Shown: positions 1 to 54,119 of the stretch, piece by piece | Layout: each line of letters opens with the position of its first letter | How positions within the stretch are numbered: the first letter of the stretch is position 1 | Origin: an uncultured Pseudomonadota bacterium | Lineage (GTDB): Bacteria > Pseudomonadota > Alphaproteobacteria > RF32 > CAG-239 | NCBI GenBank assembly: GCA_949290295.1 | Contig: CASERH010000014.1 | Coordinates: 1 to 54,119 of the forward strand | Reading direction: 5' to 3' | Length of the DNA stretch: 54,119 bases | Position numbers and translations under genes: made by a program | Notes under the pieces: model-generated | Database searches by the model: none | Told to the model about the DNA's origin: nothing | Seen by the model: the letters and a program-made list of their open reading frames with translations, nothing else

Positions 1-194
1 TCAGAAACGTTACCATAGTAGGTTTTCAATTTCTGTTTTGCATACAACTGAGTGCCATAGTCAGTTTGTTTTTTTCTTCTCTGACCATGTTGGCCGGGAG
101 CATATTCTCTCTTGGCTACAGAGCTGTTTGGGTTGCCCCAAATCGGGCCGTATTGGCGCTCTTTTTTCTTCTTTGCAGAAACGATACTTTTCAT
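1..194 (-). CDS. rpsD: 30S ribosomal protein S4, N-terminal part (runs off the left edge; absent from the ORF track)
   Basis: Manual translation from ATG at 194: [69 protein letters not shown] and KQKLKxYYG are S4 signatures. Confidence 0.93.
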
Positions 195-407
195 CTATAT
201 TTTCCTTATTTTTTTTGATTTCACTTATTGTCCCGGTAGTTTTGGCTTATGCTGCCAAACGAGGCGGTTGTTCCGTCTTCATTCCCGGAAGTGCTCGCAA
301 TGTATAACATTAATTGCGATAAATCAAGAGTTTTTTTGCACAATTTTGTGGATTTTTAAAATTCTAAAGGCTAAAATACAGCAGATTTTAGTGAAAGTAT
401 TGAGCAT

Positions 408-2162
408 ATGTCTTATGAGCTAATGTTTCAAAATGCCGTCAAGCTCCATCAGGATGGGCAGCTTGATCAGGCAGAAAACCTTTACCGGCAAATCCTTGAG
501 ACCGTGCCGGAACAGCCGGACGTGCTCAATTTGCTGGGCCTTGTTGCCCAGGCCAAAGGAGCCCAAGACGAGGCTTGCCGCCTTTTTATGCAAGCTATCA
601 GGGCAAAACCGACAGAGGCTCCGTTCTATTATAATTTGGCGTTTTCTTTTAAGTTGAACGGAAAACCTAAAGAGGCTTTGGAAAATTTTCGTAAGGTTAC
701 GGAACTGGCGCCGGAAATCAAGGAAACTTATAACGAAATTGCCCTCCTGCTCCAACAGGAAGGAGATGTCGACGGCGCCAGAAAAAATTGGCAATATGCC
801 ATCTCGTTAGATGCATCTTTTGCCGAGGCAAAAGCCAACTTCTCCATGAGTTATCGGCAGGAAAACGTTGTCAAAGCCTCGGAAGAACTTGTTCGGTTGG
901 CACAAGAATTTCCCTCGGAGACCCGAATTTTTTATTATCTTACTCAGCTCTATATCCAACGCAATCTATGGGAAAACGCTTGGCAAAGCGCTGTCAAGGC
1001 TAAGGAATTGGCACCGGCATCTGATGAAGTCAGGGTCCTTTTGGGGCAACTTTCTTGCCACGATAAACAATTTGAAAATGCTAAAATTTATTTTGCCAAG
1101 GCGGAGCTTCTTAATCCTTACAATATTGCGGCTCTGATCTCTTTGGCAGATATTTATAGTCGTGAGGGAGATTTTGAACAGGCAGAGCCAAGGTACAAAA
1201 GAGTTCTGGAGTTAGAGCCCAAAAATTTTGAGGCTCACAACAATTATGCGGAAATGCTTCAGCGTCAGGGCCGTTTGAGCGAGGCTTTAGAGGAATATAG
1301 AGCCGCCGTGATTCTTAATCCGAAAGCTGCGGAGGTGAGTAATAACTTGGCCCTTATTTTACGTGATCAAAACGAATATGATGAGGCCTTGGGGCTTTTG
1401 TTTAACGCCCTTACCCATGCACCAAACATGGAAGAAATATCCATCAATCTTTCTGAAACACTTATCCTATTGGCCAGAAAGGACTTAAATAAGGCTCTTA
1501 CAATTGCGCAAAACTGGCTTAGGAATTTTCCGGAAAATATCTTTGCCCAACAAACTTGTGCAGCCCTAAAAGGAGAAGACATTGGCAATAATAAAGTTTA
1601 TAGTGAAAAGTTGTTTGACCATTTTGCTGATAATTATGAGCTGGTTATCAAGAATTTGGGCTATTCAGCTCCGGTGGCTATGGGAAGAATTGCAGGACCT
1701 CTTAAAGGTACCGTTGTGGATTTGGGCTGTGGTACGGGGCTTGTGGCGCAGGCTCTTAAAAATGATGAAAATATCTTCATAGGGGTCGATATCAGCCAAA
1801 AGATGCTTGATGTTGCTGCCGAAAAACATCTTTATCAATCTTTGGTTAAGTCAGATATTGTTGATTATTTGCAAAAAAATCAGAATTTTGATTGGGCGGT
1901 GATGGGAGATGTTTTGGGCTACATCGACGATATTTCTCAAATAATAAATTTATTAAAAAACAAAAAAATATTGCTTTCTATTGAAGCTTTAGATGAAGAT
2001 AAAAACTACCAAATAATGCCTTCCGGACGCTATAAACATAATCCAAATTATGTCGAAAAACTCTTGAGAGATAACGGATTTGAGTGTATAACTAAAGAAG
2101 AAACAATTCTGCGTTATGAAAACGGTGAACCGGTGAAGGGCTTTATCTTTATGGGAGAATGA
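408..2162 (+). CDS. TPR-repeat protein with C-terminal class I SAM-dependent methyltransferase domain
   Basis: Many TPR motifs, then LFDHFADNYE, VDLGCGTG, GVDISQKML and SGRYKH. Confidence 0.88.
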   Translation: MSYELMFQNAVKLHQDGQLDQAENLYRQILETVPEQPDVLNLLGLVAQAKGAQDEACRLFMQAIRAKPTEAPFYYNLAFSFKLNGKPKEALENFRKVTELAPEIKETYNEIALLLQQEGDVDGARKNWQYAISLDASFAEAKANFSMSYRQENVVKASEELVRLAQEFPSETRIFYYLTQLYIQRNLWENAWQSAVKAKELAPASDEVRVLLGQLSCHDKQFENAKIYFAKAELLNPYNIAALISLADIYSREGDFEQAEPRYKRVLELEPKNFEAHNNYAEMLQRQGRLSEALEEYRAAVILNPKAAEVSNNLALILRDQNEYDEALGLLFNALTHAPNMEEISINLSETLILLARKDLNKALTIAQNWLRNFPENIFAQQTCAALKGEDIGNNKVYSEKLFDHFADNYELVIKNLGYSAPVAMGRIAGPLKGTVVDLGCGTGLVAQALKNDENIFIGVDISQKMLDVAAEKHLYQSLVKSDIVDYLQKNQNFDWAVMGDVLGYIDDISQIINLLKNKKILLSIEALDEDKNYQIMPSGRYKHNPNYVEKLLRDNGFECITKEETILRYENGEPVKGFIFMGE

Positions 2163-2770
2163 AAATGGCTGACCAACTTATCGATATTTATGACAGTGAT
2201 ATGAATTTGCTGGGAACAGCCATGAAGTCCCAGGCCTATAGCGAGGGATTGTGGCACAAAAATGTCCATGTTTGGGTATTAGATGGGGATGATGTTTGGT
2301 TTCAGTTGCGTTCTCAAAATAAGCCCTACTACCCTTCTCTTTTGGATGCTACCGTTACCGGAAGTATTGAAACCGGAGAAACACCTAGACAGACAGCAAT
2401 AAGAGAATTTGAAGAGAAACTCGGCCTTTTGGTTTCTGAATCGGAATTTGAAAAATTGTTTACTTATAAATTTGTTGAAGATGCCACCGGCTTTTTAATC
2501 AGAGCTTTTTGCCCAATCTATGTTGTCAGAAAAAAGTTGAACGCTAAAGCTGTTATCTTTAATCCTGATGAGGTTGAGGCTCTTTTTAGGGCAAAACTCG
2601 ATGATTTGATTGATCTCTTTGCCGGTGATGTTAAAAACATTACATTGGTCGGCTATTCCAAAGATTCAAAAGCTCTGCAAAAACGTAAAGTTTCAGCTTC
2701 TGATTTTGCACCATACGGCGAGAATTACTATCTGAAGGTTTTGACTACCCTTGACAGGATGATTGGCTAG
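2159..2770 (+). CDS. NUDIX hydrolase (IPP-isomerase-like)
   Basis: GLWHKNVHVW and Nudix box GSIETGETPRQTAIREFEEKLG; overlaps the upstream stop (ATGA). Confidence 0.8.
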   Translation: MKMADQLIDIYDSDMNLLGTAMKSQAYSEGLWHKNVHVWVLDGDDVWFQLRSQNKPYYPSLLDATVTGSIETGETPRQTAIREFEEKLGLLVSESEFEKLFTYKFVEDATGFLIRAFCPIYVVRKKLNAKAVIFNPDEVEALFRAKLDDLIDLFAGDVKNITLVGYSKDSKALQKRKVSASDFAPYGENYYLKVLTTLDRMIG

Positions 2771-2792
2771 TTTCTTTTGCCGTTTCTGGTAG

Positions 2793-2830
2793 AAAAAAAC
2801 CGCCTCTGGTCTTCTTACAGAGGCGGTCTT
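2793..2830. terminator. Bidirectional intrinsic terminator
   Basis: ACCGCCTCTG/CAGAGGCGGT stem (2799-2827) with an A-tract on the left, between convergent genes. Confidence 0.7.
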
Positions 2831-2855
2831 ACTTTATAAAGGAGAGTCTATCCGA

Positions 2856-3428
2856 TTAGAAAGAATATTTCAAACCGGCGGTTACCTCGGCAATGTGATT
2901 CAAATCACGAGAGCCAATGTAGCCATAACGTCCGATTACACGAGCAGCCATGTGGTCTGTCAGTTGATACTGAGCACCACCACCGATACGGTAACCTACT
3001 TTGCTCTTGCTTACTTTATCGTTGTATTTCAACTCAGTGTCATAAACGGCAAGACCGGCTGTTCCGACCAAGCTGAATTTTTGCTCACAACCAAGAGGCA
3101 TATAGCCATACATATCCAAACCATAAGCATTGAATTTGAACTTTTTGGTGCCGCCGCCCTGATCTTCTTTCAGGTGAGCTTTACGAGAACCGCCAAACTG
3201 ATAGAAAGCTTCTAAGCTGGCATATTTGCCCATCTCAACACCGGCGTTGATCTTGGCAGAGTTGAAGTTTTCTTTGGCATGCTTGGCTGCACCTTTGAGG
3301 TCCAGATTGGTGTAGGCATAGTCAACACCAACATAGGGTTTCATTTCCTTCATGCTACTCATCATCTCAGCATTGGCTGAGGCAGCTACTAAACAGGCAA
3401 CACTTGCAAGTAATAATGTTTTCTTCAT
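2856..3428 (-). CDS. Outer-membrane beta-barrel protein (OmpA-like/porin family)
   Basis: Signal peptide ending ASANA, amphipathic strands, C-terminal GLKYSF. Confidence 0.85.
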   Translation of the reverse strand: MKKTLLLASVACLVAASANAEMMSSMKEMKPYVGVDYAYTNLDLKGAAKHAKENFNSAKINAGVEMGKYASLEAFYQFGGSRKAHLKEDQGGGTKKFKFNAYGLDMYGYMPLGCEQKFSLVGTAGLAVYDTELKYNDKVSKSKVGYRIGGGAQYQLTDHMAARVIGRYGYIGSRDLNHIAEVTAGLKYSF

Positions 3429-3640
3429 TTTATAAAAACTCCATTTATAAATAGATTTTTGTTTTAAAATAAGTTGAAGTTCACGTTTTTTTGAGCACGA
3501 TCCTGTGCTCTACCCGTTCTACATATACTTGCAAAATCACTTTTAAAGGGGGTGAAATCAAAAAATATAAAAATTTTTTAAGTTTTTTTTTACGCGGTGT
3601 ATGTTTTACTTTTTGCAAATACACTATAAGGAGCTTTTTT

Positions 3641-4309
3641 ATGTCTTTTCGTTGCCCTGATAAATCTTGCTCTCTTTGTCCGAGGTTACTTGAATTTCGC
3701 GCTCAAAATGTGGCCAAATTTCCAACTTATTACAATGGCCCTGTTCCTCCTTTTGGAAGTTTGGAGGCGGAGATCTTAATCGTGGGTATGGCTCCTGGCT
3801 TAAATGGTGCAAACCAAACGGCCAGACCTTTTACCAATGATTATGCCGGCGATGTCCTCTATCCTATCTTGAAGGACAATGGTTTTGCCAAGGGTAATTA
3901 TGGTAAACGTAAAGATGACGGTTTCGAGCTTATTAATGTGAGGGTTACTAATGCCGTGCGTTGCGTGCCGCCGCAGAATAAGGTTACCGGTGATGAGGTC
4001 AAAAATTGCGGACGCTATCTTCAGCAAGAAATAGCCTCAATGCCAAACCTCAAGCTCATCCTTACTCTGGGAGGTGTTGCACACAATGCCGTACTCGGAA
4101 TTTTGGGTTACAAAAAAGCTGCATATAAATTTGCACATGGTGCTTTACATTTTCTGCCAAACCACAATTTGATGATGCTTAATTCTTATCATACATCGCG
4201 CTACAACATCAATACCGGTGTTTTAACCCCGCAGATGTTTGACCAGGTCATCAAGAAAATGAAGGAGTTATTAATTACTGATGCCGGCAAAACCCATGAA
4301 CGCCATTGA
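3641..4309 (+). CDS. Uracil-DNA glycosylase (family 4/5, Fe-S type)
   Basis: CSLCPRL, VGMAPG, NAVRCVPPQNK and YHTSRYN. Start moved to ATG 3641 behind an AAGGAG RBS. Confidence 0.88.
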   Translation: MSFRCPDKSCSLCPRLLEFRAQNVAKFPTYYNGPVPPFGSLEAEILIVGMAPGLNGANQTARPFTNDYAGDVLYPILKDNGFAKGNYGKRKDDGFELINVRVTNAVRCVPPQNKVTGDEVKNCGRYLQQEIASMPNLKLILTLGGVAHNAVLGILGYKKAAYKFAHGALHFLPNHNLMMLNSYHTSRYNINTGVLTPQMFDQVIKKMKELLITDAGKTHERH

Positions 4310-4846
4310 CAGCAAACCTGCCGTAATCAAAGCTATGGGAGTGCCCTGCAAAGCAACCGGTATTTTGGTGTAGGCCAGTCTTTCTCTGATGCCTGCGAAA
4401 ATGACAATTGCCAGCGTAAAGCCCATGGCGCTTGCTAAGGCGTAGCAAACACCGGCCAGCAGCGTGTAATTTTTCTGAATTGTCAAAATAGCAATACCTA
4501 AAACTGCGCAGTTGGTGGTTATCAGCGGCAAAAATATGCCCAAAGCCTGGTATAATGCCGGAGAGACCTTCTTGATGATAATTTCTACCATTTGCACCAA
4601 GGCGGCAATTACCAAAATAAATGTGACAGTTATCATAAAGGTCAGGTTATAAGGCTGCAAAAACGTGTAATAAATCAGAAAAGTTACAATCGTTGATAAG
4701 GTCATAACAAACATGACCGCAAAGCCCATGCCGGCTGCTGTTGATATCTTTTTTGATACACCCAAAAACGGGCAAATTCCTAAAAATTGTGACAAAACAA
4801 TGTTGTTTACAAAAATTGCGGTGATGAAAATCATTAAATATGCCAT
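4271..4846 (-). CDS. rnfA: Rnf electron transport complex subunit A
   Basis: NNIVLSQFLGICPFLGVS and LPLITTNCAVLG. Confidence 0.95.
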   Translation of the reverse strand: MAYLMIFITAIFVNNIVLSQFLGICPFLGVSKKISTAAGMGFAVMFVMTLSTIVTFLIYYTFLQPYNLTFMITVTFILVIAALVQMVEIIIKKVSPALYQALGIFLPLITTNCAVLGIAILTIQKNYTLLAGVCYALASAMGFTLAIVIFAGIRERLAYTKIPVALQGTPIALITAGLLSMAFMGFAGISN

Positions 4847-4849
4847 ATC

Positions 4850-5443
4850 TTAAGCCCTCCGCAACTTATTAAACAATACAATCAGCCCTGCTAAAGCCAG
4901 AAAAGCTCCCGGCGGCATAATAAACAGCAACATCGGTGTGGCATCTTCTCCGACAAGCGGGTAGTTAAACACAGAGCCATTACCCAAAATTTCCCTTACA
5001 ATTCCAAGAGAGGTCAGCCCAATCGTAAAGCCTATTCCCATGCCGATACCATCTAATATTGACTGCCACAAGTTGTTTTTGGAGGCAAAGGCCTCTGCCC
5101 TGCCCAAGATGATGCAGTTTACAACAATGAGCGGAATGAATATACCCAAAGCCGCGTGCAATCCCGGCAGATATGCCGACATCAGCAAGTCAATTACGGT
5201 GACAAAAGCGGCAATAACCACAATATAAGACGGAATTCTCACCATGGGCGGAATAAAATTCTTGATTAGTGAGATGGCTGAGTTTGATAAAATTAACACA
5301 AACAAGGTTGCCAATCCCATGCCTAACCCATTGAATGCTGAAGTGGTGACACCTAAAGTCGGGCACATGCCAAGCAGCATTACAAATGTTGGGTTTTCTT
5401 TTATTATTCCTCTGGTCAGATTCTCATAACTTGTCTTATTCAT
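4850..5443 (-). CDS. rnfE: Rnf complex subunit E
   Basis: [33 protein letters not shown] and PPGAF. Start taken at MNKTSY. Confidence 0.95.
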
Positions 5444-5444
5444 C

Positions 5445-6020
5445 TTATTTGCCTGCATTAAAGTTGTTGTATGCATCTACCGCTCTTTGGATAGCGTCTA
5501 TGACCGCGCGGGATGTTATTGTGGCGGCTGTTATGCCATCTATTTCGCCGCCGTCTTGCTTGACCTTAAATTTGTGGCGATTGGGATTAAAACCGTCAAA
5601 CTGATTTTTGAATTTTGGTTCGTCTGCTTTGGAGCCAAGACCTGGTGTTTCTCCATGCTTTAAGAGTTTGAAGCTTTTTACGGCGCCGTCTATGTAGAAG
5701 CCGACAATCAGGTCTATGCGACCACCAAAGCCGTTGTTTGAATAGGTTTTGATGGCAAACGAGTTGATGTTGCCATCTTTTCGGGCCGGGTAGAACTCTA
5801 ATTTATCTTTTTTATCCGGTGTTGTGATAATCATCTTCTCCGCAAAGGGATCGTTATCAAAATTCGTTACTACCTCGGAAATGGCTTCAAGTTGTTTTTG
5901 CTCTTGAGCTTTTTTTATGGGCTCTTTGGTGAGGTTGTATACACTTGAAAGGACAAAGGCAGAAAGAACGGCGATTGTCGTCAGGGTGATAAGCATTTTC
6001 AGAAAAGTCTTATAATTCAT
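5445..6020 (-). CDS. rnfG: Rnf complex subunit G (FMN-binding)
   Basis: N-terminal TM, ETPGLGS, and flavinylation motif [11 protein letters not shown]. Confidence 0.93.
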
Positions 6021-6023
6021 GGC

Positions 6024-7004
6024 TTATCTCCGTTGTCCATAAAGTCTTGGTTGCATATATTTATCTATCAGCGGCACAAAGGCATTCATGATTAGAATGG
6101 CAAAAGACACGCCTTCCGGATATGCACTGTATAATCTGATGATTACCGTTAAAATACCGCAACAAACGGCAAATAAAATCTGCCCTTTCTTGCTCATGGG
6201 TGATGTGGTGTAGTCTGTGGCCATAAATATGGCACCCAACATCAAGCCGCCGGAAAGGATATGCGTGAGAGGATCATAGCGGACATCACCGGTGATGAGC
6301 CACATTAGCCCGGTGATGGCAAAGACCGTGCCAATATAATAAAAGGGAATATGCCAGGTGATGACTCTGCGCCAAAGCATATAGGCTAAGCCGAGCAACA
6401 AGGCAAGAGCTGAAACCTCACCTATACAGCCACCGATATTGCCGATGAACATATCAAAATAGCTTGGCAGTTTGGCATTGATGTATGTGGCAGAGGTTTG
6501 GCCGTCTATGTGCTTTAGGATTCCCAATGTGGTGGCGCCCGTTTGCCCGTCCAAATCCAAAAACTTCAAAAATTCAGGTTTGGGCCATGATGTCATTTGC
6601 ACCGGAAAAGAAATAAATAAAAACACTCGGCCGACTAATGCGGGGTTAAATATATTCTTACCCAATCCGCCATAGCAAAGTTTACCTACAACAATTGCCA
6701 TAAAAGCGCCGACCAAAACCATCCATAGAGGAATTGAACTTGGTAGATTATAGGCCAGCAATAAGCCGGTGACAATGGCTGAAAAATCTGTTACCGTGTT
6801 CTCTTTGTGAAAGCAATAACGATTAAACAAGTACTCAAACCCGGCGCAGGCGGCAACCGATGTCAGAATAACCAAAAGTGCATTGATGCCGAAAAATAAA
6901 ACACCTACTAATGCCGCCGGCAACAATGCGATGGCAACATCCCTCATCAGGGATTTGGTGTCTTGATTGGTTTGCATATGGGGTGCAGTTGATATTTTTA
7001 ACAT
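6024..7004 (-). CDS. rnfD: Rnf complex subunit D
   Basis: GGLGKNIFNPALVGR, TGATTL, GCIGEVS, FMATDYTTSP and YPEGVSFAIL. Confidence 0.95.
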   Translation of the reverse strand: MLKISTAPHMQTNQDTKSLMRDVAIALLPAALVGVLFFGINALLVILTSVAACAGFEYLFNRYCFHKENTVTDFSAIVTGLLLAYNLPSSIPLWMVLVGAFMAIVVGKLCYGGLGKNIFNPALVGRVFLFISFPVQMTSWPKPEFLKFLDLDGQTGATTLGILKHIDGQTSATYINAKLPSYFDMFIGNIGGCIGEVSALALLLGLAYMLWRRVITWHIPFYYIGTVFAITGLMWLITGDVRYDPLTHILSGGLMLGAIFMATDYTTSPMSKKGQILFAVCCGILTVIIRLYSAYPEGVSFAILIMNAFVPLIDKYMQPRLYGQRR

Positions 7005-7006
7005 GG

Positions 7007-8329
7007 TTATTTCTTCTTTTTCAGTTCTATTTTGGCTAATTTACAATAATCCAAAAGTGGTATGTGTGCCGGGCATATGTAGGCGCAGCAGCCACATTCA
7101 ATACAATCTAAAACGTGGCAGTTCTTTACCTCATCTATTTGGTTGGCACGCATCAAGCGCCCAATTAGAAACGGCTGCAGGCCCATTGGACAGGCTTCGG
7201 CGCATTTGCCACAGCGGATACAATCTTCAGCAAGAGCCCCGATGTGATTTTGGTGATGGGGGCATTAATATTGAAGGCAGATGTTCCCATCATGGGGCCG
7301 CCAAATACGACTTGTGCTGTTTGCGGCGTAATTCCTCCTGCTTTTTCCAGCAGGTATGATGCCGGGGTACCTATTCGCACCAAATAATTGGCCGGGTGCA
7401 AGCAAGCATCGCCGCTTACGGTCACAACTCTTTCAAACAAAGGCTTGTTTTTCATGACCGCTTCATAAATAGCAAAAACCGTACCTACGTTTTGGACCAA
7501 GCAACCTGCATCCGCCGGAAGTTTACCGGAGGGAACCTCGCGGCCGGTGATGGCCGTGATTAATTGCTTTTCACCTCCTTGCGGGTATTTGGTGGCACAG
7601 ACCTGAACATTTACGCCAACATAAGTTTTGGTTATCTTGCTCAGGACTTCGATTGCTTTGGGCTTATTCTCATCTATGGCAATGATGGCGTTTTGAATGC
7701 CTAAAATCTTGTTTAATATCTTGGCGCCAATGACAATTTGCTCGCCTTTTTCTACCATTAGGCGGTCATCAGCGGTTAAAAACGGTTCGCATTCTATACC
7801 GTTTAAGATGAGTGTGTCTACCTTTTTGCCTTCCGGAATAGAGGTTTTCACCGGGGTGGGTGCCTTCCGGAATAGAGGTTTTCACCGGGGTGGGATATCC
7901 TGCCCCGCCCATACCGACAATACCGGCTTCTCTTATTTTGGCAATAATTTCTTCGGCCGTGTACGGAATCTCTCTATCAATATCCAGGCTTCTGTCAATA
8001 CTTGGTTCAAACTCGTCGCCTTCAACCTTGATGGTTATCATATCCTCAACATAGCCAAATTCGCCTTCGATGGCCTCTACTTTTAGGACCTCGCCGGAAA
8101 CTGAAGAATGGACATCGGCCGAGACAATGCCGTCTGCGTCTGCCAAAAGGGTTCCCACCTTTACCTTATCTCCCGGTTTGACCAGTATTTTGGCCGGGGC
8201 GCCGATATGCTGTTTGACCGGAATATAAACCGTTTCCGGCAGACCGGCAAAAATAATCGGCGAATCTGTGGTAATCTTATATTTATTCGGATGAATGCCG
8301 CCGAGAGGAAATGTTTTTATCTTAGTCAT
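7007..8329 (-). pseudogene. rnfC: Rnf complex subunit C, disrupted by a 34-bp tandem duplication and a second frameshifting deletion (real or assembly error)
   Basis: Three segments in alternating frames: GGIHP...QHIGAPA...GIVGMGGAGYPT; then NGIECEPFLTADDR...KYPQGGEKQL...GGPMMG; then CIRCGKCAEACPMGL...CIECGCCAYICP ending KKKK-TAA at 7007. Confidence 0.9.
7827..7894. repeat. Perfect 34-bp tandem duplication inside rnfC
   Basis: TGCCTTCCGGAATAGAGGTTTTCACCGGGGTGGG at 7827-7860 and 7861-7894. Confidence 0.97.
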
Positions 8330-9158
8330 TATTCTTCTCCTCTTTGGTATAAATGATGGCGCCGGTTGGGCAGGCCTCGCGCAGAGCTTTTCCAAATTCC
8401 TCGGCCGAAACCGTATCCGGAATATAGGACAAATTGTTCTCTACCTTTACTTCTGCATTAACTTTGGTGCATTTTTGGCACGCAATGCAGGCGGCTTTGC
8501 AGTTTTTGCGAGCAATGGCGCCTTTTTGGGTGTTGCGGCAAGCGACATAGAGCATTTCTCCGTTTTCGGTTTTGGGTCTGATTTCAAACAGTCCCCGCGG
8601 GCACATCCTTACACAAGCGCCGCAAGATGTGCACTTGTTATGATCTATAATCGGAATGCCGGTCTCTTTATTCATGCTTAGGGCGCCGAATTTGCAGACC
8701 TTGATGCAATCACCCAAACGCAGGCAGCCTGTCGGACAGCCGGTTTGGCCGCTTGAGATGCGGGCAGCTATGCGGCAGCTGGTTATATGATCGTAGTTGA
8801 CTTTTAAGGGCGCGTTTTGGCAAGTGCCGTTGCAACGCAAAACCGCAGCGGTTGGTTTCTTTTCAACCTTGGCAAAACCACGCAGGGCGGCAATTTGATC
8901 CATCACTTGTTGTCCACCGACCGGGCAATATAAGCCGGCAAAACCTTTCTCATCTACAAAGGCGCAGGCTTGGGCAAAATCGTGGCAGCCGGCCTTGCCG
9001 CAGCCGCCGCAATTGGCCTGGGGCAACAGCGCGTCTATTTCCACAATCTTGACATCTTCGGCGATTGCAAATTTGCGCGAAACCAAATACAAAACAATGG
9101 CAGAAACTATCGCTATTCCGCCTAAAACCAGAACACTTAACAGAACCGTATCGTCCAT
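8322..9158 (-). CDS. rnfB: Rnf complex subunit B (polyferredoxin)
   Basis: LPQANCGGCGKAGC, CPVGG, GCLRLGDCIKVCKF and CTSCGACVRMCP. Confidence 0.93.
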   Translation of the reverse strand: MDDTVLLSVLVLGGIAIVSAIVLYLVSRKFAIAEDVKIVEIDALLPQANCGGCGKAGCHDFAQACAFVDEKGFAGLYCPVGGQQVMDQIAALRGFAKVEKKPTAAVLRCNGTCQNAPLKVNYDHITSCRIAARISSGQTGCPTGCLRLGDCIKVCKFGALSMNKETGIPIIDHNKCTSCGACVRMCPRGLFEIRPKTENGEMLYVACRNTQKGAIARKNCKAACIACQKCTKVNAEVKVENNLSYIPDTVSAEEFGKALREACPTGAIIYTKEEKNND

Positions 9159-9170
9159 TTTATAATCCAA

Positions 9171-9587
9171 TTATTCTTTTTTTGAGATGCTAAACCGAAA
9201 CCTGCCGGCTATTTTTTTCTTGTTTAAGAATAGCCAGAAATAATAAGGAATCAAGATAATTATCGCAGATATGCCACCGTTTATTTCACTTTTGCTCACC
9301 AGATAAACGCTTATCAGCGCTGCGAGCATTAGGATAAGCGGTAATCCATAGCTAAGAAAAACAGCCAAGAACCCGGAGGTCGCCTCCAGTCTGACGGTGA
9401 CAATTTCTCCCGGCGTGAACTGCCGATTAGCATCATCGCTGATTTCTATGACTTTGGCTTGACTATTTATAAGCCCGCAGCTATCTTTGGCCACACATTG
9501 GTTGCAAGCCGACTGTCTGGATATCTTGACGCCGACGATATTGCCTTTTTGAAAAACGACCTCTCCTTCGTGCTTAATCGTTTCCAT
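9171..9587 (-). CDS. rseC: RseC/MucC family membrane protein
   Basis: SACNQCVAKDSC cysteine motif, two C-terminal TMs, first gene before rnfB. Confidence 0.85.
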   Translation of the reverse strand: METIKHEGEVVFQKGNIVGVKISRQSACNQCVAKDSCGLINSQAKVIEISDDANRQFTPGEIVTVRLEATSGFLAVFLSYGLPLILMLAALISVYLVSKSEINGGISAIIILIPYYFWLFLNKKKIAGRFRFSISKKE

Positions 9588-10605
9588 GTTCTAATCCTAT
9601 CAGTTGTTGGGCCTGCTTGGAGCTTTCCATATCAAAACCTCCTTTGGGGTTGTGCGTAAACAAAATTATCGGTAGTTTTATTTTGTTTGCCAGCTCCAGA
9701 CCTTTTTGCTTTCCCATGGCCATAATTGCCGTAGCATAGGCATCTGCCTCCATGCAAGTGGGGGCAAAAACCGTGACTGAGGCTAAATCGTTTTTTACCG
9801 GTTGTCCGGTTTGCGGCGAGATTGTGTGTGAGAATACTTTTCCCTCTTCTTCTATAAAATTTCGATAATCTCCTGAGGTGGCAACCGCGTAGTCTGAAAT
9901 CTCCAAGACCAAGGCATTGCCTTTATAGTGTTTTAGAGGAACGCCAATGCCGATATTCCAGAGGTTGCCCTCCTCGTCTCTTTTGCCTGATAAGCGCAGC
10001 TCTCCGCCAATTTCTACAATATAGTCCTTAAAGCCCAGATTATCCAGGCTTTCTGCAACCTTATCTACCGCGTAGCCTTTGGCTATGGCAGATAAATTTA
10101 GCGAAGTTCTGCCGTCTTTTTTGATAACATTTTTATAATCTTTTGAAAATTTGAGCTTTTTGAAATCACTATAGGCTTTGACGGCGGATAATTCTTGTTT
10201 GCTCGGGGCTCTAAATTCATGCCCCGGGCCAAATCCCCACAAGTCAATCAGCGGAGCAATGGCGGGGTCAAAAGCACCATTGCTTTCTTTGTTTATTCTT
10301 TTGGCTGTTTTTAGAACTTTTGATAAATCATCAGAGAGTGCAAAATCTTCTCCTGCCTTGGCTCTGTTTAGTCTGCTTATTTCCGAATCCTCTCTAAAAA
10401 CAGACATTTTGGCATCAACATCTTGCAGTATTTTTGCAACTTGCTCCGGCAGGCTTTTGTCTGCAACGGAAGTGCGAATCTTTATCTTGTAATAGGTATT
10501 AAAAGCTTTGCCGCCGAATTCCTGGTAGTCTGAAAAGGTGCTGCGCAGAAATACGGCCAGTGCCACCAACAGAAAGATTATTGAAATATATTTTAAAATA
10601 CGCAT
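9574..10605 (-). CDS. apbE: FAD:protein FMN transferase
   Basis: GAFDP, LSAIAKGYAVD, VEIGGE, ATSGDYRNF and ADAYAT. Confidence 0.93.
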   Translation of the reverse strand: MRILKYISIIFLLVALAVFLRSTFSDYQEFGGKAFNTYYKIKIRTSVADKSLPEQVAKILQDVDAKMSVFREDSEISRLNRAKAGEDFALSDDLSKVLKTAKRINKESNGAFDPAIAPLIDLWGFGPGHEFRAPSKQELSAVKAYSDFKKLKFSKDYKNVIKKDGRTSLNLSAIAKGYAVDKVAESLDNLGFKDYIVEIGGELRLSGKRDEEGNLWNIGIGVPLKHYKGNALVLEISDYAVATSGDYRNFIEEEGKVFSHTISPQTGQPVKNDLASVTVFAPTCMEADAYATAIMAMGKQKGLELANKIKLPIILFTHNPKGGFDMESSKQAQQLIGLEHGND

Positions 10606-10694
10606 ATTCTTCTTTATAAGTTGAAGTTAGTTCTTACATCTGATGAAAAATACGTTATGATACGTATAAAGTCAATCATAAGAGGGATTATAAT

Positions 10695-11372
10695 ATGCAA
10701 AACAAATTCGAATCAATCGTTAATCGTCTTCGCTCACAATATAATAAAACACATCTCTGTTCAGGTGTGGCTTGCTTTAGATCTTTTGTGGCTGACAGCG
10801 GCAGAAAACTGGCCAAAGCCGGTGTATCTGCCAATGTTATCAGCATTGCCGGTTTTATCATAGGTATGTTTGCCGTTAATTTCTTGGCTCTCAATATGTA
10901 TTTCTGGGCGCTTGTATGCATTCTTCTCAACCGTTGGTGTGATGCTTTGGACGGCGCTGTTGCAAAAATCAACGGCAAAACAGAATTTGGCGTGTTTCTG
11001 GATGCTTGTCTTGATTATATCTTCTATGCCGCGGTTATTTTCGGTTTTGCTTTGGCGCAGCCGCAAAATGCAACCTCGGCCGCTTTTTTGTTGTTTGGTT
11101 TTACGGCCTCGGCGGCGGCTATGCTTGCTTATGCCGTTGTAGCCTACGGGAAAGGCAAAGACTCCGATGAGATGTTGCAAGAATCTCCCTTCTATTTGGG
11201 CGGTTTGGCTCAGGGTGCCGAAACACTGGCCGCTTTGGTTATCTTATGTCTGGTGCCGGTCTGGTTTGTACCGATTGCTCTTATTTTGGGGTGTTGGTGC
11301 ATTGTTAAATCTTTGGTTGTTATCTCCACAGCATATTATGCCTTTGTTGTTGCTAAAAAAGGTTCTAAGTAA
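10695..11372 (+). CDS. CDP-alcohol phosphatidyltransferase family protein (YnjF-like)
   Basis: DALDGAVAK...GVFLDACLD motif; FYLGGLAQGAET. Confidence 0.85.
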   Translation: MQNKFESIVNRLRSQYNKTHLCSGVACFRSFVADSGRKLAKAGVSANVISIAGFIIGMFAVNFLALNMYFWALVCILLNRWCDALDGAVAKINGKTEFGVFLDACLDYIFYAAVIFGFALAQPQNATSAAFLLFGFTASAAAMLAYAVVAYGKGKDSDEMLQESPFYLGGLAQGAETLAALVILCLVPVWFVPIALILGCWCIVKSLVVISTAYYAFVVAKKGSK

Positions 11373-12967
11373 TGCCAAAATTAAAGTTCTCGGCTCTATT
11401 ATTGGTCTTTTCTCTTCTCTTTGCTGTTCCAAATTCTTTTGCTTTGGTGCAAGAGCAACTGACAGATAAGGTCAAAGTTAGTCTTTATACCCAGTATGAT
11501 GCAGTTAATCCAAGCCAAAATCTTGGTATCTTACTCAAATTCAAAATGACGCCGGGGTGGCATATCTTCAGCCAAAATCCCGGCGAAATCGGTATGCCGA
11601 CCAAGGTGGAGTGGAAGTTGCCTTTTGGCTACGAGGTCAGCGATCTTGGTTGGAGCCGTGATGAAGAATTTGAAAGTGATGGCATTGTTCAAAGAGGTTA
11701 TGGGGATACAGCCTATTATCAAGCTGTTATTCATCCGGAGACGACGACTTTGGAGCGCGCAGAACTTGAGGTCAAAATCAAGTGGCTTGCTTGCCGGGAT
11801 GAATGTGTGCCAGAGCAAAGAACTTTTGTTTTGAAACTTCCGGTGTCTTCCTTGGAGCAGTTGCCAACGGCTGATTGGAATACCCTGCTCAAAGAGGCAG
11901 AACCTTGGTTTCTGCCAGAGGCGGAAAAAGGTGAACAACTCAGTTTGCTGTTTGTTCTCTTGATGGCTTTTGTGGGCGGTATCATTATGAATGCCATGCC
12001 CTGCATATTTCCGATTTTGGCTATTAAAGCTATTGCGCTTTCTCAGACTTCTTATAATAAAAGAAAAAGCCGAATGGAGGCTTTGTTCTACACTATTGGT
12101 GTCGTTGTCTCCTTCCTGATAGCAGCAACCATTTTAATGTTGTTGAGGCAAAATGGTGAGAGTATTGGCTGGGGATTTCAATTGCAGTCTCCTTGGTTTG
12201 TGGCAGCCATGGCTATTTTGTTTTTGGTCATCGGATTGATGCTGTTTGATTTGATTTCTATTCCGAATCCTTTAGCAAACAAAGCCGGGCGGATGTCTTT
12301 CAAAAATCATCTGATAAACTCGTTCATGACAGGTTTTTTGGCTGTGTTGATTGCCAGTCCCTGCACTGCTCCCTTTATGGGAATCGCCATTGGTTATACC
12401 TTGAGCGCACCTGTTTATGCTTATTATCCAATCTTTTTGGCTCTTGGGCTTGGGTATGCCCTGCCCTTTGCTTTGGCGGGCTTGTTTCCTAAGGCTATTC
12501 ATAAGATTTTGCCCAAACCCGGAAAATGGATGGATATTTTGAAAAAAATCTTTGCCATACCTGTGTTCTTGACCTCTTTGTGGTTGGTTTGGATACTTTA
12601 TCACCAAATAAAGCCCGAACAAATTTCAGAGGTGAATTGGCGTCCCTATAATGCCGCTGAAGTATCTTCCCTGGTTGAAAACCAAAAGCCTGTGTTTATT
12701 GATTTTACTGCCAAGTGGTGCCTTACTTGTTTGATGAATAAGCGTTCGACGCTGGAAACATCTGATTTTGCCGCTCTAGCCTTAGAAAAAGGAATTGTCT
12801 TGTTTAGGGCTGATTGGACCAATAATGATCAGATGATTGCCAAGGCCTTGGAAAGTTATGGGCGCAACTCTATTCCGCTTTATGTTTACTATGATGGCAA
12901 AAGTTCCGACTATAAGATATTGCCGCAGATCTTAACACCGGGAATCACTCAAAAATATTTGAGATAG
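11372..12967 (+). CDS. dsbD: Protein-disulfide reductase, DsbD/ScsB family
   Basis: N-terminal ACRDECVP, NAMPCIFP, ASPCTAPF and thioredoxin-like DFTAKWCLTC. Confidence 0.88.
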   Translation: MPKLKFSALLLVFSLLFAVPNSFALVQEQLTDKVKVSLYTQYDAVNPSQNLGILLKFKMTPGWHIFSQNPGEIGMPTKVEWKLPFGYEVSDLGWSRDEEFESDGIVQRGYGDTAYYQAVIHPETTTLERAELEVKIKWLACRDECVPEQRTFVLKLPVSSLEQLPTADWNTLLKEAEPWFLPEAEKGEQLSLLFVLLMAFVGGIIMNAMPCIFPILAIKAIALSQTSYNKRKSRMEALFYTIGVVVSFLIAATILMLLRQNGESIGWGFQLQSPWFVAAMAILFLVIGLMLFDLISIPNPLANKAGRMSFKNHLINSFMTGFLAVLIASPCTAPFMGIAIGYTLSAPVYAYYPIFLALGLGYALPFALAGLFPKAIHKILPKPGKWMDILKKIFAIPVFLTSLWLVWILYHQIKPEQISEVNWRPYNAAEVSSLVENQKPVFIDFTAKWCLTCLMNKRSTLETSDFAALALEKGIVLFRADWTNNDQMIAKALESYGRNSIPLYVYYDGKSSDYKILPQILTPGITQKYLR

Positions 12968-13001
12968 AAAAAAGCCCCGCTTTCTAAAAGACGGGGCTTT
13001 T
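12968..13001. terminator. Bidirectional intrinsic terminator
   Basis: AAAAGCCCCG...CGGGGCTTTT between convergent genes. Confidence 0.8.
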
Positions 13002-13017
13002 AACTTGGTAGATATCT

Positions 13018-13788
13018 TTAGTTTCCGAAAATTCCAAAGCTTTTTACTTTGTCTTTGACGCCACCGACAACATTATCGAGGTTCTTCTTAGCGACGTTTT
13101 TCAGGTCACTTAGACCGCTTTTGACAACTGTTTGAGAAGCGGTTGAGAGTATTTTGTTTAATACTTTGGAGATGGAGGCGACAATACTTTCACCCTTGTC
13201 TTGTCCACCAATATCGGTGAGGACAATTTCTGGCAAGACAACGTCTATCGAGCTTTCTTCTCCGCCGACATTAGCCGCGGCTTTTAACTCCCCAGCCTTA
13301 ACCGTGAGTTTTTTAATGATGACTTTTTTGGCTGAAGCTGAGTTGTCTTTTTCTCCTTTTTCATCTTTGGCAGTTTGAGCTTTTTCTGCTGAGGCGGTGT
13401 TTTTGCTGATGTTGCTTTGGAGCTGTTTGATGTTGTTTTGGCTGATAGACAACATTTCATAGGTGATAACCGGTTTATCTACGGTGATATCTTCAATGAC
13501 GATTGTGTCACTCATCAGGCTTTTAACATCTAACTTAACCGAAATGCCGTTTAGAGAAAGCAAGTATGGATTTTTGTAGTTTTCGGGGTTTGCAACCGTC
13601 AAGCCTTTGATTGATGCGGTGCCGTCAAAGGGAGAGAGATTAAAGCCCTCAAGTTTGACTTCAGTACCGGTAACTTGTGAACCAAATTTATTAACAACAC
13701 CTTTAACAATAGACTCTAAAGACATCCAAGTAATTGCCACGGCAATAACGATTATTGCCAACAGGCTTAAGAAAATGCGCTTTTTCAT
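13018..13788 (-). CDS. AsmA/DUF748-like membrane-anchored protein
   Basis: N-terminal TM, then TGTEVKL and GLTVANPENY. Start at MKKRIF behind an AAGGAG RBS; the longer ORF-track start runs antisense through the tRNA. Confidence 0.75.
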   Translation of the reverse strand: MKKRIFLSLLAIIVIAVAITWMSLESIVKGVVNKFGSQVTGTEVKLEGFNLSPFDGTASIKGLTVANPENYKNPYLLSLNGISVKLDVKSLMSDTIVIEDITVDKPVITYEMLSISQNNIKQLQSNISKNTASAEKAQTAKDEKGEKDNSASAKKVIIKKLTVKAGELKAAANVGGEESSIDVVLPEIVLTDIGGQDKGESIVASISKVLNKILSTASQTVVKSGLSDLKNVAKKNLDNVVGGVKDKVKSFGIFGN

Positions 13789-13873
13789 ACTTATTTCTCC
13801 TTTGGTTAATACTATTTGCGAGTTTATATCATTTATATACTTTGGCAAGGTTATTTTTTTAGTAAAAAAGTTG

Positions 13874-13902
13874 TTGCAATTAAAAAAAATAGAGTCTATA
13901 TT
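13874..13902 (+). promoter_or_regulatory. Sigma70 promoter of tRNA-Lys
   Basis: TTGCAA-N17-TATATT, 18 nt before the tRNA. Confidence 0.7.
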
Positions 13903-13920
13903 CCCCACTGTTAAGATTAT

Positions 13921-13996
13921 GGGTGCGTAGCTCAGTTGGTAGAGCAACTGACTCTTAATCAGTGGGTCTGGGGTTCGAACCCCCACGCGCCTACCA
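13921..13996 (+). tRNA. tRNA-Lys(CTT)
   Basis: 76-nt cloverleaf; anticodon arm ACTGA-CTCTTAA-TCAGT; GGTTCGAAC T-loop; encoded CCA. Confidence 0.96.
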
Positions 13997-14060
13997 ATAA
14001 AGAAGGGTCTCCTTTATGGGGGCCTTTTTTTATTGGTTTAGGTAATGTCGGGTTTGAAGC
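13980..14060 (+). repeat. Direct repeat copy 1 (tRNA-Lys 3' end, terminator and flank)
   Basis: CCCCCACGCGCCTACCAATAAA is exactly repeated at 15234. GGTCTCCTTTATGG and TAATGTCGGGTT are also shared. Confidence 0.9.
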
Positions 14061-14228
14061 CCAGAGGCTGAGGTTCGACTACCACCCCAAAATGATTTGT
14101 ATCCATTATTTATTGATAAAGATGTGGTTGTTATATTTAATGTAATATATTTTAAAATTAATCTTCCCCAGATGATGGACAAATATCAAAAATCCTAATT
14201 TATATATGGCAAGATTTGTGGAATTATT

Positions 14229-14975
14229 TTATTCGCGGTCGTGGATATATCTTTCATAGGATTCGTCAAGCACAGAGTGAACTTGGAAAATTGATTCTAC
14301 ATAAGTTTCCACTACTGGGTTTATTCTTCTTTTATTTTTTACCATTTTACCCTTGTTGAAGTCAGGTTCTAGATAAAGTTGCTCTGCAGAGGGCATTATG
14401 TTTGCAGGCTCACAAAAGCTCTCTTTGGTTAGGCATGATATATTGATACTTGGTAACATCATTTCTTCTGTTTTCATCTCTAGGATACCCGCTTCTAGCG
14501 CATTGGTGAGTTCTAACCAAATATTCATTAAAATATTTTCTAGAATGTGTCTTTCATCTTCTGCTTTTATGCTAGAAGTATTGTTGATCAAACTGTAAAT
14601 GTATGCTCTATATGTAAAAATCCAAATTTTAGATGAGATATTTAAATAATCGTTAGAATTTTTAATCCCCACAGAATGAGGTGACAGACTCATAAGCATT
14701 TTGTCGCATATATCTGGATGTCTATTTGCAGTTTTTTTAAAATTGTATAAATCACATTCTTTTACGATATAGTACATATAGTTATGTATCTGGTGTAAAG
14801 TAATTAAAATATTTACTTTTTCACTGTTTGTCTTGCCTAATAAAAAATGAATTATCTTTTTAGCATCTTTAATATTAGCATCTAAGGAATTGGATGCTTG
14901 ATTATCTTGTTTGGAAGTTTTAGAAAACAATAGAAAAAATAAAATAACTATGCAAACAACTAAAAAACTTTCCAC
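14229..14975 (-). CDS. Hypothetical protein with N-terminal TM, AT-rich cargo of the tRNA-Lys islet
   Basis: 248-aa ORF, GTG start behind GAGGAAG, visibly AT-richer than the flanks. Confidence 0.75.
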   Translation of the reverse strand: MESFLVVCIVILFFLLFSKTSKQDNQASNSLDANIKDAKKIIHFLLGKTNSEKVNILITLHQIHNYMYYIVKECDLYNFKKTANRHPDICDKMLMSLSPHSVGIKNSNDYLNISSKIWIFTYRAYIYSLINNTSSIKAEDERHILENILMNIWLELTNALEAGILEMKTEEMMLPSINISCLTKESFCEPANIMPSAEQLYLEPDFNKGKMVKNKRRINPVVETYVESIFQVHSVLDESYERYIHDRE

Positions 14976-15233
14976 TTATTTCTTCCTCACATTGTTTTAT
15001 AGGTATTGTAGTGTCTGTGCATATATCTTTGTTTGGTATTTTGTAATCGTATGGTAGAATCATAATGGTTAAATTGTAAAAATCAAATAAAAATTTTAGA
15101 TAAATGGGTTACATAATATTGTTGAAAAATGTTATATGTTTTTTGTGCTATCATAGAGCTTGCTTGGCTCGCTAACAAACTGTCGCCTGTCGTTGAAAAA
15201 CAACCGGAGCAACGGTTGTTTTTCTTCCTCCAG

Positions 15234-15313
15234 CCCCCACGCGCCTACCAATAAAAAAGAGGTCTCCTTTATGGAGGCCTTTTTTGTTTGTTCAGCTAAT
15301 GTCGGGTTCGAAC
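15234..15313 (+). repeat. Direct repeat copy 2 (att-like copy of tRNA-Lys 3' end and terminator)
   Basis: 22-bp exact match to 13980-14001, with diverged similarity continuing for about 60 bp. Confidence 0.9.
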
Positions 15314-15367
15314 CAAGGTTCGTCTAGCTTGAACTTTCACGCCTCTGTATGGCGAGAGTTAAGCTGA

Positions 15368-15393
15368 GCCCCTTTAGTCAAAACTAAAGGGGC
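15368..15393. terminator. Terminator-like hairpin downstream of panD
   Basis: GCCCCTTTAGT-CAAA-ACTAAAGGGGC. Confidence 0.6.
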
Positions 15394-15400
15394 CTTTTCT

Positions 15401-15772
15401 CTAAGCGGCAATAATGTCTTTTTTCTCAACAACGTGGTTGTTGGCATCCATCTGGACAATGGTTGGTTTGTGTTTGGCCGCTTCTTCCTCACTCATATAG
15501 GCATAGGCAATGATTATTACCTTATCACCTATAGCGACTTTGCGCGCGGCGGCACCGTTTAGGCAGATATCTCCCTTGCCCGCCGGCCCCGGAATAACAT
15601 ATGTCGATAATCTTTCGCCATTGTTGATATCAACCACATCAACTTTTTGGTTCTCACGCAGGTTGGCTTTTTTCATTAAATCTGTGTCTATCGTGATTGA
15701 GCCGACATAATTCAAATTGGCATCTGTCACCGTGGCACGGTGAATCTTAGACAACATCATCTCTATTTGCAT
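15401..15772 (-). CDS. panD: Aspartate 1-decarboxylase
   Basis: [17 protein letters not shown] (Gly-Ser cleavage site) and CLNGAAAR. Confidence 0.97.
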
Positions 15773-15820
15773 AGCTGCTTTCCCCCAAAGATTTGATGCT
15801 ATTATTCAATCACATTTTTC

Positions 15821-16948
15821 TTAATTTTGCAAGGGGTGAAGCGGAATTCTTACCTCAAAGGCACTATAGTGCCCATAGCGGGAGCGGATATGAACTTTGG
15901 CTTCCAACAAAACTGCTAAGCGTTTTACGATACTTAGCCCCAACCCTGCTCCGTTACTTCTGTTGTCTTTAATTTCTTTACTCTGATAAAACTCCTCAAA
16001 TATCAGCCTTTGCTCTTGCTCTTTTATGCCGCAGCCATCGTCTATAATCCGGATGCAGGCTTCATCCCCGTCCTTACGACAGCTGATTAATATCTTGTGT
16101 TTGGCATATTTTAGGGCGTTGCTAAACAGATTTCTGATAATTCTCTCCAGCAAAAAGCTATCCGTTTCAACCTCAAAATGCCCTACCCTGCAAATGACAT
16201 CTACTCCTCTGGCCGCTGCGGTTTGGTGATATTCCAAACAGAGTCTGCAAAAAATGGTACCAATATTAAAGCGCTGTACCTCCACTCTTATTCCACCTGA
16301 ATCCAGCTTGCTAATATCTAACAGATTATCTAACAGCGACTTCAGACCTGCTGCAGAGGCAGATATCTTTTGCACCAGTTTTTGCTGAGAAGTTTTTAAC
16401 TTTTCTTCTGATAAAGATTCAACGAACAACTGCAGTGCTTGCATGGGTTGGCGCAAATCATGGCTGGCTTGGGCCAAAAAATATGATTTGGCCTTGTTGG
16501 CATCTTCGGCTTTCTTTTTGGCTGCTTTTAGTTCCTCTTTAGCCTTAACCTCCTGTGTTATATCCTGAAATGTGCCCGCAATCTTTTTCTTGTTTCCGCT
16601 CATTACAAATCCGGCCCTAAAACGACAATAAGCCACTTCTCCGCTTGGGCGGTGCAGGCGAATCTTGCCGCCCACCAAACGGGCTCCGGAAAAGAGTTTT
16701 TTTATTTGCTGTTTATAAAAGGTAAAGTCTTCTGCAAAGATCCCTTCTCTTATTAAATTACGCTTGTGATTCTTGATAACTTTGGCATAACCAAAAATGC
16801 GATACATCTCCTTGGACCAATAAAACCTCTTGGTCTCAAGATCTAGCTCCCAATAGCCTAAGTGTGCCGTTTTTTCTGCAAATTCTCGTCTTTGGCGGCT
16901 TTGCTTTAATTCTTGCAGTGCTCGGGCAAGCTTTTCTTTATCTTCCAT
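15821..16948 (-). CDS. Cytoplasmic PAS-domain sensor histidine kinase
   Basis: PAS_3-like GYWELD...WSKEMYRIFG; H-box ASHDLRQP; NLFSNALKY; DDGCGI; GAGLGL. Confidence 0.92.
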   Translation of the reverse strand: MEDKEKLARALQELKQSRQRREFAEKTAHLGYWELDLETKRFYWSKEMYRIFGYAKVIKNHKRNLIREGIFAEDFTFYKQQIKKLFSGARLVGGKIRLHRPSGEVAYCRFRAGFVMSGNKKKIAGTFQDITQEVKAKEELKAAKKKAEDANKAKSYFLAQASHDLRQPMQALQLFVESLSEEKLKTSQQKLVQKISASAAGLKSLLDNLLDISKLDSGGIRVEVQRFNIGTIFCRLCLEYHQTAAARGVDVICRVGHFEVETDSFLLERIIRNLFSNALKYAKHKILISCRKDGDEACIRIIDDGCGIKEQEQRLIFEEFYQSKEIKDNRSNGAGLGLSIVKRLAVLLEAKVHIRSRYGHYSAFEVRIPLHPLQN

Positions 16949-16957
16949 GTCTGTTTG

Positions 16958-17902
16958 CTATATTGTTGTTAAAAACAACAGACTTCCCTGACCGGATGGT
17001 AATTTGAAATACCAGCCGTCATAGAATATCTGATTGTCTCTTATATATGCATTAACAGACTTTTTTGGTAGTGGGGTGGTTGATAAAGTTATCTTCAGCC
17101 AATAGTTTTCGTTATCTGAATACAGATGATATTCGGCTACAAGACCTTGAAATGTCGTGAATTTTATAATCTTTTGCTTGGAATATGCGGTCTCATCAAA
17201 ATTTTGTGCTGATAACACGTTTTCTGCCGTGACATAGGCCGCCGCATCTGTCAGGCCAAATGCCGATGATGATATCCCGTCTTCTCCAAAAAACGGTTGT
17301 ATTCTGTTTTCTCTTCTGACTATTTTGCCATCCGTTTCTATTTGTTCCACCATATCAGGCGGCAACTCCGATATGGGCTGCATGATCCATGAATAAAACT
17401 CTTTGGGCAAATTATATTTGCCATCTATCAGCCAAATCTCGTTTTTTCCTTGTGGTTTGGCAAAGTAGTAGCCCTCTTTTTCTGCCGCTTTGCCAATTAC
17501 AATGCTGTTTAGCAAGTTATCCTGCTGGTAGGTGGTGATTTGTATGCCTTTTTTATCAAGTTCTTTTTCTGTTAGCTGCTCTGCCGAGAATGGGATTTCT
17601 CCATAATAGGTTGAATTGTTAAAATCTGTCAGGAGGCGGTTGAGCAACTCTGTGTTGGCATAGTAGTAATCTGCCTCTCTAACCACCCAGTAGCCCCCTT
17701 CTTTTTGCAAAGTTATGTCTTTATCTGATGTGGTTAGCATAATCTTGTCTAGTTTGGTGCCATCCTTATAGGTGGCGGCAAAGACCAGCTCCCCGTTTGA
17801 CTGCTTGGGAAAGCGCCAGTCAGTTAACAATATGGCCACAACCAGCAAACCAACAGATAGGCTTGCCAGAATGATAGAGGCTTTCAACATACGCTTAAAC
17901 AT
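16958..17902 (-). CDS. DUF4340-like periplasmic protein of a Gld-type ABC operon
   Basis: N-terminal TM; position after a GldG-like gene; WVVREADYY and VIGK...YYFAK patterns. Confidence 0.65.
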   Translation of the reverse strand: MFKRMLKASIILASLSVGLLVVAILLTDWRFPKQSNGELVFAATYKDGTKLDKIMLTTSDKDITLQKEGGYWVVREADYYYANTELLNRLLTDFNNSTYYGEIPFSAEQLTEKELDKKGIQITTYQQDNLLNSIVIGKAAEKEGYYFAKPQGKNEIWLIDGKYNLPKEFYSWIMQPISELPPDMVEQIETDGKIVRRENRIQPFFGEDGISSSAFGLTDAAAYVTAENVLSAQNFDETAYSKQKIIKFTTFQGLVAEYHLYSDNENYWLKITLSTTPLPKKSVNAYIRDNQIFYDGWYFKLPSGQGSLLFLTTI

Positions 17903-20444
17903 TGGCTATCCTTTCAGCTTGGTGAGCCAAACGGCGTTGAGACAGGCGCAAAGCTATAATCAATATGCACAAAATTAACAGTGGCAAAATGAAGTTTATT
18001 CCCATAAACGTACCTAACTTTAATTTATAGGTATCAACAATGTCTTGTTTTAATTGCCGCTCTTCTTGTCTTAATTCTAGCCGACGGCGTTCTAAATCTT
18101 CCAATTTCTTAGTGACTTGGATTGATGGTAATATCTCCTGATGTTCAATTTTGTAGAGCATGGTGCTCTGTTCTTTTAAAACTTTTGTTTGTTCCGTGCT
18201 GATATCAAATTGTTTTTGTGCGAAAATTTCTTCCGTTCTCAGCAATAATACGGCTCCTATCGGTGTGGAGGTAACCGGAGAAACTTTGGGAGAAACACTC
18301 AAAATTTTTGTGTTGCCACTCATATAATCAACCGCGCGTTCTATAAAGTCCATATTGCCGCTATAAGGAATAAAGTCATAAATATCTTGTTCTTCTTGTT
18401 TATTGGCATTCCATAGTCCGGAGGTTAGGATATCACTGTCGGCCACCACCAATAAACGCCCAGGTTTTAGTGACACGCTTAAAAACGGCAACAGTTTTTC
18501 AAAATATTCTTTTGTATTAAATAAAGGTTCTTTAAAGAGAGACGTGAAATTTCCTTCTTTTAAGACCGCCAAAACTTTTGCCTTATCCTCTGAGCTATAA
18601 TTTGCAAGCGTTTCAGCTAAGCTTGCATACCTAATATAAGCCGCATCTACGCTGCCGCTGTTCTCCGAGGTCGTAAACAAGATCTCTGTTCCCTCCTCGG
18701 GGGAAACATCCAGCCAACCCGCCGTGTTTAGTGCCAGAGGTTTTAATCCTGCCAAGAAGCGATGTTTGTTGTTTTGCGGCAAAACGTTTATCCAAAACGG
18801 GTATTTTTCTTTAGCTTTTCCAAGGTCTAAACTGCGATTATACAGATTATCTCCTGCGACTTTGGTCTCATCATATCTAATCCCTGAATTTGCCAAGAAT
18901 TTGACTATATTTGAGCGTTCGGCAGCCTCACCGTTTTGGGCAAGAGCAGCCTCAGAAAAAGGATCGGCAAAAACAATCACGTTGCCGCCGCGCATGAGGT
19001 ATTGGTCTATGGCATAGAGCCCGATATTGGAAAGGCCTTTGGGATTTATAACCAGCAAGGCACTGATATCTTGCGGAATTTCTACCAGATTTGTTGAAAT
19101 GTGGCGCAAATTGTAATTATTTTTCAGCACCATTGCAAAGGGCCAATCTTGGGTATAGTCGAGGGCATCTCTTGATGATGTGACTTGAAACTCTGATGAC
19201 ATGATGCCTAAAGTTGGTTTTTGATATTCTCCCAAGCTACTTAAGATTCTGCTAATGTCATGCTCAAGGTATTCTCGGCGTCTGGGCTCCAGATAAGGTA
19301 TTGTCTTAAAGCGGCCGTTTTGGTCCGAGATGACCAAGCCAAAATATGGTTCGCCCTCACCGCCTCGGATGCCGGCCTTTTTAGCTTCTGCCTCCTCCGG
19401 GCTCAGGGGTGAAACTTTTATGGTTCGCAAACTTAGTTTGTTGTTGGAATTTAGCTGATATTGCTCAAGCAGGCGCAAAACATCTTGCGAATAGTTTTCC
19501 AGGTTTGCGTCCTTTTCCACCTCTGCTGATAAATACAAGCGCGCAAATAAGTTGTTCTTATTTTCTTTCAACCATGCCTTACTTTCATTGCTGAGGCTGA
19601 AGCGTTTATCGGGGCTTAGGTCCCATACCAAGGAGCTTCCGGCCAGGGCAATCGCCATATTGAAGGCGCAGAAGGACACAAGCAAACAAAAGCAAAATAT
19701 TCCGTATCTGCTTTGTTTGTTTTGCTGCCAGACTATTGTGGCTATGTTTAGCCACAGGGCGCCGCCGATGATACTTAAAAAGTAGCAAACGCCGCCAAAT
19801 GTTATTTGGCCTGCAATCAGATTATCAAAATGTTCTCCGAAATTTAGGGCGCCGCCGGCACGCAAAAGAGCCTCGGAAGAAAAGCCTAAATGTTCAACTA
19901 TGGTACTGAAGCTAATCAGAGAAAAGCCCAAACAAACAGCCAAGGACAAAACAAAAGCGCTGACCGGGTGTGATGTGAAGGCTGAGGCCGCCAGGCTCAG
20001 GGCGCAAAGAGCCCCGCACAGTAACCAACAAATCAGATAATTTTGCAAAATTCCTAAATTATCCGTATGAGTGACCAAAGAAGTTGAAATCCACAGACCA
20101 ATCGTCGAAAAGAGCATTACGCCGCACATGGCCCATACAGCCAAAAATTTGCCCACCGTCAGAGCCGTGTAGCTGATGGGCAGACTCAATGTCAGTTCCA
20201 GGGTTCCTGAGCGTTTTTCATCTGTCCATAACTTGATTGTGAGGGCCGGAATAATCAGTGTGAAAATGTTGGCTTGCAGTTTGAAAAATGAAATCAACTC
20301 CGGCTCAGAAGCAGAGATGAACGGGCTCTGAAAAAATGTTACGGCCATTGACAATATGGCATAGACGCCCAAAATCAGCCAAGCCATTCGGCTTTGGAAA
20401 AAAGAGTGAAATTCTTTTATGAAAACAGGCCAAATATTTTTCAT
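17895..20444 (-). CDS. Fused ABC-2 permease (GldF-like) and GldG-like auxiliary domain
   Basis: KEFHSFFQS, LWTDEKRSGTLELTLSLP, WDLSPDKRFSLS, AIDQYLMRGG and GRLLVVADSD. Confidence 0.85.
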   Translation of the reverse strand: MKNIWPVFIKEFHSFFQSRMAWLILGVYAILSMAVTFFQSPFISASEPELISFFKLQANIFTLIIPALTIKLWTDEKRSGTLELTLSLPISYTALTVGKFLAVWAMCGVMLFSTIGLWISTSLVTHTDNLGILQNYLICWLLCGALCALSLAASAFTSHPVSAFVLSLAVCLGFSLISFSTIVEHLGFSSEALLRAGGALNFGEHFDNLIAGQITFGGVCYFLSIIGGALWLNIATIVWQQNKQSRYGIFCFCLLVSFCAFNMAIALAGSSLVWDLSPDKRFSLSNESKAWLKENKNNLFARLYLSAEVEKDANLENYSQDVLRLLEQYQLNSNNKLSLRTIKVSPLSPEEAEAKKAGIRGGEGEPYFGLVISDQNGRFKTIPYLEPRRREYLEHDISRILSSLGEYQKPTLGIMSSEFQVTSSRDALDYTQDWPFAMVLKNNYNLRHISTNLVEIPQDISALLVINPKGLSNIGLYAIDQYLMRGGNVIVFADPFSEAALAQNGEAAERSNIVKFLANSGIRYDETKVAGDNLYNRSLDLGKAKEKYPFWINVLPQNNKHRFLAGLKPLALNTAGWLDVSPEEGTEILFTTSENSGSVDAAYIRYASLAETLANYSSEDKAKVLAVLKEGNFTSLFKEPLFNTKEYFEKLLPFLSVSLKPGRLLVVADSDILTSGLWNANKQEEQDIYDFIPYSGNMDFIERAVDYMSGNTKILSVSPKVSPVTSTPIGAVLLLRTEEIFAQKQFDISTEQTKVLKEQSTMLYKIEHQEILPSIQVTKKLEDLERRRLELRQEERQLKQDIVDTYKLKLGTFMGINFILPLLILCILIIALRLSQRRLAHQAERIANV

Positions 20445-20448
20445 TTTC

Positions 20449-21165
20449 TTACCTATCTGAGGTTATGGCGCGGAAGGCGGCTTCTATGTCGTTGGTTGGG
20501 GTTAGGCTTTTTAGTCCTACCGGCGTGGTATCGCAAATCAGTTTACCATGGTTTAAGAGCAATATTCTGTCGGCAAAAGCCTCAACATCTTCCATGATGT
20601 GGGTGGAAATTAGAACCGTGTGTTGACGCCCATAATCCTTTAGAAAATCTCTTATCATAAATTTTTGGTTGGGATCCAACCCCTCGGTTGGTTCATCCAG
20701 CAGCAAAACTTTGGGCCGATGCACAAGAGCTCCGGCCAAAGCCACGCGCCGCTTAAACCCCTTGGATAAGGTATCACAACGTTGGTTGATGACCTTTTCT
20801 AACTGTAGCTCTTGCACCAAAGATGCCAAATTATCCACAAAGTCAACTGCTGAAAGTTGATGAATGTTTGCCATAAAACGGATATATTCAACCACGCTCA
20901 TTTCGGGATAGAGCGCTCCGTTTTCGGGTACGTAGGCAAAGGAGGCTAATGCTTTGAGGCGATCTTCTTCAAATTTGAAGTCCTCTATTGAAATCTCGCC
21001 TTGGTCAGGAGAATAGTAGCCGCTCAAAAGTCTGAGCAAGGTCGTCTTGCCGGCACCGTTGGGGCCAAGAAGCGCTGCAACCTCTCCCTTTTGGAGGAAA
21101 AAACTTACATTATTTACAGCTTTTATTTTTCCGAATGACTTTGATATGTTTTTGACAATCAGCAT
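20449..21165 (-). CDS. ABC transporter ATP-binding protein (GldA-like)
   Basis: GPNGAGKTT, LSKGFKRR, LLLDEPT and ISTH. Confidence 0.93.
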   Translation of the reverse strand: MLIVKNISKSFGKIKAVNNVSFFLQKGEVAALLGPNGAGKTTLLRLLSGYYSPDQGEISIEDFKFEEDRLKALASFAYVPENGALYPEMSVVEYIRFMANIHQLSAVDFVDNLASLVQELQLEKVINQRCDTLSKGFKRRVALAGALVHRPKVLLLDEPTEGLDPNQKFMIRDFLKDYGRQHTVLISTHIMEDVEAFADRILLLNHGKLICDTTPVGLKSLTPTNDIEAAFRAITSDR

Positions 21166-21311
21166 ACTCTCACCATTGTTTGCTCAAATTCCTCCTTATT
21201 TTAACAAAATATTTTTAAATTTTAACAACTATTTTCATTTTTCAAAATCTTTGGTGACAAAATCGTTATTTTAATTTATGTATATATTAGTTTTAGTAAA
21301 GGATTTTAGTA

Positions 21312-21809
21312 ATGCAAACAACAGACGTCTACAGCAAAGAAGAAACAAAATACCTCAAAATCGGCTTTGGTGTGGCTTTGGCCATTCTTGTCATTGTTGG
21401 CTTTTGGCTTTTTGCCAACAACCGCGTGACACATTTGGAGGAAGGAAACTATTACCCCGTTAAGGCTCGATTTAACCGCACGGACGGTCTTTTGGTCGGC
21501 GATTTGGTGCGTCTGGCCGGAATGAATGTCGGCAAAGTTGTTGATGCTCAATTAGATGAAAATTTTAAAGCCGTTCTTACCTTGGAAGTCAAGGAAAACG
21601 TGCAGCTTCCCGATGACAGCAGCGCCTCTATCGTCAGTTCAGGGCTCATGGGGCCAAAATATATTGAGATTGAACCCGGCGGATCCTTTGATATGATTGC
21701 TCCCGGCGGCGAATTCTCTTATACGCAAGATGCTATGGTGTTTGAAGAACTACTTGACCGCATTGTCGGAATCGGTAAGGCTAACCGCCAGAAAAACAAG
21801 ACTAAATAA
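21312..21809 (+). CDS. mlaD: MlaD/MCE family protein
   Basis: DGLLVGDLVRLAGMNVGKV and LPDDSSASIVSSGLMGPKYIEIEPGG. Confidence 0.88.
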   Translation: MQTTDVYSKEETKYLKIGFGVALAILVIVGFWLFANNRVTHLEEGNYYPVKARFNRTDGLLVGDLVRLAGMNVGKVVDAQLDENFKAVLTLEVKENVQLPDDSSASIVSSGLMGPKYIEIEPGGSFDMIAPGGEFSYTQDAMVFEELLDRIVGIGKANRQKNKTK

Positions 21810-21831
21810 GATTTTTTAATGGAGAATACTA

Positions 21832-22293
21832 ATGAATAAAAGACCAGTTGAAACAATTATGGGAATCGTGGTCCTGGCTGTGGCCGCTTTTTTTGCCTAT
21901 TTTGCTTACAATGTCTCCGACCTTCAGGTTGTTAAGGGCTACAATGTTACTGCTAAATTCTTAAAGGTCGGCGGACTGACCGTTGGTTCTGATGTCAGAA
22001 TCAACGGTATTAAGGTCGGAACCGTTATCGGACAATCTTTGGATGATACCGACTACACTGCTGAGGTTAAAATGAGCTTGTCTTCCGATATCAAGCTACC
22101 GGTTGACAGTGTCGCCTCCATTGTTAGCGACGGATTGGTCGGTGATAAGTATATTAAATTTGAACCCGGCCACAAAACCGAATATCTTAAAGATGGCGAT
22201 GTTGTTAAAAACACCAAAGACTTTAAGGCCTTGGAAGATATGGTCGGCGAAATTATCTTTATGGTGACCGATGATGGCACTAATCAACAATAA
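21832..22293 (+). CDS. mlaD: MlaD/MCE family protein (second paralog)
   Basis: GGLTVGSDVRINGIKVG and ASIVSDGLVGDKYIKFEPG. Confidence 0.88.
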   Translation: MNKRPVETIMGIVVLAVAAFFAYFAYNVSDLQVVKGYNVTAKFLKVGGLTVGSDVRINGIKVGTVIGQSLDDTDYTAEVKMSLSSDIKLPVDSVASIVSDGLVGDKYIKFEPGHKTEYLKDGDVVKNTKDFKALEDMVGEIIFMVTDDGTNQQ

Positions 22294-23179
22294 AGCTCTG
22301 AAAACGACCGTTGCGGCTGTTGCCTTGTGCGCCTTTTGTGATGTTGCGGCGGCTGCTAACATTGAGACCAATATGGCGCATATGCAGGCCATGGACAAAA
22401 TCACCGGCCGTGTCAGCGAAATTGACGTTCCTGTTAATGGCGAGGCGAAATTCGGCAGTTTTTCTATTGTGGTGCGCCGTTGTGTGACCCGCTCTCCGGA
22501 GGAAACTCCCGAAAACACTGCTTTTGTTGATGTGGTGGATAATTATAATACCGATGATCCTATCAATATCTTTAAGGGGTGGATGTTTTCTTCAACTCCT
22601 GCTCTTAATGCCGTTGAACATCCGATTTATGATGTGTGGTTGCTTAAGTGCTATAATGCCGATCTTAAGGGAAAAAAGATTTTATCTGAAGATGAGCTTA
22701 TGTTGCGCGATGAAATTCCTATGCAGGAATCTCGGGAAGATGCCGAGCCGGTTGGTATAAGTGTTGGTAGCGACGATGAAACACCGGAAGATTCTGCCCC
22801 CGTTGCCGCCTCAGAAACTTCGGAAACACAAGAAACTTCCTCTGCTCATGAGGATGGTAATCAGGAGCTGCAAAATGAGGGAGAGGAAAAACCTCAGCCA
22901 GCTGAGGTGATTGCCGTGGTAGTTAATGATGAGACGCTTGCTCAGGATGACGGTGCGCCTAAGGCTCTGCTGCAAGTACAAACTCAGCCCCAGGAAAATG
23001 CTGAGGTTGAAGTTCCTCAACCGGAAGAAAATGCCGTTGCCGCTGAAAATGTAACTTCTCAAGATGATACGGTTTTGCCAGAGGCTGCCAATGCAGCTAT
23101 TGAAGATGAAAATGCCTATATTCCGACAGAAGATGAGGAAAACGGCTTTATTGCCGAAGATGAGGAATTTGCTCAGTAG
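22271..23179 (+). CDS. DUF2155 domain protein with a long acidic low-complexity tail
   Basis: AMDKITGR and IFKGWMFSSTPALNAVEHPIYDVWLLKC. Confidence 0.88.
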   Translation: MMALINNKALKTTVAAVALCAFCDVAAAANIETNMAHMQAMDKITGRVSEIDVPVNGEAKFGSFSIVVRRCVTRSPEETPENTAFVDVVDNYNTDDPINIFKGWMFSSTPALNAVEHPIYDVWLLKCYNADLKGKKILSEDELMLRDEIPMQESREDAEPVGISVGSDDETPEDSAPVAASETSETQETSSAHEDGNQELQNEGEEKPQPAEVIAVVVNDETLAQDDGAPKALLQVQTQPQENAEVEVPQPEENAVAAENVTSQDDTVLPEAANAAIEDENAYIPTEDEENGFIAEDEEFAQ

Positions 23180-23184
23180 CTTGA

Positions 23185-24603
23185 TTATTTCCAGAAGTTC
23201 TTGGTGAATATCACAACCACCGTCATGACTTCAAGGCGGCCGAAAATCATGGCAAAAGCCAATATGTATTTGGCTGTATCCGTTAGAGAAGAATAGTTTC
23301 CGGCAGGACCGATGATTTGCCCTATTCCCGGTCCGCTGTTGGTCATGCAGGCTATGACCGCACTGAAGGATGTTACAAAATCAAATCCGCAGGTTAGTAT
23401 TGCAATACTTAAGGAATATATGGTTAAAAATGTGAATATCGAACTGGTAACTTCATTACTGATATTGCTTTGCCCTATTTTTATAGGGACTAGACGATTG
23501 GGCTCTGTCGTGGTTATCAGAGCTTTTTTCAGGTAAGCAAACACCACCTGCCATCGGAATATTTTAATTGAACCGGCTGTTGAACCTGTGCAGCCGCCTG
23601 TTAGAGCAAATGCGATAAAAAGAGTGCCGGCAAAGATACTCCATTTCAGATAATCACAAGAAACAAAGCCCGTTGAAGTGACTATTGAGGTTATATTGAA
23701 TGCAGCCTGACGCAAAGCTGTTGAAAAGTCATAAATATCGGCTGACCACAGCCACAAGGTTACGCAGACAATATAAAAACTTAAAACTTTAATAAATGCT
23801 CCAACTTGTGAAGAACGTAGGGAGTGCAAGCTTTTTGTGGCCCATACGCTATGATAGAATGTTAGCGGAACGGCTCCTAAAAACATAAATATGGTAATAA
23901 TCCATTCTATGGAGGCACTCTGAAAAGCTCCGATAGATGCGTTTTTGGTTGACAGACCTCCCGTCGCAATCGTGGCTAATGCGTGGCAAATGGCATCAAA
24001 CCAGCCCATGCCGGCAAGTTTTAGTGATCCTAAGCAGAGCAAATTCAATATAATGTAAACCAAGATAATCCTTTTGGCTATGTAACTTATTTTTGGCATA
24101 AATTTCTCATTCACATCAGAATTTTCCCTCTGAAAAATTTGCATGCCACCAATGCCTAAAAAAGGAAGCAAGGCAATGGCAAAAATAACAATTCCTACCC
24201 CACCTAAGCCGTTTAATAAAGCTCGCCATAATAAAATTGATCTTGGTAAAGATTCTACATCTTTGTAGATACTGGCGCCCGTGGTGCTGATGCCGGATGC
24301 TGCCTCGAAAACTGCATCGGCCGGTGACGTACCGTACAAAATAAACGGCAATGCTGCCAGAAGCGCTACTGAAAACCAGCTAATGCAGGTAAGCAGATAT
24401 CCCTGTTGTTGTGAGATGTTGCGAATTTTATTGTTGTTAGCTAAAAATAAAGAAAGCCCTATAAAAAGAGATATAATGGAAGCGGTAATAAAATAGGACC
24501 AATTTGTTTGTGTATAATAGATGTCTATTCCGGCAGGAACTAACATTGCCAGTCCCAAGACGCTGATAAAATAACCGCTGATCATTAGTACCGGCTGCCA
24601 CAT
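23185..24603 (-). CDS. trkH: Trk potassium uptake membrane protein
   Basis: FEAASGISTTGA, GLGGVGIV, IATGGLS, STGF, GGCTGSTAGSIK, NSGPG and GRLE. Confidence 0.95.
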   Translation of the reverse strand: MWQPVLMISGYFISVLGLAMLVPAGIDIYYTQTNWSYFITASIISLFIGLSLFLANNNKIRNISQQQGYLLTCISWFSVALLAALPFILYGTSPADAVFEAASGISTTGASIYKDVESLPRSILLWRALLNGLGGVGIVIFAIALLPFLGIGGMQIFQRENSDVNEKFMPKISYIAKRIILVYIILNLLCLGSLKLAGMGWFDAICHALATIATGGLSTKNASIGAFQSASIEWIITIFMFLGAVPLTFYHSVWATKSLHSLRSSQVGAFIKVLSFYIVCVTLWLWSADIYDFSTALRQAAFNITSIVTSTGFVSCDYLKWSIFAGTLFIAFALTGGCTGSTAGSIKIFRWQVVFAYLKKALITTTEPNRLVPIKIGQSNISNEVTSSIFTFLTIYSLSIAILTCGFDFVTSFSAVIACMTNSGPGIGQIIGPAGNYSSLTDTAKYILAFAMIFGRLEVMTVVVIFTKNFWK

Positions 24604-24628
24604 ATGCTCTCTCCTTTTATGTTTGACT

Positions 24629-25393
24629 TTAGTCTAAAGCAACGTTTTTTGAATATCCCAAAGTCACCAATTCGTAATTTAGTCTTTTATCTCCGACACT
24701 GCAAATACCGGTGGCTATGGCTTGATAGGTGTAGGCCTTTATTATACAAGACACTTCTTGGTTCCGTGTAGTCTGGCGCAAATATTCCTCTGCTTTTTTG
24801 CCATTTTCAGATTGAGGATCAACATAGATGCCATAGAGGAATATATCAACACCTTCAACCACAATCTCATTGGCATTGACAATCTCTGCTCGACCGGAAA
24901 TTTTTTTTGGTTCATCTAAATATACCAAATCAAGTTTCTTCTGGGTGGCGGTTTGAGGTTCTGTTTTGGTTACTTGTGCCGGCTCCCTTACCACTACAGG
25001 AGCTGATTTGGCCCGTTCAAACATCCTGCGACCACTAGGCTTAATTGGCATATCGACGACTTTTACGGCAGGTGTTTGAGGTTTGCTCTGCGGCTCAACA
25101 TCAACAACCTGCGGGATTTCTTCCATAATCTCTTTGGCTTTATCGGCCACCTTGTCTGTTACCTGAGAGGAAGAATTTTTTATATGATTCCAGTACCATA
25201 AATGGACCTCTGTGGGTTTGACTCCCTGAAAGGTCGGGGCTAAAAACAACACCAGAACAATCAACAAGGTCCACAAAGGCTTGCGCAGTGGAAAAGTTAC
25301 CAACAAAAATAATCGGTGGAAGAACTTGGCCCAACCCTTGGCCGGGCCGATATAGTCATCTTGTTTTTCTCTTCTTTTGCGGCGACCAATCAT
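24629..25393 (-). CDS. Membrane-anchored protein with degenerate thermonuclease (SNase)-like C-terminal domain
   Basis: TM near the N-terminus; ISGRAEIVNANEIVV...IFLYGI...VSC...GICSVGDKRLNYELVTLGYS resembles the alphaproteobacterial SNase fold. Confidence 0.6.
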   Translation of the reverse strand: MIGRRKRREKQDDYIGPAKGWAKFFHRLFLLVTFPLRKPLWTLLIVLVLFLAPTFQGVKPTEVHLWYWNHIKNSSSQVTDKVADKAKEIMEEIPQVVDVEPQSKPQTPAVKVVDMPIKPSGRRMFERAKSAPVVVREPAQVTKTEPQTATQKKLDLVYLDEPKKISGRAEIVNANEIVVEGVDIFLYGIYVDPQSENGKKAEEYLRQTTRNQEVSCIIKAYTYQAIATGICSVGDKRLNYELVTLGYSKNVALD

Positions 25394-27090
25394 TATTTGC
25401 TGCTCCCGTATTTTTGCTTTAATTCCTCTACTCTTTCCGGAGTAATACGCTCAAACAATGTCTCGCCTACCACAAATGGATGGCCAGCCTTGAGGGCTGC
25501 AATCTCTTTGCTGATATCAAAATCTTTGAGGCACGGCATATCTTCCGGTTTTAAGCCTAATCTTTCTAACATGGATGCAGAAACCTCGGGCATTACCGGC
25601 GCGCTCAGAACCGCAAAAATTCTTATCAAATTTATACAGGTGCGCAAAATGGTTTCTGCCCGTTTGGCATCTGTCTTAATCACTGTCCAAGGTTCTGTTA
25701 CAGAGATATAGTTGTTGCCTTCTACCCAGATGGCACGAAGCTCATTCATAGCTTTGCGGAATTCCATCTCATCCATGTATTTGAGGTAATCATTTACTCT
25801 TGTTTGCAGAGTGGCTATCAGCTCTTTCTCGGGAGCTTCAAACTCGCCGCCTTCAGGCACAGCATCACCAATTTTGGATGATGTCATTTTCAAAACGCGA
25901 GAGACAAAATTGCCCAAGACGCCGTTTAAGTCCTTATTAACCACGGCAGCAAATAAATCAAAGCTGAAAGATGCATCGGAGCCCTCGGGCGCATTGCTCA
26001 TCAGCCAATAACGCCAGTAGTCTGCGGGAAATTCTTTGATGGCATCTTCGGCAAAAATGCCGCGTTTTTCAGACTTGGAGAACTTGCCTCCCTCGTAGGT
26101 CAGGTAGCTCATACCTTTCAAATAATCCACCTGCGTCCAGTTCTCTCCGGTGCCCAAAAGTGTGGCAGGAAAAGTGATGGAGTGATAAGGAACATTGTCT
26201 TTGCCCATAAACTCCACATGGCGGACATCTTTGGCATCTAGCCACCAATCTTTCCAGTTGCGCTCACGAGGTTTTTCATCTGACCATTGTTTAGTGATGC
26301 CGATATAGCCAATCGGAGCATCAAACCAGACGTAGAAAACTTTATCTTCATAACCTGGCTTATTGACCGGGAATCCCCATTTGAGGTCACGAGTAATGCA
26401 ACGCTCCTGCAAACCCTCTTTGAGCCATTTTTGGGCAATGGTGTAGGCAACATCCGGCCAGAACGGCTCTTTGGTTTTTATCCACTCAGCCAAGCGTTTT
26501 TCCAACTTAGGTAGGTCTAAAAACAGGTGTTTTGTCTCCCGCACCTCCAAGTTGGTGGAGCCGGAAACCGAACTTCTCGGATTAATCAAGTCTGTGGGTT
26601 CTAAAACCTTGGTGCAGTTTTCACACTGGTCGCCGCGGGCTTTTTCATAACCGCAATAAGGGCATGTGCCGGTAATGTAGCGGTCGGCCAAAAACATCTT
26701 ATCATCCACCGAATAAACTTGTTTGATGGTGCGTTCTTCAATATAGCCGTTTTTATCTAACTGCTCAAAGATATGATATGTCATCTCTTTATTTTGTTCT
26801 GAAGATGTGCGGCCAAAATAGTCAAATGACAAATTAAAATCTTTATAAGTTTGCGCATGGCGGGCATGATACATATCGCAATAGGCCTGAACATCCATAC
26901 CCTCTTTTAAGGCGCCTACTTCTGATGTAGTGCCGTGTTCATCGGTTCCGGCAATGTAAAGCACCTCGTTGCCCAGCATTCGCATATAGCGGGCATAGAT
27001 ATCGGACGGCAGCAAGCAGCCGACCATGTGACCCAGGTGCGGAACACCGTTGATATATGGTAACGCTGAGGTAACAAGCACTTTAGACAT
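25393..27090 (-). CDS. metG: Methionine--tRNA ligase
   Basis: PYINGVPHLGH, GTDEHG, Zn knuckle CPYC...CENC, YVWFDA and KFSKS. Confidence 0.97.
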   Translation of the reverse strand: MSKVLVTSALPYINGVPHLGHMVGCLLPSDIYARYMRMLGNEVLYIAGTDEHGTTSEVGALKEGMDVQAYCDMYHARHAQTYKDFNLSFDYFGRTSSEQNKEMTYHIFEQLDKNGYIEERTIKQVYSVDDKMFLADRYITGTCPYCGYEKARGDQCENCTKVLEPTDLINPRSSVSGSTNLEVRETKHLFLDLPKLEKRLAEWIKTKEPFWPDVAYTIAQKWLKEGLQERCITRDLKWGFPVNKPGYEDKVFYVWFDAPIGYIGITKQWSDEKPRERNWKDWWLDAKDVRHVEFMGKDNVPYHSITFPATLLGTGENWTQVDYLKGMSYLTYEGGKFSKSEKRGIFAEDAIKEFPADYWRYWLMSNAPEGSDASFSFDLFAAVVNKDLNGVLGNFVSRVLKMTSSKIGDAVPEGGEFEAPEKELIATLQTRVNDYLKYMDEMEFRKAMNELRAIWVEGNNYISVTEPWTVIKTDAKRAETILRTCINLIRIFAVLSAPVMPEVSASMLERLGLKPEDMPCLKDFDISKEIAALKAGHPFVVGETLFERITPERVEELKQKYGSSK

Positions 27091-27210
27091 TTATAAATTC
27101 TCCTGATTTATTTTTTGTTTTTCTTTATCGGCGCCTAGTTTACAACAAATTCAGATTTTCTCAAGAACTTTCTATTCTTAAGGCAAACATTAGCTGCTCA
27201 TGAAAAAATG

Positions 27211-28071
27211 TTATTTGTTGCCTTTTTGCAAAAACTCGGGCAGTTTTTTCAGTTTGGAGGCTCCAGCCGCGCGAACATGTCCGCCGCCGCCCAATATGGC
27301 CGCTATTTTAGAAACGTCTATCCCCTCTTTGGCGGTGTAAAAAGACAAATTCCAATTGTTTCTCTTGTTCATAAAGAAATTGCACATGAAATCATATTCT
27401 TTGATATTGGGCAAGGAATCGAAAAACTCCGAATACCCTTGCGGCATATTGGCACAAATACACTTATACCCCATATACTCGCTCTCAAACGCCATGCTAT
27501 GTGACAAGCGGATGTTGCGCACCTTTATCCAAGACAATATTGCCCTACCTTTTTCTACCATTTCTTCAATATTCATCTTGCCGCTTAGCAAATCATCCCA
27601 GGTCTTATCGGTCGGCCTGTTTACTCCTAAAGACTGAAAAGCATATTCAAACGGGCGCACACGTGCATCTCTTAAGTCAAAAATATCATTTAAGCCAAGT
27701 AACTTCACACCCTCGGGAGCTTCTGTTTGCGGATAAAAATATTCCCAGGTGAGGCAAATGGCCGCGGTGCCTATTCTCCTCAAGCCCTTTATCTCTTTAC
27801 CTGCTCCTTTTTTCATGGCCTCATCATATTCATTAATCACTGAGGCGTGGTGATCTATCCAGGTTAAGTCCTTGCTCTCATTTAGCTCAAACATAAATTC
27901 AAGCGGAAGTGCAATATCGCAAATGATTATCTTCTCATGTTGTCTTATATCGTCAAAAGGTACTTCCATATCATGATTTAACCCCAAAAGCTCCGCCTCA
28001 GGGTACAATCTTTTGACAATGGCGGCAGAGCCTTTGCCGTCGTGGTCTGCTATATGGAAAATACACAACAT
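27211..28071 (-). CDS. DHH/DHHA1 family phosphoesterase
   Basis: HIADHDG, WIDHH and GGGGHVRAAG. Confidence 0.9.
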   Translation of the reverse strand: MLCIFHIADHDGKGSAAIVKRLYPEAELLGLNHDMEVPFDDIRQHEKIIICDIALPLEFMFELNESKDLTWIDHHASVINEYDEAMKKGAGKEIKGLRRIGTAAICLTWEYFYPQTEAPEGVKLLGLNDIFDLRDARVRPFEYAFQSLGVNRPTDKTWDDLLSGKMNIEEMVEKGRAILSWIKVRNIRLSHSMAFESEYMGYKCICANMPQGYSEFFDSLPNIKEYDFMCNFFMNKRNNWNLSFYTAKEGIDVSKIAAILGGGGHVRAAGASKLKKLPEFLQKGNK

Positions 28072-28084
28072 CTCTTTCTTCCTC

Positions 28085-28873
28085 TTATATCTCTACTTTC
28101 AAATTATCATACGCCGGAATAACGTTCTCCGGTGAGGCGGCCATTAGTGCATCATAATCGCACTCGCTGGCCATATGGTTTATGATAACCCGTTCGGGGT
28201 TAATTTTTTCTATATAACTTAAAACCTCTTGCCAGCCGGCGTGGTATTTTTGCCCAAACGGTGTGGTCAGCGGCATGACTAACAATTTAACCTTATGCTC
28301 TGTTAAATGCTTCAAAGCCGAAGGTGCCAATCTCTTAAAATCTGCAATATGCGCCACCTCTCCGTCATTGAACAAATAGCCATTTGAGGGCACATTGTGG
28401 CCGCACAACTTTAAGGGGATTATCTTTACCCCTTTGACATAAAAATCATGATTGCATTTTATCTTATGCGCCACTAATGAAGGTGAGCGTATCACATCTT
28501 TAATCTCTTTTGGATTGGTTATCAGGTACCCAAACCTTGCTTTTATCCCTTTCAACACCACATCCGTGGCATAAAAATCCAAGTTGCAGGCATTAATCCT
28601 GTTTATCTCCCTCAAATCATCTATCCCGTGCAGGTGGTCTGCGTGCGTATGCGTATATAATACTGCATCCAGTCTTCTTATCTGATTATCTAATAACTGC
28701 AAACGTAAATCCGGCGAGGTGTCTACCAATATCTCCACCCCTTTGAAATTGTAATAAGTGCTGGTTCTTTTGCGAATGTTCAGCGGATTGTTCGGATCAC
28801 AAAAGCCCCAGCCGCTACTCAATGATGGCACGCCGGGAGCTGCTCCTGCGCCTAAAAATATGGCATAACTCAT
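28085..28873 (-). CDS. MBL-fold metallo-hydrolase (PhnP-like)
   Basis: LVDTSPDLRLQLL, THTHADHLHGIDD and PAYD. Confidence 0.92.
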   Translation of the reverse strand: MSYAIFLGAGAAPGVPSLSSGWGFCDPNNPLNIRKRTSTYYNFKGVEILVDTSPDLRLQLLDNQIRRLDAVLYTHTHADHLHGIDDLREINRINACNLDFYATDVVLKGIKARFGYLITNPKEIKDVIRSPSLVAHKIKCNHDFYVKGVKIIPLKLCGHNVPSNGYLFNDGEVAHIADFKRLAPSALKHLTEHKVKLLVMPLTTPFGQKYHAGWQEVLSYIEKINPERVIINHMASECDYDALMAASPENVIPAYDNLKVEI

Positions 28874-29667
28874 TTATAGTTCCTCCGCCCCTTGTCACTG
28901 GCTTTGCGGAACAAATTGCAGAAGTTATCTGATGTTATCTGAGCAATCTTTTCAAACGGCAAATCTCTTATTTGCGCTAGCTTCTCTGCCGTAAATCTTA
29001 CAAAAGACGGCTCATTGCGGTGCCCTCGCTCTGGAACCGGCGCTAAAAACGGCGAATCGGTTTCAACCAACAATCTCTCCAAAGGAACTTTGGCAAAAAT
29101 ATCTCGCAACTCTCCACACTTGTTAAAAGTTATCATCCCAGAGGCCGAAAGATAAAAGCCTATCGACAAGGCGAAGTCTGCAAATTTCTCTGAGGAGCTG
29201 AAACAATGTATCATCCCCGAAAACGGTTTTTCTTTATAAGCTTTGCCCAGAATATCCGCCATATCATCATCCGAATCTCGATTATGGATAATCAATGGCA
29301 GTCCTGTTTCTTGCGCTGCTCTGATATGCTCTTTTAGTAATTTTATCTGCAAATCCTTTGGCGCGTAGTCATAATAGTAATCAAGCCCTGTCTCTCCAAT
29401 GCCAATCACTTTCTTATGATTGGTCTTGGCAATGATATCTTCTGCTTTGAGCTCCGGATATTCTCCAGCATTGTGTGGATGCACACCTACTGCCGCATAG
29501 ATAAACGGATACTTCTCTGACAGGGCCAGTTGATTTTCCAACTCGTCTAAGTTGTTGCCGGCATTTAGTATCATGTTTACGCCGCATTCTCTTGCCCGCT
29601 CAATAATCTCTGCGGTATCGTCCTCAAAATCATCAAAATCCAAATGACAGTGACTGTCTACTAACAT
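28870..29667 (-). CDS. tatD: TatD family hydrolase
   Basis: DSHCHL, GVHPH, GETGLDY, IHNRD, HCFS and ETDSPFLAP. Confidence 0.95.
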   Translation of the reverse strand: MLVDSHCHLDFDDFEDDTAEIIERARECGVNMILNAGNNLDELENQLALSEKYPFIYAAVGVHPHNAGEYPELKAEDIIAKTNHKKVIGIGETGLDYYYDYAPKDLQIKLLKEHIRAAQETGLPLIIHNRDSDDDMADILGKAYKEKPFSGMIHCFSSSEKFADFALSIGFYLSASGMITFNKCGELRDIFAKVPLERLLVETDSPFLAPVPERGHRNEPSFVRFTAEKLAQIRDLPFEKIAQITSDNFCNLFRKASDKGRRNYK

Positions 29668-29676
29668 ATTTTCCTC

Positions 29677-30732
29677 TTATACTTGTTTGCAGATATTGGC
29701 CATTGTGTTTATTAAAGCTTGTTTTTTATCTAAATTCAAGCTCTCAACCTCAGAAAAAGTCTTGATTGTCTTGCTCCAGCAATCTGCCGTCTCGATTACC
29801 TTGTCGGTGCTTTTGGCGTGCTCGCTCAAAAACTTCAAAATCAGCTCCTGAGCTAAGTCATAGTTTTCTTCCGAAGATGCCGCATCATTGCAAAAATCTA
29901 AGATATCCGCAATCTTAAAATTTTTGCCGGCAGATACAAGCGCGCAAAGGTCATCATATTTTTCAGCAGCACCGTTATCTGCATAACTCAATGCTTTTCC
30001 AATGCTGCCAGATGAAATGGCGGCAATTTTTTTTACCTCTTTTTCAGATATTTCCGGCCGATAACGTCTGAGCAGGCTCGAAACAATCGTGTCTTTCAGC
30101 GGTTTTAGTTCCAGCTTGGAACAACGCGAGCGAATGGTTGGCAGCAGGCGATTCGGATTGTGGCTGATTAGAAGCATTAGTGTCTTGTATGGTGGCTCTT
30201 CCAATATCTTCAGCACTGCGTTGGCCGCAGATGAATTCATATCATCAACGCTGTCTATCAGTACCACCCGCCAGCCATCTCCCGATGAGCGGTGTGATAA
30301 AAACTCGTTTATGGTACGAACATCGTCTACCCTTATGAAGGCTGATTTCTTGAGCTCTTTTAGCTCATCAGGGCTTAGTTGCGCACCGTCTTTTATGGCT
30401 TTTAATATCTTTTTGCGGTCTGTATCCGTGTAGTCCCTTTGCAAAACCTTAAAATCAGGATGGGCGTTACTTGCTATCAGTTTATATATGTGAGAATCGG
30501 GAAAAACCTCAAGACTGGTGTATTTGTCCCTCTCTTTTTCATCTGCGCTTAAAATAAATCTGGCCAGCCTATATGCCAGTGTGGCTTTGCCAATCCCTTT
30601 TATTCCCGTTATCAGCCAAGAACTATGCAAAGAATTATTTTGCCAACAGTGCAGGAATAGTTGCTCGGCCTCCTCATGGCCTGCCAAATAAGTATTAAAC
30701 TGCGGCTCAAACGATGCTAACTCCTGCGGCAT
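29677..30732 (-). CDS. holB: DNA polymerase III delta-prime subunit
   Basis: GIKGIGKATLA, ANAVLKILEEPP and LLPTIRSRC; follows tmk. Confidence 0.94.
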   Translation of the reverse strand: MPQELASFEPQFNTYLAGHEEAEQLFLHCWQNNSLHSSWLITGIKGIGKATLAYRLARFILSADEKERDKYTSLEVFPDSHIYKLIASNAHPDFKVLQRDYTDTDRKKILKAIKDGAQLSPDELKELKKSAFIRVDDVRTINEFLSHRSSGDGWRVVLIDSVDDMNSSAANAVLKILEEPPYKTLMLLISHNPNRLLPTIRSRCSKLELKPLKDTIVSSLLRRYRPEISEKEVKKIAAISSGSIGKALSYADNGAAEKYDDLCALVSAGKNFKIADILDFCNDAASSEENYDLAQELILKFLSEHAKSTDKVIETADCWSKTIKTFSEVESLNLDKKQALINTMANICKQV

Positions 30733-30735
30733 ATG

Positions 30736-31383
30736 TTACAAACCTAACCTTTCTTTCACAACACTCACGATATCTTGGTGCAATGCCTCTATGCTCTTAT
30801 TAGCATCCAAGACGACGCAACGCTTTGGCTCTCTGGCTGCTATATCCAAATATCCTTGCCTTAAGCGCTCATGAAAACTAATGTCTATCCCCTCAAATCT
30901 GATTTCTTTGACATCTTCACCTTCTGCCTTGCGCAAAGAACGCTCAATACCTACTTTGGGGTCTATATCTAAAATAAGGGTCAAATCAGGTTTGAACGAA
31001 CCTACCGCTATTTTATATAGCTCCTCTAAGGTGTTTCTTGATACTTTGTTTTGGTAGCCATAGCACTGATAAGCAAAGGTGGAATCGGCAAAGCGATCGC
31101 TTAAAACCCATTGGCCCTTTTCCATTGCCGGCCATATCTTCTTAACCAAATGAATGTGGCGGTCGGCAAAAAATAACAAAGCCTCAGCTACGGCATCTAA
31201 TTTATCTTGCTCTCCGGTGACAAGAAGGCGCCTTATCTCCTGGCCTAAAGCTGTGCCACCCGGCTCTTTGGTGGTTACAACATCAACACCTTTCTCTTGT
31301 AAATATTCCGCCAAGAGCTTTATTTGGGTAGATTTACCCGTACCCTCACCGCCTTCGAGTGTGATAAACTTGCCTTGCATCAA
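30736..31383 (-). CDS. tmk: Thymidylate kinase
   Basis: FITLEGGEGTGKSTQ, EPGGT, SDRFADST and PDLT. Confidence 0.97.
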   Translation of the reverse strand: MMQGKFITLEGGEGTGKSTQIKLLAEYLQEKGVDVVTTKEPGGTALGQEIRRLLVTGEQDKLDAVAEALLFFADRHIHLVKKIWPAMEKGQWVLSDRFADSTFAYQCYGYQNKVSRNTLEELYKIAVGSFKPDLTLILDIDPKVGIERSLRKAEGEDVKEIRFEGIDISFHERLRQGYLDIAAREPKRCVVLDANKSIEALHQDIVSVVKERLGL

Positions 31384-32549
31384 TCATTCCCTAATAGCAA
31401 ATAGCTTAAGTTCTTGCGAATACGGCCCCACAAGCCAACCTCAGCAACATCTGCGGCCGCCACCAATGGAACCTCCAAAGTATCTTGCCCCGGCAGCTCT
31501 ACTTTAACAACACCAAGTTGTTGTCCGGCTTTTACCGGTGCTTTAACCGGTTTATCATAAGAGGCAATCAATTTTACTTCATCTGATTTGCTCTTCTTTA
31601 ACGTGCGGACGACATCCTCAGACACCACCATCGGAACATCTTTGCTGGCACCATACCAAACCGGAATATCTGCCACCTTGGCACCTTTTTTCAAGATGGT
31701 ATAATTATCAAACTCTCTAAAACCCCAGCTCATTATCTTGTTGGCTTCTTCTGAGCGCTCTTTCATGGAGCTAAGCCCGGTCATAACGCTGATGAGGCGT
31801 CTGTCGCCTTTCTTGGCTGAAGCGGTTAAACAGAATCCAGCTTCTTCGGTATGACCGGTTTTCAAACCATCGGCATAAGGCATGTTGTACAACAGCGGAT
31901 TCCTATTGCCTTGGCGAATGTTGTTGTAAACAAATTCTTTTTGTGAAAACAGGTGATAATATTGCGGAAACTCTGAAATAATCCGGCGAGATAATTTAGC
32001 CAAATCCTCCACCGACATCCGATGATCCGGGTGCGGCAAACCCGTTGCGTTTACAAAATGTGAATTGTTTAGTCCAATCTCTTTGGCCTTTTTGTTCATC
32101 ATATCTGCAAAATCTTCCTCAGTGCCGGCCAAATTTTCTGCTGCAACAATGCAAGCATCGTTACCGGATTGAATAATGATGCCCTTGAGCAAGTCTTCTA
32201 CCCTAACCTTGCTGCCCAAAGCCAAAAACATGGTGGAACCACCACTGGCTGCTCCGCCTTTACGCCACGCATTCTCACTTACTGTAAATGTGTCATCTAA
32301 CGATAAGCTGCCATCTCCCAGTTTGCTGAACAGAATATAAATCGTCATCAGCTTGCTCATAGAGGCAGGCGGGATCATCTTCTCGGCATCTTTGGTGTAT
32401 AGATATTGTCCGGTATCGTAGTCCATTAAAATCATATTGCGGGCCTTGGTTTCTATTGCTCCGGCAACGGAAACCGTGCTCAAAAAGCCGCCTATTAATG
32501 CTACGGAAAAAAGTAACTTAGATTTTAACATCATTTTTGCCTCTACCAA
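31380..32549 (-). CDS. dacA: D-alanyl-D-alanine carboxypeptidase (PBP5/6)
   Basis: PASMSK, SGNDA and GLKTGHT. Confidence 0.93.
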   Translation of the reverse strand: MVEAKMMLKSKLLFSVALIGGFLSTVSVAGAIETKARNMILMDYDTGQYLYTKDAEKMIPPASMSKLMTIYILFSKLGDGSLSLDDTFTVSENAWRKGGAASGGSTMFLALGSKVRVEDLLKGIIIQSGNDACIVAAENLAGTEEDFADMMNKKAKEIGLNNSHFVNATGLPHPDHRMSVEDLAKLSRRIISEFPQYYHLFSQKEFVYNNIRQGNRNPLLYNMPYADGLKTGHTEEAGFCLTASAKKGDRRLISVMTGLSSMKERSEEANKIMSWGFREFDNYTILKKGAKVADIPVWYGASKDVPMVVSEDVVRTLKKSKSDEVKLIASYDKPVKAPVKAGQQLGVVKVELPGQDTLEVPLVAAADVAEVGLWGRIRKNLSYLLLGND

Positions 32550-32552
32550 ATT

Positions 32553-33437
32553 TTAGTCTTGCATAATTCTGGCATTGTATATGCCGAAATTTTTTACTTT
32601 GGCCAACATGACTTCTGCCTCTTGCTTGTGGCTGTACGGGCCTAAGCGAACGCGATAAAACTTCTGTCCGTTGACTGTTACGTAGTAAATATTTGTTTCT
32701 CCAAACTGATCCAACTGCTTGCTCAGATTTTGCGCGGCACTTTCTTTGGAATAAGCACCGGCCTGTACAAACCAGCTACCCTTGGGATAAGCTCTCACCG
32801 CCTGAGGATTGGCATATTCCGCTCCAACTAACTGCAAGGGTTTCAGGTCTTTTAATGAACTATTGGCTGCAGACCTGGCTGGAATCGTCACTTTGTCTTC
32901 ACCATCTTCAACCGGCTGCCCCAGCAATGCTGCTTTTAGGGCTTTGCTCTCTTTTTCCATAATCTCGACCCTAACTTTGGCTGTTCCTTGGGTTTGAAAT
33001 CCCAGCAATTGGGCACCACGCTTGGAAATATCTATAATCCTATTTTTTGCATAGGGACCTCGATCATTAACCCGCAGAACAAGTGAGCGTCCATTTTCAA
33101 GATTCGTCACTTTTACGATACTTGGTAGAGGCAAAGTTCTATGTGCTGCCGTTAAAGCGTGCATATCATAGTTTTCACCATTGGCGGTTTTGCGTGCGTG
33201 GAAGTCCTCCCCATACCAAGAGGCAGTGCCCACCTCTGAGTAATCATAGTCTTCTTTGGGATAATACCACTGTCCCATTATCTTATATGGAGAGCCTACC
33301 TTGTAGGTACCGCCCTGGCCTTTAATGGCCTCAGCCTGGGTGTGGTTATTGCCGCTTATCCGCCCATAGGTGCAGGCATTAAGCATGGCTGCCGCGCAGA
33401 CAAGCATAACGGTCAAAAAGTTAGGTTTGTTCGTCAT
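32553..33437 (-). CDS. rlpA: Septal ring lytic transglycosylase RlpA with SPOR domain
   Basis: Lipobox LNAC, ASWYG, TAAHRTLP, VNDRGP and SPOR-like VQAGAY/YRVRLGP. Confidence 0.95.
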   Translation of the reverse strand: MTNKPNFLTVMLVCAAAMLNACTYGRISGNNHTQAEAIKGQGGTYKVGSPYKIMGQWYYPKEDYDYSEVGTASWYGEDFHARKTANGENYDMHALTAAHRTLPLPSIVKVTNLENGRSLVLRVNDRGPYAKNRIIDISKRGAQLLGFQTQGTAKVRVEIMEKESKALKAALLGQPVEDGEDKVTIPARSAANSSLKDLKPLQLVGAEYANPQAVRAYPKGSWFVQAGAYSKESAAQNLSKQLDQFGETNIYYVTVNGQKFYRVRLGPYSHKQEAEVMLAKVKNFGIYNARIMQD

Positions 33438-33503
33438 TTTTACTTTCTCATCGTTTCCTAATTGCCAGATAATTTATACTGTTTTTCCAGCTTCGTAAAG
33501 AGC

Positions 33504-34778
33504 TTAATTCCCCTTGTGTAATTTTCTTTCCGGTACTGGGACTGAAAAGCCTATCTCCGGGTTGTAGTTTTTGATCTTTTGCAAGAGTTGATAATCCGGA
33601 TAGCCATCGGCCGGGAGTCTTGCCGCTTTTTGAACTTTTTTTACCGCCTCTTTGGTCTGGCTGCCAAGTTGCCCGTCTTCCTCCAACTTACCCCAGCCAA
33701 GTTTATTGATAAATGATTGGATGGTTAAGACATCATCTGTTTTCAGTCTGGTGGCGGGGTTGGCAACAAGTGGTTTCCAGCTCTTGCCAGAGGCTATATA
33801 ATCTGCCAAGATTCCTACCGCCAATGCGTAGTTTTCTGAACGATTCCATTGCATAATCTTGTGGAAATTATTCAAAACCAAATAAGCAGGGCCTTTTTTG
33901 CCCTCCGGTGTTATGATTGCACCTTTTACATCATCTGCCAGCTTAATAGCCTTCTTGTCTTTGGTCTTTACCCCCAGTTTTTTCCATTCCTTTATGCTCT
34001 TATTCTTATTTCTGCCGCTTTGAGAAAAATCAAAATTCCAAGGCAGGCTCACTTCCATTCCCCAGGGCTCATTTTCTTTCCAGCCGATGGATGACAAATA
34101 ATTTGCCGCTGAAGCCGATGCATCTTCAAAAGAACGCCAAATATCTATTGCCCCATCTTGGTTAAAATCTACCGCATAGGCGTTAAATGTTGAGGGCATA
34201 AACTGAAAATGCCCCATGGCGCCGGCCCAGGAGCCCTGCATCTTGGTGTAATCTATCTGCCAGGTGTCTATAATTTTCAAGGCCTCATAAAGTTGGTTGC
34301 GGAAAAATGTGGGGCGTCTTTTATCGTAGCTCAAAGTTGTTAAGGCATCTATGGTATTGTAGCCGCCAAAATTGCTTCCGTAGTTGGTTTCTACCCCCCA
34401 AAAGGCTACCAGATAATTCCCCTGCACGCCATATTCTTTTTCCAGCTTGTCCATTAGCGGTTTTAGCTCTTGGTAGCGGCGTTGCCCTTCGGCTACTCTT
34501 TTTTTGTTCACCAGGCGATTTACATATTCCGTGCTGGTCAGGACAAATTCTGCCTGATGGCGGTCTTTTTTGACAACCTCCGGCTCAGGGTGATAAAAAT
34601 CCTGCGCGTAGACGGTGTCCAGTGTTTTTTTTGAGATGCCTCTTTTGGCCATATCTGCTTTGAGCTCGTCCAGCCAGCTCAAGTACTCCGGCGGCGCAAA
34701 AGACGTGACATTTGCACAAGCTGCCGTTGCTATACTCAATGCTATGGCCAGCATGCTTATTTGGCGGTGAAAACTCAT
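33504..34778 (-). CDS. Lytic murein transglycosylase (MltB/SLT_2) with peptidoglycan-binding domain
   Basis: WGVETNYG, GSWAGAMGHFQFMPS and WNRSENYALAV. Confidence 0.93.
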   Translation of the reverse strand: MSFHRQISMLAIALSIATAACANVTSFAPPEYLSWLDELKADMAKRGISKKTLDTVYAQDFYHPEPEVVKKDRHQAEFVLTSTEYVNRLVNKKRVAEGQRRYQELKPLMDKLEKEYGVQGNYLVAFWGVETNYGSNFGGYNTIDALTTLSYDKRRPTFFRNQLYEALKIIDTWQIDYTKMQGSWAGAMGHFQFMPSTFNAYAVDFNQDGAIDIWRSFEDASASAANYLSSIGWKENEPWGMEVSLPWNFDFSQSGRNKNKSIKEWKKLGVKTKDKKAIKLADDVKGAIITPEGKKGPAYLVLNNFHKIMQWNRSENYALAVGILADYIASGKSWKPLVANPATRLKTDDVLTIQSFINKLGWGKLEEDGQLGSQTKEAVKKVQKAARLPADGYPDYQLLQKIKNYNPEIGFSVPVPERKLHKGN

Positions 34779-34850
34779 TTTGTTTCTTTCTATATTTTCC
34801 TACTTTTTTTATTTTTACATCTAACTTGTAAATAAATATTAAAAAAACGC

Positions 34851-34879
34851 TTGACGAAAAATAAACTTTAAGCTAAAAC
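34851..34879 (+). promoter_or_regulatory. Sigma70 promoter of tRNA-Ser
   Basis: TTGACG-N17-TAAAAC. Confidence 0.65.
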
Positions 34880-34905
34880 CTGCCCATAAACCGCTTTTAT
34901 CTCAC

Positions 34906-34995
34906 GGAGAGGTGGCAGAGCGGTTTAATGCAGCGGTCTTGAAAACCGTCGTGGGCGCGAGCCCACCGTGAGTTCGAATCTCACCCTCTCCGCCA
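34906..34995 (+). tRNA. tRNA-Ser(TGA)
   Basis: 90 nt with long variable arm; anticodon loop CTTGAAA; GTTCGAATC T-loop; GCCA end. Confidence 0.96.
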
Positions 34996-35000
34996 ATACT

Positions 35001-35024
35001 AAGCCCCGCTTTTTAGCGGGGTTT
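35001..35024. terminator. Terminator after tRNA-Ser
   Basis: AAGCCCCGCT-TTTT-AGCGGGGTTT. Confidence 0.75.
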
Positions 35025-35424
35025 AATATCTTCCAGAAAACCAAGCCCTTTTTCCTCTATCATATAATGCTTTTACATTTCCACTTGAACCGGTGATCGC
35101 TGTAATATTTCTTTTCTTCTCAGGATTATTTTTGATAAACTCTTTATCATACTGCCTATATTTTTTTCTTTCTATTAAGACGCCACCTACTTGCCACTTG
35201 CTTAAGGGTACACTGTTCAGGTTGCTTTGAAACTTTTTATTGCGGCGAACTTCAGGTACTTCCCCACATATAACATCTCTTAACTCCTGCAATTTTTCGG
35301 CAGAGTTCACATCAAAGTCCTTAACCTTTGCATTTTCGCCCCGAGTTAAATCCGTAAACTCTTTTGTCTTTATAAATTCTTCAAAAGCTTTCCATTCCGG
35401 TGAATTTTTTGTATCTGATATCAT
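35023..35424 (-). CDS. Hypothetical basic protein (133 aa)
   Basis: Start at MISDTK behind AAGGGAG; the upstream ORF-track extension overlaps a terminator. Confidence 0.7.
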   Translation of the reverse strand: MISDTKNSPEWKAFEEFIKTKEFTDLTRGENAKVKDFDVNSAEKLQELRDVICGEVPEVRRNKKFQSNLNSVPLSKWQVGGVLIERKKYRQYDKEFIKNNPEKKRNITAITGSSGNVKALYDRGKRAWFSGRY

Positions 35425-35471
35425 CTTCTTGCTCCCTTTGGCATAATTGATGATACCATATAACAAGCCTC

Positions 35472-35486
35472 TTAACAATCTTTTAA
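35472..35486. promoter_or_regulatory. Candidate CtrA box (TTAA-N7-TTAA)
   Basis: TTAACAATCTTTTAA, 48 bp upstream of the ATG at 35424. Confidence 0.45.
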
Positions 35487-35491
35487 TGCCA

Positions 35492-35530
35492 CAAAAAAAG
35501 ACCCGCGGGCGCAAAAGCACCGGCAGGTCT
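35492..35530 (-). terminator. Intrinsic terminator after the CoaD-like gene
   Basis: Minus strand AGACCTGCCGGTGC-TTTT-GCGCCCGCGGGTCT followed by a T-run. Confidence 0.75.
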
Positions 35531-35537
35531 GAACTCA

Positions 35538-36653
35538 CTACTTTTCCTTTTTGGAAAGCTTTGCTACATTGGCTTTGGCCAGCTCCAGCTCATGAGGGGT
35601 AAGAACATCCGTGTTACTCTTCTCAAGGTAGGTGATGATGTCCTCTATATCCTCGTAGCTGCCCGGCGTCATTCCCTTCTCTGTCTGACGCAGATACAAA
35701 GAGTAGTTCTCCATATCCGTCAGCAGCAGAAGTTTGCAACGCTGCATCAGGCGGCCCTCTGCAGGCAGAAGCTCCGCTTTTCTGAATGTTTCGAAATCAA
35801 GGAACTTGATTAACTCAACATTCTCAAGCCTGGAAGCTATGCCTCTGGTCTGAAGCCATTTGACCGTCTCTTGCGGACACTTTTTGAAGCTGCAGAGGAA
35901 CATGGCTCTCTGCAAATCCTCAAATTTGCTATCCACACTCTTTTGAACAATCTCTATTTGCAGACGGTTCAGGAGGTAGGCGACCTGGCTAAAATTGCTC
36001 CAGGTTCGCTTTTGGTAGACTTTGCACAGAATCGCCCACAACTCGGCATCGCCACCGAACAGCACATCAAACTTCGGTTTGAGGTAGTGCGGCATCATCA
36101 TGTTGTGAACACCGGGCGTGACGTGGTGCAGAGCGGCAATATACTCTCCTCTCTTGCAGAGGTCTTTGGCCACGGTGGAAGACATGTGACTCACCTCATC
36201 ATTGGTGTGCATGAGATGATAGTTCTTCCCCGTGAGAGGATAGTTGCGGATACGGAACTGGAGAAGAATGCGGTCTTCCAACTCTTCCTCAATGTGGATA
36301 TCCGTATCATTGCGGACACCGCGAATCATGTCCGTGGCGCCACAGCGGATGGCCGTATCAACAACCTCGCCTTTGATGGCGACAACCTGTACAATCTCCG
36401 GATTTTGGCGGATACGTTCAATAATCTCGTTGCGGAACTGGACCGGACCGCATTTGAACTTGAGGCTGTCCTCAATGCTCTGGCATGCCATCTTGATCCG
36501 CTCTTCCTGCGAGAATTCACAGCCGACATCTTTGCCATTCTCGACGCCGACGATGATTCTATCAAACTCACGCAGCGTACGGATAAGAATGTTTAAATGC
36601 CCGCGGGTGAAGGGATCAAACAGCCCGCTGTAAAAAGCAACGCTTCCTTTCAT
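35538..36653 (-). CDS. CoaD-like (HxGH) nucleotidyltransferase with an approximately 180-aa C-terminal extension
   Basis: FYSGLFDPFTRGHLNI, FSQEERIKM, MIRGVRNDTD and HMSSTVAKDL match phosphopantetheine adenylyltransferase; 371 aa versus about 160 aa for typical CoaD. Confidence 0.8.
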   Translation of the reverse strand: MKGSVAFYSGLFDPFTRGHLNILIRTLREFDRIIVGVENGKDVGCEFSQEERIKMACQSIEDSLKFKCGPVQFRNEIIERIRQNPEIVQVVAIKGEVVDTAIRCGATDMIRGVRNDTDIHIEEELEDRILLQFRIRNYPLTGKNYHLMHTNDEVSHMSSTVAKDLCKRGEYIAALHHVTPGVHNMMMPHYLKPKFDVLFGGDAELWAILCKVYQKRTWSNFSQVAYLLNRLQIEIVQKSVDSKFEDLQRAMFLCSFKKCPQETVKWLQTRGIASRLENVELIKFLDFETFRKAELLPAEGRLMQRCKLLLLTDMENYSLYLRQTEKGMTPGSYEDIEDIITYLEKSNTDVLTPHELELAKANVAKLSKKEK

Positions 36654-36749
36654 ACAAAAATTTTTTAAAAATTAAACAATATGATACTTAAGGTGTTCTC
36701 AACATAAATTCGGGCTCTCTATTTGTCAATCTTTTATATTTTTTATTTG

Positions 36750-36778
36750 TTGACAAAATTTGCCAATAATGCTATAAA
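36750..36778 (+). promoter_or_regulatory. Strong sigma70 promoter with extended -10
   Basis: TTGACA-N17-TATAAA with TG at the extended position; a divergent TTGACA lies on the minus strand at 36729-36724. Confidence 0.75.
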
Positions 36779-36817
36779 TGACACATTCGAGTACAAATTA
36801 TTTAAAAACTAAATGCT

Positions 36818-37000
36818 ATGAAAAGACTTATCACAATTGCAGATGTAGTAGAATTCCTCAATAGAGTCGGAATTGATTTTGATAAAGAATCAATTCGCCC
36901 AGTAAAGCTGCCGCGTTCTAAAGAACTTTTCTGGCAATTTCATGGAATCTTTCGAAGCTATATCATCACTGAACGAGGTGAGTTAGTTTCTGCCATCTAA
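36818..37000 (+). CDS. Small hypothetical protein (60 aa)
   Basis: The ORF fills the space between a consensus promoter and an intrinsic terminator. Confidence 0.7.
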   Translation: MKRLITIADVVEFLNRVGIDFDKESIRPVKLPRSKELFWQFHGIFRSYIITERGELVSAI

Positions 37001-37014
37001 GAGTGTAACCTCAT

Positions 37015-37054
37015 GCCCCCGCTAAACTTGTTTTAGCCGGGGCTTTTCTTTTTT
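37015..37054 (+). terminator. Intrinsic terminator
   Basis: GCCCCCGCTAAA...TTTAGCCGGGGC followed by TTTTCTTTTTT. Confidence 0.8.
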
Positions 37055-37133
37055 AGATATCAAATTCTTTTTTCTTGTCTTTGGCTCTAAAAAATGTTTT
37101 GATGTTTAGGTAACAAAAAAAAGGACTTGGACG

Positions 37134-37793
37134 ATGGAACTTTCAAAACCCGGTTGGCGCCCCTACACTATCAAAGAAGAAATTTGGAACTGTATTATCC
37201 ACGGAATCGGTATTGGTTTGAGTATCGCCGGGTTGGTGGTTTTGGTGGTGTTTTCCGCCCTGCATGGAAACGCTTGGGCCGTGGTGTCTTCCTCTATCTT
37301 TGGGGCTTCTATGATAGTTCTTTATAGCTCTTCTACCATTTATCATGCCGTAAGTAGCGAGAAATGGAAAAAACGCCTTAAAAAGCTTGATCATATTTCC
37401 ATCTTCTACCTCATTGCCGGCACTTATACGCCATTTTTACTGATTAATCTTCGCGGAGCTCTGGGTTGGACCTTGTTCGGCATTGTCTGGGGGTTGGCTC
37501 TTATTGGCACTTTTCTTAAGCTTCTCACCTCCGGCAGCGGGACCAAGATCTGGTCTATCAGCCTTTATCTCTCTATGGGATGGATGATTATATTCGCCTC
37601 TAAAAGCCTGTTCCAAAATCTCTCTACTCTGGGAGCGGTTTTCTTGATTCTGGGCGGCGTATTTTACACTTTGGGCATCTTCTTTTATATCTGGAAAAGC
37701 AAAAAATATACGCATGCCATTTGGCACTTCTTTGTGCTTGTTGGAACAATTATGCATTTCTTTTCCGTGCTTTATGGTTGTATCTTAATTTAA
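37134..37793 (+). CDS. Hemolysin III / PAQR family membrane protein
   Basis: EEIWNCIIHG, SSTIYH, LDHISIFYLIAGTYTP and HAIWHFFV. Confidence 0.95.
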   Translation: MELSKPGWRPYTIKEEIWNCIIHGIGIGLSIAGLVVLVVFSALHGNAWAVVSSSIFGASMIVLYSSSTIYHAVSSEKWKKRLKKLDHISIFYLIAGTYTPFLLINLRGALGWTLFGIVWGLALIGTFLKLLTSGSGTKIWSISLYLSMGWMIIFASKSLFQNLSTLGAVFLILGGVFYTLGIFFYIWKSKKYTHAIWHFFVLVGTIMHFFSVLYGCILI

Positions 37794-37803
37794 AACATTA
37801 AAA

Positions 37804-38190
37804 TCACCATCGCTCCGTTACGCAGTCATCGCCGTTGAAACTATAGTTGGTGACAATGCCGTTGCTTATCGTAAACGAGGTCTTGCAATAGTAGTCTGAC
37901 GGCATCGGCGCACTCGGGTAGTCAAAATCAGGCGTCGAATCCGCCGCATAATAAAATTCATCGCTATAGGGGTCACTTATTCCCCCTTTGGCGTGAGTTG
38001 AAAACTCAACATAAGTCACCACTTTTTCATTGGGCGTGACATAAAACACATTGTGCGGAATTCCCCAAGACTGTTCCAAGCTTGCCTCTGACTGACCAAT
38101 CCACGGCTGTAAGGTGGCGCCGTAATCTTGGTTTATCATGCAACCGGCCGCTAATAAAATAAAACCTAACAGTGCAAATTTTTTAATCAT
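37804..38190 (-). CDS. Putative lipoprotein
   Basis: Lipobox LAAGC; WIGQSE...WGIP; C-terminal cysteine pair. Confidence 0.8.
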   Translation of the reverse strand: MIKKFALLGFILLAAGCMINQDYGATLQPWIGQSEASLEQSWGIPHNVFYVTPNEKVVTYVEFSTHAKGGISDPYSDEFYYAADSTPDFDYPSAPMPSDYYCKTSFTISNGIVTNYSFNGDDCVTERW

Positions 38191-38234
38191 CTCTATCTCC
38201 TTATCCTTTGATAAAGAGATATACTCCGCTTTTT

Positions 38235-39533
38235 TTAGATTTCATCCTTTAAGATGAACATCTTTTTCAGTCTGGCGGCAGATTTTTCATCCAGCCTCAC
38301 TTTGAAAACCATCATATCTTCATTTGTCTGCTTGGAAAGTATTTCAGAATTCTCATATATCCACGCTATTAACTTTCCCTCCGTTACCGGAACGCCAAAC
38401 TCCAAAACCTCAAACCCTGAAGCCAGCCGCTCATCTAATTCATGCAAAAATTTATCGCATCCCTCACCGGTTAGGGCAGAAACAAGCACCGTTTTTTTAC
38501 TCTTTGACAATTCTTTTTGTTTTTCTTCCGTCAACAAGTCTGCTTTATTCAACAGCTCTATGTATTTGCGGCTTTGTTCCACATTCTCAAGCCCCAAACT
38601 TTCCAAAACTTTCAGAACATCTTGCTTTTGCTCTTTGCTCTCAACGTTGGTGGCATCTCTCACATGGACAATGATATCTGCCTCTAAAACCTCTTCCAAA
38701 GTGGCACGAAAAGCCATAACCAGCTCATGGGGCAGATCTGAAATAAACCCAACCGTATCTGACAAAATCACAACCCGGCCTGATGGCAATTCCAGCTTTC
38801 TCAACGCCGGGTCAAGTGTTGCAAAAAGCATATCTTTAGCAAGAACATTTCCTTTTGTCAGTGTGTTAAACAGTGTCGATTTTCCGGCATTGGTATAGCC
38901 AACCAAGGCCACAACCGGGTATGGCACCCGTTTTCTTGCAGAGCGCTGTATCTGTCTGGTTTGGCGCACTTTTTCCAGCTCTTTTTTTATCCGCAAAATC
39001 TTGTCATCAATAATTCGGCGGTCCAGCTCTATCTGTGTTTCTCCGGGGCCGCCCAGAAAGCCCGCGCCGCCTCTTTGCCGCTCCAAGTGTGTCCAGCTTC
39101 TGACCAAGCGGCTGCGCTGATAACTCAAATGCGCCAACTCTACTTGCAACTTACCTTCGCTGGTTTGGGCACGCTCGCCGAATATCTCCAATATCAGCGC
39201 TGTCCTGTCTATTACCTTTATTTGTAAGAACTTTTCTAGATTTCTTTGCTGAATGGGGGTTAGTTCTGCATCCACCACCAGCAGTTCAACCTCTTTTTCC
39301 CGCAAAATCGGCAACAAACGCTCTAAAGCGCCCTGTCCAATTAATGTGGCGGGTTTCACTCTTCTTAAACGGATAATTTCCTGATATGCGACGTCTAAAT
39401 CAATGGCCAAGGCCAAGCCAACCGCTTCTGCCAACCTTGCCTCGGCTGAAACACTCAAATAACTCTCCGCAATCTCTGGAAAAATTACGGCTGCTTTGGT
39501 TCTATGCTTGGAATTAAACTCTATAAACGCCAA
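38235..39533 (-). CDS. hflX: GTPase HflX
   Basis: GPGETQIE, GYTNAGKST, LFATLD, DTVGF and NKAD. Confidence 0.97.
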   Translation of the reverse strand: MAFIEFNSKHRTKAAVIFPEIAESYLSVSAEARLAEAVGLALAIDLDVAYQEIIRLRRVKPATLIGQGALERLLPILREKEVELLVVDAELTPIQQRNLEKFLQIKVIDRTALILEIFGERAQTSEGKLQVELAHLSYQRSRLVRSWTHLERQRGGAGFLGGPGETQIELDRRIIDDKILRIKKELEKVRQTRQIQRSARKRVPYPVVALVGYTNAGKSTLFNTLTKGNVLAKDMLFATLDPALRKLELPSGRVVILSDTVGFISDLPHELVMAFRATLEEVLEADIIVHVRDATNVESKEQKQDVLKVLESLGLENVEQSRKYIELLNKADLLTEEKQKELSKSKKTVLVSALTGEGCDKFLHELDERLASGFEVLEFGVPVTEGKLIAWIYENSEILSKQTNEDMMVFKVRLDEKSAARLKKMFILKDEI

Positions 39534-39534
39534 T

Positions 39535-39759
39535 TTATTTTTCTATTTCCAGCTCAACGGCCTCTGCCGGCATAATTGTTGACACTGCGTGCTTATATAT
39601 CAATTGTGTATGTCCGTCGCGGCGCAATAACAATGATGTCTCATCATACCAGGTGATTATTCCCTGCAGTTTTACCCCGTTTACCAAAAATACGGTAACT
39701 GAAATCTTGTTCTCTTTTAAGTTATCTAAAAAATCGTTTTGGACATTTTGTGACATCAC
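39535..39759 (-). CDS. hfq: RNA chaperone Hfq
   Basis: [11 protein letters not shown] and [13 protein letters not shown]. Confidence 0.97.
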
Positions 39760-39827
39760 TTTATTCCTTCTTTTTATTATTGCTGTTCTTTATTCTAACA
39801 ACATTTTTTTTCATTAGTAAAGTTTTT

Positions 39828-41186
39828 TTAGGCAAAAATATTTTCTGCCTGTCGAATGGCCGCGGAATCTACATAAACAAGCAAAACATCTCCCGTGCTC
39901 AGTCTGGTCGTGGGATCAGGATAAATGCTTTCTTCTCCCCGACTTATCATGAAAATTCGGCATGATTTGGGTAGATTCAGCTCCCCTATCTTCTTTTCAC
40001 AACAGCTGTCTTCCTCGCTTAGTTTTATCTCCCATATCTCCCCATGGCCGCGGCTTACGGCATAGGCCTCCTGCATCTTGGTCTTGCGGATCTCTTTTAG
40101 CAATTTCGATATCGTTACCGAACTGCGCTCAATCAGAATATTATCACCAATGTTAAACACCAAGTTGCTGTATGAGGGCGTGTTTACAACCGATAAAGTG
40201 GAAGAAACACCCCTCTTTTCTGCCAATAATGATGCCAGCAGATTATCCTTGTCATTATCCGTTAGGGCAATGGTCGCATCGGTGTGGCCAATATCTGCCT
40301 CATTTAAAATAACGTCACTCAACATCTCTCCGTGAATAATGACGGCGCTTGAGAGTTCTTTGGCCAGTTCTCTGGCCTTATCGTAGTCTTCTTCTATAAT
40401 CTTACAGCTGATGATGCTATCATCCAACTCTATCTCTTTTCCCAAGTGTTCGGCTATGGCGTTGCCGCCGAATATCAACACTCTCTCGTTGGCTTGTTTT
40501 TCCAGTCCAAAGGCTGCTATTGTGTTGTAGACTTCTGAAATCGGCACATATATATTTATCTCGTCTTCTGCGGCAAAGCTATCGTAAGCTTCGGGAATAA
40601 AACATCTTCCCTCTCTTAAGATATTTACGACCGCAATATCTAAGTCCTCATTTTGGCGGTTTAGCTGCAACAATGGAATGTTTAGCAGCGGGCATATCTT
40701 TGACAATTTGAGGCTTAGAATACATCCCTTTTCTTTTAGGACCGGCAAAAAACCTGAACAACCCGGATATTTTAGAACCTGCAAAATGTTTTCAGCAATC
40801 TCAATCTCGGGCGAAATAATGTTGTCTATCGGTAAATGGCGGTCATTATACAAAACTCCCCATACAGGATCCAAAAACACCTCACTGTCTATGCGGGCAA
40901 TCTTGCGAGGAACATTAAACAAACTGTAAGCTATTTGGCATATCAGCATATTGACTTCATCTGATCCGGTCACGGCCAAAATTAAATCGGCATCTCTAAT
41001 TCCTGCTCGCTCTAAAACATCTGGGTGTGCAGCCTCGCCTAATATCGGCAAGACATCATACTCGTTGGAGATATCATCCAGGCAGTGTTGATCGTGGTCT
41101 ATTACCACAATGTCGTTATTACCCTTCACCAGATAGCTCACGATACTTTGACCCACGTTACCGCCGCCGCAGACAACTATCTTCAT
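39828..41186 (-). CDS. trkA: Trk potassium uptake NAD-binding subunit
   Basis: MKIVVCGGGNVG, AVTGSDEVN, ISPE and two RCK domains. Confidence 0.95.
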   Translation of the reverse strand: MKIVVCGGGNVGQSIVSYLVKGNNDIVVIDHDQHCLDDISNEYDVLPILGEAAHPDVLERAGIRDADLILAVTGSDEVNMLICQIAYSLFNVPRKIARIDSEVFLDPVWGVLYNDRHLPIDNIISPEIEIAENILQVLKYPGCSGFLPVLKEKGCILSLKLSKICPLLNIPLLQLNRQNEDLDIAVVNILREGRCFIPEAYDSFAAEDEINIYVPISEVYNTIAAFGLEKQANERVLIFGGNAIAEHLGKEIELDDSIISCKIIEEDYDKARELAKELSSAVIIHGEMLSDVILNEADIGHTDATIALTDNDKDNLLASLLAEKRGVSSTLSVVNTPSYSNLVFNIGDNILIERSSVTISKLLKEIRKTKMQEAYAVSRGHGEIWEIKLSEEDSCCEKKIGELNLPKSCRIFMISRGEESIYPDPTTRLSTGDVLLVYVDSAAIRQAENIFA

Positions 41187-42145
41187 TCCTTAGCCTCTTC
41201 AAAATAAAGGTTAATCTCCTTTAAGGCTTCCGGCAAATTATCTATATGCACGTACTTTTCCCTAAATCTTTTGGCATCTCTCATGCTTTTGGTATACCAA
41301 CAGACATATTTGCGCGAAAGTCCTAAAGCTATTTTCTCTCCATAATAATTCACCAGTTCTTTAATATGGGTTAACAAGGTTTCTTTTACAAGTTGATGGG
41401 GTAATGGTAAAAATTCTTCTCCGGTTTTAAGCCCCTTATCTATTTGGCTTATCAGCCATGGCTGCCCCAACGCCGCGCGGCCAATCATAACGCCGTCAGC
41501 TCCCGTATATTCAAGCATTTTCCTGGCATCGTCAACAGAACCAACATCCCCATTGCCGACAACAGGTATCTTAACGGCAGCTTTAACCTCGCTGATGATG
41601 TTCCAATCTGCCCGGCCGGAATAAAATTCTGATCTTGTCCGCCCATGCACTGTGATATATGAGGCACCGCTTTCTTCACACATCTTGGCAAATTCAACCG
41701 CATTTGCATGCTGGTAATCCCATCCTTTGCGGAATTTTACGCTCACCTTTAAGGGCGTGGCTTTAACCACTGTTTCTATTATCTTTGAGGCCAGAGGCAT
41801 ATCTGTCATCAGGTAGGAGCCGCTCTTGTTTGCAACAATCTTTCTCACCGGGCAACCCATATTTATGTCCAAAGAGTGAGCCCCTAAATCTTGAGCCAAT
41901 TTGGCAGCAAAATCAAACAACTGCAAATCGCTTCCTACCAGCTGAATCACTACCGGATAAGGCTCATCTCTGACATCTGCTATTTTATAACTTTTGGGAT
42001 TCTTGCGCGATAAGGCGTTGATTGCCACCATTTCGGAGACTATGTTGCCTTTGCCAAAACCTGCTGTCAGTTTTCTTAACGGCTTATCCGTTATTCCTGC
42101 CATTGGCGCCAAAAATACTTGGCTGTCAAAATCCAATATCTGCAT
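41183..42145 (-). CDS. dusB: tRNA-dihydrouridine synthase B (NifR3)
   Basis: LAPMAGITD, DINMGCP, VHGRTR, GNGD and GVMIGR. Confidence 0.95.
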   Translation of the reverse strand: MQILDFDSQVFLAPMAGITDKPLRKLTAGFGKGNIVSEMVAINALSRKNPKSYKIADVRDEPYPVVIQLVGSDLQLFDFAAKLAQDLGAHSLDINMGCPVRKIVANKSGSYLMTDMPLASKIIETVVKATPLKVSVKFRKGWDYQHANAVEFAKMCEESGASYITVHGRTRSEFYSGRADWNIISEVKAAVKIPVVGNGDVGSVDDARKMLEYTGADGVMIGRAALGQPWLISQIDKGLKTGEEFLPLPHQLVKETLLTHIKELVNYYGEKIALGLSRKYVCWYTKSMRDAKRFREKYVHIDNLPEALKEINLYFEEAKE

Positions 42146-42484
42146 CTATACCTTAAAATCAAATTCTTGGTTGTTTTTGAACATGAAGTCTATCAAAACC
42201 GTTGGCTCTTTTAATACCTCCCCGGCTTGTTGGTATGAGGAAGCTGCATAGGCACTGCCACCGGTTTCCATTTTATTGCCGCGTTGTATTTGCCAGCTTA
42301 TTTCTTCCGGCAAAAGCCGATAAGCGTACCCCTTAACCTGTTCGGCATAAGGCCGGTTCCAATCAGCATCTTCTTTTTCTCTTGATGGCGCTTCAAAAGA
42401 AGATTGGTCTTTTATCTTTGCAACAGAGGAATATATCTGTTGCTGAAGATTGTTAAGGTAGTCGTTTACATAAAGCCGGCTCAT
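42146..42484 (-). CDS. Hypothetical protein (112 aa)
   Basis: The ORF exactly fills the gap between two co-oriented genes; GAGG RBS. Confidence 0.7.
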   Translation of the reverse strand: MSRLYVNDYLNNLQQQIYSSVAKIKDQSSFEAPSREKEDADWNRPYAEQVKGYAYRLLPEEISWQIQRGNKMETGGSAYAASSYQQAGEVLKEPTVLIDFMFKNNQEFDFKV

Positions 42485-42493
42485 GCCTCAATT

Positions 42494-45400
42494 TTACTCC
42501 ATTTTATCCAAAGTCTTGGCCAAAATATAGTAAAGCTTACCAATATCGGCTCCGGAAACAACGGAGAGCAAAAGCCCTGAATGTTCGTGGCTTTTGGCAG
42601 CACTGATGAGCTGTTCAAACTCTGAAAGATATGCATTAACCTGGCTGCGGAAGTCCTCGTTTTTCTCGTATTCTTTTCTGATGGCCGCAACCTGGGACCT
42701 GCTCATATTCTTTGCCAGGTAGCGCACGAATACTGCCGTATCTCCGCCATAGAATTTCTTCCACAAATCTTCTTCATCTTTCGGGTTAAATACTCGATTG
42801 ATGTCTACGGAAATACTTTCCAATTTTTCAATAATCGTGCCGGCTTGTTTTAAGAAGCCTTCTATCTGAATTCCCTGGTAAGCCGTCGTCAAATTCTTCA
42901 GAGTACTATCCGCCTTGCGTGTATGCTCGTTCAACTCCTTAATCTGGCTGCTTATGGTCTCATTGAAGCGCAGAGCCTCTTTGATGATATTATCACTGTT
43001 TAGGCTGAAATCTTTGCTGGTCTCAAGCAGGCTGCCCATGGCTGAATTTACCTTGGCTACCGTATCATCGGTGGCGGCTACTAAGGCATTGGATTGTTTC
43101 AAAAATACCTCGCCGGAGCCTAAAATATCATTAGATATTCTTTCCGCATTGGCGGCAATCTCGCTGATGGAGGCTCTCAACTTATCTCCGGAATTAACCA
43201 GATGAGCAGCACTTACCTTGGCGGCATCTTCCATTTGCAAGCCCAGATTCTTCAAATCTTTGCCCAAGCCTTTTACTTTGTCATAAGCCTGGTTGGCTCT
43301 TTCTGCCAGTTGGTTTGAAGTGTCATTCAGCACTGTGTTAAAGCAATCTACCAATTTTTTGGTATCATCAGAGATCATTATCATCTTATCGCTCTGAGCC
43401 GCTATAAGCTTATTTATCTCCATAACGCTGGTACTTGTTTCCGCTGTTACCGTATTGAAACCTGCCGTATATTTTTCATATTCCTTAAATATACTGCCAA
43501 TCTTTTCAACCGACTGTTTAACTGCTCCGTCCAAGTCTTCCCCTGTTTGTGACAACAATAAGTTAACTTGATCTAGGCTCTTCATGGAGTTTTTGGATGT
43601 TTTACTTACATCTTCTCCGGCCTTTATCAATCTGTCTCCCAAAACATCAAACTCGTAGGCCAGCTTGGTTGATGTATCAAAAATGCCATTGGTGTTGTTT
43701 TGGAAACTCTCGTTTATCTCTTTCATCTTTTGAGCCACATTAATCGCAGCATCTGACAGATATTTGTATTGCTGTGCCAGAGAAGCCTCGCCCAAACGGC
43801 TTTGGGTTGCCAGGGTGTTGGAGACTTCCGTCATGGCCTCTGCCTGAGATGATAAAACTTTGTTTATGTCCTCGCTCTGATTTTGAACTTTGGCTATTGC
43901 CAATTCCATGTTTTTGGTATGTTCATCTAGCAATTTGCCTACATTAGCTCCAGACTTGGACAAATCGCCCTCTGCCGTTTGCAACTTGTTGCAGCTCTCT
44001 AAGAGGGCTTGTGCGCTGTTTTTTCCTTGCTCATCAATCTTCTTTGCTGCTCCGTTGAATAGATTGACTTGCTCTAAAATCTTGCCGGAGATGCTGCCAA
44101 GATTGTCAGATATATCTTCAACCATTTTCTTAACCACCGTATTCTTGGCCTCTACCATGGCCTCAATTTCTGATAAGCGATCTATCGAACGATGTGAGTT
44201 GTTTACAACTGCTTCCGTATGCCGTGAGGTATCCTCTTCAAGCATAGTCATGCGTGTAAATACCTTATCAGCACTTTGCTCTATTATTCCAACTTGCGCC
44301 TTGAGTGCCTCGCTCATGCTTGCTGCATTGTCGGCTATTTTATCACAGAAATTATAAAATTCATTTTCTTGTTGCTTGAACAGCGTGTTCAGGGCTGCGG
44401 CCTTTTCATCAAAACCGGCCGCAACATTAGCCGTATATTCTGCTGTGGAGCGAGATAGCTCATGCAAGGCCTTGCTTTGTTCCTCAAAATCATTGGCTGC
44501 CTTTTTAAAGGATTCTAACGTAGAGGCTGTTGTTTCATTTATCTCTTTGTTGTGACGGCTTAAGACATTTTCTATTCCGGAAACCCTGTCAGAAACTGTC
44601 TGGCTTAATATCTCTATTTTCTGATTTTGTGTCGTCAAGACATTTTCAAACTGCGTTACCTTGGCCAAAGTGCGGTTTGCCGAGGTGTCAAATTGATTGG
44701 CCTGCTCTGTCAGATTGTCATTAATCGCTTTACTCTTGTTTATTACCTCATTGCAGGAAGTAAGCATGGAAGTTAAACTGTCCTTTAGGTTATCAACCGT
44801 TGTTGTAGCATCGTTTTCTAAAGCTGTTGATGCATTGGATAGGTCTTCAAGTTGGCGTTTTAGCTCTGCTCTGATTTCTTCTACTCGGGCAGCACTATTG
44901 ATTATGTTTTTATGCTGCTGAGCCAAAGATGCCTCGCTTACCTGGCTCTGCGCTACAACGACAGATGTGGCCTCATTTAAGGTTACACTGCAGCGATTCA
45001 TATTCTCAGATACCTCAGACATGGCCGAAATTGACACCTCGGAATCCTTCTTTATGTTGGCCGCAGCCTCGTCAACCTCACTGTTAAGAGCCTGAATTTG
45101 TGTTGAAACATCTGAAATTGTTTCTTTGATATATTGGCGGCGAGCCTGCAAATCGTTTCCAACTAAGGAGGCCTGTTCCATCGCTTCTGTCGCCAGTTTT
45201 TGCAAAGAGCCAACCTTATCTTCAACCTCTTTTATATAGCTGCCTAAATTTTCTTTGGCCGCCTGCGTTTTAATTTGCAATGAATCTACGCTATTTTCCA
45301 ATTCATTATCTGTCTTTTGCATCGCTTTGACGGCTTGTTCAGAGACATTGGTCAAATTACTGACTTGAATAGCTATACTATCTTCTAGATTGCTGCTGCG

Positions 45401-46693
45401 AACCATAAGCTTGTCGATTTCTTGAGCCAATATATCTCCATGAGTGGATAATTTTTTGTTTATATTCTCGGCATGTTCATCTAAATTTGAAATCAGCTCA
45501 ACAACATCGTGATTATGTTTTGACATGGAATCATCAACTCTTTTGATTTGTTGGGCAACAGAATCATCAAGTCCATCTATTCCCTTCAAAATACGTTCAT
45601 TTATGGTTTCTATGTTGGCTAAAGTGCGTTTGGAGAGCTCATCAACCTTGCCTCGCATAACCTGGCCACTTTCCGTAATTGCATTTTCTAGCTTCGCCGT
45701 ATGATTTGCCATGATATCTGCCATGTTCTCAACTTCTGCAGATACTGTCTTTTTTAGTAGTCCGCAGTTAGTAACAGCCGTTGCCGATATTTGTTGCAAT
45801 GTTTGCGACTGAGCATTTAGTGCCTCGCTGACCATGTTCAGATTTGCGGTTGTCTCATCATTAAACTGCTTTAGCATTTCATTGGCGTGGATGATGTCAT
45901 GATTGCTGGCATCTGAAATCTCATGTAAAAATTCGGCCGAAGTCTTTATCTCCTTGAGCTTGGGCAAAATCTTTTCAAACAAGCCATCCAGGCTTTGTTC
46001 TATCTCCAGTGCGCCGCTGGCAAATGCCTTGTTTAATCCTGAAAATGTTTCAGCCGAGTTTTGAGCCTTGTCCGTGATGTTCTCAAAATTTTGAGTTAAA
46101 AATTTGACACCGTCGCTTAACTCAACAATCGTTTTGGAGGAATAATTATCCAAAATGGCTACTAATTTGGTGAACTCATTGATGTTTTCTTTTATTTCAT
46201 CTTTAATCTTTGCCGTCTGAATGGTGGCCATTTTGCTCACCTCTTGCAGCTCAACAACTTGGGAACGTATGGCATCGGCCATGGCTTTGGCTGTTTGGGG
46301 GGCGCCTTCTTCCGGATATACCAACTGGTTCATGTAGGCTCTTAAAAACTTCGCCTCTTGCTTGAAAGATGTGCCTCTGTCTATGTAGGCCATGACAACC
46401 CAGATAATCGCCAGTGGCAATGTAATACCCGCCAAAAAGCCGCCGAATTCATCAGGCATCATCAAAAACAAATTATCCCACCCGAAAAACTGGGTGATAT
46501 ATATCAAGACAATGGCAAACCATATTGCACTCACGCCTATCATCAGTTTGTGCAAATTATTATTCAGCCATGAGGTTTTCTCCTCTATCTCTACCGAGTG
46601 AGGTGCCTCATTCATAAATTGCGGAAGAGTTTCAGCCGAGACAGCGTTGCGGCTTTCTTTGTTCTTTTCAGACATTTTGTTCCCCATTGTCAA
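42494..46693 (-). CDS. Large two-TM coiled-coil polar scaffold protein (TipN/GPR/RgsE-like)
   Basis: Two N-terminal TMs, more than 1100 aa of helical heptads, and C-terminal DLWKKFYGGDTAVFVRYL...FRSQVNAYLSEFE...GKLYYILA. Confidence 0.7.
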   Translation of the reverse strand: MTMGNKMSEKNKESRNAVSAETLPQFMNEAPHSVEIEEKTSWLNNNLHKLMIGVSAIWFAIVLIYITQFFGWDNLFLMMPDEFGGFLAGITLPLAIIWVVMAYIDRGTSFKQEAKFLRAYMNQLVYPEEGAPQTAKAMADAIRSQVVELQEVSKMATIQTAKIKDEIKENINEFTKLVAILDNYSSKTIVELSDGVKFLTQNFENITDKAQNSAETFSGLNKAFASGALEIEQSLDGLFEKILPKLKEIKTSAEFLHEISDASNHDIIHANEMLKQFNDETTANLNMVSEALNAQSQTLQQISATAVTNCGLLKKTVSAEVENMADIMANHTAKLENAITESGQVMRGKVDELSKRTLANIETINERILKGIDGLDDSVAQQIKRVDDSMSKHNHDVVELISNLDEHAENINKKLSTHGDILAQEIDKLMVRSSNLEDSIAIQVSNLTNVSEQAVKAMQKTDNELENSVDSLQIKTQAAKENLGSYIKEVEDKVGSLQKLATEAMEQASLVGNDLQARRQYIKETISDVSTQIQALNSEVDEAAANIKKDSEVSISAMSEVSENMNRCSVTLNEATSVVVAQSQVSEASLAQQHKNIINSAARVEEIRAELKRQLEDLSNASTALENDATTTVDNLKDSLTSMLTSCNEVINKSKAINDNLTEQANQFDTSANRTLAKVTQFENVLTTQNQKIEILSQTVSDRVSGIENVLSRHNKEINETTASTLESFKKAANDFEEQSKALHELSRSTAEYTANVAAGFDEKAAALNTLFKQQENEFYNFCDKIADNAASMSEALKAQVGIIEQSADKVFTRMTMLEEDTSRHTEAVVNNSHRSIDRLSEIEAMVEAKNTVVKKMVEDISDNLGSISGKILEQVNLFNGAAKKIDEQGKNSAQALLESCNKLQTAEGDLSKSGANVGKLLDEHTKNMELAIAKVQNQSEDINKVLSSQAEAMTEVSNTLATQSRLGEASLAQQYKYLSDAAINVAQKMKEINESFQNNTNGIFDTSTKLAYEFDVLGDRLIKAGEDVSKTSKNSMKSLDQVNLLLSQTGEDLDGAVKQSVEKIGSIFKEYEKYTAGFNTVTAETSTSVMEINKLIAAQSDKMIMISDDTKKLVDCFNTVLNDTSNQLAERANQAYDKVKGLGKDLKNLGLQMEDAAKVSAAHLVNSGDKLRASISEIAANAERISNDILGSGEVFLKQSNALVAATDDTVAKVNSAMGSLLETSKDFSLNSDNIIKEALRFNETISSQIKELNEHTRKADSTLKNLTTAYQGIQIEGFLKQAGTIIEKLESISVDINRVFNPKDEEDLWKKFYGGDTAVFVRYLAKNMSRSQVAAIRKEYEKNEDFRSQVNAYLSEFEQLISAAKSHEHSGLLLSVVSGADIGKLYYILAKTLDKME

Positions 46694-46787
46694 TAATATC
46701 CCCCTGCCTTTTCCTAGGCTTTCCGTATCTTAAAACATTATTTTTAAATTGGGAATATCTTAACGTAACTTCTTTGCACTTATCCAC

Positions 46788-46912
46788 ACCCCAGGCGACG
46801 GCCTGGTGCGATTAGCAAGCTGTAATCCGCAAGGCTAAAAAGCCGCTCCTCACAAAGCAGCTTTTTACGGCTTGCTAATCGGCGGTGCCTCAATCAAATA
46901 AGCACTGCCCTT
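46788..46912 (+). ncRNA. Three-hairpin structured small RNA (alphaproteobacterial sRNA-like)
   Basis: CCAGGC-GACG-GCCTGG; GATTAGCAAGC/GCTTGCTAATC (46810-46880); GGCGGTGC/GCACTGCC (46881-46909). Confidence 0.7.
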
Positions 46913-46931
46913 CCAAATAAATTAATTGACT

Positions 46932-46966
46932 AAAAAAACAAAGCCTCGTTTTCACAAGGCTTTTTC
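46932..46966. terminator. Bidirectional terminator
   Basis: AAAGCCT...AGGCTTT flanked by A- and T-tracts. Confidence 0.6.
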
Positions 46967-47152
46967 TTATTCTTCGGCTTTTTTGCGCAAAACGTAATTT
47001 AGTTTTTGCAGGGCCTGAACTTGCATTTGCTCTTGGCTAAGTGTGGCTGGAACAACCACGCTCGCTTCTATCTTGGTCTCCGGCTCTATCGCCGTTACCT
47101 TCACATATGCCCCTTGGCGAATATATTCAAACAATATTTCTGACATTGCCAC
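46967..47152 (-). CDS. Small conserved alphaproteobacterial protein (DUF6898-like)
   Basis: EILFEYIRQGAYVKVTAIEPETKIEASVV...ALQKLNYVL. Confidence 0.75.
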   Translation of the reverse strand: MAMSEILFEYIRQGAYVKVTAIEPETKIEASVVVPATLSQEQMQVQALQKLNYVLRKKAEE

Positions 47153-49390
47153 TTATTCCTTCAGAAACTTATTGCTCTTAGGGAAACCGAAAGGTGCCAG
47201 TTTGCCAACTTGGGCGCGGTGTCCAAGCCAGGTCAACAACTCGGTCTCGGTCTTGGTGCCGCCTGCCCTTGTATAGGTAAAGCCCTCTGATTCGTTGAAA
47301 ATTTGAATGTCAGCCAAGCCTCCGTCTTTATACTTTTGCAAGGTGACGCCGCGACCTCTGGCCATGGTCGGAACCTCTTCTACCTTGAAAATCAGAAGCT
47401 TGCGGTTATCACCAATCACGGCAACCATATCGCCGGTTATCTTCTTGCAAAAGGCCAATTTCTCTCCTTCTGCCACGTTCATAATCTTGCGACCGTTGCG
47501 GGTTTGCGCCACAATGTGGTTCTCATCTACCACAAAACCTCTGCCGATATTGGAGGCTATCAGGTATTTTGCCTTGGCATCAAACACAAACATATCAACA
47601 ATATTATCGCTGTTGCCCAAGTCTATCATCAGGCGCAAAGGTTGACCAAAGCCTCTGCCGCTTGGTATCTCGGAAGCGGAAATATTGAAAAACTTGCCCG
47701 AAGTATCCAGTAAGACAATCTTATCCGTCGTCTGTGCGTGGATTGCCATCAAAAGCGCATCATCATCCTTAAACTTAAACTCCTCATTTAAGTCATTATG
47801 ACCTTTGGTGCAGCGTATCCACCCTTTTTGCGACAAGATAATCGTTATCGGCTCTTTTTCTACCATTGCCTCTATTGAAATCTCTATATCATCGGCAACT
47901 TCGGCAAACTCTGTGCGGCGGCGACCCAAAGCCGTCTTCTTGCCGAATTTTTCTCTGATATACTTAATTTCTTCCGCCACCTTTTGCCAACGCAAATTCT
48001 CATCTGCGAGCAGAGCCTCTAACTCTCCCTTCTCGGCGCTCAAATCATCAAACTCTTTATGAATCTCGCTTTCCTCCAATTTACGGAGGCTGCGCAGTTT
48101 CATATTCAAAATCGCTTCTGCCTGATTATCCGTCAGCGCAAATTCTTTCATCATCACTGCTTTGGGCTCGTCTTCTTCCCTGATTATGCGGATAATCTCA
48201 TCCAAATTCAGGTAAGCTATCAGATAGCCTGACAATATCTCCAAGCGTGCATTTATCTTTTGCAAACGATAATTAGAACGGCGCTCCAAAACATGAAGCC
48301 GGTGATGCAGATATTCTCCCAAAACCTCTTTGATGCTCATTACTCTTGGCACGCCGTCAGAATCCAAGACATTCATGTTCAACGCAAATTTGCTCTCAAG
48401 CTCCGTTTGCTTAAACAAAAGCTCCATCAGCATATTGGCATCAACGTTCCTGTTCTTGGGCTCCAAAACAATTCTCACATCGTGAGTGGATTCATCTCTG
48501 ACATCTGCCAAAAGCGGAATTTTCTTTTCCATCAGCAGCTGGGCAATCTTCTCTATCAGCTTGGACTTGATGACCTGATAAGGAATCTCGGTGACAACAA
48601 TTTGATATTGCCCCATACCTAAATCTTCTTTCTCCCACTTGGCACGAATACGGAAATTGCCGCGCCCTTGCTTATAGGCATCTAAAATGGTTGAAAACTT
48701 ATCAACAATAACGCCGCCGGTCGGAAAATCTGGCCCTCTCAGCTTGCGAACCAGAGGCTCAATCTCTACATCAGGCTTTTCTATCAGCAGCAATAAAGCA
48801 TCACAGACCTCTGATAAGTTATGCGGCGGGATATTGGTGGCCATGCCAACCGCAATACCCGAAGAACCATTGCATAACAAATTCGGCACTGCCGCAGGCA
48901 TTACTACCGGCTCAGATTCCTCACCGTCATAGGTGTCTCTGAAATCTACCGCATCATCATTTAAGCCTTCCATCAAGGCCATGGCAAATTCTGTTAACCT
49001 TGCCTCCGTATAACGCATGGCGGCCGGACCGTCACCATCAATGTTGCCAAAGTTACCCTGCCCGTCAACCAAAGGATAGCGCACCGAAAAATCTTGTGCT
49101 AAGCGTGCCATCGCCTGGTAAACGGCGCTGTCACCATGGGGGTGATATTTACCGATAACATCGCCAACCACGCGGGCGCATTTTTTGAAGCCCGATTTGG
49201 GGTCCAGATGCAATTGGCGCATGGCAAACAAAAGCCTTCTGTGCACAGGTTTTAAGCCGTCTCGCACATCGGGCAAAGATCTCGATACAATGGTGGACAT
49301 TGCATAAGAAAGGTAGCGGCTGCTCAGCTCTTCGGCCATGGCAACGGTTTTTATTTTTTCTTGCGGTTCTGCCATATTTTTTATATCCAA
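47153..49390 (-). CDS. parC: DNA topoisomerase IV subunit A
   Basis: RDGLKPVHRRLL, KCARVVGDVIGKYHPHGDS and AAMRYTEARL; no GyrA box; follows recO. Confidence 0.95.
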   Translation of the reverse strand: MDIKNMAEPQEKIKTVAMAEELSSRYLSYAMSTIVSRSLPDVRDGLKPVHRRLLFAMRQLHLDPKSGFKKCARVVGDVIGKYHPHGDSAVYQAMARLAQDFSVRYPLVDGQGNFGNIDGDGPAAMRYTEARLTEFAMALMEGLNDDAVDFRDTYDGEESEPVVMPAAVPNLLCNGSSGIAVGMATNIPPHNLSEVCDALLLLIEKPDVEIEPLVRKLRGPDFPTGGVIVDKFSTILDAYKQGRGNFRIRAKWEKEDLGMGQYQIVVTEIPYQVIKSKLIEKIAQLLMEKKIPLLADVRDESTHDVRIVLEPKNRNVDANMLMELLFKQTELESKFALNMNVLDSDGVPRVMSIKEVLGEYLHHRLHVLERRSNYRLQKINARLEILSGYLIAYLNLDEIIRIIREEDEPKAVMMKEFALTDNQAEAILNMKLRSLRKLEESEIHKEFDDLSAEKGELEALLADENLRWQKVAEEIKYIREKFGKKTALGRRRTEFAEVADDIEISIEAMVEKEPITIILSQKGWIRCTKGHNDLNEEFKFKDDDALLMAIHAQTTDKIVLLDTSGKFFNISASEIPSGRGFGQPLRLMIDLGNSDNIVDMFVFDAKAKYLIASNIGRGFVVDENHIVAQTRNGRKIMNVAEGEKLAFCKKITGDMVAVIGDNRKLLIFKVEEVPTMARGRGVTLQKYKDGGLADIQIFNESEGFTYTRAGGTKTETELLTWLGHRAQVGKLAPFGFPKSNKFLKE

Positions 49391-49401
49391 TAGTCTGATT
49401 A

Positions 49402-50112
49402 TTATATAATTTCTGCCAAGTTAACACGGCATTTCGGAAATTTCAAGCCGTGTGTGGCAAAAAAGTTTTTATAGAGGAAAAACTCCGTCATTTTCAACAA
49501 ATCTCTCAGTTCTTCCTTTGAGGGAGAATATTCCTGATTTAAAATAAAATGCGGAAATTTAAACAATCTGTCCTTATATGGCTCTCCGGCTTCTGCACAA
49601 ACAGCGCGACCTGTTTTGGGCGATACATAAGCCAAATTATCTGTCCGGCCGGTGGCTGAGCAAGCAGACAAGTCAAGCCCCACGCCCAAAAACTCAAGAA
49701 GATAAAATTCAAAGTAAGAATAATGCGCTAGCCAATTATCTTCACCTATCAGATTAAAAAAACTATCAATGTAATAATAAAATCTTTCCAAATTTTCTTG
49801 CTCGGGCATGCAGGCATTGCAAAGACTGCAAAATGAGCTCAAAACCCTCAGCTTATTGTTATCACTCATAAAATTTACCGCCAAGGGCGACACCAGCTCC
49901 ACCCTAAACAGCAGCATATTTTCATCAACTCTGGCATAGGCATCAATTTTTACCAAATTGCCCAGTTGAAATGTGGATAAATTCTTCTTGCTTAGGCAAT
50001 TTTTGACATAGCCAGTCACTTTGCCGTGTTCTTTGCTCAGAACCGTCAATATCAAAGATTTTTCGCCATGGCGGCGCAAATTTATTATGTAGCCTTGATC
50101 TGTGAACTTCAT
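49402..50112 (-). CDS. recO: DNA repair protein RecO
   Basis: RRHGE, GVGLDLSACSATG and YVSPKTGRAV. Confidence 0.95.
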   Translation of the reverse strand: MKFTDQGYIINLRRHGEKSLILTVLSKEHGKVTGYVKNCLSKKNLSTFQLGNLVKIDAYARVDENMLLFRVELVSPLAVNFMSDNNKLRVLSSFCSLCNACMPEQENLERFYYYIDSFFNLIGEDNWLAHYSYFEFYLLEFLGVGLDLSACSATGRTDNLAYVSPKTGRAVCAEAGEPYKDRLFKFPHFILNQEYSPSKEELRDLLKMTEFFLYKNFFATHGLKFPKCRVNLAEII

Positions 50113-50218
50113 ATTTTAAGAATTAGCTCCCTGCCGTCGTCACGTCAACAAAAATTTGACAAAATTATTTTGTTCGGTTAATATCTTCTTGATTAAAAAA
50201 CAACTTAAAACTTATTAT

Positions 50219-50548
50219 ATGAAAAAGATTTTATCTATTTTGGCGGCTATTTTGTTGGTTGTCATACTGGTGTGGTCGTATTATGTCTTTGCACATGATA
50301 TGCGCCATGCAGGGAGAATCATGCTTGAGCTCATAGCTCTATCAGGCCTTGTCTTTCTGGGGGCATATGCCTTAAAAATCAAAGGTCTACGCAAATTGCG
50401 CCGCAGCCTGCTTCCTTGGGTGGAAAAAAAGCTTAAGTTCAAAGAGCTGCGTGATCGCATTGAGCTTGTTGATAACGTTGCCTTGGCGTTGTTGCTCAAT
50501 GGCCTGGCCGTCGGCTTTGCCGGTTTCTCTGCCGGTATGCTGTTCTAG
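50219..50548 (+). CDS. Hypothetical membrane protein (three TM segments)
   Basis: Hydrophobic segments; followed by a terminator. Confidence 0.7.
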   Translation: MKKILSILAAILLVVILVWSYYVFAHDMRHAGRIMLELIALSGLVFLGAYALKIKGLRKLRRSLLPWVEKKLKFKELRDRIELVDNVALALLLNGLAVGFAGFSAGMLF

Positions 50549-50552
50549 AATA

Positions 50553-50592
50553 AAAGAAATGCCTGAGTTGGTTGCTCAGGCTTTTCTTTTTT
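50553..50592. terminator. Bidirectional terminator
   Basis: GCCTGAG...CTCAGGC with A- and T-rich flanks between convergent genes. Confidence 0.7.
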
Positions 50593-51436
50593 AATAATCA
50601 TGTATCATGCTTTTGGTTATCTTATCATATGCCATCAGCTCGGTTAGAACTCTTTCCATATCTTTTAGAGGAAGCGCATTGGGGCCGTCTGATAAGGCTT
50701 TTTCAGGATTATCGTGTGTTTCAATGAAAACTGCAGCTACGCCTACGGCCACCGCGGCTCTGGCCAAAACCGGAGCAAATTCTCTTTGGCCGCCGGAAGA
50801 ACCTCCAAGGCCGCCCGGTTGCTGAACCGAGTGAGTAGCATCCATAATCACAGGGCAACCCGTATCTTTGGCCATTTGCGGAAATGAGCGCATATCCGTT
50901 ACCAAAGTGTTATAACCAAAAGAAACGCCGCGCTCGGTCAGGCATACTTTGTCATTGCCGCTGTCTTCACATTTTTGAACCAAAGTCTTCATATTCCACG
51001 GGGCCAAAAATTGTCCTTTCTTGATATTTATCACCTTGCCGGTTTTGGCGGCGGCAACAACCAAGTCTGTCTGGCGACACAAAAATGCCGGAATTTGCAG
51101 CATATCCACATGTTTGGCAACTTCTGCACATTGGTATTGCTCATGCACATCGGTCACTATCGGAATATTGTTGTAAAGTTTCTTAATCTCGTCAAAAGTA
51201 CGCATTCCCTCTTCTAAGCCAACACCGCGCGGACCGTTGAGCGATGTGCGGTTGGCTTTGTCAAAAGAAGCTTTGAAAACATAGTTAATGCCCAATTTCT
51301 TGGTTATCTCCACCATTGCGCCGCAGATGTCTATTGCATGTTGGCGGCTTTCTATCTGGCAGGGACCGCAAAGCAAAGCCAGCGGCAACTTATTGCCAAT
51401 CTCAAAATTTCCGATTTTGATAATTCTTTGTTCCAT
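50591..51436 (-). CDS. kdsA: KDO8P synthase
   Basis: GPCQIES, KASFDKANRTS, QIPAFLCRQTD, NIKKGQF, DATHSVQ and SDG. Confidence 0.97.
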   Translation of the reverse strand: MEQRIIKIGNFEIGNKLPLALLCGPCQIESRQHAIDICGAMVEITKKLGINYVFKASFDKANRTSLNGPRGVGLEEGMRTFDEIKKLYNNIPIVTDVHEQYQCAEVAKHVDMLQIPAFLCRQTDLVVAAAKTGKVINIKKGQFLAPWNMKTLVQKCEDSGNDKVCLTERGVSFGYNTLVTDMRSFPQMAKDTGCPVIMDATHSVQQPGGLGGSSGGQREFAPVLARAAVAVGVAAVFIETHDNPEKALSDGPNALPLKDMERVLTELMAYDKITKSMIHDY

Positions 51437-51530
51437 TAGTTTCACCTTTCGTTTCTGATGCATTTGAGGCTATCATATTTTATGAAATTGGCAACAACAT
51501 AAAATAAAATCCCCAAGTTGGGGATTTTTG

Positions 51531-52076
51531 CTAATTAATCGCTATCTTGGTCCAGACAAACAACACGTTTCCATCGTTTTTGACACCGGGAACATAAGCC
51601 GCCTGCAGGGCGAATCTCTTGTACTCCACACTGGCCAAAGGAAGCGGCGCCGGCACCGGAAGATAGTACCACTCACTGCGCTGAGTAATTCCCAAAGTAT
51701 AACCTATACCGACTCTAAAGTCCGGGTTGCAGTTCACGAACCAATTCTTCATGAAGGCATAGCCGAAAAATGTTTCCAAGTGTTTGTTGGAATCCTTAAA
51801 GCCCATGGCATAGAGCCCGTGCCAGTTGCCGTTTTCATCAAAACGCGATTTGCCTATGCCAAAACCCCACGGGTTTTCGTTGTATTTATCTATATGTTCT
51901 TGGTCGTAAGTCAGCCGATTGTGCCAGGCATAAACCGGAATATAGGCATCATACTCTTCAGAATCCCAAGTTTTAGCAACATCTGATTTCAGCTGTTGCC
52001 AGTATTCCGCAAATCCGGCCCTTGCCGGTGCGGTGTACAAACAAATGAGTATGCAAATCGTTAGTATTTTTTTCAT
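51531..52076 (-). CDS. pagP: Lipid A palmitoyltransferase PagP
   Basis: Signal peptide; YIPVYAWHNR, YNENPWGFGIG, WHGLYAMGFKDS, PLPLASV and YVPG. Confidence 0.92.
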   Translation of the reverse strand: MKKILTICILICLYTAPARAGFAEYWQQLKSDVAKTWDSEEYDAYIPVYAWHNRLTYDQEHIDKYNENPWGFGIGKSRFDENGNWHGLYAMGFKDSNKHLETFFGYAFMKNWFVNCNPDFRVGIGYTLGITQRSEWYYLPVPAPLPLASVEYKRFALQAAYVPGVKNDGNVLFVWTKIAIN

Positions 52077-52299
52077 GAGGTATGTTTATAAACACAATTA
52101 AACATAATATCAACTTTTTTATTCAACTTATCAAAAATTGTTTAAAACTGCTTTACTCAATTTTAAGTATTACACCTTATAAAATTAAAATCTTCAGGTT
52201 TATTTCAGATTTGTATAATTTAGATGTTGAATATGTGATATTTTCGTTGTCTTGGAAAAAAATATATCTTAGCCTAGGGAAAAATATAAGGATAACAGT

Positions 52300-53022
52300 A
52301 TGAATTCTTTTTTATTGCGCAGATTAGTCCCCTTCTTTGTTGCCGCCGTGGTGATTGAGTTTTTAACCTTTGCCCTTTTGCTGTTGGCCGAGCGTGAGTA
52401 TGTGGACTGGGCTTTTATGCCCATGATTAAGACCGTGGGGGTATTGATTAAAACCACAACAATCTCTTTTCTATATATGATGTTGCCTTATGCCCTCTAT
52501 CTTCTCATTCTTCCTGCAAAATATGTTAATTCTAAATTTGACCGTTTTATAGCAGCGGCGAATTTTAGTATCTTCATCTTCCTTAACCTATTTGAAGAAA
52601 CCATGTCTTTGGTCTTTTGGGAAAAATTCTCTGCTGCTTTTAACTTTATCGCGGTTGAATATCTGATCGATATGCGCGAAATTGCCGATGATATCTCGCA
52701 GAACTATCTCTTTATTGCCTATATTGCCGCGTTAATCATCATCACTTTTCTCATTGTGCGGAGGGCAGAAAAATTTCTGCTTACCTCGGTGCCGTACCCA
52801 CGCTGGTTTAAGCGCACAATCTATACCGCCATTTATGTCTTGTGTTGTGCTTTGATTTATATCAATACTGATGAGCAAGAGCTGGAAATTAATGAAAATT
52901 ACTTCAACAATGAGCTTTCAAAAGATGGAACTTATAGCCTGGTGCGCTCGCTTTGGAAGAGTGACTTAACTTACCAAGACTTTGTTGTCAAAAATAAAGA
53001 CATCCTAACGTCAACAAAATAG
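52300..53022 (+). CDS. Membrane domain of an LTA-synthase/sulfatase family protein, without the catalytic domain
   Basis: Five TMs; FWEKFSAAFNFIAVEYL and NELSKDGTYSL; stops about 24 aa later. Confidence 0.7.
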   Translation: MNSFLLRRLVPFFVAAVVIEFLTFALLLLAEREYVDWAFMPMIKTVGVLIKTTTISFLYMMLPYALYLLILPAKYVNSKFDRFIAAANFSIFIFLNLFEETMSLVFWEKFSAAFNFIAVEYLIDMREIADDISQNYLFIAYIAALIIITFLIVRRAEKFLLTSVPYPRWFKRTIYTAIYVLCCALIYINTDEQELEINENYFNNELSKDGTYSLVRSLWKSDLTYQDFVVKNKDILTSTK

Positions 53023-53063
53023 AAGTATTTTTGCAGTTTTTTCTAAAATATACAAAAAACGTC

Positions 53064-53092
53064 TTGACAAAACTTGTTTTTGAGGGTATACC
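53064..53092 (+). promoter_or_regulatory. Sigma70 promoter of non-coding unit 1
   Basis: TTGACA-N17-TATACC. Confidence 0.6.
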
Positions 53093-53097
53093 CTGTT

Positions 53098-53392
53098 TAG
53101 TTTGTTAAGTTTTTAGATAGATTGTGTTTTAGTCAGAGGTGTGAGAACAGGGTTCGTGCAGTAAGGAATTCGCTACTCCTCAGTTGGGACTCTCCTTCAT
53201 CTCTGACTTTTTAAGATATAAAAGCCCGGTGGATTCAATGCTTCTTTCGCACCCGGCTTTGGAGAGTGTGTTACCCCCTTCTTTTGATTGCGGTTAACCA
53301 TTCTCCTTCGTAAAAGCACCCTTCGATGCTTTCCTGCTAATTTTTTGTTGTGTGAGGAGAACAACGTTGTGAAACGGTATCTCCTCTTTTTT
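53098..53392 (+). ncRNA. Candidate multi-hairpin ncRNA, unit 1
   Basis: Five consecutive stems ending in GAGGAGA/TCTCCTC-TTTTTT; no credible ORF. Confidence 0.55.
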
Positions 53393-53514
53393 ATTTTTAA
53401 ATTCTCTAAAAAATAGTTGACAAAATTTCAGAAATGTGTTTTATAGGCCCTCTTTTTTATTTTTAAATTCTCTAAAAAATAGTTGACAAAATTTCAGAAA
53501 TGTGTTTTATAGGC
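53383..53514. repeat. Perfect 66-bp tandem duplication containing a TTGACA element
   Basis: 53383-53448 is identical to 53449-53514. Confidence 0.96.
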
Positions 53515-53943
53515 AGTATTGAAAAATATAAGTATGCCTACAATTATCTTAATAAAGAACCGGGGCAACCTAAAAAACTAACCCCAACTTTAAAACTTCA
53601 ACCCTCGGTTCTTTTTTACATAAAGGTTCTACATTATCGACAGCTTTGTTACAGAAATTATCTTGGGTTAAACTTCAAATCTGCTGCTATGTGGAACCTT
53701 TTCAAAATTTGCCGGGACGGAAACATTCTAACCATAACGCTGCCATTGTATTTTGTATTCGTTTCTGTTCCGGCGCCCTACGGAGCAACCACCGCTTCGG
53801 CTGTAGTTTGGCTCCGAAACTATGCTGAGTAAGGTTTTGGGTTAACCTGCTCGGCACCATAAACTGGTTTCGAACCAGTTCTCAGTTTTCTTTAGCCATA
53901 TTTTGGAGCACCTCATGTCGTGAGACACGGGTGCTCATTTTTG
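53510..53943 (+). ncRNA. Candidate multi-hairpin ncRNA, unit 2
   Basis: Seven or eight consecutive stems of up to 14 bp with + strand G-U pairs, ending in a GAGCACC/GGTGCTC hairpin and a T-rich tail. Confidence 0.6.
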
Positions 53944-53947
53944 TAAC

Positions 53948-54119
53948 AAGAAAACTACCGGCTAGGCCGGTAGTTCCAAAGAGCTTACAGCTTTACAGAT
54001 AAAAAACTCCTTTGCTAAAATAAAGTGACGGTCTGGCAACTGTCTAATAAAAAGCAAAGGAGTTTTTTTATGAACACACATACAATAGCACACACAACAT
54101 GGAATTGTAAATACCATGT
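53948..54119 (+). mobile_element. IS200/IS605-family element, left end (partial)
   Basis: Subterminal hairpin AACTACCGGC-TAG-GCCGGTAGTT; AAAAAACTCCTTTGCT/AGCAAAGGAGTTTTTT stem covering the RBS. Confidence 0.85.
54070..54119 (+). CDS. tnpA: IS200 Y1 transposase, N-terminus (runs off the right edge)
   Basis: MNTHTIAHTTWNCKYH matches the characteristic IS200 N-terminal HTxWxCKYH. Confidence 0.88.
   Translation, partial: MNTHTIAHTTWNCKYH

Follow-up and report, generated by a model that had tools for sequence, protein, structure and literature searches.

Genomic context of the locus

The window analyzed here, a whole stretch of 54,119 nt, is contig C14 of a 1.46-Mb genome in 60 contigs with a G+C content of 43%. 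Toward its end, downstream of recO, kdsA, pagP, and a gene for a 240-amino-acid membrane protein without a Pfam family, lie two consecutive noncoding units, referred to here as units 1 and 2 (Table 1). Positions 53517 to 53942 of the plus strand, unit 2, are the gene of an undescribed, strongly structured noncoding RNA of ~425 nt of uncultured gut Alphaproteobacteria. It follows unit 1, with a tandem promoter duplication between the two, and an IS200-type element starts directly past its terminator, with a match to the Rfam model STnc490 on the same strand and the start of tnpA, after which the contig ends. The junction between unit 2 and this element was unbridged by the contigs of the sequencing runs examined, and orthologous loci contain no insertion sequence; dut stands there instead. 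The window also encodes hfq, and neither csrA nor proQ was found in this 100%-complete genome.

Table 1. Features of the locus and their positions in the window
Feature	Position	Strand	Description
hfq	39556-39744	-	PF17209, 91.9 bits
Unit 1	53098-53392		Own TTGACA promoter at 53064; GUGA-capped terminator; fold z score of -3.54
Promoter duplication	53383-53514	+	Exact tandem 66-nt copies, 53383-53448 and 53449-53514, 100% identical
Promoter of unit 2	53483-53511	+	TTGACA at 53483-53488; T-rich -10 TTTTATA at ~53505-53511
5' leader	53517-53553	+	In the minimum free energy (MFE) fold, part pairs with the 3' linker (AAGUAUG.CUA with UAG.CAUAUUU)
H1	53554-53614	+	12-bp clamp, AAAGAACCGGGG (53554-53565)/CCTCGGTTCTTT (53603-53614); 37-nt loop CAACCUAAAAAACUAACCCCAACUUUAAAACUUCAAC
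H2	53622-53701	+	13-bp clamp, 53622-53634/53689-53701; encloses 54 nt with inner helices
H3	53711-53774	+	14- to 15-bp clamp, 53711-53724/53761-53774; 36-nt loop with CUGCCAU at 53740-53746
H4	53781-53816	+	Outer 6-bp CGGAGC/GCTCCG helix and UUCG-capped inner helix
H5	53823-53856	+	Hairpin; conserved loop UUUUGGGUU, listed also as UUUUGGGU
H6	53862-53880	+	Perfect 8-bp hairpin, AACTGGTT/AACCAGTT
Candidate seed	53886-53900	+	Conserved single-stranded element UUUUCUUUAGCCAUA; unpaired in the centroid fold
Intrinsic terminator	53907-53942	+	GAGCACC (53907-53913)/GGTGCTC (53930-53936); inner GUC-GUGA-GAC; U5 (T5 at 53938-53942)
STnc490 (RF01405)	53953-54060	+	68.4 bits (threshold, 56)
tnpA start	54071

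The promoter of unit 2 is, by its sequence, of the sigma-70 type, and transcription presumably starts near position 53517; the start at 53510 proposed in a preliminary description of the locus therefore has to be moved downstream, past the promoter. A scan for consensus promoters did not list it because its -10 region is imperfect, yet no other block of the locus is as well conserved between species as the promoter block, which runs from TTGACAAAATTT to ATGTTTTAT and has the terminator 280 to 440 nt downstream of it. Besides TTGACA and the -10 region, each 66-nt copy of the tandem duplication contains an A/T-rich stretch upstream of them and the tail of the unit 1 terminator; the second copy would drive unit 2. 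Among the contigs of sequencing run X1 none bridges the junction of the duplication, which may therefore be an assembly join of two alleles.

Structure of the unit 2 RNA

The MFE fold of the plus strand of 53510-53943 contains every helix that had been named in the preliminary description (H1 to H6 and the terminal hairpin), each in the place given to it there, with spacers of 7, 9, 6, 6, 5, and 27 nt between successive helices. The option of one structured noncoding RNA of about 430 nt, offered in the same description, agrees well with the single unit of ~425 nt with its own promoter and terminator that we find, and orthologues likewise have GUGA-capped terminators. The large loops ascribed to the first three stems are present (37, 54, and 36 nt), but loop 2 is not open, since it contains inner helices, and these differ in sequence from allele to allele. 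The H1 loop lacks any G in this window, and the G content of loop 1 is 0 to 2% across five close alleles. The inner duplex of H4, CUACCGC/GCCGUAG, has a pyrimidine-pyrimidine mismatch at a fixed position, which is C.U in this window and in the L015 and L016 copies and C.C in the C37, L017, L019, L020, and L005 copies; its 5' strand in this window is short of one U (alignment column 18). In the genome G014 the H4 duplex is kept together with its mismatch, with the hairpin loop at the opposite end. Support for pairing of the leader with the 3' linker is weak; a single G-U change, in L016, speaks for it, and the C37 allele does not preserve it.

The fold of 53510-53943 on the plus strand is far more stable than that of shuffled controls (-127.0 kcal/mol, against -96.9 ± 5.5 kcal/mol for 100 dinucleotide shuffles, none of which was as good; z score, -5.47). 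The minus strand also folds well (z score, -4.59), and the plus strand is the more stable one in all 14 orthologous RNAs compared (five of them close kin), with a mean difference of 6.0 kcal/mol. Non-Watson-Crick pairs, counted by hand, number one each in H1 and H2 and two each in H3 and H5, and all six are G-U on the plus strand, as had been noticed from the sequence at first reading, so that they would be C-A mismatches on the minus strand. These pairs and the 14 strand comparisons identify the plus strand as the RNA strand, and the direction of the promoter and terminator agrees.

Covariation was assessed in a MAFFT alignment of seven RNAs (the five close ones and those of the genomes G005 and G011), from which H1 was omitted because it was misaligned. 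RNAalifold predicted 77 pairs in this alignment, with compensatory change in 27 of them. The 70 pairs of H2 to H6 and the terminator comprise 481 cells, of which 89.8% are paired, and 25 of these 70 pairs have changes on both sides compared to 7.8 ± 2.1 in 500 column shuffles, none of which reached the observed value, although these figures are not probabilities because the sequences are related and few. Slid controls, in which the partners were moved by 1 to 3 columns and the relatedness of the sequences is preserved, yielded 5 to 10 pairs with changes on both sides, clearly below 25. Compensatory change affects 3 pairs of H2, in which 89% of the cells are paired (helix 1 of the test), and 7 of 14 pairs of H3 (helix 2), and H6 is preserved solely in the close group (helix 6). 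Covariation thus supports the fold of unit 2 and, together with the comparison to shuffles, bears out the initial proposal that RNA structure on the plus strand has been under selection. We hold with high confidence that 53517-53942 is a real gene for a structured RNA on the plus strand.

Orthologues and distribution

Synteny is preserved at the locus, which has kdsA/pagP on one side and dut/thyA on the other in CAG:495-type gut Alphaproteobacteria. The relatives of dut belong to uncultured Alphaproteobacteria assembled from animal and human gut metagenomes, including Proteobacteria bacterium CAG:495. In the closest species, represented by G024, the full order of membrane protein gene, unit 1, promoter, unit 2, dut, and thyA is present. 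An RNA of the same build occupies the locus in 14 species-level genomes (G000, which is the genome studied here, G024, G061, G062, G005, G011, G045, G003, G002, G014, and G009, and the records L018, L025, and L064). The shared build comprises the conserved promoter, one to four stems of 9 to 21 bp that close 29 to 69 nt, small 3' hairpins, and the terminator, with the stem counts taken from 14 folded RNAs of 13 genomes; in 2 of the 14 (L005 and L009) a long-range helix closes most of the RNA.

At the level of sequence the RNA is much harder to follow. BLAST detects unit 2 in 4 of 56 genomes of the genus and a covariance model of the H4-H5 module matches 7 of the 56, while the promoter block is conserved far more widely than the unit 2 sequence. 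A 25-nt degenerate H4 pattern had no match in metagenome contigs and so gained no further alleles. Among 11 dut loci examined in detail, the RNA is seen at 9 and not at 2; at some 40 others, which were read by locus layout, mostly an open reading frame of 100 to 135 codons or another gene abuts dut, and the RNA was not seen there. The small reading frames that lie between the RNA and dut in other species form a family that has no Pfam assignment and no relative in G000. The RNA is a clear case of an architecture preserved within one genus while the sequence drifts beyond the reach of BLAST, which makes it useful for studies of RNA evolution and for building better search models.

Allelic variation and mosaic loops

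The same assembly contains a second copy of unit 2, at positions 34 to 541 of contig C37, which is 84% identical and has dut and thyA after it, on the opposite strand; the 99 nt upstream are identical in both copies. We compared the contigs of four DNA sequencing runs with the locus. In run X1, a 4,681-nt contig with a depth of 14.8 carries the membrane protein gene, unit 1, the promoter, a C37-type unit 2, and dut, and loops of the window type occur solely on a 166-nt contig with a depth of 3.2. Given this contig order and these depths, together with the unbridged promoter duplication, the unit 2 of the window and the C37 copy are more likely to be alleles of co-resident strains, of which the former was probably joined to C14 by the assembler, than paralogues.

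Mean pairwise identity among five close alleles is distributed unevenly along the RNA. The clamp strands are 89 to 97% identical (leaving out the 3' strand of H1, whose 70% as aligned reflects a MAFFT misalignment), the terminator is 95% identical, and H4 to H6 are 86 to 93% identical; loop 1 falls to 79%, loop 3 to 55%, and loop 2 to 41%. The alleles are also mosaics, in that the G024 allele combines C37-type loops 1 and 2 with a window-type loop 3, and on a contig of run X3 a different loop 3 again accompanies a window-type loop 2. The pattern that was to be sought in related genomes, in which stems are conserved and loops are variable or shuffled, is thus indeed found. Given mosaic alleles and conserved stems, recombination between diverged alleles at the stems would fit this pattern.

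Conserved words and candidate targets

An unbiased screen for 5- to 7-mers in the RNAs of 10 representative species recovered TGCCA in 8 species (2.1 expected), TGCCAT in 6 (0.73 expected), TGCCATA in 5 (0.23 expected), TTCTTT in 9 (3.2 expected), and TTTTGGG, which is the H5 loop UUUUGGG, in 5 (0.26 expected). Seen in context, these words, the H5 loop word aside, make up the element UUUCUUU(U/A)GCCAUA, which is located either in a loop or in the linker that precedes the terminator. It is present once or twice per RNA, is absent from 1 or 2 of the 10 species, and can pair with the 5' leader of its own RNA in the MFE fold. In the L025 RNA, ACUAAC-type words occur up to five times in one loop.

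The element is the complement of AUGGC(A/U)AAAGAAA and therefore might cover the start codon of a gene together with its first four codons. One such start is that of tuf, encoding EF-Tu, which reads AUGGCAAAAGAGAAG and is identical over the first 15 nt of the open reading frame in all 11 genomes compared. For a 49-nt segment that includes the element, RNAduplex calculates energies of -34.4 and -34.0 kcal/mol with the start regions of the two tuf copies of G000, which places them second and third among 2,751 candidate start regions (mean, -19.3 kcal/mol; standard deviation, 4.2), after a 109-codon frame that has no Shine-Dalgarno sequence. The test is partly circular, because the tuf match was noticed from the motif itself. 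When other species were scored, each with 500 start regions as background, the number of these that were at least as good as tuf was 6 in G003, 6 in G009, and 8 to 16 in L064. The element in loop 3 of the G003 RNA can be paired by hand with tuf over ~24 pairs around a 3-nt bulge (-34.1 kcal/mol with RNAduplex). The corresponding numbers are higher in sister species with an identical tuf, at 62 to 68 of 500 in G024, 231 to 240 in G061, and 24 in G062, and pairing is at background level in G005, in G014, and at the second site of G011.

Two further tests were less favorable to tuf. The 49 nt before the terminator, taken blind to the motif, gave significant pairing with tuf only in G000 (1 to 3 of 400) and G009 (2 of 400), and in a looser alignment test against shuffles only one tuf copy of G000 was significant (1 to 2 of 300), with 12 to 251 of 300 shuffles reaching the observed score for the other copy and for the other genomes. 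It is therefore doubtful that tuf is a true target of the RNA, although it is the best candidate in this genome. At the first-match loci examined in 30 genomes, the gene starts that are perfect complements of the element do not share a recurrent orthologue; in G000 the genes concerned are one resembling a cytosine methylase gene, one of the OmpA family, and two others below Pfam cutoffs. Eight further matches to the element that look noncoding have no promoter and no terminator, and target predictions for loops 1 and 3 gave no coherent set. A match of 10 of 11 nt between the 5' strand of the terminator and the 3' end of the 16S rRNA of G014 was dropped (score of 17; maximum among shuffles, 22).

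Possible functions of the unit 2 RNA

The RNA probably regulates other genes. As a tentative reading, to which we give somewhat less than an even chance, it may be an Hfq-type base-pairing regulator that masks starts of the AUGGCNAAAGA type, acting in trans with the assistance of Hfq. The stems of 12 to 15 bp would serve as clamps that hold G-poor stretches single stranded and stable, and the points of contact would be short single-stranded elements that survive the fast turnover of the sequence, UUUCUUU(U/A)GCCAUA being the main one. In this genome the element UUUCUUUNGCCAUA could mask start codons of this kind, and the candidate pairing sequence toward tuf and other genes that start with AUGGCNAAAGA is UUUCUUUAGCCAUA. 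Two features expected of an Hfq-dependent RNA are present: hfq itself, and a U-rich stretch (AUAUUUUGG) followed by the hairpin at 53907-53936 and U5. Hfq usually binds such a combination of U-rich strand, stable hairpin, and U tail; for an Hfq-dependent small RNA, 425 nt is long. If start codons are masked in this way, and especially if EF-Tu is among the targets, the RNA would act directly to restrain the most abundant translation factor.

A protein-binding sponge or scaffold, in which the G-poor loops, the H4 duplex, and the H5 loop dock Hfq or another protein and thereby titrate or assemble it, is possible but less probable. Retention of the H4 duplex with its mismatch, even where the loop is flipped as in G014, the recurrence of UUUUGGG in half of the species, the near absence of G from loop 1, and the repeated ACUAAC-type words of L025 all point in this direction; the presence of hfq and a strong promoter, which suggests that the RNA is abundant, are also in keeping with it. 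Known sponges, however, repeat one motif many times per RNA, which is not the case here, and the other RNA-binding proteins sought, CsrA and ProQ, have no gene that we could find in this complete genome. No conserved neighbor of the locus encodes an RNA-binding protein or resembles an effector gene, the neighbors being housekeeping genes in synteny, and the H4-H5 module on which such docking would partly depend is restricted to the 7 genus genomes matched by its covariance model, a narrower range than that of the clamp-and-loop build.

It is somewhat unlikely that the RNA has some other role, for instance within a ribonucleoprotein, as a ribozyme, or in cis on the convergent dut-thyA transcripts. 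The size and structure of the RNA resemble those of large bacterial RNAs of unknown function, and its position, convergent with dut, is fixed, but a catalytic core is hard to reconcile with a primary sequence that changes so fast that BLAST recovers it in few genomes of the genus. A role in antisense control or termination of dut is unlikely because a reading frame of 100 to 135 codons separates the RNA from dut in many species.

Since the alleles are mosaic, the clamped loops might also be exchangeable specificity modules, recombined at the conserved stems into a set of antisense loops particular to each strain, of a strain-programmable, multi-guide regulator or defense RNA, perhaps cut at the stems and served by an effector encoded elsewhere; we regard this as improbable, but if loops are swappable in this sense they would represent a new way to diversify RNA regulators. 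Similarly improbable is the proposal in the preliminary description that the RNA is a precursor cut at its long stems into separate loop-presenting guides. Such guides would act with an effector on strain-specific nucleic acid targets. The contrast between near-identical stems and loops 2 and 3, and the exchange of loop types between alleles, would be expected of such a system. The search for loop complements nevertheless ended without a long one: within the genome itself, to which both the loops and the entire unit were compared, the best of the matches listed were 15 to 17 nt with chance E values and none exceeded 17 nt, 50,697 phage records gave no match (E of ≤1), and among 72,556 plasmid records the only match was one of 23 nt at chance level in 3 Acinetobacter records (E of 0.4). 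In addition, no effector gene lies near the syntenic housekeeping genes, loop 2 is itself folded, and a single promoter and a single terminator serve the whole unit. RNase III usually cuts duplexes of roughly two helical turns, and stems of 12 to 15 bp are shorter than its usual substrates.

A protein-coding gene or DNA-level inverted repeats of mobile origin have a negligible probability, for although a 110-codon frame (53500-53832) is open, the minus strand folds well, and the IS200-type element abuts unit 2, that frame begins inside the promoter, copies differ within it by indels of 1, 4, 5, and 8 nt, none of three overlapping reading frames matches Pfam (in keeping with the initial judgment that the unit is noncoding), the G-U mismatches occur on the plus strand only, compensatory changes preserve RNA pairs, and orthologous loci have no insertion sequence.

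Comparison with known RNAs

A search of the whole window with the 4,227 models of Rfam 15 recovered two tRNAs and STnc490 only, with units 1 and 2 (53100-53943) below thresholds; at E values of up to 10, the search of 52900-54119 gave chance-level rows inside unit 2, such as mir-55 with 19.5 bits against a threshold of 53. STnc490, the 5' untranslated RNA of IS200, adjoins unit 2 as a separate element that starts past the terminator. Three housekeeping RNAs were rejected as identities for unit 2, as the genome has its copies elsewhere: RNase P RNA at C17:5145-5549 (290 bits), 6S RNA at C20:22854-23007 (63 bits), and a two-piece (permuted) transfer-messenger RNA at C37:3088-3443 (207 bits). A CRISPR array, with direct repeats of 24 to 48 nt and unique spacers, was also rejected, in agreement with the preliminary description, since the sole repeat is the 66-nt promoter duplication and no direct repeat lies inside 53515-53943. 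Transposon guide RNAs (the omega RNA of TnpB or IscB and the bridge RNA of IS110) were set aside because the neighbor is the start of an IS200-type tnpA only and orthologous loci lack an insertion sequence.

Metagenome assemblies are, to our knowledge, the sole source of information on the RF32 / CAG:495 gut Alphaproteobacteria. A full-text literature search returned no description of a riboregulator in this group, only mentions of the taxon in lists, and among the titles and abstracts listed in a search on control of tufA or EF-Tu by small RNAs nothing was relevant. With unit 2 the group gains an RNA that has a fixed place in the chromosome and is probably abundant.

Several large, highly structured bacterial RNAs of unknown function with narrow host ranges (OLE, ROOL, GOLLD, raiA, and HEARO) resemble the unit 2 RNA in these respects, but it matches none of them, its sequence is much less conserved, and it has no characteristic gene beside it. 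Like CsrB/RsmZ and CrcZ, it has several hairpins that display single strands and is probably highly expressed; it differs from them in having no motif repeated many times and no Rfam match, and a CsrB/RsmZ-type sponge was rejected because csrA was not found and the 5- to 7-mer screen returned no GGA-bearing word. The alphaproteobacterial Hfq-dependent small RNAs of the AbcR1/2 and NfeR1 type, which are ~100 to 150 nt long, carry their seeds in hairpin loops, and are in Rfam, come from the same class of organisms. Points of likeness are the hfq gene of this genome, single strands rich in pyrimidines that might mask a ribosome-binding site or a start region, and a second small RNA-like unit in tandem (unit 1). 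The unit 2 RNA is three times as long as these RNAs and has no Rfam match.

The closest analogy for its possible mode of action is RNAIII of Staphylococcus aureus (RF00503). This regulatory RNA of ~0.5 kb has numerous hairpins as well as a promoter and a terminator of its own, and it binds several mRNAs at their start regions through single-stranded hairpin loops. The likeness is one of possible mode, not of homology; RNAIII comes from another phylum and contains an internal peptide gene that the unit 2 RNA lacks, while the latter is distinguished by loops of 30 to 55 nt on clamps of 12 to 15 bp and by the variability of these loops between strains. We regard unit 2 as an undescribed RNA family, confined to one uncultured genus, whose general kind is known and whose build of long clamps, large loops, and strain-mosaic loops is unusual.

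A second structured RNA and the promoter block

Directly preceding unit 2 is another structured RNA, unit 1, whose predicted fold has a z score of −3.54 and whose terminator carries a GUGA cap, as that of unit 2 does (see table). Unit 1 had no match in Rfam; its counterpart in the closest species (G024) is 77% identical, and in G045 (locus L020) an upstream unit is present as well, with a terminator similar to that of unit 1.

Repeat analysis showed the promoter block to be an exact 66-nt tandem repeat (window 53383 to 53514). A search of sequencing run X1 for a contig bridging this duplication found none, and in the contigs of that run the depth beyond the duplication is lower (3.2 versus 14.8); the repeat probably represents two strain alleles joined by the assembly rather than tandem promoters. 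A promoter of the unit 2 type (TTGACAAAATTTTCAAAATATGTTTTAT) also occurs on contig C17 of the source genome (G000), near 10892 on the reverse strand, where it precedes an apparent protein gene of ∼125 codons, indicating that the block is not exclusive to this RNA.

Features of the window, of the source genome, and of related loci around dut
Feature	Location	Strand	Description
Predicted membrane protein	window 52300-53022	+	240 aa
Unit 1	window 53064-53392		Structured RNA with promoter and terminator, just upstream of unit 2
IS200-type element	window 53945-54119		Start only; Rfam STnc490 and tnpA-like ORF
hfq	window 39556-39744	-	PF17209, 91.9 bits
tmRNA gene	G000:C37:3088-3443		Two-piece (permuted), alphaproteobacterial; tag ANDNNVAPVALAA
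ORF family member	L020:3027-3428	-	100-135-codon family; also in L034, L047, L031, and others
ORF family member	L021:3046-3420	-	Same family

Neighboring genes

In many species of the genus, the RNA locus is separated from dut by an ORF of the 100-135-codon family, whose members share the pattern ...YAKPR.I...HEAVKA...GW.VN...; the family matched nothing in Pfam and had no relative in G000 by tblastn. The membrane protein likewise matched no Pfam family and, among the loci checked, is found only in close relatives and G005.

Among genes for RNA-binding proteins, hfq is encoded in the window, and neither csrA nor proQ was detected in the G000 genome. The tmRNA gene lies ∼2.5 kb past the second copy of unit 2, on C37. 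Both tuf copies (C10:1-219 and C38:1-219) are cut off after 73 codons at contig ends, a position typical of a repeat collapsed in assembly, and a search for a 16S rRNA gene in the G000 assembly found none assembled.

At the contig end, the STnc490 match (53953 to 54060; 68.4 bits) is followed by the tnpA-like ORF, which starts at 54071 and extends past the contig end. Several different flanks adjoin this sequence in contigs of the DNA runs compared, and the element is therefore multicopy.
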